Assembly: GCA_963514005.1 (NCBI GenBank)
Contig: OY740788.1
Coordinates: forward strand, 16,864,001 to 16,928,000
Source: Raja brachyura
Taxonomy: Eukaryota
Direction of reading: 5' to 3'
DNA: 64,000 nt
In this document: positions 1 to 64,000 of the stretch, piece after piece
Position numbering within the stretch: position 1 is the stretch's first letter
Layout of the letters: each line of letters opens with the position of its first letter
Translations under genes and position numbers: made by a program
The notes under the pieces: generated by a model
What the model was told of the DNA's origin: nothing
What the model saw: the letters and a program-made list of their open reading frames with translations, nothing else
Databases searched by the model: none

Positions 1-12751: not shown

Positions 12752-14190
12752 GGTAGGCCTCTGGGTAGTGTTGTAGAGCAGAGGGATCTTGGAGTGCAGG
12801 TGCATGGTTCCTCGAAGGTCGAGTCGCAGGTAAATAAGGTGGTCAAAAAGGCTTTTGGTATTTTGGCCTTCATCAGTCAGAGTAATGAGTATAGAAGTTG
12901 GGAGGTCAGGTTGCAGTTGTATACAACGTTGGTGAGACCGCATCTAGAATATTGTGTTCAGTTCTGGGCACCATGTTATAGGGAAGATATTGTCAAGCAT
13001 GAAAGGGTTCAAAAAATAATTATGAGGATGTTGCCAGGACTGGAGGGTGTGAGCTATAGGGAGAGGTTGAGTAAGCTGGGTCTCCATTTCTTGGAGCGCA
13101 GGAGGATGAGGAGATCTTATAGAGCAGGGGTCGGCAACCTTGTTCTGCATAGGGGCTGGACGCATGTCTGTGAGCAGATGGCGGGCCACATCTATCACAT
13201 GTACACATGATCCCGCCCCGGATGGTAGGCATCAAATCACATGTTCACATAGATTCCGCCCCATCGAGGACGCCACCCGGAGCACTGGCCCCTAGTTACT
13301 AGTTACGGACACTCACAAACCTGACATACCTACGGACCATTGCCTTAGCTCTGTCCTGAAGGTGGTGGCTCAAATACTCACTCACTCGTCCCCAGCCTAT
13401 TGACAACCCCGATCCCGACAGTGAAGCCCAGACACAGAAGGTTCGCGGCCGTGCTGGCAGCTTTATGCAGCATGCGATACACCTAGAGCTTGGCGCTGTT
13501 TGGCAGTATAAAATGACGAATTATTTGCATTCTGCGACAAAGTGCCCCTAGTGGAGTTAAGCGATCTAGCAATATGATGCAATTCTGTGCAGGTCATAAG
13601 TGGGCTATATGGCTGGCTTGACATTTTCATGCTAACAATGGCACACAGTTTCTCACATGCTGCTGCTTGGCAGTATGGCACTGCTCGGTTGCTTGGCATC
13701 TCTGCCATTGCAGCCGCCAGCGCAGGCGTCCTTGCGTCAACGCACCTGGGCGCCGTGGCCTCGTGCCCGGAGGTACCGGAGATGATGGAACTCTGCAGGC
13801 CGGATAAATACGGGAAAAAATACGCCTGCGGGCCGGATGATTTCGGGTTACGGGCCGCATTCGGCCCGGGAGCCGTAAGTTGCCGACCCCTGTTATAGAG
13901 GTATACAAAATCATGAGAGGAATAGATTAGGTAGATGCACAGAGTCTTTTGCCCAGAGTAGGGGAATCGAGGACCAGAGGACAAAGGGTCAAGGTGAAGG
14001 GGAAAAGATTTAATAGGAATCCAAGGGGTAAATTTTTCACACAAAGGATGATGCGTGTATGGAACAAGCTATCAGAGGAGGTAGTTGAGGCTGGGACTAT
14101 CCCATCATTTAAGAAACAGTTAGAGTGGTACATGGATAGGAAAGGTTTGGAGGGATATGGACCAAGCGCAGGCAAGTGGGATTAGTGTGG
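12752..14190 (+). mobile_element. CR1 LINE ORF2 C-terminal fragment, split by a hAT insertion
   Basis: QRDLGVQVH...LYTTLVRPHLEYCVQFWAP (12752-13120) continues after 13900 as ESRTRG...FFTQR..VWNKL. Confidence 0.9.
13125..13892. mobile_element. Non-autonomous hAT DNA transposon
   Basis: TIRs CAGGGGTCGGCAAC / GTTGCCGACCCCTG; perfect 8-bp TSD TTATAGAG at 13117-13124 and 13893-13900. Confidence 0.95.
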
Positions 14191-14199
14191 TAGTTTGGT

Positions 14200-14585
14200 G
14201 CTAAGGCAGGTTTATGGTTATGTGATAATTGATGAGAGGAAATGGTTCTTGAAACTAGACTTTACGGTTTTCAGGCTCCTGTAGCCTCTTCCTGATGATT
14301 ACAGTGAGCAGAAGTGAGCATGACCAGAGTGGTGTGGGTCTTTGATGACATTAACTGCCTTCTTGAGGCTGCTTGTACTATGGATACTTTTAAAGGTGGG
14401 GATGTCAATATCCGTGACGGACTGGGGAATGTCCATTGCTTTTTTCAGCCCTTCTTTGAATTACCGAACCAGGCCATGATGCAGCCAGTTAGTGGAATCA
14501 CCTTCATAAACCAATAGAAATTCTGTTGAGTATTTGGCGAAATGCTGAATTTCCTCAAACTTCAGGTCATTGGTGAGCTTTTTTT
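14200..14585 (-). mobile_element. Rex1/Babar-like LINE 3' remnant
   Basis: The reverse complement resembles 36130-36470 (GGAAGGTACAGGAACCTG...AAGAATAGCTTCTTC). Confidence 0.55.
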
Positions 14586-15389
14586 CTGTGGAGATAGTGC
14601 GATGTGATTACTGGATTACAAAGTGAGTGATCGTTTCCATTATAAACTGTTCCATTATAAATTATTTTTAAATGTAATATTACATTTAGTCAGAGTATGG
14701 CAGCTTAATTTATGATTTTAAGAATTTTCTGCATGCCTTGTTCATTATCCTTGACCCCCTTTCCTGTGACATCTGAAGTTTGCATTTAAAGTCTTGACTC
14801 CCAGTGAGCACCATGGGAGATCACACTTCAGAAAAATGGCATTAAAATGGGAGCTGAATTATGTATGAATGTATAATCCAATTATCTCTCATTCTCACAG
14901 ACTGCTTCAATGAAGAACTGTATTTATTCTACCCGATGTACCAATTCTCACTGGGCAATAATGATCATAACAAAACTTTGCACAACTGTGTATATCCATC
15001 AAACTGATGTTTATTAATACAAACCAGGCAAAAATCGTTTTATTCAAAGTAGTGCAAGCTTATATTGTAACATCATTTATTTCTCTATTTAATTTGTTTG
15101 ATTTAAATTAAAATGGCTTCATTCTAAAGGAACAGTATTTAGGGGTTCTTTCCGACCACTCTACTTTTCTCCAACTTTCTAACACTCCAGCTAATCTCCT
15201 TCCTCACAGTTGATATTCTATGTCAAGTTTTTATTAGATCGAAGCTTAAATTTTCCAAGAGTTTATTTGTAGACTCTTTCCCGTACCTACCACCCATCTA
15301 CTTCATTCTACAAACTGAAACTCCACGATTGTGACATCCTTATTCATCGAGGACCTGCTGTTTCATCGTCTGACTTCCAGTTTAAAGTT

Positions 15390-15700
15390 CAGAGAGATTC
15401 ATCATGGAAACAGGCCCGAAGGCCCACTGAGTCCGTGCTGACCATCAAGTACACCTTCACACTCGTTCTATATTGTCCCACTTTCACATCTACTCCTAAC
15501 ATAATTTACAGGGTACATTTAACCTACAAACCCACATGTCTTTGGGATGTGGGATATATCTGAAGTGTACAGATGAAACCCATGTGGACATGGGGAGAAC
15601 GTGCAAACTCCACACAGACAGGTCCCTAGGTCAGGATCAAAATCAAGTCTCGGGCACTGTGAGGCAGCAGTTCTACCAGCTGGGCCATTATGCCACCTAG
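15390..15700 (-). mobile_element. HE1-type tRNA-derived SINE
   Basis: TTTAACCTACAAACCCACATGTCTTTGGGATGTGGG...GGGAGAACGTGCAAACTCCACACAGAC; related copies at 18285-18540 (+) and 18620-18810 (-). Confidence 0.65.
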
Positions 15701-15994
15701 ACTATTACATCCCATTGGTTGAGATTTTTTAATTCCTTATCCTTGGTTTTCCCTTTTCTCGCTTCTAACTTCTTGGAGAAGATACAGAAGCTTGAAAGCT
15801 CTGACAACCAGATCTAAAAACAGATTCATCCTCACTACTATTTGACTCCTGAACCAATGACCTTTTTCATATACATTCCCAGAGGTGATGCCATGTACTC
15901 TTTACTTCATTCAGTTATTGTACTTTAATATTCTTCTACATGACTTGGATTTTACACTAGAATTGCACAGTTCTTCTGTTTTGCACTCATGGTT

Positions 15995-16047
15995 GGGGTG
16001 GAAGATTGCAACCTTCACGTGGTTTGCTCTGTTTCAATGAATGCAAT
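15995..16047 (+). ncRNA. HDV/CPEB3-like self-cleaving ribozyme fold (probably inactivated, catalytic C read as T)
   Basis: P1 GGGGTGG/TTGCTCT, P2 ATTGCA/TGCAAT, P3 ACC/GGT, L3 TTCACGT. Confidence 0.7.
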
Positions 16048-16134
16048 CAACCTGGTGTGCACAATCAAATAAGATCAAATAGAACAAGTTGTCCTACAAC
16101 TTTGGGCTGTGCACGCCATACGCAAGTAGAAGAA
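15995..16134 (+). mobile_element. ~140-nt short retroelement with HDV-like ribozyme head, 3' stem-loop and (AAG)n tail (copy A)
   Basis: TSD GCACTCATGGTT(G) at 15983-15995 and 16135-16147; same 5' end as the copies at 27473 and 33632(-). Confidence 0.85.
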
Positions 16135-16738
16135 GCACTCATGGTTGTATTTATCATTACTCTGAGTATACTGTTCACTGTGTCAGCTTCATGTCTACAA
16201 GCAATTTCATTAAATTCTAGTGTATATGACAGTTTTTCTTTAGCCCAGAACATGATTGTTTCATTTTCTGATGTGTGAAGAATTTTAAGGTGTCCTCGAT
16301 ATATCGAAAGGGCGATGAAGATGCAAATTGGCATCTTTTCATGGAACTGGCATTTTATCAATACCAAGTTACAAGGTATTTTTAATTTTTTTTTGTTATC
16401 AAGTTTACCTTAATTTTGCAAAATAACAATGAAAAACTGAGAAGTGCCGCTGAATCTCTGCAAAGATTGCCATTTTCATTTGGGCCACCTGAGGTCGCTG
16501 TCGCTGTGCATTCCTGCTTGTTGAAGCCTGAATCAGTTTTCTGAGCAGCACAACTGAACTTTACACCTGCTACACTACCTAATACGGGCAAATTGTGGCG
16601 ATAAACATATAGAAACAGTTGATATTATCCCACCTAGACAATTTTGAAGTTTCGATGTAGCTAACAAAAGAATCCAAAAAGATTCTCCACAAGTATTGAA
16701 TGACAAGTGCTGATGTTTGGACAATAATGGGCTAATCA

Positions 16739-17035
16739 TGGGACAATAATAGGCCTAACTGAAAGTTGGACTCAGGATCAGATGAAAAGTTATATCCTAT
16801 ATTCCTTGATCTTATCTCCAATGATGTATTAATGGTAAATTATTCCATTCCTTATGATTTTTTTTTCTCTCTCTTTCTTTTTTATTATTCTTAATCTATA
16901 TAAAAAAACTTTTAGAGGCAGAATGATTCAATTGATAATGTTTATAATGTATGATTGATGTACATGAAATGTTTCTACCATAATATGTGTTTGCCAATTT
17001 ATTGTTTACCTCTAATAAAAATATGTTAAAAAAAA
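16739..17035 (+). mobile_element. 5'-truncated L1 3' UTR with poly(A)
   Basis: 16-bp TSD AATAATGGGCTAATCA (16723-16738, 17036-17051); the end CCTCTAATAAAAATATGTTAAAA matches the L1 end at about 3085-3110. Confidence 0.85.
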
Positions 17036-17554
17036 AATAATGGGCTAATCAAAAAATTACAGTGCAGGATTTCTCTGGGTAAGAATACCTAACCAATGGA
17101 CACAAATGAGCTCCCATAATATTAAATTCAATAGTCAGAAGTACATATATTTGTTCCAACAAATGGCAGAACTTCTCTCCCTTCTCCTTCCCCTTTATTT
17201 TATCTCTTCAATCTTATGTGGTGGTATGGTTACCATGTCCAGTGATTATGTATGGATTGATGTCTGTACACACGGAACCCGATCAATGTCCGGGTTGCCC
17301 ATTGTGTGTTATCTGACCTCATTCTCTGCCCTTCCCTGCATTTTATGGTATTTGTTCCATGTTGTACGTTTATTTATAAATGATTGATGAGACAGTAATC
17401 TAATTGAGATCCTCACATAACAACAGGTGGGATTAAGTTGTTCACCAGCCAGTGCTTTTGTAGAGAACTGATGGTTAGCTGCAGTGCTTGGTCAACTTGT
17501 TCCAGAAACGTGCATCTGTGCATTGCAATGTGGAAGTCAAGGGAATCAGATGTC

Positions 17555-18065
17555 ACATGGAAGAAGGAACTGCAGATGCTGGTATAAACAGAAGATAGAC
17601 ACAAAAAGCTGGAGTAACTCAGCGGGACAGGCAGCACCTGGGGAGAGAAGGAATGGGTGACGATTCGGGTCAAGACCCTTATTCAGACAGCACAGTTCAC
17701 TGCCTACCCCCCCTCCCTCCCCCGTGTACCTGGGGCAAAACACAAAGTACAAATATCTATTTTCATCCTGCTCATGGCTCTATCTCAAGGATGACTGCCT
17801 TAAATAGCACAACCCATCCATTAATATCTTAATTGAAAATGTTAGCGCAAGTAAGTTTTTATTTATTTGGTTTTAAAGGGCTAAATACTGTATGGTCATG
17901 AGGTGACATGGCTCCCTCCCCCCACCCCTACAAACAGTCTGAAGAAGTGCCCCAAACTGAAATGTCAACTGTCCGTGTTCTCCAGAGAAGCTGCCTGACC
18001 CTTTGAGTTACTCCAGCACTGTGTCCTTTCATGTAAACCAGCATTTGCAGTTCCTTGTTTCTACA
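17555..18065. mobile_element. Inverted pair of Penelope-type terminal repeats with hammerhead-like core
   Basis: 17555-17690 and 17935-18065 are opposite-orientation copies of the family at 26305-26526 (CTGAAGAAG...GAAAYGTC). Confidence 0.6.
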
Positions 18066-18284
18066 CTTTGACATGGTGCAAGATCTTCAGACCTTGCCCC
18101 AACATTAGCCTGTACTATCAAATATCTGCTTGTGCTTTATAATGTCTTTGATAGTCAGAGATAATTCAAAAGAGTTGAAATTGACTTAATTTTTTTTAAA
18201 TTTAAAGTTAAAACTGAATTAATTTGTTTGAAAAGAATAAATTCTTGTTAATTAGTTCAGAACAAAAAATTACATAAAAATGAG

Positions 18285-18810
18285 TTTGGGCAGCACAACA
18301 ATGCTGACAGTAGAATGACTGCCTTGCAGCTCTGGTGACCATGTGTGGGGTTACACTGGTCCCTCAAGTTTTCTTCTTCAGTGTGTGGGTTGCTAGTTTA
18401 ATTGACCACAGTAAATTGTTCCTAATGTATTTTAGAATGAGTGGGAATGAGGGAAGAATAAACATAAGATTAGTGTAGGTGGGGGGTTGATAGTTGTGCA
18501 GACATAGTGTGTTATAGAGCTCCTTCGGTGCCATAAACGTATATGTTAAAAAAACTTGGATGAAGATAGTGTTACAATAAAGGTCAGTGAACCACTCCAC
18601 ATTCAAATACATTCACCTGCAACTAGGGCCAATTAACCTACCATTTGCACAGGTTTGTGATGTGGGAGGAAACCAGAGCTTCCTGAGGAAACCCATGCGG
18701 TCACAGGGAGAACCTATCAAATTCTCACCAGACTACCCTAAATGTTAGCATTGAATGCAGATCGCTGGAGCTATGAGGTAGCCGCTTCGCTGGCTACACC
18801 ATTGTGCCAA
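18285..18810. mobile_element. Two opposed HE1-type SINE remnants
   Basis: GGGCAGCAC...AGTAGA...TGCCTTGCAGC head on +; CAATTAACCTA...GTGGGAGGAAACCAGAG...GGTCACAGGGAGAAC on -. Confidence 0.55.
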
Positions 18811-19587
18811 CTATATTTATTTTAATTCATTTTGCTTTATTTCATTCTATGCTACGAATTACCAGTAGTTTATTATGTATTTAAACATATAGTTTTCATT
18901 TAATAAATAATTTGTCAATTTCAACTAATTGGAAGCATTTCTGATTATGAAAAGCAATTACAAGCATTGGACAGACATTTGATAGTACAAGCTGTCATAG
19001 GCTTCAGGGCTATTGTTACATCAGCAAAAGCTGCCATAAAGCTGAGACACCAGATACTAAGTGTTCCTTTCAGTCCAACCTTGGACAATATATAACACCA
19101 AGAATTTAATGATGAGTCTGGATCAGAGCAAGAGGTTTGATCTGGATTTAACAGGATATCCATCTCCTCTTGACTTCTGTATTGCAATGCATTTGTGCAG
19201 GAGTCTGGAACATATTGATGCATGCACTGTAGTTAGTTAGTGATTCTCAGTGTGACTTGGCTTAATATTCTTTTAATTTATTCATACCACGTAATTGGGT
19301 TTTTGAATACCTATTTTTAAATCCTTTAGAACTGATTTTACTCATCTGACATTCAACAATAGGTGAGAGGCCTTTGACCACTCTGCTTTACAGGCGGCCA
19401 TAGCAGAAAGTTCTTGAAATTGATTGAATTGGGAGGGGGTTGGTGTGAGTGTTGAAGGTAAAATAATTAATGGTAACTGCGTGAATAGCACAGGCCGGTG
19501 AGTGCAAGCGACCATCCTGATCGAGCACAATACAATTTCTTATGAGAGAAGTATGAAATGGTTTAATCCTGAAAATGGATAATCTAA

Positions 19588-20200
19588 AGCCCAAGTCCCA
19601 CTTAGGCGATTTTTTTTGGTGACTACAGGTGACTAAGCTGTCATCAAATGGTCGCGGGGTGACACCTGTATGGTCGTGACTAGTCTCCTCAAGTCGCTTA
19701 AAGACTCATAATCCTTTTCTGGTCACTGCTGGATTTTGAAATGTTCAAAACTTTTCGGTGACTGTGGTCTTGACGTACTTGTCTTCTCCTGTTGTACGTG
19801 CTGTCGTAGGTTGTCGCCAGGTAACGTTGGTTGTCGCTGGGTGCTGTCTTCGGTGAATTCCATTGGTGACTACCTACGTCAACAGGCGACAGGTGCTGGC
19901 AAATTAATTGTCTTCAGTTTACTTCAGTTGTCGATGACAGGGTCGTTTGCTTGTCGTAGCTTGTCGTGGGTGGACGTAGATTGATTTTGGTTGTCGTAAG
20001 CTGTTGCCTGTGTGTTGGTGGTTGTCGCAGGTAGACGTCCTAATGGGTCGCCGATTGTTGGTAGCTTGTCGTAGCTTGACGTCGACTAGGTGGTAGCTTG
20101 TCGTGAACATTGTCATAGGGGGAGTCCAGTCGCCGCTTTTTCGGCGACTTGCTACGACTGTGACAGGCGCTGAAAAAATCACCTAAGTGCGACAGGCCCT
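19588..20200. mobile_element. PIF/Harbinger-like MITE with internal TGTCGTAGCT-type micro-repeats
   Basis: TIR ...GTCCCACTTAGGCGATTTTT / AAAAATCACCTAAGTGCGACAGGCCCT; TAA on both sides (19585-19587, 20201-20203); terminal motif shared with the 4523/5224 MITEs. Confidence 0.82.
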
Positions 20201-20434
20201 TAAGATAACACAAAATCTAGTTCAACATTAGATAGCCGTTATTGTTTCATACCTACAGTCGAAAGTTGCTATATTTATTGCTATAGTGTCAAGTGAAAAT
20301 GTTATGTTCTGTGGAATTTTTATTCTGTTTCACAAAAGTAGTGGAAAGTGGGACATGCAAGGAATCCAAACAATATTACACCAAAAATATAAAATGCTGG
20401 AAAAACACTGAAGATCAAACACCTATGTCAACCA

Positions 20435-21225
20435 AAAAGACAGTGGTCAACAACTTTGTTGAGTGGTGTGGGCTGACACACCTGCAGCTCAACACCGACA
20501 AGACTAAGGAGTTAATGGTGGAATTTAGGAGGAGAGGAATACACCTGTCCTCCATCTCCATCAATGGTGTGGATGTGCAGTTTACCAGGGAGTACAAATG
20601 CCTTGGAGTGTATCTGGACAGTAAACTGGACTGATCCAGGAACAATGAGGTCCTGTTCAAGAAGGAACAGCTGGCTGTACTCTTTGAGAAGGCTCCGCCC
20701 CTTCAACGTCTGCAGTAAGATGTTGCAGATGTTTCACCAATGGTAGCCAGAGCCATCTTCTTTGCTGCCATGTGCTGAGGCAGCAGGGCGAAGGCCGCGG
20801 ACATTAACAAACTCATCAGGACGTCTGGCTCCGCCCTGGGGGCAGAGTTGGATTCATGGGAGGTGGTCTTGGAAGGGAGGATGCTCCTCAAACTGTAGAG
20901 CATCCTGGACAATACAGCTCAACCCCTCCATGACACACTGGTCAACCTGAGGAGTATGTTCAGCAACAGACTGATTCCACCAAGATGCAGGACAGAATGC
21001 CACAGGAGATCCTTCTTCCCTGTGCCTATCAAAATGTACAACTCCTCCCCTTTCTGTCATGGGGTAGACTGAGGCTGAGACTGAACCCCCCCCCCCCTCC
21101 CCAGTCTTTGCACATCACCAATCCTTTCCACGTTATTTTAATTTAATGTCTCATGTATTTTGTGTTTTTATGACTGATGGCAGATCAATTTCCCTCCTGG
21201 GATGAATAAAGTTGTATTGTAACAC
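20435..21225 (+). mobile_element. Rex1/Babar-clade LINE 3' fragment
   Basis: FVEWCGLTHLQLNTDKTKELMVEFRR...YKCLGVYLDSKLD; ends GAATAAAGTTGTATTGTA. Confidence 0.85.
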
Positions 21226-21593
21226 CATATATTTGATGTCAATGATTTTGCAATACCAATAATTGGAAAATAAGCATCGCCTGTATAGAACTGATCAAAA
21301 GACAGAGAGGGAAAGAGCAAAGCGATAGCATTAATTATATTTTCTGATTCTTGTTATAGAGAGAAGATAAAAGCTAGCAAATAGTTTATCCAAAGAAACC
21401 TAAAGCTTTATAAACTGGTGAATGATGATTTCATAAAAATTCTGCGGCACAACTAGAAAGCTATTGAAAAAACAAAATAATGCACAAATTGCACAATCAT
21501 GGTAAGGAGCTATGAGAAAACTTATAAATTTAGTAAGCGGGACACCTTTTAGTACATTTCAAGTCATGTACCTTTGCAACCAATGGGAAATCC

Positions 21594-23569
21594 TGTTTTT
21601 AATTTTTATTTTTTAGAAGGAATGTGACTAGACTACCAAATTGTGTAGCCAAAGAGTAAGTAAAAGAAATAAGGAAGGAATAGAGCAATAAAAAGACAAC
21701 AAAGAAAGAAAATGCGAAGTGATTATATACCTGCCTCGCATCCCGTAATTAGATTGAACTCCAAAATTGTGTTGTACCATACTATCCTTGTAATAAATCA
21801 ATGAATGGTGACCATGTCTTCGAAAAATGCTCTGGTTTTTCTGCTCAGACAAGTCTAATATTTTCAAGATGTAGCATCTCGGACATGTTTGTAATCCACA
21901 TGTTAAGAGTAGGGACAGATGTATGTTTCCAAAATTTGAGTATTCGTTTTTTCGCCGTTATTTGGCCATAATTAAGGAAATGTCTTTGAAATAATGATAG
22001 CTCAGAGCAGGCTTCTGACGTACGAAGAATAATCAATTATGTGTCAGGGTCCAATTTTGGTTTTTAATGTTTTTGAGAAAATTTCAAACATTTATCTCCA
22101 AAAATTATGTAACTTTATGCAAGAGGCGAAGGAATGTGTTATAGTTACTTCCTGAAGGAGATATTTATCACAAATAGAAGATACATTTGGAAAGATCTTA
22201 TTCGGTTTAGACTTTGAAAAGTAGAGTCTGTGCAGTATTTTAAATTGATTTAACGAATGTCTAACATTAATCGAACAATTGTGTATATATAAAACGTTTT
22301 CTTCCCATCTGTCTTTTAGAATTTTTTGGCCAAGTTCCTCTTCCCAGGCTCTTCTAATTACTTCTGACGGTGGGATTTCTATATTTAAAAGGGCGTTATA
22401 CAAATATGATGTTAATTTGTTTGACGCCGAATTTCTATTCATACATTCGTCTAGTATATCTGGCAGCAAAATTTGGTAGTCTTGAGTATATGCTTTCAGA
22501 TAGTCTTGAATTTGAAGGTATCTGAAATATTGATTACCTTTCAGGTGATATTTCGACTGTAATTCTTGAAATGAGAGAAGAGTTCCCATCTCATAAAGAT
22601 CGAGTTTTTTGATTCTTAATCTTTCCCAATATGTAAACATTTTGTCTATAATAGATGGCTTGAACCAAGGGTTATTGGCAATTGGTGAACGAAGGGATAC
22701 ATTTCTTAGTTTAAAGGTTGATCTCACTCGTGTCCAGATCCGTAAAGTACTGTGAAGAATCGGATTTTTTATCATATAATGTGTTCTTCAAATTTATTGG
22801 AGAGAGAAGAATCATGCCTATATTAAAAGGCGAACAATCCTCTCTATCCATTATTAACCAATCTACCTGTTGACCTGTATTGTCCAGCCAGTAGATTACG
22901 TTTTTATTATTCGTTGCCCAGTAATAATATAAAAAGTTGGGGAGAGCCAATCCACCCATTTCTTTGGGTTTACATTGATGCTGTTTATGAATTATATGTG
23001 TTTTATAATCCCAAATAAAGTTTGTAATCAGAGAATCAAGTTTTTTTAAAACAATTTTCGGAAGATGTATTGATTAGGTATTGATTGGAATAAATACAGG
23101 ATTTGTGGGAGGAAGATCATCTTTATAGCATTTATTCTGCCTATTAGAGACATCAGAAGTGTTTTCCAGAATTGAATAAGAGCATTTTAATTTAGTAACT
23201 AGAGGAGGGAAGTTTGCGTTGAATAGAGAATTATATTTTCCGGTTACCTGAACACCCAAATATTTGAATTTTTCTGTAGCAATTCTGAAAGGGAATTTTA
23301 GAAGGTGTGTCGGCTCTTGAGGTTTTATTGACATAATTTCACTTTTGTTCCGGTTTATTCTATATCCTGAAAAGGAACCAAGTTCCTCTATAAGATTTAA
23401 TATATTTAGAATGCTAACTTGGGAATTGGTGATATATAACAATACATCATCTGCATATAATGATATTTTATTATTGGAGTATTTAGAATTATAGCCGTGA
23501 ATGTTCGGATATACTCATACTTTCCGCTAGAGGTTCAATCGCAAGGGCAAATAACAGGATAATGCACTG
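21594..23569 (-). mobile_element. 5'-truncated L1-clade LINE (RT C-terminal half to 3' end)
   Basis: Minus-strand ORF pieces homologous to 900-2640 (ISLYADD, GGLALPNF); 14-bp TSD CCAATGGGAAATCC at 21580-21593 and 23570-23583. Confidence 0.92.
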
Positions 23570-23996
23570 CCAATGGGAAATCCAAAAGAAAACATCCTCT
23601 CACCTGAATAACCTCATAAAAACTAGCCTTTTCGAATGCAGTTTGGACACATTCACGCTTATACTACACACGCTGTATTCACCAGGAATTGAAGCCCAAT
23701 CATCAATTCAACCGATGAGAAACTGGGCATGAGAAGGATAATATGAATTTTGCAAACCTGAAAATTCACCTTCAGTATACCAGCACAACCTTTGACTGAG
23801 GATTGGGATAAATCAAGACCTCAGTAATCTACCAGACAGCAATGATTCCTCTCTGATATATTGATCTCAGACTTAGGCAGCATACAGCAGGCACTTTAAT
23901 GCATGGGAACATTATTAAAGTTGTTTTTGTAAAATCTCCAAATCCATCAGTATGATAAATGAACCAAATGTCAGCAATATTTCTCTAGTCATAAAC

Positions 23997-25478
23997 TAGG
24001 TATGGTACAAAACTTACCTTCAGAGGCGCTGCAGTTCTGTCACTGGCCATGTGCGCGACTTTTGCTTCTTTGCTGGGGGGGGGGGGGGGGGAAGGACGAG
24101 GTTAAAATGCGTTTTTTCTCCTATCTGTCCTGCATATATTTTCCCGGGCTGAAGAATTGTTCCGATGGCCGTTCGGTGAATTTTTTTTTTTTTTTTAACT
24201 CGCTGGAATTTAGAAGATTGAGGAGGGATCTTGTAGAAACTTACAAAATTCTTAAGGGGTTGGACAAGCTAGATGCTGGAAGATTGTTCCCGATGTTGGG
24301 GGAGTCCAGAACAAGGGGTCACAGTCTAAGGATAAGGGGGAATTCCTTTAGGACCGAAATGAGGAAAACATTCTTTACACAGAGAGTGGTGAGTCTCTGG
24401 AATTCTCTGCCACAGAAGGTAGTTGAGGCCAGTTCATTGGCTATATTTAAGAGGGCGTTAGATGTGGCACTTGTGGCTAAAGGGATCAGGGGGTATGGAG
24501 AGAAGGCAGGTACGGGATACTGAGTTGGATGATCAGCCATGATCACATTGAATGGCGGTGCAGGCTCGAAGGGCCAAATGGCCTACTCCTGCACCTATTT
24601 TCTATGTTTCTATGTTTCTATGTTTTTAAATAATCGCTGGACAATTTCAGCGCTGGAGTAAAATAAAAATCAGCTTCTAATGCCGTGATCGAAGACAACG
24701 GGGACGGATTTCACGTACGGGACAGGTAAAGGAAAGCTGTTTATTTTACATATAAATGTGCTTCTTAGGATGCCTTTTATCCACATTTTACCCTGCGAAA
24801 AGGTGACTTAGTCCCCATACGAACCGGCAGTATTTCTCCTGCTGATATGGAGTTTAAATTCACCGCAACCTCAATATTCCAATTGATCGCGTTCCACAAT
24901 ATCCCACTCGCAAGATGATTTAAATGGCCATTAATTTACGGGAATTAAACACTAAATTCCTTCCATTTGGCCTATAAATTCATGACACCAAGATTTAAAA
25001 ATCATGTTATATTGTGAATTCTTGTGTGAATGTTATTTGGACACTTAGGCTATTTAAAAATGTTAATCTTTTCTTAAGAAATGGATTGATGTTTAGATCT
25101 AGTAATTGCATTTTGTAACTAGCTACAATTGGATAAGTAACTAATTATATGCTTTAATTTCAGGTCGTCCAAGTAAGATTGTTTCATATTTGTTTCAGAA
25201 TACTTTAATCTACAATAACTGAACATTTCGGAACAGTTCTCTTAATTTTTAAGAGCGTTATGGGCTTTTGACTGTCCTTGATCACAGTGTTTGTGTTAAG
25301 TCAATGGAAATGCAATAGGGAACAAGATGCTAATTTCCGAGTATGAAAATGGCCTTAACTTTTTTAATACTGAAGATATGAAAGTGAATTAGGTGTCAAA
25401 TTAAACTTTTTATGCTTTATCTGATGGGATAAATTGCAGACTTGATTTTTAAAATCTCAACATTTTGTAACATTGCCA
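23997..25478. mobile_element. Non-autonomous TIR DNA transposon (hAT-like TAG terminus), carrying a nested CR1
   Basis: Imperfect TIR TAGGTATGGTACAAAA versus (reverse complement) TGGCAATGTTACAAAA; 7-bp direct repeat CATAAAC at 23990-23996 and 25479-25485. Confidence 0.72.
24198..24622 (+). mobile_element. Young CR1 LINE 3' end with (TTTCTATG)n tail
   Basis: Intact frame SLEFRRLRRDLVETYKIL...FFTQRVVSLWNSLP; 8-nt tail repeat; TTTTTAA on both flanks. Confidence 0.9.
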
Positions 25479-25964
25479 CATAAACCCAAACATTCAGGTT
25501 GTAATTACACTCTGTAAGCTCTGGGGCAGGACATTTATGTATCCAACACCAGATCTCCAAATTAGAGACTGTTCTCAATATTGTCATGGGAAGAACTCGT
25601 TGAGGCTAGAGGAAAAGATGTGAAGATGCCCCGCAAAGTTTCCTAAACAAAAATGCAACAGTCTCACTGACCCATGCAAATCCATTTGGAATGGCACTGG
25701 GAACTTCGAGTCAAAGCATCAGGAGTGCTGAGTGTGAATGGTGGAATTACCACACTGCCTGACAAACTACCCACCATCCATTCTGTTAGGCACCTCCTAC
25801 CCTATCTGTGGTAGAGTCTGACAATGCAACATTGGTCACCTCAGAACACAAGGAACTATAGAAATAAATCCTGAGAGATCACCTCAGATGAAGGAGTGAT
25901 GACATAGTTTGCGGTCATTGTCATCAGTTTTGACAATATCAATAGAATCACGAGTCATGGAATT

Positions 25965-26240
25965 AAAGTTGTACAGCACAGAAACAGGTCCTTTATCCCA
26001 AACTTGTCTATGCCTACCATGATGCCAATCTATGCCTGTCCCATTTGCCTGCATTAGGTCTGTATACCTTCCCCATCCAGGCAGATGTCCAAATTGCCTT
26101 ATAAACATTGCAATTGTATCTGCTTCTACCATTTCCTCTGGTAGATAATTCCATATAACCACCACCTATTATATGAAAATACTTGCCCCTCGGATATTCT
26201 TTAAATTTCACCCTCTCACTTCAAACCGGTGCCCTCTAGA
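25965..26240 (-). mobile_element. Old CR1 3' fragment
   Basis: Minus-strand VVIWNYLPEEMVEADTIAMF; colinear with 40330-40620. Confidence 0.7.
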
Positions 26241-26304
26241 ATTATTTTCAAACCTGTATGTGTTGTTTATCTAATGCCACTTGGGAACTGTGAAACTTTG
26301 ATGT

Positions 26305-26526
26305 GTTAAAGAAGGAACTGCAGATGCTGGAGAATCGAGGGTTACACAAAAAGCTGGAGAAACTCAGCGGGTGCAGCAGCATCTAAGGAGTGAAGGAGAT
26401 AGGCGACGTTTCGGGTCGAGACCCTTCTTCAGACTAGTCTGAAGAAGGGTCTCGACCCGAAACGTCGCCTATCTCCTTCACTCCTTAGATGCTGCTGCAC
26501 CCGCTGAGTTTCTCCAGCTTTTTGTG
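26305..26526. mobile_element. Penelope-type fold-back repeat: 182-bp perfect palindrome with a minimal hammerhead-like core in each arm
   Basis: Arms 26345-26435 and 26436-26526 are exact reverse complements; 16-bp direct repeat TGTGAAACTTTGATGT at 26289-26304 and 26523-26538; core CTGAAGA-A-GGGTCTCGACCC-GAAACGTC. Confidence 0.8.
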
Positions 26527-26699
26527 AAACTTTGATGTTGTATTGCAAGATTAGCTGATAAAAAAATCTGCAAGTGATAAATGAAGGCATTTTAACTAAA
26601 AGGAAGGCAATATTACCAGCTGTAAATAAATGTGAAAACATTGCAGATGCCAGAAATCTGAAATAAAATCTCTGATTAAGGTAAACAATTTGATGAGAG

Positions 26700-26920
26700 A
26701 CTTTGATTTCATAGATAGTAAGACTATTTTCTCCACGGCGGCGATATCTATGATCATAGTGTGTAGATTTAAAGCGAGAAGTTCAGAAGGGATCAGAATC
26801 TTTTTCACCCAGATGATGGTTGCAATCTGGAACACATTGTCTGAAGATGAAATAGAGGCAGGTAGTCTCACAACATTTAAGAAGTATCCGAATGAGCACC
26901 TGCATTCTGGAAAGTGGTGA
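26700..26920 (+). mobile_element. Highly decayed CR1 3' fragment
   Basis: FFTQMMVAIWNTLSEDEIEAGSLTTFKK. Confidence 0.6.
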
Positions 26921-27454
26921 GTATATTTGCAACTGCGCTGACGATATTCTTTCACGCCAGTATTGTGCACAATTCCGCATTTTGCCTTGTGGATGGCAGA
27001 AGGAAATTGGGAAATATTTTTTTTGAGATATATTATTTATCACATGGTTGTTTGTGAGACTTCCTAGGTGTAATGTGATTACTGTCTTTCTTTAATTACA
27101 AGCGTGATTTTATCTCACATGTGTTTAATTGGTTTTCACGCGTACTGACACACCCGAAGACTTTAAATAAATAGAAGCCTTGGGATTCAAGGTGAAATCT
27201 GCAAAGGAAGCAGGAGAACCTTGGCTTTTGGGAGTAAGTAGGTGACTCACTCACTGCAAGATGGCCAGCCAACTGCAATTTAAAAAATGGTAGGTGTCGT
27301 TTTTAAAACACTGGCCGCTTCTCTCCAATACCTACCTACCAAGAAGTCTCCACAGTATGGCGTTGGCAATTAATGTGACGACATATCCAGTGTCCGCAGT
27401 ATTCTGCTTTTAAATCAAAGGTAGATGCAAAATACTGGAGTAACTAAGCGGGGC

Positions 27455-27602
27455 GGGGGGGGGGGGGGGGGGGGGGTGGAAGATTGCAACCTTCACGTGC
27501 TCCACCTTGTTTCGACTAATGCAATCAACTCGACGTGCACAAACTGAAGGTCAAATAGAACAAGTTGTCCAACAACTTTAGGGTGTGCACGCCACACGGA
27601 AG
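27455..27602 (+). mobile_element. HDV-ribozyme-headed short retroelement (copy B), nested in a Penelope-type repeat (27415-27660)
   Basis: 9-bp TSD AAGCGGGGC (27446-27454, 27603-27611); ribozyme fold 27473-27525 with candidate catalytic C at 27516; extra poly-G 5' of P1. Confidence 0.85.
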
Positions 27603-27719
27603 AAGCGGGGCAGGCAACATCTCTGGAGAGATGGGGACGTTTCGGGTTGAGTCCCTTATTCTGCTTTTGTTTCTTTGTTTCTTTTTCTCGCTCTCTGTGT
27701 TTCCAGCTGTAACATGATG

Positions 27720-27950
27720 CGATGCCGAGCCTACAAGTACCAGATGGCACCGCGTGCGCGCGGGGCATGCGCAGTGTCCTCCGCCGGCTGTGGGGAAGCG
27801 CGCACGCCGGGCTCGCGCCGCGGCTGCTGCTGCGTCTCGCGACTTGCCAGTTGGTGGCGGCGCGGCTGCGGAGCGCGCGTGGGCACGGCCATGCCCGGCG
27901 CCGAGCGACAGCGGCGGCGGCAGCAGCAGCAGCAGCAGCAATGATCTGCG
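27720..27950 (+). promoter_or_regulatory. CpG-island promoter / 5' UTR of CCDC85A
   Basis: Very GC- and CpG-rich in an AT-rich background, directly upstream of the ATG; NRF1-like GCATGCGCA (27765-27773), TCTCGCGA (27835-27842), CTCF-like CCAGATGGCAC (about 27740-27750), and a (GGC)n(AGC)n tract. Confidence 0.8.
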
Positions 27951-27964
27951 CCTCAAATCATTAA

Positions 27965-29113
<1,149 letters not shown>

Positions 29114-32100
29114 TGATTCACTCGGGGTTCATTGCATTTATTTTAGGGCATTGGTAAAATGCGTTGTTTGGCCACATTAGCCAATAACGCGTATTTAATA
29201 ACGGCACGAAGCTCACCAATGCTTGTTCATTTGCTTGAACATCATACCTATAACATCCATAACTTGTTAATTTAAAACCGGTAAGACTAATTTGCAGTTT
29301 TTATTGTAGCACCACAATTAATGCATGAAATCGATGCATTCACATTATAATGTATTATATAAGCCCCAAATATAATTAATATAATATATATGTCCTAACT
29401 CCTATCGAGACTAAAAATACAAAATGTTTTTGGGTTTAAAAGAGTAGCACTTTTGTTGGTGATAAGTCGTGGCATTTCTAATTAAATTTCAGATGCACTC
29501 TTAATAAATTACAGATATTTATTTTCCCACCTAAATAAAAACATTTCCATTGCATGACACATTATTGCCCCTGGAATGCCCCAGTGCATTAGAAAGAAAG
29601 TGCATCCATTAGGTAAATCCATTAATGCACCAATTTTACTGATAAATACATGAATATCAATATTAAATAACATAGTTAATTTTCAATAGAAATATGTAAA
29701 CCTAATTGGGGTTTGGGATCTTTGGTGCTGTGTACACACTAAAACCATTGGGATAAATAAATAACATTGCTTTTCCAATAATAAAAGCCAGTTATTAGAT
29801 TACATGCAATTTGTTGAATTGCAGATAATTTAGGAACATTGATTTTATTCTTTGAACTGGTTTGTGCCTATCTGCATATAAATATATAAAACAAACCACC
29901 ATCGTTATTGGTATAAATATCTGCATCTCATATTAAATCCTTGTTCAAATGTATAAATTGTAATATAAAATACATTTTAATTGTAAACACATTTTATAGA
30001 CTTCCACAAACTGGATTTTGTAGTTGAGTGGGATTAAAGTGAGAATATCCTAATATTCCTGAGACATCTAACTTGTTGGATCAGGTAAATAAAATTTAAT
30101 GAATTTACTTGCGTGATAGTAAGACTTCAAAACAAAATATTTCAGGCTCAATGTTGTGCTGTTTCTTTGAAAAGTTAATGCCAGACGTTATTGATGTGTC
30201 TTTCTGTTTATTAATGAAACATAATTCATATATCTAATTTTTGGGGGGATTAACTTTTGTTATTTGTTCTATTTGAGGGAAGGCATGAAAGGAAGTGATA
30301 AGTTTAAAACCAGTGTGTAGCTAAAATATCATGATTATAAAGCAGTCAGAGAAATATGGGGTCAAGTGTGTTGTGGCTATTTACTGGTAAATATTGGCTT
30401 ACTGTAAATATTGATCCAATCTTGGCTCACTTGAAATTGAGAGTCCTTCAGAAGTCAAGCCATAGATTATTAATTTAGTTCCAAAACTTTTAAAATTTGA
30501 TGCCCGAAGCAAAGCATAGATTGGTTTGGGATTTTTAATGTTGGTATAGGTTTGAGACACAGTGATCTTGCCCAGTTCTAAACTAGTTGAGTTGTACTCT
30601 GTAACTGTGTGGTCAGTTACACTTTGGTTTGATTGACTGCAGCGTCGGAGATGACTGACTCGCCCAAAACTCTTTGGGTTTTCACAATGACAACAAACCA
30701 CACTTTGCATTGTTGAGTTGTGTCCAATTACAAATTATTAGTAACCTGTAAATAGTTTACACTGGTGATGATGTTGTCTTCAGATGGCTGAAATAATATG
30801 CAAAAATTACATCAACTAAATAAATATTGCTTAATGTTTGGTATTCAATTGGGTATGAATATTTCCCTTTTGCGATCCAAGAAAAATGCCTGTTTTAGTT
30901 GATTCCAGATGGATGTCAATCCACAGTATAAAAATGTCCAGTTTAAAATTAAACAAAGCTGGGAATTAGATAATTGTAAGATATCAGAATTAAGAAGTAT
31001 TGTTGTTAGTATTATTGTTGAATCTCTTCTCTGTAATCCAAACTATTGATGATCTGCTTTCATGCTAGCCTGGCGTGACATAGCAAAAACACTGTAACCT
31101 TATTTTAGCACAGGAGCATCAAAGTACCAACTTTTGTTATGGAAGTAGAACCTGAAATTGGAACTAAATTTTGACTATAGTATGGTATGTACAATCCAAA
31201 CTAGCATCTGCTTGGCTACAGCTAAATCCTTTATTTCCAATGGATGGGTGAGTAAATGGCAAATCGCACAAGGCAGATTGGAATGGGAATTTTGGGAACT
31301 GATTAATTATGTTGTAAATACCATGGAACAACTGGTATGAACTTCTTAATGTCAGGACAGTCTGTAAGTAAAATAAAAATCATAAAGCAGACAGATTTGG
31401 AAACTCAAAGGCAAGCAGATCAAGAACCATTTGTGTTCAGAATGAAATATTTGGTGACAAAGGTGGCCAATCAGCTTATCCTTTTGTTTTCTAGATCCAT
31501 TTTCTTCCCCTCTCTATTTCCATTTTATGTTGTTTTTCACTTTACTCTTTAGATTATTAATATTGTAGTTGATTCTATAGTCACCTGGCAATATATTGTG
31601 AAAATTATATCAAAACGCTGCAGTAAACCTCAATCTGCCCTTGCTTCTGCGAAATTACTTGCGTTTATCTAGCCTAAACTTTTTAAATGCAAAAATGCTT
31701 TCTTTTCATTTTGAGGACATTGTGTAATTTTAGTAGTGGTCAATCTCCAAGTGTATGAAATGCAACATGAGGTTAATAATTCACTTAAGTGACTGTTTTA
31801 TGTTTTTTGTTTAATAGAGTATGATTTAGAAAATACCATTATTTTACATGTTTTGCATGAGTAATAAATACAAGACCATTTTTATGAGAGTTAGGTAGAA
31901 GTACAGGTAAAGAAAATCTTAAGAGCTGCTAGTACATTATTAATGTGTTCCATTTAAGAAATATTTGAGTTTGTATTGATGAGTTCTGTCTGTATTAATA
32001 GTCAATGGTTGTCTAAATACTGTACCTCATTGTTCGCTTCACCAGAATCTCAAAAAATATGTCTGTCCAGTAAGTGAATGTGAAATGTAAGTAAATGTCC

Positions 32101-33507
32101 TTATCTGATAATCGGCTTGGTGGTGTGTTGACTGCAGTTATTCTGATTAAGTCTAATTCTCTGTATTCTCTTGAACTTTAGTAGTTTATCTTCTTTTATT
32201 TTTCAAGAGATTTTTGCCTTTGGAATCCTCATTATACTGTTTGGTATAATAGACATTTCAGTAATTTTGAAATGAGGAATAATCCTTTGGGAGTTCATTA
32301 TTTTGCCCCATATTTCTGTCCTCAAAAAATAAAGACATTGTTGGCCATTCTTTGGTACCAGTACAAGCAGTCTGCATCTTTAAGCCTGGCAATGACTATT
32401 AACAAATTATTCTAAATGTATGACAGCATTAGTAAGTCTGTACATTATTTAACTTGAAGGCCATACAAATCCACCTTGGAGCTGTGAAGTTATAGGAAGT
32501 TTGAACCTTGGGTTAATTTTATTGCTTTCCCTTACTGAAAACTACTGAATCCAATTGAAATAGCGTTATTTTACATAGTGGAAATAATATCATTCAACAG
32601 ATAGTGTGGATTAAATCGTTATATCCTGGCTTAATTATATATTTTTCAGTGAATTAAACATTGATCCATTAAAGATGTCAGAATATGTCTTTTTCTTTCT
32701 TTTCAAAATTGTACTTTTATAGCTATTATTATTATTTGCATTCAAAACTGCTAAAGTGAATTTCAAAAGAACTTTTATTTTAGTTGTAACACTCAGAACT
32801 GGATATCCCAGTGAAATATTTTGTGCATCTTTGGAAGATGTTGCCTTCCGATTGTGGCATGATTTTGAAGGTACCGGTTTGCTTTCAGTACTTGAACCAA
32901 GTTAGCTATTCTTTGTTAGTGCACTACATGTCAGTCAACGGCGGACATAACTGGTGAGGTCTCATCTACACCGATGTACTTTTAAAGAGTTGGGTACAGG
33001 ATTGTGTTTGTGAACATAGATCTTTGTTGACTTTTCAGATTCTCTGAATAAAATCACCTGAATAATTTAACTTTTCACTTGATTAACACATGATTTAAGA
33101 AGCGGTTTATTGTTTGTTTTAGTATAATAATGTAATTTCCTGAGAGAAGAATGTGATCCCACTCAAAAATTGAAATGTATGCAGAATATGTTTATCTCTG
33201 AATTTTACATAAAAAAACAATAGACATGGGTTTTGAAACCAAGGTTACTTGCAAGGAAGGAAAACGTGAAGTTAGTAGTTATGAAATCATCTGAGAGATG
33301 TGTGGTGTTGGGGAGTGGGAGCTGGAGTGTGAAATGGCCTTGATTTGCATAATATAAGGGAGTTAAGCATGGAGGATGCTTATTACAGCTTTGAAAAAGG
33401 AAGATGTTTCAGAGTAATATTTACTGTTGTAGTAATACTGATAGATAGAAGGTCACAAATATTATAATGAAGGGCAAAAGATTAGCAATAAGATACAAAT
33501 CATTGAT

Positions 33508-33632
33508 CTTGTTGCATATGGCGTGCACAGCCTAAAGTTGTTGGACAACTTGTTTTATTTGCTTGTGCACGCCAGGTTGGTTGCATTTGTCGAAACAGGG
33601 CAGAACACGTGAAGATTGCAATCTCCCACCCC
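33508..33632 (-). mobile_element. HDV-ribozyme-headed short retroelement (copy C)
   Basis: Reverse complement reads GGGGTGG GAG ATTGCA ATC TTCACGT GTT CTGCCCT GTTTCGAC AAA TGCAAC...TGGCGTGCACA...TGTGCACGCCA; imperfect TSD AT(C/T)ATTGAT. Confidence 0.82.
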
Positions 33633-35149
33633 ATTATTGATTATTTCCCGTCAACCAATGTGAGAAATATATTGGGGAAATCTCTGCCGGTTTAACAACA
33701 GTATATTAAAAGTTTGATTGAATTTTGGATTTCTAGAATATTCATAGGTTACATGGAAGCACGGTTCAATAAACTCTAACCATAGACCTGTTCTATTTGA
33801 ACTCTGAAAAAGGTAAAACATTTTAATAAATGAGTAAAGACTGAGAATGATAATTATGGTAAATTTTAGTGGGAGAAAAATGAAATGCCTTTAATGAACC
33901 TCAAGGAAGGACGCTTTTTCTGTTTTATCAATGTAGACGAAGATGATGCTGTAATGCAATCATAATGTTTAAAGTAATCGCACCTTAAACTTAAAAATCA
34001 AGTCTGGTAACACATCAAATTGTACAAGATGAAATACATCTTTCAGCAAATAAATTATCAAATAATTCTACTGTTTACACATCACACTAAAATCTATCAA
34101 GCTGAACTACTTTCGGGGAAAAAAAGCCATATTAAGCCAAAGTTGAAATGCATTGGATTAAAATTTGCTGTGCCAATCCTTTAAATTTCAGAGTTTAGGC
34201 CAAAGTAACAAATTTTCCCATTTATGAATTTTGATGAGTAGATTTAGAAAGTGTTCCAGAAGTTTTTTTTTCATGGACTCTATTGCACACATCTGAGCAT
34301 ACTACATTTCATAGGTGCTATGTGGGCTTGATGCCACAATTATAATCTAAAACAAAATGGGATGGAAATGGCAGTGTATACTCTGAATATTCATCTTGAA
34401 ATACTGTATACCAAGATTAGTTGGAAATTTGGGCATATTTTTTCTGTTCCTTTTGACATAAATTGGAACATTGAGTCAAAGGAGCTAACCTAATTTTCTT
34501 TATTGGTTCATCAAGATTAAAAAGAAGACTCCTCTGCTCGTAATGTTAAATTCAAAATTTCTTTGAAGCACTTTATCAAGTCTGTTTATCAATTAACATG
34601 CACAACTGAACTGATGAACATGCAGAGAGAGCAAGTCTGATATTAAATTATTCACCTGTGAACATAAAGTAAAACCATGCTGTATTGAATAAAACCAATA
34701 CCAATGCATTGTGATATACTACTGATGAGCCAGTATATGACGTTAGAATTATTGTGTACAATTCTTCACAACTGTTGAAAAGAAGATCAGTGAGGCATTT
34801 GGTTTACTGCTACCTCCATGTTATATTGTAGATTGTCTCTAGTTCAATGATTACTGGAATTGTTCAGCAACTTCACAATATTTTGACTCCAATTGGATGC
34901 ACTTTGTCAGTAATCATAAAAATATTAATTGATGGTTTTTAATTGATGGTCTTTGCTGGCGAATTCTTGATAGTTTCCATGTCAAAAGGTCATCTATTCT
35001 TCAGCTGCTGACATTTATCACAACATTTTCTTTCTGAAGTGCCAACTCAGGAAGATTATAGTTTTGAGTGTTCTAAAATTGGCAAAATCAATGTCAGCTT
35101 TAAAATAGTATTTGAAAAGCTGTGATGCTTTATATATGTTATAGAAACA

Positions 35150-36500
35150 GATAACCACAGCCCCTGATGACACTGTGAAATCAGGCTCTGAGGTCTATGT
35201 CAGATCTTTCATGAGGTAAATCCTTGTAAAACATACGTATACATGGACACATTCTTAAAACCTGTGCAGGCCAACTGGCTGAAGTTTTCATGGATACCTT
35301 CAACCTCTCAGTATTACAGTCCCCACTTGCTTTAAAAGGATAACCTTAAATCTGGTGTTCAAGAAGAGCAAGGTGACGTGCCTCAATGACTACTGACTAG
35401 TGGCGTACGTGTTCAATATGATGAAGTGCTTTGAGTGGTTGGTTATGATGCATTTCAAATCCTGCCTTAATACAGACCCAGAACCACTCAAAAAGGCTTG
35501 CCACCTCAACCTATCAGCAGTAGATTGTTCTTGCTGGTTCTCCTATCTGCACTGGACCACTTGGACAATAAGAACACATCTATCAGGCTGCATTCGTTGA
35601 CTACAGCTTAGCATTCAACACCATCATCCCCTCGAAACATCATCAGACTTGGAGAAATGGGTCACCACCTGCAATTGGATACATGACCTCCATATGGGCA
35701 AATTTCAATCACTACTAATTGGCAACAACATTACCTCCTCAATGACCATCAGCGCAGGGCAGCACTTCAAGACTGACCCCAGTCCCCTATTCTGCTCTCT
35801 ATACCCATGGCTGTGTGACTAGGCACAGCTCCAAAGTCAGCTTTAAATTTGCTGATGATACCACTGTTGGGCGAATATTGGGTAACAATGATTCAGAGTA
35901 TTGGAGGGACATCAATAATTGATTGAATGGTGCCAGAATAACAATCTTGCCCTTAACGTTAGCAAGACCAAGGAACTGACTGTTGACTTAAGGAAGGGAA
36001 AATCGAGAATCCATGAACCTGTCTTTGCTGACGGGATAGTGGAGTAGAGTCAACGGCCCTGTTCCTGGATGTGTACATCTCTGAAGATCTGTCCTGGGCC
36101 CAGCCCTGATGCAATCATAAAGATTTTACTTCCATAAAAGATTGAGGAGATTCGGCATGCTGTTGTTCAATACTCTGTTGACCTTTTGAAGGTTAATGGT
36201 TGAGTGCAGATTGACTGATTGCATAATGTCCTGGTTCAGAAACTTGACGGTGCAAGAAGGAAGGAGGCTGTAGAAAGTGATGGACATTGCCCAGTCGATC
36301 ACGGGTATTGACCTCCGCATTGTTGAAGGGATCTACGTGAGTAGTTGACTCAAAGTCAGCTAAGAACCTCGTCACTCTTGCCACGCTCTCATCTTGCTGC
36401 TACCATGATGAGGAAGGTACAGGAACCTGGGAACTCCAATCTCTGGAGTCAAGAATAGCTTCTTCCCATCACCATTCAGGATTTTGAGACAAACTGCACA
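35150..36500 (+). mobile_element. Ancient Rex1/Babar-like LINE (RT region to 3' end), heavily decayed
   Basis: Remnants MKCFEWLVM, DYS.AFNTIIP, KFADDTTV, NNLALNVSKTKEL.VD.RK. Confidence 0.75.
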
Positions 36501-37389
36501 ACCCTAACCATAACCCTATCTCAGCAATGGTTTAGGGTTTTTGTTTAGGTTGCACTGCAATGGTCTGGTTACTTAGTATTACTGATCATTTATTGTATAT
36601 TGATAATTCATCATATTATTGATTATTGTATATTGTGTTCGCGTGCCTATAAAGCTGCAGGAATTAAGAGTTTTTTTGTTCCATTCCAAGTGCTTATGAC
36701 ACTTTAACATTTTTGAATCTTTTGAAATATAATTTGTATTTGTTACACAATGCAAGGTTGCAAGGATGTGCTGGTTGCTAGTTAGTTGGTCAATTCAAAT
36801 AGCACGTAAGATGTAGGTTAGTTGTAGAATCTGGAGGGTGTTCATCAAAATTTTAGACAAATGTGATTGTTGTAATTGATGGTTGGCATGAACTCAATGC
36901 AACAAAAGGTACTTTGCCATAATGTATAACTCTGCCTCTGAAATCACAAATCAATTAATCATAGGAACCCAATTTAGAACACAATTGGTTAAGAATATTT
37001 TGTATTTAAACCAAACATGGCTCTACTTTGGGAAAAATCATGAACGTGAAGAATCCATATTGCAAGACTGAATTAGGATGCAAACAATCCGTAGTGTCGG
37101 GAACTAAATTAAATGTTGAGTATTTGCATAGTTAATTGTAAAAAGATGCTCAGACTGCACATAACTAAGTCATGGCTAATAGCTCAAATAAATGTCACAG
37201 TATTGCCGACAGACCAATAAGGGAATCGTTAAAGACCTTATATTGACTAACTTTCAGTGGTGTGCTGGTGACAAAAAATAATTGTCCCGAGCATACACAG
37301 AATTGTGTATTTTGCAGATAACTTTTTTTGCATGTTAAAAATGTAAAATAATAAAAATATTTTTTTATGTTTTTTGGTAGTGGCAATAT

Positions 37390-37870
37390 TGCTGTTGGTA
37401 TTGGTTTGTAATTGTCATGCGGACTAAGATACAGTGAAATTTCTGTATTGTTTGCTATCCAATTAAAAAATTAACATACATAAGTAAAATCAAATTGTGT
37501 GCAAGTATAATAGTGCAAAAATAAAAATAACTGGAGTACAGAATATTGTAATGCAGTATCATAGTATTACAGCAACAGAGAAAATGCAGAGTTAAAAAAA
37601 AAGAGCAAGGACAACAGCAAGGAAGGTTTGGAGATTGGGACATCACTATTGGCTTATGAGAGATTCATTCAGTTGTTTGATAACAGTAGGGAAAATTTGT
37701 TTCTGAATCTGATGGTACGTGCTTTTATCCTTTTATATTCTCTGCCCGAGGAGAGATGAGGGTGGAAGTGGTCCTTAATTATATTAGCTGTTTTACTAAG
37801 GCAGCATGAAGTGTAGATGGAGTTGATTTGGGTGATGATTGTGAGGGGAGGCTCGTTTGTGTGGTTGGAC
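37390..37870 (-). mobile_element. Decayed LINE 3' remnant (Rex1-like)
   Basis: Reverse similarity to Rex-type tails (TTTCTGAATCTGATGGTACGTGCTTT...CTTTTATATTCTCTGCC). Confidence 0.4.
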
Positions 37871-39169
37871 TAGGACAAATTATTGGTGAAATTTACACAC
37901 AGGATACCACATTGCTAAGCTCTCTATCACCTTTCTTAACTCTCTCAACATTGAGATTCAGTCCACAATGTTAGAATCATCTATAAACTTGTAGTTATGT
38001 GTGGCAATCATGCATTTTAAACTATCTTCCTCATATCTTTTTCCCGAAGGAAGCAGGAATTGAGATTAAAAATCGGGATAATAGCTTAGAAAATAGCCTA
38101 CACTATTTTTCTGTCATTATTACAGTGTTAGCAAGGTCCCCTTTTAAAATAAAATGTATTTATTAAAAGAAACATAAAACTTATTGGAGCCATTAAAAAA
38201 TAAGTCTAGCTGGTCCCCTGGAGGTTCAAAGTAAGGCTAATCTGTTTTAGGGGCAGTTGGTATTACAGGTTGAAATTCTGCATTTGTAGGGTCCTTCCTC
38301 AGGAGCTGTAAACTTTTAAATATTCAAAATAATGCTCAAATAATAATTGATAGTTGTAATTCTGGACTAAATTTCCACAGTTGATAACAGGGAAGGTAAA
38401 AGGTGTGAGACTAATGATTATTTATGCACAAATGTAATTTCTGTACCCAATGAAAAAGAGATTGAAGTGCTACAGCTAATAATCTTGATGTGCAAAAATA
38501 CATAATGTCCAACAAAATCTTATAAATTGTAACTATTTTGAATACTATCTTATGTAGAAAATAATTATGTATAATATTTCACATATCATAAGGAATTTGC
38601 AGTTGATTAGTCCCAGACATGACTCCTTATTCTATTTTAAGTTTAATTAATTTGTTTTGTTCAGAAAAATGTGCTAAATGCTTTTGCATTTTCTGCCACT
38701 TTTGCATTTATCAAGATATGCTTGATAATGTATTTCATTATTCAACAAATTTTGAAAATTTGAAGATGATTCATATATAAATAAGTGAGAACATCTTGGC
38801 ATCATGATTTGCACAGATATTGGGGGCTGAAGGGCCTCTTCCTGTTTCTATGTTCTATGACTTCTGTGCTTTGGCAATTGAAAAGTTGATAATCAGTCTG
38901 GTTGTTTAAGAGAAGAACAAAACCTAAACTCAGCTGTGGCTCCCATCTCTCATAGTTATCTCATTTTCTGTTAAGTTTTGTGTGGGCATGCATGTGGCCA
39001 TCACGTTGGTTTGGACATAAAATAGTTTGTTCTTGGAAGGTTCTGCTTAAGTTTGGAAGAGTGCTGCACACTAGGCAGTATCAGAAAAAGGACATGTTAA
39101 AAGATTATTAAATCAAATGTAACAATGCATTGTCTGCTTAATTAGGCTGCTGACCAGCACAGACAAATA

Positions 39170-40100
39170 AAATGACATGGTGAGAATGACTGATAAGTTG
39201 TTCAAACGAAGACAGAGCTGAGTACTTAATATTCCTGGATAGATGTTATTCAGCAAATAGGTAGAAGAAAAGAAAAAGCCAAGATATTATGGAGTTCAAA
39301 AGATTATGTTCTTGAAGCCAGGATAGAATAAATTACGTTATAGTTAAGTCACGAGAAGGGGGCTAACATGCCACTGGCATTATTCTGTAAACCAGCAAAT
39401 AGTGAAAAGGAGATTAAGAAATCAATCTGGAGGGAAATTATGGAAAGCTGAAAGAACTGCAGAGTAAACATAAAGAAAAACTTAAATCACCTGAACATTC
39501 ATAGGTGTAATAGGACAAGAAAGATTAATTTCAGAAATGTATTTTTGACCAGCCTATTTGTCAGCCATGTGAGGAAGGAGTCATTGCTAGATTTGAGAAA
39601 TGAGGTGGACCAAGTGAATTAAGAAACTGAAAATTAGGCTGGTTTACAGAGAACAAGAGAGTAACATACAATGTAAAATAAAACCCAAGTATATTCTTTA
39701 GGCATGTCAATTAAGCAGATGGTAAGGTGAAGGATACAATTCACTAAGGCCCTAAGCGACCATTGTGTACATGCGGAGGGCATAGCTGAAACCGTGGGTA
39801 TTTATACCCATTTTTATTAACGAAAATAACGCTGCCAAAATGTCAATAGAAGGGGAGTTAATAAATTACGCAAAATTCAATAAAGAAAATTATTGGGCTG
39901 TTCCTAAAGACTCAAGTCACCTGGGCCAAACGGAATACATTCTGAATTATTGTGGGTGGAGATCATAGAAGGGTTTGCAATTCTCGCTTAATATAGGAGA
40001 GATGCCAGAGAAGTGACAAAATATAATGACATTATTCAAAAAGAGTTCGAAAGGGCAATAATTACAGAGCAGTTAATTGCATTGATGTGGAAGTGCCTTT
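39170..40100 (+). mobile_element. Very old CR1 ORF2 (endonuclease to RT linker) fossil
   Basis: Scattered similarity to the reverse complement of 41700-43100 (CTTAATATTCCTGGA; AAGTCACCTGGGCC; TTATTCAAAAAG). Confidence 0.45.
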
Positions 40101-40307
40101 AATTTAAAACAAAATATTACGGATCATTTTTCAGAACCAGATTTTTGGTCATTATGATTACCATGTGAATTTGTTTTGGATGAAAAGTGAAACATAGTTA
40201 ATAGGTTGGACAGTAGCAATCGAGCCTCTACCTCATGATCACCTGATTTTACTTTCTGTCACTCAATCATAATGAAAATCAATGAGCTATAGAATGGGTG
40301 GCCATTT

Positions 40308-43300
40308 CCATATAACCATATAACCATATAACAATTACAGCACGGAAACAGGCCTTCTCGGCCCTTCCAGTCCGTGCCGACCATTTATTTTCCCCTAGTC
40401 CCATCTACCTGCACTCAGACCATACCCCTCCTTTCCCTTCCCGTCCATATACCTATCCACTTTACTTTTAAATGTTAAAATCGATCCTGCCTCCACCACT
40501 TCTGCTGGAAGATCATTCCACACAGCCACCACTCTCTGAGTAAAGAAGTTCCCCCTCATGTTACCTCTAAACTTCTGTCCCTTAATTCTCATGTCATGCC
40601 CTCTTGTTTGAATCTTCCATACCCTCAATGGGAAAAGCTTATCCACGTCAGCTCTGTCTATCCCTTCCATCATTTTAAAGACCTCAATCAAGTCCCCCCC
40701 CTTAACCTTCTGCGCTCCAAAGAATAAAGACCTAACTTGTTCAACCTTTCTCTGTAACTTAGTTGCTGGAACCCAGGCAACATTCTAGTAAATCTCCTCT
40801 ATACTCTCTCTATTTTGTTGACATCCTTCCTATAATTAGGCGACCAAAATTGTACACCATACTCCAGAATTGGTCTCACCAATGCCTTGTACAATTTTAA
40901 CATTACTTCCCTCCTATATTCCTATATTCAATGCTCTGATTTATAAAGGCCAGCACACCAAAAGCTTGCTTTACCACCCTATCTACATGCGATTCCACCT
41001 TCAGGGAACTATGCACAGTTATTCCTAGATCCCTCTGTTCCACAGCATTCCTCAATTCCCTACCATTTATCATGTACGTCCTATTTTGATTTGTCCTGCC
41101 AAGATGTAGCACCTCACACTTATCAGCATTAAACTCCATCTGCCATCTTTCAGCCCACTCTTCCAAATGGCCCAAATCTTTCTGTAGACTTTGAAAATCT
41201 ACTTCATTATCCACAGCACCACCTATCTTAGTATCATCTGCATATTTATCCAATTTTCCACCCCATCATCTAGATCATTGATGTACATGACAAACAACAG
41301 TGGACCCAACACAGATCCCTGAGGCACCCCACTGGTCACCGGCTTCCAACCTGACAAACAGCCATCCACCATTACTCTCTGGCATCTCCCATTCAGCACT
41401 GTTGAATCCATCTTGCTACTCCGCCATTAACACCCAAAGATTGAACCTTCTTAACCAACCTTCCATGGGGAACCTTGTCAAAGGCCTTACTGAAATCCAT
41501 ATAGCCAACATCCACTGCTTTACCCTCATCAATTTCCCTAGTAACCTCTTCAAAAAATTAAAGAAGGTTTGTCAAACATGACCTTCCAGGCACAAATCCA
41601 TGTTGACTGTTCTTGATCAGACCCTGTTTATCCAGATGCTTATATATATTACCTCTAAGTATCCTTTCCATTAATTTGCCCACCACTGATGTCAAACTAA
41701 CAGGTCTATAATTGCTAGGTTTATTCTTTGAACCCTTTTTAAACAATGGAACAACATGCGCAGTACGCCAATCCACTGGCACTATTCCCGTTTCTAATGA
41801 CATTTGAAATATTTCTGTCATAGCCCCTGCTATTTCTACACTAACTTCCCTCAATGTCCTAGGGAATATCCTGTCAGGACCTGGAGACTTATCCACTTTT
41901 ATATTTTTCAAAAGTGTCAGTACTTCCTCCTCTTTGAATCTCATAGTTTCCATAGCTACTCTACTTTTTTCCCTTACCTCACAGAGTTCAATATCCTTCT
42001 CCTTGGTGAATACCGAAGAAAAAAAAATTGTTCAATATCTCCCCCATCTCTTTTGGCTCTGCAGATAGCTGTCCATTCTGGCTCTCTAATGGTCCAATGT
42101 TATCCCTCGTTATCCTTTTGCTATTAATATAGCTGTAGAAACCCTTTGGCTTTACTTTCACCTTTCTTGCCAAAGCAACCTCATATCTTTTAGCTTTTCT
42201 TATTTCTTTCTTAAGATTCTTTTTACATTTTTTATACTCATCTAGCACCTCATTTACTCCATGCCTCCTATAATTATTGTAGATATCTCTCTTTTTTCGA
42301 TCCAAGTGTCCAATTTCCCTTGAAAACCATGGCTCTTTCTGATCTTTACTATTTCCTTTCATCCGAACAGTGACATAAAGATTCTGTACTCTTACAATTT
42401 CCCCTTTAAATGTCCTCCATTTCTCTTCTACATCCTTCCCATTAAACAAAATGTCCCAATTCACTCCTTTTACATCATTACGCATTCACTCAAAGTTAGC
42501 CTTTCTCCAATCAAAAATCTCAACCCTAGATCCAGTTCTGACTCTCTCCATAATTATATTCAAACTAATGGTATTGTGATCACTGGTCCCGAAGTGCTCA
42601 CCAACGCATACCTCCATCACCTGACCTGCCTCATTTCCTAACAGGAGGTCCAGCACTGCCCCTTCTCTGGTCAATACCTCTATGTATTGCTGCAAAAAAC
42701 TATCCTGCACACATTTAACAAACTCCAAACCATCCAGGCCATTTACAGAATGTGTTTTCCAGTCTATTTTTGGAAAATTGAAATCCACAATCACTACCTT
42801 GTGCTTACTACTAATATCTGCCATCTCCTTACAAATTAGCTCTTCCAATTCTCGCTTCCCATTTGGCGGTCGATAATACACCCCTAAAAGTGTTGCTACA
42901 CCGTTCCCACTTCTCAGCTCCACCCAAATAGCCACCCTAGAGGAGCCCTCTAATCTATCCTGCCAAAGCACTGCTGTAATATCTTCTCTGACAAGCAATG
43001 CAACCCCTCCACCTCTGGTTCCTCCAATTCTATCACACCTGAAGCAACGAAATCCTGGAATATTTAGTTTCCAATCACAACCCTCCCGCAACCATGTTTC
43101 ACTGATTGCCACAACATCATATTTCCAGGTGTCAATCCAGGCTCTAAGTTCATCCACCTTTCTTGCAATGCTCCTAGCATTAAAATATACACATTTTAGA
43201 AACCCACCATCCCTTATTCTCTGTTTATTATCTTTTTCCTCTTTCTCGCCTACATTTTGGGTCCGAGTGCTTCCCTTCTCTGCCTCTTGCCCTTCACCCT

Positions 43301-44260
43301 GTCCCCTAGCCCCCTGTACCCGAGTCCCTCCCCCCAGCCTTTCTAGTTTAAAATCTCCTTTGAAAATCTCCCCGCCAGGATATTGGTTCCCCTCGGGTTC
43401 AAGTGCAACACATCCTTTTTATACAGATCATGCCTTCCCCAAAAGAGGTCCCAGTGATCAAGAAACTTGAATCCCTGCCCACTGCACCAGTCCCTCAGCC
43501 ACGCATTTATCCTCCACCTCATTCCATTTCTACTCTCACTGTCACGTGGCAGTAATCCTGAAATTGTTACTCTTTTGGTCCTTCTCCTTAACTTTCCCCC
43601 CAACTCCCTAAATTCTCCTTTCAGGACCTCTTCTCTTTTTCTGCCTATGTCATTGGTACCAATGTGTACCACAACATCAGGCTCCTCTCCCTCCCGTTTC
43701 AAAATCTTTTCGTCATGTTCCGACACATCCGAGACCCTGGCACCAGAGAGGCAAACTACCATCCGGGTCTCCCGACTGCGTCCACAGAATCGCCAATCTG
43801 ACCCCCTAACTATGGAGTCCCCTATTACAATTGCCCTCCTCTTTTTGCTACCCTTCTGAGCATCAGGGCTATTCTCTGTGCCGGAGGCCCAGCTGCTGTT
43901 GCTGCCCCCAGGTAGGCTGTCCGCTCCAATCGAACTCAATCATGAGTACCTATTTTCCAGGTGTACAGCCACCGGGGTACTCTCTAGTCCCTGCCTCTGC
44001 CCCTTGCCCTTCCTAACAGTGACCCACTTGTCTGCCTCCCGTGGTCTGGGAGTGACCACCTCCCTGTAACTCCTGTCTACGACCTCCTCATTCTCTCTGA
44101 CCAGACAGAGGTCCTCGAGCTGTTGCTCCAGGTTCCTAACATAGTCCTTTAGAAGCCCCATCTTGACACACCTGGCTCAGATGTGGACGTCTGGAGGGCT
44201 GTCAGCTTCCCTGACCTCCCACATCTGACATCCACAACAGTACACTGCCCTGGCCTTCAT
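40308..44260 (-). mobile_element. Near full-length CR1 LINE: ORF1 (Zn finger/leucine zipper plus SGNH esterase) and ORF2 (APE endonuclease, RT), disrupted
   Basis: ORF1 from ATG 44260: YCCGC...I*ARC, then IGDSIVR, VHIGTNDIG, DVLHLN. ORF2: [35 protein letters not shown]. (TTATATGG)n tail at 40308-40332. Confidence 0.95.
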
Positions 44261-45247
44261 ATTCCCCCCTTACACTGCAATACATTTCAGTTTCATTTGG
44301 TTTACATTCCTTTCCATATTAATAGACCCAGTGATATTTCTTCTGCTGTTTAAGAAAAAAAAACATTAGTTTGCTTCCAGCATGTATCATGAAACTGTAT
44401 GCTTTGTATCAACAGCTCGTTAAGCGTCTTTTATTTGGACTTGGTGTGAAAGTGCTGCTGATATTTCATGTTTCTTTGTATATCTTAAGTGATTAAAATG
44501 TATATTGTTCTAATTATATATTTTTAAGTTTGAGCTAAATTAATTTATTTTGAAGATATTTTCCTTAATTTTAGTAGATGCAGTAGATTTTTTTTGGCTC
44601 AGACAATGACAATTTCAGAAAATGAAATAAGATTGGAAACCTTAGAAAAGAGATGATAGAAATACATTAAAATGCATCTATACTAAATGCTTGACAACAT
44701 TAATCATCTATCTTACAATAAATTAAAGGTAAATGGCATTGAGAGTTTGAAATTCTAGCACGAGCTAAGTTTTATTCTAAATTAATAATGTGACCATAGC
44801 ATTATTTATTTCAAGTCATGCTCAAAAGAGAGAGATTCTGATAACTGAAATGTCAAGATGGGAACAGAAGGGTTTGTAAAATTACATTCTTTAAGAAGGG
44901 TTAACTAGTAACAGTATCTTCTCCAAAGACATTATAAACATTCTGGACAAGATTCTTGGTGCTACAATATTGATGAATAACCCCATAGCTGAATTGGCAT
45001 CCATAAGTAGAAATGCTTTCTCTGTAACCACAATGCTAGTTTCCAAAATAGGTTTTCTGAAATGTAATCTGTGAGCTGTCAGTCTAAGCCCAATAAGAAC
45101 TGGATTTGAGAGGATTTGGAGAAGTAATCCCATATAGAATGATGTTCATTTGCACAGTTAATCCCAGTCTCTATCTCTTTAGTGTTAATGTATTTTTCTG
45201 CTGTGTTACTTGGGATATTCCAATAATAATAATGATTTTATATATAA

Positions 45248-46618
45248 CTAGACCAAGTGCAGACCCGTTGGGTCTATTCCCCCAAAGTGTGGTTGCAGGG
45301 GAGGGGGGTGAGGGCGGCATGCGGCATCACACACACTAACTATCCCCCAGTACACACGCTAACTACCCCACATAATATTATATTAATATTATTAATTTGC
45401 TCCTTTTACCCCATAACCGCCCTATCCACTGACACATAGCCCCCAACCCGTAGACCCATCTAGAGAGGGAGGGGGTGGGTGTAGAGAGTGAGGGCAGAGA
45501 GAGAATGGGGAGAGACAGAGAGAAAGGAGCAGAGACAGAAGGACAAGGGAGAGGGGGGTGGAGGGGAGGAGGAGAGGGAGGGTGGGGGAGGATGGTTGAG
45601 AGATGGGAGGACGGGCGGAGAGAGAGGGATGGGGGGGAGGGGGAGGGAGGGGATGGGGTGGATGGAAAAGGGGAGAGGTGGAGGGGAGGGGGAAAAGGGG
45701 GTTTATGGGAGGGTGGGGGAGGGCAGGGTGGTGGGGGAGAGAGAGGGGGTGAGAGAGAGAGATGGGGAAGAGAGAGATGGGGAGAGAGAGATGGGGAGAG
45801 GGAGGGGGGGGAGAGACGGAGAGAGCGAAATGCAACCGTGCGTCAGGCGTTCAGAATGTTCTGGAAATGAAGCGTGTGCGTCCCTTGCACAAAAGCTGTC
45901 GGCAACTCTATGGAATTCAGGGGAGCAGCCTGCCGCATCACACACACTCTGACCACCCCCCCTCTAACCACCCCCTCCCCCCTCCCTTCTCCCCTCTCCC
46001 CTCTCCCACAGCGGGTCCGATCTAAGCTGTCAATGAATACAGCAATTTTTTTTTAAATTGTCTTTGAAATTAAAAGTTAATGTAAGAATTAGTGATGTTA
46101 AGTGACAAGTAATTAAATTAAATTGAATGAAAACCAATGGAATCTGCAACCGGGCAGCTAGTGGGGAGGGGCCACCAGGCAGGCTGGGGGGGGGGGGGGG
46201 GGGTCACCCGGCCTGTAGGAAGTAAAATCGCCAGCGAAATGTTAAAAATGTTGGCGTTTTTGGAGGAGAGTCAGGCGTCAGCAGCCGTTATGGTCGCTGG
46301 CCAGCACGAGGCGACAAAATGAGTGAGTGGGGGGAAGGGGGGAAGGATCTTATTTTAAAATGCATACATAAAAATGTCAAAATGTAATGAGGAGTGGATT
46401 TGCGAATGTAAAAGTGAAATCGCTAGCGAATTGGAAAAAATCTCTGCGTTTTTGCGTGTGGTTTTGGCGGACCATCAAATCAAAGGCCAAAAATCTAATC
46501 TGAAGGGATGTTACCGAACTTAACTCACTGTGGAATGAATCCATTAATGGAGCCACTCTGCTGCTGGATTCGAAGTTGTCTCTGCACACACACATGCAGA
46601 GTTTTAAAAGTATATAGA
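45248..46618 (-). mobile_element. Non-autonomous Helitron, both ends intact
   Basis: On minus: 5' A|TCTATATAC (46618) to hairpin AGACCC-AAC-GGGTCT (45261-45275) about 10 nt before CTAG|T (45248-45251); A^T insertion, no TSD. Confidence 0.85.
45465..45825 (+). repeat. Polypurine G/A low-complexity tract inside the Helitron
   Basis: About 360 bp almost entirely G/A with many G3+ runs; a similar tract lies at 46682-46790. Confidence 0.9.
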
Positions 46619-46622
46619 TAAA

Positions 46623-47300
46623 CTAGACCAAGTGCAGACCCGTTGGGTCTGTTCCCCAAACGTGCTTCAGACCCCGAGTACGGAGAGGGAGGGGGAGTAG
46701 AGGGAGGGAGGGAGGGGGAGATGAGAGTAGGAGAGGGAGGGGGGGAGAGGGAGGGGGGGAGAGGGAGGGGGGGAGAGGGTGGAATGGGTGGGTGTGATGC
46801 CGAGTGAGCCTGCAGGCCAGGCGTACGCCGGCAAGACGCTGCGTATGCCATCAAGACGCTGCATAGGATGTTGAGACACTGCGTACACCTGTCGAGATGC
46901 TGCGTACGCCCTCAATGCGCCTGCGGGCCGACAGGCCGTTGATGCGCCGGCTCTGTCACGCTGGCTGAAGCCAAAGATCGGCTGTTCCCTGCTGCTTTTC
47001 GCCGTCCATGGACAGAGGATGACGAAAAGCAGCGGCACCCACTTGAGCCGGCCCGGGGGGAGGGAGGGGTGGAGGAATTAAAATCACCAGCGAAATAAGA
47101 AAAATATTGGCGTTTTTGAAGGAGAGCCGGGCGCTGGCCAGCAGGAGGCGAAAAAATGAGTGAGTGGGGGGGGAGAAGGATTTTATTTTAAATGTGTACA
47201 TGAAAATGTTTAAATGTAATGAGTGGATATGCGAATGTAAAAGTGAAATTGCTAGCAAAATTGAAATTGAGTTTTTGCGTGTGGTTTTGGCCAAAAATCT
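46623..47300 (-). mobile_element. Second related non-autonomous Helitron, 5'-truncated, in tandem with the first
   Basis: Same 3' end CTAGACCAAGTGCAGACCCGTTGGGTCT; shared blocks (AAAATCRCCAGCGAAAT..., GAGTGGATWTGCGAATGTAAAAGTGAAAT); internal 18-bp repeats CAAGACGCTGCGTAYGCC. Confidence 0.8.
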
Positions 47301-47569
47301 TGGGTAGTGCATTGAAATGTTCAAGATGTGTTTAGGATAAACCTAGTTGTCTGAGCAATTGAGTGATGTTTTCACCAACCTGCTTTTTTATCTTGTGGGA
47401 GAAAATAGACCTGTGAGCCCTGTGTTATCTTGGAGCTAATCTTTCATTAATGCAGATGCAGAAACAATAATAGTCCTTGAATACCATGACAGCCTTAGGA
47501 TGGCTACCCTTGCAAGAAATGTAGACCCTTTTGGTAAAATATGCCCTGGGAAACAGTCGCCCAGAACAA

Positions 47570-47695
47570 AAGGTTGGGTTTCGGCCCGAAACGTTACCTA
47601 TTTCCTTCGCTCCATAGATGCTAAGGCACCCACTGAGTTTCTCCAGCGCTTTTGTCTACCTTCGATTTTCCAGCATCTGCAGTTCCTTCTTAAAC
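47570..47695 (+). mobile_element. Penelope-type repeat fragment
   Basis: GGGTTTCGGCCCGAAACGTT...GAGTTTCTCCAGC...CCAGCATCTGCAGTTCCTTCTT; same family as 26305-26526. Confidence 0.65.
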
Positions 47696-47859
47696 AGTTT
47701 CCAAATTCAGTTGTTAACAGGCAAGTACAAGCTCAGATATTTCTTACAATTTCTCGTTTCATGGAAATCAATCAGTGAGCATTATTTTTAATGTAAGCAT
47801 TTGTTTTTGGCAGAGATTTCTGAGTTTTCTTTATTTTAGAATGGCTAATTTATTTTCTA

Positions 47860-48630
47860 TTAGCAAGTATGAGGTGTTGCACTTTGGGAGGTTGACTTTC
47901 AGGGGAATATATATGGTTGATGGCAAGACTCTTAACAGCATTGATGTGCAAAGGGATTTTGGGGACAAGATTCATAGCTCCCTGAAGGAGTAGATAGAGT
48001 GGTAAAGAACATGCTCGTCTTCATTGATCAGGGCATTTTGTGTAAAAGTCAGGAAGTCATGATGCGGCATTATAAGACTTTGGGTGTGATGTATTTAGAG
48101 TATTGTGTGCAGTCTTGGTTGTCCCATTGTTGGAAAGATGTGGAGGCTTTGCAAACGGTGCAGGAGGATTACTTGGATGTTGCCTAGATTGGTTAGTATT
48201 AGCTACAAGGGGAGGTTGAACAAAGTTAGAATATTTTCTTTGGAGTGCTAAAGGTTGAGGCAAGACCTGATAGTGTATTAAGTTATGAGAGACATAGATA
48301 GGTTAGACAGAACTTTTATCCTATGGTTGAAATGTTAAAGATTAGAGGACATAGCCTTAAAGTAAGAAGGGCAAAGTTTAAAGGAGATGTGCAGGTTAGG
48401 TTTTTTACACAGAGGGTGGTGGGTGCCTGAAATGTACTGTCATGGGAGCGGTTGGGGCATATATGATAGGGGCATTTAAGAGACTTTTAGATTGGCACAT
48501 AGATTGCAGGGAATGGAGGGACATGGATCATGTCCATGCAGATGTGATTAGTTAATCTTGGCATCATGTTCAGCTCGGACTGAGGACCGAAGGGCCAGTT
48601 CCTGTGCTGTGCGTTTCTATGTTCTATGTT
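47860..48630 (+). mobile_element. Decayed CR1 3' fragment
   Basis: KYEVLHFGR, LEYCVQSW, TTTTACACAGAGGGTGGTGGG, (TTCTATG)n tail. Confidence 0.8.
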
Positions 48631-50383
48631 CATTCTTCTTGAGCTGTTTTGTTGGGCAGTTTATGTTCTGCTTGTAATCAGTTTCTGGAGTATAAACATG
48701 GTTTCAGGAGGTTATTTATTTTTTTTAACATTACATTTTTGGTGTATGGGCATTGCTGATAAGGCCAGCAGTTATTGCTCTTCTCTAACTACCCTTGAGA
48801 GGGTGGTTCTGAAATTTAATTTTGAACCACTGCCGTTTTTCTCATTCGGTTGCAAAATAAATTTCACAGTTTTGATCCAGTGATAAACGAATGGCCAATT
48901 TGTTTCCAGGTCATGTCTTCAGGACAGGTATGTTCTTGTCCTCCTTAGTGATGAGATACATGTTGTTGGAGTTCTCAGGCTGGATGGCTTCAGTGCATAT
49001 TATTGATTCTGTACACTGCATTTACTTTGTGCTGGTGATAGAAGGGATAAATGTTTAGGGTGGTGGATAAGGAGCCAGCCATGTGGCTTGCTTTGGCTTG
49101 ATAGTATTAAAAATTTTGTGTATTTGGGAACTACACTCATCTAGGAAACTTCTGATGTGAGACTGTAGATGGTGAACTATTTGCGGGTATTGGGAAATTA
49201 GTCATGCACTGCAAGATACCCAGCCTCTGACCAATAGGATCTTGATAGTGGTCAGGTGATGGTAATGCCATTGACATTAGGTGGTTAAAATCTCTCTTAT
49301 CAAAGATGGTCATTGCCTCAATTGTTTGCAGATAGTTAAAATACTTAAATTCTGTCATACCCCAGTAAATATACCTCCACCAACATATTCGTGACCGAGA
49401 CATGTAAAGGTGTGCTGGAATGATTTAGATGAGAAACCCTTCAATCCCCTCAATTAAATTCTTGGCCTCTGAACTACCCCCCCCCCCCAAATTATGCCGG
49501 AGGTTGCATATATAAACAATAAGCTGCTGGATGATCACAGTGCAGCTGCCTCCTATTTCCACTGAACTCGCATTGGGAGAGGAGAACCAGCAATTGGAAC
49601 TGGGCATTGGATACAATAGAGGTTACATGCAGTGTCACAGAGAAACACAATTTATGTCTCCGGTTGAAGATCATAAGATAATGAAAGATCATTGATCTAA
49701 AACATTACCAATGAGTTGGATTCTATGCAATTGAGCAATGCGTCCTTCCCTCCACTGCGTTGCAAGGCATAGTTATTTGTGGGCCCTCTACCCAGTTCTA
49801 TTTTTAAAAAAAACAGATATCTTTGAATACGAATATTTGAGATACATCGTACTGGTTTAAATCTAAACTTTTAGCTGATATAAATTCATTTTAAATTTAT
49901 AAAAACCTACACATTTTTCTATCTAGGTCAGCAACAGCATTCAAATGACAGGAGTCACCCTAGACACCTCGGCCATGACTGGTATAAAGTTGAGAGGCCA
50001 GGCACAAAGCGCATCTAGTGGAACGGGAACTGACATGTGCTATCACCTGATTTATGGTTCATTCCTGTCTTCTGAGCTGCTATGCACTGGTATGGAAATC
50101 AGGAATGCACTGGCGTGTAAAGAAGAAAATGCCAGTTGATCTCTTGAATACAAAATAACATTTCAGACACTGGTTCTCCACAGATGTTGCATGAACTACT
50201 AAGTACTTCCAATATTTTGCATTTTATTTGCAATTTCCATTAATTCTATGTGCTCATGAGGCCTGGTGTTGCTCATGAATTGCTCAGCATCATAGGATGA
50301 TTCGTGCAGTGCAACCTCTGGCTTATATGGACACAATCAGACCCAGAATTAATGCTGTAGACCAAAGACGTTTCATTATCTTA

Positions 50384-51933
50384 CAGTGCATTCAGAAAGT
50401 ATTCAGTCCCCTTCACTTTTTCCGCATTTTGTTACTTTAATTAGTCTAAAATGGATTAAATTCATTTATTTTATCATCAATCTATACACAATACCCCATA
50501 ATAAAAAAAAGCGAAAATGTGTTTAGAAATTTTTGCAAAGTAATAAAAAATAAATAACTGAAATATCACATTTTCATAAGTATTCAGACCCTATAGCCAG
50601 TACTTTGTAAGGGCATCTTCGGCAGCGATTACGACCTCTCGTGTTCTTGGGTATGATGCTACAAGCTTGGCACACCTGTATTTGGGTATTTTCTCCAAAT
50701 TTTCTCTGCAGATCGTCTCAAGCTCTGTCAGGTTGGATGGAGAGCATCGATGCACAGCTATTTTCAGGTCACTCCAGAGATATTCGATCGGGTTCAAGTC
50801 CAGGCTCTGGCTGGGCCACTCAAGAACATTCACAGACCTGTCACGAAGCCACTCCTGTGTTGTCTTGGCTGTGTGCTGTTGTTGTCCTGTTAGAAGATGA
50901 ACCTCTGCCCCAGTCTGAGTTCCTGAATGCTCTGGAGCAGGTTTTCATCAAGGATCTCTCTACTTTGCTCCATTCATCTTTCCCTCGATCCCTGATTTCC
51001 CAATTCCAGCCGCTGACAAATATCCCCACAGCATGATGCTGCCACGACCATGCTTCACCGTAAGTATGGTATTGGCCAGGTGATGAGCGCTGTCTGGTTT
51101 CCTCCAGATCTGACACTTGGCATTCAGGCCAAAGAGTTCAATCTTAGTTTCATCAGACCAGAGAATCTTGTTTAGGTGCGTTTTGGCAAACTCCAAGCGA
51201 AATTTGTGATTTTTACAGAGGAGTGGCTTCCGACTGACCACTCTACCATAAAGGCGTGGTTGGTGGAGTGCTGCAGACATAGTTGTCCCTCTGGAAGGTT
51301 CTCCCATCTCCACAGAGGAACTCTGGAGCTCTGTCAGAGTGACCATCAGGTTCTTGGTCACCTCCCTGACCGAAGCCCATCTCTCCCGATTGCTCAGTTT
51401 GGCCGGGCGGCCAGCTCTATGAAGAGTCCTGGTGGTTACAAAGTTCTTCCATTTAAGAATGACGGAGGCCACTGCTCGTCGGGACCAGCGATGCTGCAGA
51501 AATTGTTTCATACCCTTCCCGAGATCTGTGTCTCGACACAATCCTGTCTCGGAGGTCTATGGACAATTCCTTCATGTTCATGGCTTGGTTCTTGCTCTGT
51601 CGACTTAACACTTGTGGACCAATCAAGTTGTAGAACCATCTCAAGGATGATCAATGGAAACGGAATGCGCCGAAGCTCAATTTTAAGAGTCATAGCAAAG
51701 GGTCTGAATACTTTGTGTCATAGCGAAAGGTCTGAATACTGAATGTTATATTTCAGATTTAAAAAAATAATAATTTGCAAAGTTTTCTAAACACCTGTTT
51801 TCGCTTTTTTATTATGTATTGTGTGTAGATTAATGATTAAAGAAAAAAAAATCTAATCCATTTTAGAATAAGGCTGTAACGTTAATAAAACGTGGAAAAA
51901 GTGAAGGGGTCTGAATACTTTCTGAATGCACTG
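50384..51933 (-). mobile_element. Tc1/mariner IR/DR-type transposon with frameshifted transposase
   Basis: TA TSDs (50382-50383, 51934-51935); ~210-bp TIRs starting CAGTGCATTCAGAAAGTATTCAG with inner repeat AAGTATTCAGACCC; minus-strand LRDRIVSRHRS, GRPAKLS, ILWSDETKIELFG, WPSQSLDLNPIE. Confidence 0.96.
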
Positions 51934-52818
51934 TATGTCATTGGCCTGAGATGTTCACTTCATTTCTCTCTCCAGTGATGCTGCAAGGCCTGTTGTGTAT
52001 TTCCAGCATTTTTGCATATGAACTTTGATGCAATTGGGCATAGATTGAAATGGCCACTGTGCCACTACATTTACACAGCTCTAATACATCTTTCGGGTTC
52101 ACTAGAAATGATAGATCCTTGCAGTATGACAAGATTCAACTGCAACTATTATCCTCACTAAAACTCCTGTTCTCTATTCAACCAATATTAATTAAACATA
52201 GTATTTATCCCCTTTGAAAATACTGAAATTTCACTTTCCTGATGAACCTTCGTATACAATTTTGTTTTAAAGCCATGCCAAGTTTGAAGTGGAGCGTTTC
52301 AAATATGTCAATGACCCTCTTCATTACTGACATGACCTTAGCAAATTCAGCTGGACTGTTTTTGATTAATCCATGTTTCTCTAAATGCAGATTGCTGCTA
52401 TTAAATTTTTTTTCAGTAATTTGCCCAATACTAACTTTAGATGTTCAGTATATCCCTTTCATCTTTTTCCACAACAGTACCTCATTAGTTATTTTTCAGA
52501 CATTCACAGAACATAGAGCAGCACTGCACAGGAATCGGCAATTCGGCCCACAATGTCTGTACTTGTATGGAGCCGTTAAATTAATCTACTCTTCCTGTAT
52601 CAAATCCCTGCAAATTTCATTTCGGAGTCACGTGAGTGACTTCGTGAAGAACCCGCCAGCACGCATGCGCGACATATCATCGCTACGCATTGCAGTCGAC
52701 GGCTGGAGGTGGAGCGCGGCTCACCACCAGCCCTTCATAAGGGCCACTCGGGTAAGTACAGGCAACCTTGAGTTGGTTGTTCCTGCTGTTTTGAGTATTT
52801 TTTCTCTCCAACAGGAAC

Positions 52819-54543
52819 ATGGATAAGAGGAGTACGGGCCGCAGGATGTCCGAAAGGAGTCGCCGGCCACCTATCCTGGAGCCCTCTTCAACGGCAGCAC
52901 CCGCTAGACGGGCCGGGAAAAAGGCGCGTAAGTCGGGGAGCCCTGTATTCACAGGACCCGACCCACCGACACAGCTGAGCACTAGCGGGGATCCCGCAGA
53001 GCAGGAAGTCGGTACGGCGCCGGAGCAGGTAGACCCTGACTCCATTTCGTTCACGTGCTGCTGCACGGTCCTTCTCCCTGAGCCCTCGTGGCAGAGCCAG
53101 GGATAGAGCTCATCAACCTGGCCCTTTACGGGCAGAGGTTTCACCAGAGGCCGCTAGATTGCGGACTGGTGGATCATCGAGACCCGAGTCCACTGGCAGA
53201 CCAGGGAGGGCCAGTGTAGACTCACCACCCAGTAGGACCAGGAAGAGTCGCACAGGTGGAGTCTCGCCACGGTCACCGCGTCCCCCGTTGGCGGCAGGAC
53301 GGGACCGTACGCCATCTGGGTCCAGAATAAGGACAGTCGGCAAGCCCGCGCGGATGTCGGGTCACCACGCTGCGGCGTTGGGTGCCGACCTCTCACCGCA
53401 TTTGCCCTTAGAGGCAGCCGGGCCTAGCTCAGCCAAAAGGAGGCGTATGAGCAGATCCACGTGGGAGTCGTTCAGTTTCGCTGAGGCGGCTGGAAGCGAC
53501 ATTTCATCTCGGCACCGAAATTACCTCGATGAGGTACGGGCCGATGATAGGAGCCTCAGAAGTTCCTTCGGGCATGAGGACTCTGACCGCCCGTTCTCGC
53601 ATGACGAAGGGCGCATTGACAGGATGGAGAGGATGATGGAACAAATCCTGCAGCAAAATCAAAGGCGGGAAACATTCAGTTCCAGGGACTCATGGATATA
53701 TCCCCATCATCAATGGATAGCATGAGGCAGCCAGAAGAAGAGGAGATCTTGGTCCACGCACCAGTAGCACCTGAGGTCCCTCAGGAGGAACTCCTGGACG
53801 TAGCAGCCAAGTTTGCGTTACCCGAATCATCGGGACAACCCCTAAATACCAAACTGGCTGCTACCATTGATTTCCTCACAAACCATCAGCTACAGGAGCA
53901 GGTCCTTGCGGAGGCCATGAACAGACACAAGGCACCGGGTAATTGCAACTCCCTTAATGTGCCTATTGTGAACATGCCTATTTGGGGCAATATTAGCCCG
54001 GGCATTAGAGCACAGGAAGTGAAGTTACAAAGGATCCTGAAACTGCTCACTTCTGGGATTACCGCTTTTGCGAGGTCGATGGACAGTGTGGATTTGAACA
54101 CCGAGCAAGAGGATGCTCTGGCACTGCTATGCAACACGCATGAGATAAATGCGTTCAGGAAAAGCATTATCAAGCGTACATTAAACCCCAAATTTGCGGG
54201 GCTACGCAGAGCACCCCCAACACCACCCAGACAGCTATTCGGAGAAGACCTCCCAAAGCAGGTCAAGGTTTTGCATGACCATGCTAAGACAGTGGGTCTT
54301 ATGAGGTCACACACCTTGACCAGACAAACAGCCAGGAAAACACCATTCTTCAGGCCACGAGGTCAAACCGAAAGGCCAGCAAGGACCTACGTTCCAGCGC
54401 CTCCGCAATATCAGCAGCCTCAACAGCCCAGGCCTTTTTTAGGGCAAGGCCCGCAGCGGCCAGCATGGAAAATGTGGACTCCGCATTACCAGCACAACCC
54501 AGCACCTCCACGTCCCACCAAACATGTCAGGGACCACCGATAA
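52819..54543 (+). pseudogene. DIRS gag-like ORF1 (frameshifted pieces 52819-53106, 53159-53725, 53692-54543)
   Basis: Position in the element; low-complexity N-terminus, coiled coil (RIDRMERMMEQIL), P.NC..L.VP.VN..IW and LFGEDL motifs recalled from DIRS gag. Confidence 0.75.
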
Positions 54544-54545
54544 CC

Positions 54546-56399
54546 ATGAAGGTAAGGCGGTCTGGATTTCATGCACTTGCATGTCTAACCTCACATGTTG
54601 GGGGTAGACTACGGTTCTTTAAGGAGGCATGGGAAACCATCACTTCAGATGAGTTTATCTTACAAAGTATTCAAGGCCATGAGATTGAGTTCATAAATGG
54701 TCAAATTCCTCCACCTCAGCATATGCCGAATCGCAAATTTGCACTTTTCAGCAAGGAAACAGCAGTAGGCTATGCTGAAATCTTGAGACTACAAGGAAAA
54801 GGCGTGATAGAAAGAACTATACATGAACCAATTGAATTTGTATCTAACATATTCACAAAAACCAAGAAAGATGGAGGATGTCGGGTTATTATTAATCTGA
54901 CCCATTTGAATACTTTTGTAAAATATACCCATTTCAAAATGGACACATTCGAAACAGCCAAATCTTTGATTTCTGAGGGCTGCTTTATGGCATGCATTGA
55001 TTTAAAAGATGCATACTATTCAGTATCCATTCAGAAACATCACAGGAAGTTCTTGAAGTTTACCTGGATGGATCAGCTTTGGCATACAAAGCTTTGCCTA
55101 ATGGGCTTACCACAGCCCCCAGATTGTTTACTAAATTACTCAAGCCAGTGCTGGCAACACTGAGGAGGCAAAATCACATGGTTATGGCTTATCTGGATGA
55201 TATCCTAATCATTGGAAATACTCTGGAATCAGCAAAATTGGCAGTCTCAGCCACTGTGGAAATATTTCAAAAAATGGGATTCATTATCCATCCAGATAAA
55301 TCGAAGTTCTGTCCTTCACAGATCATGGATTATCTGGGATTCACGGTGGATTCCAATCGCATGATGGCCACCATACCAGCTAACAAAATTGGGGATGTCA
55401 TTCAAGCATGTAAGAATCTGGTCTGCGCCAGTATACCATCAATTAGACAAACTGCTAAGGTGATTGGGAAAATCGTAGCAGTTTTTCCAGCTGCTCAATT
55501 CGGACCTTTGCATTATCAAAATTTGCAAAGATCCAAGATTTCAGCGTTAAAATTGAACGCTGGACATTTCAATAGACCTATGCAGCTGCCTCTTAAGGCA
55601 AAAATTGAGTTACAATGGTGGATTGATAATATCCAAAACTCATTTAAACCCATCATTGTGCCTCGTCCGGTGGTATACTTACAAACAGACGCAAGCTCCC
55701 ATGGCTCCCATAAATTATTTGGAGATGCTAGGAGCATTTCACGGACTTAGAGCTTATTGATCAAACTTTACTGACACTCATGTCCGTCTCCAAATAGATA
55801 ATACCACTGTGGTGGCATATCTAAATCATATGGGCGGTACCAAGTCAATTTCATGTGATGAATTGGCAAATACAATTTGGCTCTGGTGCATACAACCGAA
55901 TATTTGGATTTCAGCTACCTATTTACCAGGTAAGCTCAATACAGTGCCGGACACCAGGTCACGGAAATTTAATGACAACATCGAGTGGATGTTAAATCCT
56001 CAAATATTCGCAAAAATTACAGCCAAATTTGGTAAACCGGATATTGACCTTTTTGCGTCACGGTTGAACCATCAGGTACCAACATACGTATCATGGGAGC
56101 CAGATCCTGGGGCAATGGCGATGGACGCTTTCTCGCTAGACTGGGGGAAATGGTTTTTCTATGCATTTCCTCCATTTTGCCTCATCAGTCGGGTATTGCG
56201 GAAAATCCAGTTAGATGCTGCTAAAGGCATTCTTATCATACCCGACTGGCCTACGCAGCCATGGTATCCGGTGGTCCTTGATATGATCAGTCAACCATGG
56301 GTCCTCTTAGAGGGTTGTCCACAACTGGTGACGAACCCTGTTTCAGGGGAACTACATCCCTGCCATAGTCACTTAAAATTATTGGCTTGCAGGTTCTGA
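54546..56399 (+). pseudogene. DIRS pol: reverse transcriptase, RNase H and Dam-like N6-adenine methyltransferase domain (frameshifted, short RNase H deletion)
   Basis: IDLKDAYY, LPNGL..APRLFTK, AYLDDILI, LQTDAS, IDNTTVVAYLN..GG, DIDLFASRLN, YAFPPF. Confidence 0.92.
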
Positions 56400-57376
56400 A
56401 CAGACCACTACTGCAGTATGGTCTATCATCAAGGACAATGGATACAATTGGAGCATCATGCAGGGAGTCCACAAGACGGTAATATCTAACGCATATCAGG
56501 AAATGGGAAACCTACTGCGGCCGCTCCAACATTGCATATGACTCCGTTACTATCACAGATGTGCTGGAATTCCTTGCGGGGTTGCATCATGACGAACACC
56601 TCAGCTACAGTGCCATCAACAGCGCCAGGAGTGCGCTATCATTCTACCTCAATATTGAGGTAGGATCCAATAAGCTGGTGTCCAAACTTATGCGGGGAAT
56701 ATTTAATTCCAATCCGCCAAGACCTCGTTACAACGTCACCTGGGATATTGGGATAGTACTAACCCTGCTCAGGACGTGGTCGCCCATGGAAAGGCTTGAA
56801 TTGGACAAACTCACCCTGAAGCTGGTGATGTTATTGGCACTTACTTCAGTGCAAAGGGTACAGACACTTCACAAGGTCAAGATTGACAGAATGATCTCTA
56901 CCCCAGAAAAAGTAATCTTCTTTGTTGATGAATTACTTAAGCAGCATAGACCTGGATACACAGGGCTGCAGCTGGTGTTTCCAGCATACCCCGCTGATGC
57001 TAGGCTATGTTTAGCCACCCATATCCGCCACTATATAAGAGTGACGCGGAAATTAAGGGGAATGGAAAAATATCTGCTAATCAGCCACAAAAAACCTCAC
57101 CATAGAGTGACAGCACAGATGATCTCCAGATGGCTCAGGATCGTCTTGAACGAAGCAGGTATTGACACTAATGTCTTTAAATCCCATTCCACCAGGGCTG
57201 CATCGACGTCCGCGGCAAAGGTCATGGAGGTGCCCATGGACCATATTCTTGCCACAGCGGGATGGGCCAGAGAAGCCACCTTTCAACGGTTTTATAATAA
57301 ACCTGTTACCGCTCCTGTATTGTTCGCAGAGGCCGTGCTGAATGCGGGTCAAGAGCATACAGATTCTCCCCAGTGA
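56393..57376 (+). pseudogene. DIRS tyrosine recombinase (one in-frame stop at 56480-56482)
   Basis: Catalytic residues: QRVQTL (R), HSTRAAS (HxxR), AGW, FQRFYNK (Y); N-terminal YGLSSRTMDTIGASCRESTRR*YLTHIRKW is in the same frame. Confidence 0.93.
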
Positions 57377-58674
57377 GGGGTTTTTTCTTTGTTGTTATTA
57401 ATAAATATTATTATTTTTCAGTACAAGCAGTCCGAAAATGTGATTACTCCTATCCATCCTTTCAGTGGCGTTTGTGACAGCATGGACGTTGTCCAGGGCA
57501 TGAAATCACAGAGCTTTGAAGTCTTCACGAAGTCACTCACGTGACTCCGAAATGAAATAGTAAGATTAAACGAGAACTTACCAGTTTGAAGTTTGACCTT
57601 TATTTTATGAGGAGTTGCGATGAGGGATTTCGTGCCCTCCGCTCCCAACCCTCGATCATAAAGTCAACTGGTAATTTGGAGTCTCTTCAATCTTACTATA
57701 ACAAGTCATTTCTTTGTTTGTTGGTTCTGTGATTCCACACTGCTGCTTTGAAGAATGTCGCGCATGCGTGCTGGCGGGTTCTTCACGAAATCCCTCATCG
57801 CAACTCCTCATAAAATAAAGATCAAACTTCAAACTGGTAAGTTCTCATTTAATCTTACTATCAATGTGTCTTTTTAAGGTCTCTTAAATGCCGCTGTTTC
57901 CACCACCACCATATCTGCTTCCACACCCCTGGTAGCCTTCTCCAGGTACCAATCACTCTGTATAAAAAAAGACTTGCCTCACACATTATTTTGAAACTTT
58001 TCCCCTCTTACCTTAAAGCTGTCCCCTCTAGTGTTTGATATTTCTACCCTGGGGGGAAAAAGGTTCTGACTGTCCATTATATCTATTTCAATTTTATATT
58101 AAACTTTCGGTTCTCCCATCACCTTCGATGCTCTGGAGAAAACTCCAGGTTTGTCCAACCTCTCCTTTTAGCTAATTCTGTATCTTCTAATCCAGGAAGA
58201 ATTCTGGCAAACCTCTTCTGTGCTGCACACAATATTGCAAATGTGGGCTGACTAAAGTTTTTGTAAAGCTGCAACATGACTCTTATACTCAGTATGCCGA
58301 CTGATGAAGGCAAGCATGCCATACGCCTTCTTTACCACTCTATTGACTTGTGTTGCCACTTTCAGGGAGCTATGGACTTGACCCCCAAGATCCCTCTGTA
58401 CATCAATGGTCTTAAGAGGCATGCTATTAACTCTATTCTTTCCCTGACCTTCAACCTCCCAACCTGCAATATCTCACACTTACTCAAACTCCATCTGCTA
58501 TTTCTCCACTCATATCTGCAACCGATCTATATTTTTCTATATACTTTGACGGCTTTTCTCACTGGCCAAAGAACTGAGGTTCCATGGAATAGTAATTAGA
58601 GCTAAACCAGATCTTCTGGAAGTTTATTTGAACCTTAATGTGTTTTGTGGACAATACATAGTAGCTGGAGACAT

Positions 58675-58875
58675 TAGAAATTGCAGCTGCTGGAAGTTTG
58701 AGCAAAAAACAAACTGCTAGAAGAACTCGGTTAAGAATTTTGGGCTGGATCCTTTTTCAGATGTGGACTCCTCCATCAGTCTGAAGAAGGATCCTAACGC
58801 AAAATGTCATCCTTCCATCTTACTCCACTGATGCTGCTTCACCAGCTGAGTTCCCCTTGCATTTTGTTTTTTAGA
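58675..58875. mobile_element. Decayed inverted Penelope-type repeat pair
   Basis: GAAATTGCAGCTGCTGG...TTTTTCAGA then CAGTCTGAAGAAGG...AAATGTCATCC...GCTGAGTTCC; another remnant lies at about 61420-61540. Confidence 0.55.
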
Positions 58876-60619
58876 CAGCAACTGGATCCTTGTTATTATT
58901 TTTTTTCCTCAAGCCAAGCAATGTTGATACTGTTCCAAGGAAAAGTGTGTCAAACCAACTGCAACCAAGATTAAGTTGCAAAGTAAAATATTTGGAATTG
59001 AATTTGGAACTTTAAGGAACATTAGGAAATACGGTATATCTGCTGATGAATATTTATAGTGAAGCTGACAGTACATTCATCTTGTATGCGAATGATGAAT
59101 GGCTTCCCCATTCTAAGTTTGAAATTTCCCTTATCATGAACATAGTGCAAAAAAGTGTTTTAACAATCTAAAAATATTTCTGATATTAAGCATGCAGCCT
59201 TTGGGAATCGCTTAGAACAGTGATTTCACCTGAAATGTGTTGTTCGCTCTTCCACATGCCATTAAGGAAGTGTATTATTTGCAGAACATAATCTAGGAAA
59301 TTCAGAATGAATCCTTATTAAAATATAACAAAACTCCAATTTATCTTTTCACCAGTTCCTTGTCAGATTTTCCCAACAAAGATGTAGACTTTTTAACTGG
59401 CCTATGTTTACATTTTGGGGAAATATATGACACTGAAGTTAGATTTTTTTTTAAACTTTCTTAGAAATAACAAAACAATTTATCAAAATAATATATCCCG
59501 ATGAAAATAATGAGGGATGGATTTATAGAAAAAAAACTTAATATTTATCAGGGTGAAATTAGTACACTTACTAAGTTGAGTAACCAAAGCCTTTGTTCTT
59601 GATGCTCGACATAAACATAGAAGACAATATCTAACATTTGATGCACATAACCATCAGACATTGTATATGCCATGCAACAGATTCTTGCAGGTTTTGTGTT
59701 GGATTTGGATGTACTTGAAAAAATTGTACAAAAAACACCCATTCCAAAAAGAGGAGGGAAAGGTAGATAACAAATAAACACCAGTCGAAACAGAATGAAT
59801 TGTGTTAAATTGTACACTGCTGGAGGCTGCCACATAGATTCTCATATTTGTCCCAGTAGTTTGAAAGGCCCCCCAATAAGTTATGTTCCCCTGCTCCTCT
59901 CCTAAACCCACAATTCTTTCTTATGAGGATCAGCCTTGAATCTTTGGGTTGAATTGCTAGAATTTGTTTTGTTATTCTTTATTCCATCCTAAGATGTGTA
60001 CATTGCTGCCAAGGTGAATATTTATTGTCCATTCTTAATTGCCTGAGAAGATAGCATCAAGCCACTATTTTAAACTTCACAGTCCACATGGCAAAGGTAA
60101 CGATAATACTGCTAAGCAAATTGTACGTTTTTGACTGGATGAAGGAATAGTGACATAGCTTGTAATTTGTTTAGAGGAATACGGTATGGAAACAACCCAT
60201 CCTGATTTATTACTAAGATGCATTGTTCAGATGGTTGATAAAACACAAGATGGTGGCATTTGTTAGAGCTTTTCAGGAAATCCATTGTATTCCAGATTGT
60301 ATAAAAGCCAACCAATTACTTTTCTTTTGTAACCTTGCAATAGAAAAGAGGCAGTAGAAGAGAATTATGTGGTCGATCACAGTCATTAAAATAGAACAAT
60401 AAACCATGCAGATATTGTAGGCTGTGTCCTATGTAATCATGTTTAGGGTTATTTCCATTATCACTTATCTCCTAGTTCTCAAGCACTTAATACTTGTTCT
60501 GCAGAAATTCATAGATGGAGTTCCAGGAAAGCAGCTCCAATTTGCTCTTTGATAATATCAGTTTTTGAGAAATCTGGAGCACTGATTTAATTTTTTTTAA
60601 TTAAAAAAAAAAAAATCAT

Positions 60620-61380
60620 TTTGGGGATCTGAGCAGTTATTTTCCATCATTCATTGCGCATGAGAAGGTTGGTGTGAAAGGTCACGTTGAACTGCTGCAA
60701 TCCATTTGGTTAAGGTATTCCTAGAGTGTTATTGAAGAGAAACTTCCAAGAATTAGATCCAGTGATGATGAAGAATTGCTAGTCAGCATGATGTGCTTGG
60801 CAAGGAACTTGAAAGTGGTGGTATTTCCTTCCACATCCTGCCCTTGCCCCCATTGGTGATTGTGGTAGTTGGTTTGGAACATGTTGGCAATGTAGTCTGG
60901 GTGAAGAATTGCAGTGGTGTGCACTGCATTCACTGTATAATGGTGATGAAGGATTTAAGGTAGTTGATGGGTGCCAGTGAAAGAGGTTGTTTTGTTGTGG
61001 GTCTGTGTCGAGCAACAATTGTTGGTGTTGCATTCATCAAGATAATTGAGGCTTCTGCTTGTAGATGGTGGAAAGAACTGAGGTATTTACTTGGGATACT
61101 CGGTATCTGACCTGATCCTATAGCTACAGTATTTGTGGTTAATCCAGTTGAGTTTCTTATCATTGGTGACCTCAGGATTTTGATAGTGGGGTTGTCTAAT
61201 GGTACAGTCAAAGATCTGTGGTTAAACTTTTTTGCTCAAAATAGTTATTTTCATGGTGCAAATGTTGCTTGTCATTTATCTCACTGTGTCTGAATATTAT
61301 CTAGGACTTTCTGTATTCAGGCATGAATAGCTTCATTTGCTTAGGAGTTACAAGTAGAATTGAATATTGTGCTCATCAAT
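60620..61380 (-). mobile_element. Ancient LINE 3' remnant (clade uncertain); related pieces at 48740-49330 and 59990-60090
   Basis: Shared motif CATTGCTG..AAGG..AGCA.TTATTG..C.T..CTAA.T.CC.TGAGA; the minus strand resembles a decayed RT C-terminus. Confidence 0.45.
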
Positions 61381-61874
61381 GTATATCCCCACTTTGTTTC
61401 AGGTTGGATCAATTTTTCAGACTTGAATTCGTCAGACTCTTCAGGTTTTGAACGTGTCCTAATCTGAAATGTTGTCTGTCCATTTCTTCCAGAGATGTGC
61501 CTGAACCTCTGAGATCCTCCGGCACATTGTGCTTTGCTCAAGGGGGGGGGCATTGGGCAGGAAGCTTGATTGCTGGGTTCACTTTGAGGTCAGGTCAAGG
61601 GATTCTGTTTAAAAATGAAAAGAACATCACAATCTAAGGATGTGCAATATCTTACTGAGAATGACTGGTTCAGGACGGTTGGATGGAGGAGAGGGTGCTG
61701 ATTTCTATAGCAATGGTATAGGCTGATTTCATGGAATGTAGGGATATACTTGCATGCCTCCCAGTCTTACAACATTAAAGTACCGTCCTGTGGCCTTCCT
61801 TCAGCTGGACTGTCAGCTAATTTGAGAAGGATGAGCACTACACTTACCTTACCACTCACTTGTGAAGTAGTGAA

Positions 61875-62310
61875 GTAGGCCCCTCTCAGTCATGGCTGAC
61901 CATAGGTGATGCATCCTGGTCAGATGCAAGCCTGGGCGATGTCATATGGAGGACAGGCTGTTGCCCATGCAGCATGTCTCCCCCTCCCATCTCCACGTCG
62001 CTGATCGATCCAAAGGAACAGCAGGGCCATTACAGTTTGGCACCAGCGCCGTCACAGGAGCTGAAAGAGCGAGGTTGTAGACAACAACGAACTACCTTAG
62101 GGGCTCCGACTCCTGGTTTTCTTGAGGTTTACTCCTGGAGCCTTTTCCATGACGGGGTATGGCCACAAGGCAGTGGAGGTTTTAAATCAGAGTTTTCTCT
62201 CTCCTAGATGGACTACCTTCCTAGGCTGACGAGCCCCATCTGTCCGAGACTCGTGGGGGCGGGAGCGTCTACCTTCCCGTGCAGGTCTATAGCACCTGCC
62301 CACTGCCCAT
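61875..62310 (-). mobile_element. RTE-derived bipartite non-autonomous element
   Basis: TTCTCTCTCCTAGATGGACTACCTTCCTAGGCTGACGAGCCC resembles an RTE 5' UTR, and CTCAGTCATGGCTGACCAT an RTE 3' end; recognised from recall only. Confidence 0.5.
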
Positions 62311-62481
62311 CCAGGCACTTGACACTGTGATCATTCTGTAGGATTCCATGTGACGTCCAGTTCCTGCTCTAATTCCTGTTACTTCCAATATAATTTAATG
62401 GAAATTCAGGTGAGAGAGACATTTAACCACTACTGGAGGTTTAAAATATCCTTGGCTTATGTGCCATGGGTTCAATTGACA

Positions 62482-63900
62482 TTTCATTTCGGAGTAACGC
62501 GAGTGATTCCGTGAAGAAGCCGCCAGCCCGCATGCGCGACAATATGCCGACGCATGGCGCAATGCTGACTGGCAGGCGCGCTGCTCCTGCCAGCGGTAAG
62601 TTTAAACCTGAAGGTAAGTTTTTAGACTTTTCAGGTCAGGCTTCCATTGCAGGAATCTCTCTTACAGAGTTTCCTGCTGGATTTCGGGGCGAAGTCGGGA
62701 CCGCGGGGAAACCTTGATGGACCGCGGGGAATCCCAGTCATGGACTGGTGTGAATCCTGGTCATGACCTCGGGTAATCCCGGCCTTGGACCGCAGGGAAC
62801 CCGCTACGACGACCGCGGGAAACCCGCTACGGAGACCATGGGGAACCCGCTACGGGGACCACGGAAGTGCGGGTAGCGGCGGCGGTCAAATTCGCCTTCA
62901 CAGTCACTGCCGGTGGAGTCAGCGGCTTCAGACTCACGCCGGCAGCACCTTGGCAAAACCCACTCGGAGGGCAGCCACGGAGAAAGTATGTGCGGCCCGT
63001 TGACTCAAACGAGTCGGGCCAGGAGGATTCCTATGGAGAGGATCCCCTCCTTTAATGGGTAACGTTCTTTGGACGTCAAACCCACATGGAGCACCTGATG
63101 GAGAGGTGAGGCTCCAGGGAGGGAGTTATATCACCACGGGTCTCTGCGGGGCCCGCGGCAACAGCATCTGTGTACAGGGCTGCACACTGTCTCCCTCTCT
63201 GAAGAGGGGAGCAGTCGGGGTCAGTTCTGTCTGACTCGGAGTTTGGAGGTATTGCCAGGAGCATACCACGAGGCACGAAGGATATGGTCCGTGGAGGATC
63301 AGCACAGGTCTCCTTAGGGCCTGCGGCAACAGCAGCTGTGGACAGTGCTGCACACTGACACCCTCTCTGAGCAGGGGAGCAATCGGGGTCAGTGTGTAAC
63401 TGACTCCAAACACGGAAGTATGTCCGTGGCACATACTGGAGTTCCTGAAAGTACCGGCAGTGAACAGTGCTATCAGGGGTGACGTTGGAGGGGCATGGTA
63501 CCCCAGGAAACCAGCCGCCGTATCTGCTATTCAGGTAAAACCTATTCAACAGGTGAGACCTGCATGAGGGAGCTAAAACTATTGAACTACAAGTACAGCC
63601 TCATCATTTCGGCGACAATACACCCCACACCTCCATCGACAGCAAGCGGTTCACTGAAGCTGGTGGCAGCCAGCAAGCTGGGCACAGGGCTTTAGGTCAA
63701 GGCCCAAGCCGATCTCAGGTAAAATATGGGATCCACGTACCGTACCAGTCCTCTCCAACCAAGGATGGAAATAGAACTCCATGAGGAGCCTTTGGGCTTA
63801 CCATACGACCACCGGTAGCCATGAAGGTAGGTGGGTCTGGTTCTTTCCGAAACATGGGGTATGTGGACCATTTACAAGTTGGAAACACTTGTAAAAACCT
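62482..63900 (+). mobile_element. Third, divergent DIRS1-type element: left end, deleted gag, pol start (copy 3)
   Basis: TTTCATTTCGGAGTAACGCGAGTGATTCCGTGAAGAAGCCGCCAGCCCGCATGCGCGACA matches the other left ends; TAGCCATGAAGGTAGGTGGGTCTGG at 63816 matches the gag/pol junction. Right boundary uncertain. Confidence 0.85.
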
Positions 63901-64000
63901 GCAAACAACCTTGTTGTTATGAAGCAGCCTCTATTCATCAAGAGTATTGGCAATATAGTGGCTGTGTTTTCAGCTGTGCATTTCGACCTTTGCATTATCA

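What the first reader, a model, noticed from the sequence alone, without database searches (positions are those of the whole stretch)
15995..16134. Ribozyme-headed short retroelement: a ~140-nt SINE-like family whose 5' end is a minimal HDV/CPEB3-like ribozyme
Seen: three copies (15995+, 27473+, 33632-) each have a TSD and an (AAG)n-like tail, and the family sequence begins at the same GGGGTGG in all three. The consensus head GGGGUGG-RAG-AUUGCA-ACC-UUCACGU-GGU-CCGCCCU-G-UUUCGA-C-GAA-UGCAAU (~53 nt) maps onto the nested double pseudoknot: P1 7 bp starting with G.U, P2 AUUGCA/UGCAAU, P3 ACC/GGU, a UUCG mini-P4, and a J4/2 C followed by NAA. No canonical tRNA A/B boxes are visible. Established: L3 UUCACGU and the CCCU-GU context match the mammalian CPEB3 ribozyme as I recall it, and HDV-like ribozymes process the 5' ends of R2/RTE-type retrotransposons, cleaving just before G1. 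Inference: the element has no Pol III promoter. It cuts itself out of host read-through transcripts, which explains the uniform 5' end, and borrows LINE machinery through its 3' stem-loop. I know of no such family described from elasmobranchs but cannot check. P1 substitutions across copies stay pairable (TTGCTCT, CCACCTT, CTGCCCT), while single copies are CpG-decayed (copy A has lost the catalytic C).
Basis: partly seen in the sequence, partly recalled or inferred. Interest (0 to 1): 0.92.

Follow-up and report, generated by a model that had tools for sequence, protein, structure and literature searches.

The report
Ribozyme-headed mini retroposon, probably Vingi-driven
This 140-base jumping element, present in over 11,000 copies, begins with what looks like a stripped-down self-cutting RNA; full-length Vingi-type jumping genes in the same genome carry related heads, and one is so like the mammalian CPEB3 ribozyme that it suggests where that ribozyme came from.

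Summary
Confirmed as a real family. At least 11,159 genomic copies; target-site duplications in 82 of 91 full copies, mostly 11-12 nt. The 54-nt head is an HDV/CPEB3-type fold without P4: an intact copy's three best Rfam hits are the three HDV-like families, all below cut-off; 49 of 90 copies fit a structural descriptor, 0 of 5,000 shuffles. All three window copies are damaged. 15 of 20 copies picked by their 3' half start at positions 1-4; 5 are truncated. There is no two-sided covariation inside the family. So it is most likely a Vingi-mobilised non-autonomous element like NARTc or the R2 SIDEs; the direct parent was not found and cleavage is untested. One Vingi 5' end scores 56.3 bits on Rfam's mammalian CPEB3 model (cut-off 35), a lead on that ribozyme's origin.

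The parts
15995..16134 (+). Copy A of the element (subfamily A), CpG-decayed
   Evidence: 40 of 40 scored genomic hits at 94-100% identity
15995..16048 (+). HDV/CPEB3-type ribozyme head without P4: P1 15995-16001/16024-16030, P2 16004-16010/16042-16048, P3 16011-16013/16021-16023, L3 16014-16020, 5-nt loop 16033-16037 in place of P4
16038..16038 (+). Position of the catalytic C (element position 44); T in this copy, so this copy is predicted dead
   Evidence: C in 75 of 90 copies, T in 15
16053..16118 (+). 3' stem enclosing an A-rich linker and an inner hairpin
   Evidence: z -3.2 for copy A, -4.2 for L072, only -1.35 for subfamily B copy L034
16119..16134 (+). Terminal motif and (AAG)n tail, resembling Vingi 3' ends of this genome
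15983..15994 (+). Left target-site duplication of copy A (12 nt), abutting G1
16135..16146 (+). Right target-site duplication of copy A
27473..27605 (+). Copy B (subfamily B); P3 broken at position 28; preceded by an expanded G run
33508..33632 (-). Copy C; P3 and one P2 pair broken, short deletion in the linker, 9-nt duplication

Best explanation
The element is a non-autonomous, non-LTR retroposon mobilised in trans by Vingi-type LINEs. Its first 54 nt are a Vingi-type HDV-like ribozyme that has lost P4. A source copy is transcribed inside a longer RNA; the ribozyme cuts just before G1 and gives the RNA a fixed 5' end (inferred); a Vingi endonuclease/reverse transcriptase recognises the short terminal motif and (AAG)n tail and inserts it by target-primed reverse transcription with an 11-12 nt duplication (inferred from shared hallmarks). 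About a quarter of insertions are 5'-truncated. Shown: the family, its ends, the fold's fit, and related heads on Vingi LINEs. Inferred: cleavage, the transcript source and the partner.
For: Duplications of 8 nt or more in 82 of 91 full copies against 8 of 270 mismatched-flank controls; no gap before G1 in 67 of 83. Copies chosen by the 3' half only: 12 of 20 start at position 1, 3 at 2-4. Rfam CPEB3 E 0.0028, HDV 0.72, HDV-F-prausnitzii 1.4, all in register. Descriptor: 49 of 90 copies, 0 of 5,000 shuffles, no independent hit in 282 kb of flanks. The non-CpG head differences between subfamily majorities fall at positions 8 (J1/2) and 45 (after the catalytic C), both unpaired. Of 12 Vingi N-terminal hits whose upstream DNA I fetched, Rfam gave HDV-like matches for 6 (L131, L132, L133, L135/L140, L138/L139, L142/L145); L134 and L137 belong to the L132 family by BLAST. 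Against L145, all 17 P1-P3 pairs hold with 10 two-sided changes, and J1/2 length, L3 and J4/2 are the same. A 3,107-nt Vingi has an 11-nt duplication abutting its own G1. 7 of 8 sampled Vingi 3' ends finish in AC(A/T)CG plus an AAG-type tail, like subfamily B. A second short family (L075:~877-1045, -) is a plain internal deletion of one of these Vingis.
Against: No direct parent: 0 of 12 Vingi upstream regions carry this head, and no LINE with its 3' stem was found. The shared 3' motif is only 5-6 nt, and subfamily A differs in it. All Rfam scores of the element are below gathering cut-offs (20.1 against 35). No two-sided covariation within the family, and the head is not significantly more conserved than the body between subfamilies (4 of 54 against 12 of 77, p 0.19). 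Whole-element folding is unremarkable (z 0.14; the tool cannot form pseudoknots). P1.1 has one canonical pair and J1/2 is 2 nt; very short J1/2 linkers cut activity in another ribozyme (PMC4908430). The label 'Vingi' rests on domain layout, length and recall, not on a named reference.
Confidence: 0.72

Rival explanations
1. Hybrid element: a Vingi-type ribozyme head joined to the 3' end of a different I-group LINE (Nimb-like), which supplies the enzymes, as in the R2/R1 hybrid SIDEs.
For: A Nimb/I-like LINE here ends in an outer stem, inner hairpin, short spacer and AAG-like tail, the same layout as the element's 3' half (3 of 3 copies; layout read by eye). Vingi 3' UTRs sampled are about 20-30 nt and lack the stem. 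Hybrids are described (PMC3414825 abstract).
Against: No sequence match to that LINE beyond the tail. Terminal motif and duplication length match Vingi. The Nimb duplication length was not measured.
Confidence: 0.14
2. The head is a dead or weak relic of a Vingi ribozyme. The fixed 5' end comes from an internal promoter in the same bases (as Pr77 is both promoter and ribozyme in L1Tc/NARTc), and loss of P4 marks decay.
For: Rfam scores are low; no excess constraint on the head between subfamilies; Pr77 is a dual element (PMC3383444, abstract start).
Against: All 17 pairs, G1.U36, C22-G37 and the catalytic C are the majority state across 90 copies, after 10 two-sided changes relative to L145, which needs selection on the fold. 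P4-less natural ribozymes are active (theta preprint).
Confidence: 0.1
3. An ordinary Pol III SINE with a degenerate tRNA head, or an RTE-derived SINE.
For: SINE-like size, no run of four T in either subfamily majority, weak A-box (6 of 9) and B-box (5 of 7) look-alikes. RTE fragments are present in the genome.
Against: The box match is at chance level; no tRNA; no tRNA, 5S or 7SL hit in Rfam; the one RTE 3' end seen has a different tail and no match.
Confidence: 0.04

Closest known systems
NARTc/RIME and SIDER elements of trypanosomatids (L1Tc/ingi clade, Pr77 ribozyme)
   Same: Short, non-coding, HDV-like ribozyme at the exact 5' end, mobilised by an Ingi-group LINE; NARTco and several SIDER ribozymes cleave in vitro (PMC4035085 passages).
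   Different: Pr77 is 77 nt and has P4; here 54 nt without P4, in a 2.7-Gb animal genome, over 11,000 copies, no parent found.
R2 SIDE and R2/R1 hybrid SIDE of Drosophila
   Same: 5' ribozyme plus a LINE-type 3' end, released from a co-transcript (PMC3414825 abstract).
   Different: Those are rare and site-specific in rDNA; this family is dispersed and abundant.
Bipartite non-autonomous Vingi derivatives (Vingi-1_EE derivatives, SINE2-1_ACar)
   Same: Vingi is one of four clades known to give ORF-less bipartite elements (PMC5786205 section 23).
   Different: [quoted passage not shown]
Minimal HDV-like ribozymes (drz-Mtgn, theta ribozymes)
   Same: HDV-like core lacking P4 (bioRxiv 10.1101/2023.06.13.544163).
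   Different: Those are nearly all in gut phages beside tRNAs; that survey of human, mouse and protist genomes reported no eukaryotic hit.
Mammalian CPEB3 ribozyme (Rfam RF00622)
   Same: Same lengths and register for positions 1-38, identical L3, one-pair P1.1 context, CGAA in J4/2.
   Different: CPEB3 has P4 and is a single intronic copy; P1-P3 sequences differ. A Vingi head in this genome (L145) is far closer to CPEB3 than the element is.

Membership tests
HDV-like ribozyme | Nested double-pseudoknot helices P1 (7 bp), P2, P3, P1.1 in the right order | tested here: met
   17 of 17 pairs in intact copies; 49 of 90 copies against 0 of 5,000 shuffles
HDV-like ribozyme | G1 in a wobble pair, L3 motif, catalytic C followed by NAA | tested here: met
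   G1.U36 in 86 of 90, C44 in 75 of 90; lost in window copy A
HDV-like ribozyme | Covariation supporting the fold | tested here: inconclusive
   None within the family; 10 two-sided changes in 17 pairs against Vingi head L145, a small hand-parsed set
HDV-like ribozyme | Mg2+-dependent self-cleavage before G1 | not testable with these tools
   Only contigs were available; no read starts
Rfam CPEB3 / HDV families | Score at or above the gathering cut-off | tested here: not met
   20.1 against 35, 19.2 against 50, 14.4 against 44
Minimal (P4-less) HDV-like ribozyme | P4 replaced by a short loop | tested here: met
   5 nt between position 38 and the catalytic C, against 15-46 in Vingi heads L145, L139, L131
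Non-LTR retroposon inserted by TPRT | Target-site duplication, simple-repeat tail, some 5' truncation | tested here: met
Bipartite non-autonomous Vingi | 5' part homologous to a Vingi 5' end | tested here: inconclusive
   Same ribozyme type and core but no identical parent in 12 regions
Bipartite non-autonomous Vingi | 3' part homologous to a Vingi 3' end | tested here: inconclusive
   Only the last 5-6 nt and the tail are shared
Bipartite non-autonomous Vingi | Insertion signature like autonomous Vingi | tested here: met
   11-nt duplications at 2 of 2 Vingi copies checked; mode 11-12 for the element
tRNA-derived SINE (SINE2) | tRNA-like head with A and B boxes | tested here: not met
Theta ribozyme | Phage location next to a tRNA | tested here: not met
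   Dispersed repeat in an animal genome; head motif absent from viral and metagenome contigs
Existing Repbase/Dfam family | Match to a deposited consensus | not testable with these tools
   No such library on hand

The most novel reading that the evidence does not exclude
Vertebrate Vingi LINEs carry a family of 5' HDV-like ribozymes that gave rise both to this element, an active P4-less ribozyme amplified to over 11,000 copies in an animal genome, and to the mammalian CPEB3 ribozyme, which would be the retained 5' end of an ancient Vingi insertion. L145 matches the Rfam CPEB3 consensus at 36 of the first 41 and 12 of the last 14 positions, with two two-sided P2 changes, 73 nt upstream of a Vingi endonuclease match (counts read from the printed alignment).
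Probability: 0.45. Interest if true: 0.86.

Novelty: new variant of a known kind. Interest (0 to 1): 0.67.

Why it matters
The kind of element is known, but three points would be new if they hold. First, a P4-less HDV-like ribozyme working in an animal; these are reported almost only from gut phages. Second, Vingi as a ribozyme-bearing clade, which would explain why it throws off short derivatives and bears on Vingi-based gene-insertion tools that keep the native 5' UTR (PMC13708176 passages). Third, a testable origin for the mammalian CPEB3 ribozyme: a Vingi head scores well above that family's cut-off, and the human genome holds a Vingi fossil (X12_LINE; PMC5753468). Thousands of possibly self-cleaving units in introns could also affect host transcripts; that was not examined.

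Tried and rejected
Rfam on the window and on copy A: no ribozyme hit. Minimum-energy fold of the whole element: uninformative. RTE partner: the one RTE 3' end found has another tail. Ingi with RNase H: a PF00075 search returned 150 hits; 4 of 4 sampled were endogenous-retrovirus pol, dropped. PF14529 search: 4 sampled were one Nimb/I-like and three CR1-group elements with no head match; the Nimb 3' end matches in layout only. Head motif in metagenome and viral contigs: 0 matches. A variant tail motif gave 87 matches that I did not inspect. The 40 head-selected hits were not inspected. Laying contigs of 4 runs showed the family in all 4 but no parent continuation and no start sites; RNA status is a guess for 3. 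MAFFT alignment of heads slipped out of register, so pairs were parsed by script; that parse mis-set P2 of L132 and P1 of L139 and L075, which I left out of the 10-of-17 count. Head-versus-body constraint: not significant. No names for the Vingi-type proteins in the collection or PDB.

Full report
The observation. The window holds exactly three copies, at the stated places. A 19-nt word from head positions 10-28 occurs 11,159 times, the reversed control 0 times, a lower bound on copy number. Public runs of seven coded organisms (A-G) hold 67-100% of the sampled words; 9 of the 20 holding rows may be the source of this DNA.

It is a retroposon. From the 90 loci full-length copies were recovered. 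82 of 91 have a duplication of 8 nt or more, against 8 of 270 controls with mismatched flanks; lengths peak at 11-12; in 67 of 83 the duplication abuts G1. These copies were chosen as best full-length hits, so I tested the 5' end separately on 20 of the 40 hits found with the 3' half alone: 12 start at position 1, 3 at positions 2-4, and 5 at 10, 17, 25, 28 and 66; upstream flanks are unrelated. The base before G1 is T in 53 of 90 against 29% background (p 2e-9); I read this as an endonuclease preference (inference). Two subfamilies differ at 17 aligned columns; the sampled copies are 3.3% and 1.4% from their majorities, biased low by selection.

The head. A near-intact copy (L030) gives Rfam's CPEB3, HDV and HDV-F-prausnitzii models as its three best of five hits, in register and with P4 missing, all below cut-off. 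A generic descriptor fits 49 of 90 copies at G1, 0 of 3 window copies, 0 of 5,000 dinucleotide shuffles, and nothing independent in 282 kb of flanks (one duplicate locus, L084, was left out of the 90). The head is not significantly more conserved than the body between subfamilies (p 0.19), though two of the four head differences are CpG sites enriched by searching with decayed copy A, and the other two sit at unpaired positions 8 and 45. Pol III boxes (consensus recalled) match at chance level and ARAGORN finds no tRNA.

The partner. RTE, Ingi-with-RNase-H and Nimb candidates failed or matched in layout only. One copy (L054) sits inside an old LINE with a C-terminal cysteine-histidine motif. 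That fragment led to a 984-aa single-ORF relative with endonuclease and reverse transcriptase and no RNase H, on a 3,148-nt contig. I call this Vingi from layout (single ORF, no RNase H: PMC13708176), length (Vingi-2_Gav is 3,128 nt: PMC5786205) and recall; no tool named it. The genome has at least 153 matches to the C-terminal part. Of 8 sampled 3' ends, 7 finish in AC(A/T)CG plus an AAG-type tail after a very short UTR; subfamily B ends the same way and subfamily A differs by a base. Of 107 N-terminal matches I fetched the upstream DNA of 12 (extended in 74, 88). Six give HDV-like Rfam matches, two more belong to one of those families, L144 shows a cut-off core by eye, and L130, L136 and L143 show none. 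A complete 3,107-nt copy has an 11-nt duplication abutting G1. Against L145, found by its ORF and not by its fold, the element keeps all 17 P1-P3 pairs through 10 two-sided changes. None of the 12 is the direct parent. A second short family does have its parent here: 36 of 40 top hits to the L139 head stop at query position 83-85, and the one copy in hand (L075) joins that head to the same Vingi's 3' end in about 170 nt.

Mechanism. Most likely a source copy is transcribed within a longer RNA, cuts itself before G1, and is reverse-transcribed into a new site by a Vingi protein acting on the terminal motif and tail (0.72). Cleavage, transcript source and partner are inferred. Rivals: a hybrid using a Nimb-like 3' end (0.14); a dead head whose fixed end comes from an internal promoter (0.10); an ordinary SINE (0.04). 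The role of the 3' stem is unexplained: it is strong in subfamily A and weak in B.

The CPEB3 lead. L145 scores 56.3 bits on RF00622 (cut-off 35, E 1.1e-14), starting at G1; L139 and L131 score 28.1 and 24.1 and share CPEB3's P2. It rests on one copy; I did not measure its duplication or copy number, exclude the host CPEB3 intron, or compare other LINE clades, and shared fold constraints explain part of the likeness.

What is known. Ribozyme-headed short retroelements are described: NARTc and SIDERs (PMC4035085, passages), R2 SIDEs (PMC3414825, abstract), reviewed in PMC6765202 (passages). PMC5786205 (passages and section 23) lists Vingi among clades with bipartite derivatives but not among those with ribozymes. 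P4-less ribozymes are reported almost only from phages (theta preprint, passages and section 5). PMC8233481 (passages) has no occurrence of 'origin' or 'transpos'; PMC10919898 (passages) gives no origin in what I saw. Ten searches showed no paper describing this family, a Vingi ribozyme or a Vingi origin of CPEB3; most listings were read by title and abstract start only. Three key papers were not held (PMC3002237, PMC3308841, PMC3256349), I read no supplements, and Repbase, Dfam and patents were out of reach; any of these may already hold the family or the Vingi ribozyme. Earlier notes of this scan report similar ribozyme-headed retroelements in other genomes, unchecked; none matched this sequence.

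Verdict. Real; a new variant of a known kind. Interest 0.67, carried by the P4-less ribozyme at high copy number and by the Vingi-CPEB3 link.

Noticed in passing
L145:8-71 (-) = G000:C14:60648168-60648231: 5' end of a Vingi-type LINE scoring 56.3 bits on the mammalian CPEB3 ribozyme model, above its cut-off of 35.
   Followed up: partly
L075:~877-1045 (-); hits: A second ribozyme-headed short family, about 170 nt, an internal deletion of the L138/L141-type Vingi; 1,437 first-look candidates.
   Followed up: partly
L131, L132-L134, L137, L139, L140, L144: At least four further Vingi-type families with distinct full HDV-like heads.
   Followed up: partly
L125-L128: The 3' UTR of one Vingi family holds a 9-10 nt word identical to element positions 9-18 (the 5' strand of P2) in 4 of 4 copies. 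Unexplained; may be chance.
   Followed up: no
L123:68-120: A copy of the element starts about 35 nt after a Vingi 3' end, on the same strand.
   Followed up: no
L054: A copy inserted antisense into an old Vingi-type LINE with a TAA-type tail.
   Followed up: yes
L115, L119-L121: Two-ORF Nimb/I-like LINE (label recalled) with a 3' stem, inner hairpin and AAG-like tail.
   Followed up: partly
L111-L114; hits: Several endogenous-retrovirus families, many copies with open frames of 1,176-1,769 aa. Observed only.
   Followed up: no
window 27965-29113 (+): Long coding exon resembling CCDC85 (name recalled), about 360 nt downstream of copy B.
   Followed up: no
window 53620-57373 (+) and 10711-12751: DIRS/Ngaro-like element with reverse transcriptase and tyrosine-recombinase frames (label recalled), with a partial second copy.
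   Followed up: no
L092, L097, L098: 5'-truncated copies carry extra G runs or a short head-like piece at the junction.
   Followed up: no
run X20 record 25; run X15: A joint from element position 68 back to position 1: a tandem partial copy seen in two runs.
   Followed up: no

What the first reader, a model, noticed from the sequence alone, without database searches (positions are those of the whole stretch)
54541..56395. DIRS pol/recombinase switch: conserved stop-CC-ATG-RAG|GTARG donor that can splice in frame to the tyrosine recombinase
Seen: three divergent DIRS copies share the junction TAA-CC-ATG-GAG|GTAAGG (10576-10592), TAA-CC-ATG-AAG|GTAAGG (54541-54557) and TAG-CC-ATG-AAG|GTAGGT (63816-63832). 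This is a gag stop, a good Kozak ATG two bases later, and a near-consensus 5' splice site after codon 2. Unspliced, the ATG reads into RT. In copy 2 an acceptor-like TTGGCTTGCAG|G ends at 56392, and joining 54551 to 56393 gives MK-VLNRPLLQYGLSSRTMDTI..., in frame with the YR ORF (56561-56393 = 168 nt). Inference: one start codon serves both pol (intron retained) and recombinase (pol removed as a ~1.84-kb intron), a retrovirus-like splicing strategy. Caveats: the pyrimidine tract is weak, the acceptor region is deleted in copy 1, and YR has a possible internal ATG.
Basis: partly seen in the sequence, partly recalled or inferred. Interest (0 to 1): 0.8.

Follow-up and report, generated by a model that had tools for sequence, protein, structure and literature searches.

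The report
Spliced, frameshifted recombinase in DIRS retrotransposons
A fish retrotransposon splices out its whole polymerase gene to bring its integrating enzyme into frame, as shown by dozens of genomic copies that lack exactly that piece, and a retrovirus-type ribosome slip upstream suggests that both enzymes are made as fusions to its structural protein.

Summary
The splice is well supported; the start-codon idea is not the general mechanism. The window holds a decayed DIRS1-like element (52614-57861). 87 places in the genome carry the predicted join 54551>56393 with no gap. All 40 examined are pol-less copies of sister subfamilies, in two lineages. A strong donor lies just after the gag stop in 24 of 35 divergent families versus 19 of 481 control windows, and four echinoderm RefSeq models join at the homologous site. 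But 16 of 22 families have no Met before the donor. Pol instead overlaps gag in the -1 frame, with U_UUU_UUA or A_AAA_AAC in 18 of 20 families and none in control sequence; window site 54435-54441. Best reading: unspliced RNA gives Gag and Gag-Pol, spliced RNA gives Gag and Gag-recombinase through the same slip. The ATG may be a second route in this clade. No RNA reads or protein data were available. The scan noted splicing in other recombinase retroelements on other DNA. Ten literature searches found no such scheme for DIRS.

The parts
52614..57861 (+). DIRS1-like retrotransposon, copy 2 (decayed)
   Evidence: ITR/ICR layout; RT, Dam-like MT and phage-integrase Pfam hits; 20 close full-length genomic copies
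52614..52675 (+). left inverted terminal repeat
   Evidence: complementary to 57522-57558 and 57755-57797
52752..52814 (+). candidate 63-nt leader intron before the gag ATG (52820); use not shown
   Evidence: GG|GTAAGT donor and pyrimidine-rich CAG acceptor; similar in copies 1 and 3; no intron-less genomic copy found
53620..54543 (+). 3' part of gag ORF, ending in TAA 54541-54543 (5' part broken in this copy)
   Evidence: homologous ORFs upstream of pol in related loci; no Pfam hit
54435..54441 (+). U_UUU_UUA slippery heptamer in the gag frame, with pol in the -1 frame; inferred programmed -1 frameshift site
   Evidence: frame checked; 19 of 20 close copies; this or A_AAA_AAC in 18 of 20 families, 0 in controls
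54435..54551 (+). pol-frame linker shared by Gag-Pol and the spliced product
   Evidence: open frame 54288 onward; same FFR-linker precedes YR in RefSeq models P0052, P0156, P0122, P0123
54546..54548 (+). ATG two bases after the gag stop; clade-specific, possible reinitiation start
54552..56392 (+). GT-AG intron that removes RT, RNase H and methyltransferase; donor AAG|GTAAGG, acceptor TTGCAG|G, both phase 0
   Evidence: exact join at 87 genomic places; 40 examined; conservation
54523..54548 (+). left arm of a 26-nt long-range duplex that covers the gag stop and the ATG
   Evidence: best partner of about 215 windows in this subfamily group only
56260..56285 (+). right arm of the duplex, inside the MT coding region, removed by the splice
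54546..55750 (+). RT and RNase H coding region, broken near 55083 and by a deletion at 55706/55710
55761..56399 (+). methyltransferase (Dam-like) end of pol
   Evidence: PF05869 E 1.2e-4, below the curated cut-off
56366..56368 (+). stop that shuts the YR frame 8 codons before the acceptor
   Evidence: most copies have a 335-codon open frame starting here
56393..57376 (+). tyrosine recombinase exon; internal ATG 56438; copy-specific stop 56480-56482
   Evidence: PF00589 above cut-off; R125, R238, W261, Y271 invariant and H235 nearly so in 38 homologs
57522..57634 (+). internal complementary region (left and right ICR)
57755..57861 (+). right terminal repeat and extension
8944..12751 (+). copy 1, RT-deleted family; slippery run at 10448-10454, stop-ATG-donor at 10576-10592, acceptor region deleted
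62481..64000 (+). copy 3, degenerate RT-less family, runs past the window end; stop-ATG-donor at 63816-63832

Best explanation
DIRS1-like elements of this animal lineage make all their proteins from one promoter with two switches. (1) A -1 ribosomal frameshift near the end of gag lets a minority of ribosomes enter a short linker in the pol frame (inferred). (2) A phase-0 donor just behind the gag stop splices out the whole RT-RNase H-methyltransferase region and joins that linker to the recombinase exon (join shown in DNA copies; spliceosomal origin inferred). Unspliced RNA is genome and message for Gag and Gag-Pol; spliced RNA is message for Gag and Gag-YR, so both enzymes carry Gag and can be packaged without a protease (inferred). 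The spliced RNA keeps both termini and the ICR and was occasionally copied in trans, founding pol-less non-autonomous lineages (shown). Separate odds: splice used at this junction 0.9; Gag-Pol by -1 frameshift 0.85; Gag-YR as the main recombinase product 0.65.
For: Exact joins: 87 places, all with gap 0 where 0-6 was allowed, reversed-pattern control 0. In 40 examined, the upstream alignment ends at 54553 in 39 and the downstream starts at 56388 in 39. Two lineages, 81.5% alike upstream, each closest to a different unspliced subfamily; unspliced copies with intact sites match each junction type. Donor score of at least 8 in 24 of 35 families vs 19 of 481 control windows; best donor in pol phase 0 in 30 of 35 vs 186 of 481; 11-44 nt after the gag stop in 21 of 21 scorable families. 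Acceptor: 15 of 15 families whose YR frame is shut just upstream have YAG at the site, 2 of 32 open ones do; in open ones the best acceptor is phase 0 in 24 of 32, mostly about 200-216 nt upstream, where Ser is coded AGY in 14 of 18 vs 141 of 569 elsewhere. Frameshift: pol is -1 to gag in 32 of 35, same frame in 3, +1 in none; two textbook heptamers alternate at one place in 18 of 20 families, 0 in other frames, 0 in 21,151 nt of the rest of gag. No Met before the donor in 16 of 22. Three families of this genome have gag and pol in one frame; one keeps a strong phase-0 donor at the boundary and two a weak one, which would give Gag-YR directly. RefSeq models of two echinoderms read gag, FFR-linker, Glu, then YR from the residue homologous to 56393; a sibling model continues Glu-Val, as a GAG|GT donor predicts.
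Against: No RNA read, ribosome or protein evidence. Donor and acceptor share the 4 letters AGGT, so a microhomology deletion would leave the same join. Joined copies were found only in one subfamily group; probes for six other families found none and one hit was chance. The larger joined lineage looks recombinant (5' exon like one subfamily, 3' exon like another), so a single origin is not excluded. A 3' stimulatory structure is weak overall (6 of 24 with z below -1.5 vs 3 of 24 upstream; window z -1.8). The 15 shut-frame families form one clade, so that table is one evolutionary event. 11 of 35 families lack a strong donor. The RefSeq models are predictions whose RNA support I could not see, and they bridge the frameshift with an invented intron; other models join MT to YR at other donors. 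The ATG is conserved in the window's clade.
Confidence: 0.65

Rival explanations
1. One reading: the splice is real, but in this clade ribosomes that stop at the gag TAA reinitiate at the ATG two bases later, giving free Pol from unspliced RNA and free recombinase from spliced RNA. It may work beside the frameshift.
For: ATG in 20 of 20 close copies and in all subfamilies of the clade although the linkers are 50-59% identical; one in-frame family has ATG-CAG|GT at the same spacing; the duplex that covers the ATG loses its partner on splicing; stop-start spacing resembles termination-reinitiation sites (own knowledge).
Against: No Met before the donor in 16 of 22 families, including family B of the same genome; the slippery heptamer is kept in the same clade (19 of 20 copies); an earlier in-frame AUG exists at 54465; the pairing with the conserved Pro-Trp codons of MT could also hold these letters fixed.
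Confidence: 0.22
2. The joined copies arose by reverse-transcriptase jumps over the AGGT microhomology, helped by the long-range duplex. The sites are not used by the spliceosome and YR starts at its internal ATG (56438) on another RNA.
For: 4-nt microhomology; joined copies occur only in the subfamily group that has the duplex; other internal deletions are common; ATG 56438 has A at -3 and G at +4.
Against: The duplex would loop out 54549-56259 or the whole stem, not 54552-56392. The join was predicted before it was found. It does not explain strong phase-0 donors in 24 of 35 families or the codon bias at acceptors. The first Met lies 39-87 codons or more into YR in several families, inside the N-terminal domain.
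Confidence: 0.07
3. The run of U before AG at 54442 is a 3' splice site for the leader donor, so gag is removed by a first splice and pol or YR start at a downstream ATG (three mRNAs, no frameshift).
For: A strong leader donor exists at 52751/52752 in this genome's families; most families have G after U_UUU_UUA.
Against: Four families have A_AAA_AAC at the place and some U_UUU_UUA sites lack the following G; the run is always in the gag frame; most invertebrate leaders have no strong donor; no leader-to-54442 joined copy was found.
Confidence: 0.06

Closest known systems
DIRS1-like superfamily of tyrosine-recombinase retrotransposons (Piednoel et al. 2011, PMC3266345; Gazolla et al., PMC9210276)
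   Same: gag, RT-RH-MT, YR, inverted terminal repeats and ICR.
   Different: The passages read describe three often overlapping ORFs and mention neither splicing nor programmed frameshifting (0 hits for 'splic'; the 'frameshift' passages shown concern decayed copies).
HIV-1 and MMTV-type gag-pol -1 frameshift sites
   Same: U_UUU_UUA is the HIV shift site and A_AAA_AAC is among the most shift-prone heptamers (PMC5009743 passages). The zero-frame FLG and -1-frame FFR reading matches HIV-1 (recalled).
   Different: No protease was seen here, the stimulatory structure is weak or variable, and what follows the slip is switched by splicing.
Retroviral env mRNA, especially avian leukosis virus env sharing the gag start codons, and foamy virus spliced pol (recalled)
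   Same: One intron removes pol from the genomic RNA to express the 3' gene.
   Different: Here gag stays whole in the spliced RNA, the 3' gene is the integrating enzyme, and its frame is reached by frameshift.
Ty1/copia spliced subgenomic RNA (Drosophila copia, Arabidopsis EVD; recalled)
   Same: A retrotransposon splices pol out of its genomic RNA.
   Different: There the splice yields Gag alone; integrase stays inside pol.
Ngaro elements (Poulter and Butler 2015, seen only as quoted in PMC13003380)
   Same: Programmed frameshifting was proposed for reaching YR.
   Different: That proposal is a shift at the RT/RH-YR overlap, not at gag-pol, and involves no splice.

Membership tests
DIRS1-like retrotransposon | tyrosine recombinase instead of DDE integrase, with catalytic R-H-R-Y | tested here: met
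   PF00589 29.4 bits over cut-off 27.1; R125, H235, R238, Y271 conserved
DIRS1-like retrotransposon | pol with RT, RNase H and methyltransferase | tested here: met
   RVT_1 E 1.7e-15; Dam E 1.2e-4, below cut-off; homologs of the RNase H region carry PF17917; RNase H not scored on its own in the window
DIRS1-like retrotransposon | inverted terminal repeats and ICR complementary to both ends | tested here: met
Ngaro or PAT-like | split direct repeats (Ngaro also lacks MT) | tested here: not met
   termini are inverted with an ICR and MT is present; self-comparison showed no direct terminal repeat
U2-type spliceosomal intron | GT-AG ends with consensus context, frame-preserving | tested here: met
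   (scoring matrix from recalled frequencies)
U2-type spliceosomal intron | precise removal in an RNA-derived product | tested here: met
   87 genomic copies with the exact join; 4-nt microhomology is a caveat
U2-type spliceosomal intron | junction reads in RNA | tested here: inconclusive
   no run on record as RNA; only contigs could be laid
Programmed -1 ribosomal frameshift site | X_XXY_YYZ heptamer in the zero frame inside a -1 overlap | tested here: met
Programmed -1 ribosomal frameshift site | 3' stimulatory stem-loop or pseudoknot | tested here: inconclusive
   6 of 24 with z below -1.5 vs 3 of 24 upstream; pseudoknots not modelled
Programmed -1 ribosomal frameshift site | measured frameshifting or trans-frame peptide | not testable with these tools
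   needs a reporter, ribosome profiling or mass spectrometry
Termination-reinitiation site | stop-start proximity plus an upstream ribosome-tethering element | tested here: inconclusive
   stop-CC-ATG present in one clade only; tethering element not searched

The most novel reading that the evidence does not exclude
Across animal DIRS1-like elements, one frameshift site feeds two alternative enzymes chosen by splicing. Gag-Pol comes from unspliced RNA and Gag-recombinase from spliced RNA, so frameshift rate times splice rate sets the Gag:Pol:YR ratio of a protease-less particle. The donor sits within 50 nt of the gag stop, which would spare the spliced RNA from nonsense-mediated decay, and the long YR/pol overlaps of many DIRS are partly by-products of where the acceptor lies.
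Probability: 0.55. Interest if true: 0.85.

Novelty: new variant of a known kind. Interest (0 to 1): 0.78.

Why it matters
I found no description of how DIRS elements express three overlapping ORFs from one RNA (ten searches of the open literature; the main reviews were not held). This gives nucleotide-level, testable predictions for a retrotransposon order that is abundant in fish, amphibians and marine invertebrates. It predicts the true form of the recombinase (Gag-linked, starting upstream of annotated ATGs), which matters for biochemical work on these enzymes. It adds a large natural set of -1 frameshift sites, explains a class of pol-less non-autonomous copies, and shows why gene predictors misannotate these loci.

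Tried and rejected
RNA test: no RNA holder was listed. Four contig sets were laid; the predicted joint was not among the 15 joint rows shown and 37 rows were not shown. This is no evidence either way. The first junction probe, with flanks of the window's own subfamily, found 0; a looser probe found 87, all examined copies from sister subfamilies. Probes for joined copies of six other families found none; one hit of a loose probe was unrelated DNA. A third GAG-type joined copy is a point variant of the larger lineage. No leader-intron-less copy and no leader-to-54442 join. Viral contigs held no relative. L086 (gag, 60 pol codons, then YR in frame) is not joined at the conserved donor and has no unspliced partner, so it was not counted. 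The shortened T-run of the larger joined lineage is not specific to spliced copies; unspliced relatives have it too. The long-range duplex is not general across families. No structure or complex was predicted. Families were represented by hand-picked loci (35 for donors, 47 for acceptors, from 101 loci); copies with indels near the anchors were left out. Papers: passages only of PMC7192593, PMC4157794, PMC5633606, PMC13003380, PMC9940879, PMC9210276, PMC5009743 (first 300,000 characters held), PMC3266345, PMC4495291, PMC13465315; Poulter and Butler 2015 not held; Goodwin and Poulter papers and Repbase notes not seen; no supplements read.

Full report
Setting. The window lies in a 2.7-Gb animal genome. 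The closest named recombinase homolog is from a skate, so a cartilaginous fish is inferred, not shown. Copy 2 (52614-57861) is a DIRS1-like element: inverted termini and ICR, RT, Dam-like methyltransferase and phage-integrase domains. It is decayed, with a frame break near 55083, a deletion at 55706/55710 and a stop at 56480. Copies 1 and 3 belong to RT-deleted families.

Observation. The three stop-CC-ATG-RAG|GTA motifs and the acceptor at 56392 are as reported and are the only such motifs in the window. Among the 20 best-matching genomic copies, the donor and ATG are kept in 20, the CAG acceptor in 18, and the frame after it is open past the window's stop in 19. An 18-letter unspliced donor motif occurs 1600 times in the genome.

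The join exists in DNA. A probe made of the donor-side and acceptor-side motifs with a free gap of 0-6 matched 87 places, every one with gap 0; the reversed control matched none (88 with a variant probe). I examined 40 of the 87. They are DIRS copies whose alignment to the window ends at 54553 in 39 and resumes at 56388 in 39, the overlap being the shared AGGT. One copy read to its 5' end keeps the left terminus and the leader intron. Thirty-eight form lineage S1 and two form S2; upstream of the join they are 81.5% alike, S1 is 93% like one unspliced subfamily and the two S2 copies are 97-98% like their nearest copies in another. Unspliced copies with intact sites match the junction letters of each lineage. 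S1's downstream exon groups with S2's parents, so S1 is probably recombinant; at least one and probably two origins is the safe reading. An earlier, stricter probe found none, and six other families gave none. Precise loss of a GT-AG segment predicted in advance is what reverse transcription of a spliced RNA leaves. The 4-nt microhomology keeps a deletion origin formally open.

The sites are conserved far beyond this genome. I compared 7 families of this genome with loci from 80 metagenome hits. In the 120 nt before the first conserved pol motif, the best donor scored at least 8 bits in 24 of 35 families against 19 of 481 windows in the pol body, and was in phase 0 of pol in 30 of 35 against 186 of 481 (matrix from recalled frequencies; families are related, so P values are not quoted). 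It lies 11-44 nt after the gag stop in 21 of 21 scorable families. At the site homologous to 56393, all 15 families whose YR frame is shut within 15 codons upstream have YAG, and only 2 of 32 open families do. The 15 are one clade (support 0.99). Open families mostly have their best acceptor in phase 0 (24 of 32), usually 200-216 nt upstream, where the acceptor's TAG is often the very stop that opens the YR frame. Ser after the MT motif FPPF is coded AGY in 14 of 18 against 141 of 569 in RT/RH. RefSeq models from Amphiura filiformis and Diadema antillarum read gag, an FFR-linker ending in Glu, then YR from the residue homologous to 56393; a sibling model continues Glu-Val. These are 4 models among some 330 homologs fetched; they are predictions and count as weak support.

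How the frame is entered. But 16 of 22 families with a strong donor have no Met between the start of the linker and the donor, and family B of this genome has the gag stop running straight into the donor. Pol overlaps the end of gag in the -1 frame in 32 of 35 families (some truncated contigs are weak calls), shares the gag frame in 3 and is never +1. In 18 of 20 families with a long gag ORF the overlap holds U_UUU_UUA or A_AAA_AAC in the gag frame; there are none in the other frames and none in 21,151 nt of the rest of gag. One is the HIV shift site and the other a highly shift-prone heptamer (PMC5009743 passages). Their interchange at one position argues for a frameshift and against an acceptor. 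In the window it is 54435-54441. Downstream structure is weak on average. In the three in-frame families a donor remains at the gag-pol boundary (strong in one, weak in two), which would give Gag-YR without any shift. The internal ATG 56438 is not a general solution, since the first Met lies 39-87 or more codons into YR in several families.

Mechanism. Shown: the anatomy, the exact joins in DNA, the conservation of donor, acceptor and heptamer. Inferred: spliceosomal removal, frameshifting, the products Gag, Gag-Pol and Gag-YR, their packaging through Gag, and escape from nonsense-mediated decay because the junction is within 50 nt of the stop. The ATG is kept in all subfamilies of the window's clade while their linkers are about 50-59% identical, so reinitiation giving free enzymes is a fair rival for this clade. 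A 26-nt duplex pairs 54523-54548 with 56260-56285 in the subfamily group that produced the joined copies but not in most others; it could tune splicing, hide the ATG, or simply constrain those letters.

What could not be tested. No run on record as RNA holds the element, and contigs were uninformative.

Known or not. Ten full-text searches and passages of ten papers showed no description of this splice or of a gag-pol slippery site in DIRS elements; two DIRS surveys have no hit for 'splic'. Frameshifting was proposed for Ngaro YR at a different overlap (quoted in PMC13003380). Subscription reviews, Repbase notes and supplements were not seen, so a prior mention is possible. Three earlier notes of this scan report splicing in Ngaro-, PAT- or DIRS-like elements of other genomes, with different layouts; they are unchecked and not independent support.

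Verdict. A real feature. The element is a member of the DIRS1-like superfamily; its expression plan combines two retrovirus-type devices in a way I could not find described. Interest 0.78.

Noticed in passing
window 52752-52814, 9073-9110, about 62614-62667: A short candidate intron sits in the 5' leader of all three window copies and of other families of this genome; most invertebrate leaders lack a strong donor. Genomic copies keep it.
   Followed up: partly
window 54523-54548 and 56260-56285: A 26-nt long-range duplex (about -43 to -52 kcal/mol) pairs the exon end before the donor with MT coding sequence about 110 nt before the acceptor, only in this subfamily group.
   Followed up: partly
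L158, L159, L164, L165, L166, L167: Three DIRS families of this genome have gag and pol in one reading frame, with no gag stop, yet keep a phase-0 donor at the boundary. How free Gag is made there is unexplained.
   Followed up: partly
L241-L250, L271-L290: One subfamily has a T-run two bases shorter at the slippery site together with a non-YAG acceptor in most sampled copies; both signals seem to have been lost together.
   Followed up: partly
L086 1-2590: A contig with gag, A_AAA_AAC, about 60 pol codons and then YR in frame; the join is not at the conserved donor. It could be a second splice or a deletion.
   Followed up: partly
L073, L083, L084, L111: Tandem donors four bases apart (phase 0 and phase 1) and a second strong phase-0 acceptor 330 nt upstream of the main one in the shut-frame clade suggest further isoforms.
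   Followed up: no
L101 1995-9976: Two copies of one DIRS element lie tail to tail in inverted orientation.
   Followed up: no
G000:C14 44.58-45.05 Mb: Seven near-identical recombinase hits spaced about 70-105 kb apart, probably a segmental array.
   Followed up: no
window 27965-29116: Host exon coding a CCDC85-family protein (PF10226, E 2.8e-91).
   Followed up: partly
window 414-2122, 7580-8725, 22092-22787, 41558-43939, 50960-51556: Fragments that look like LINE ORFs (one with an esterase-like ORF1) and a Tc1-like transposase; labels from recalled motifs.
   Followed up: no
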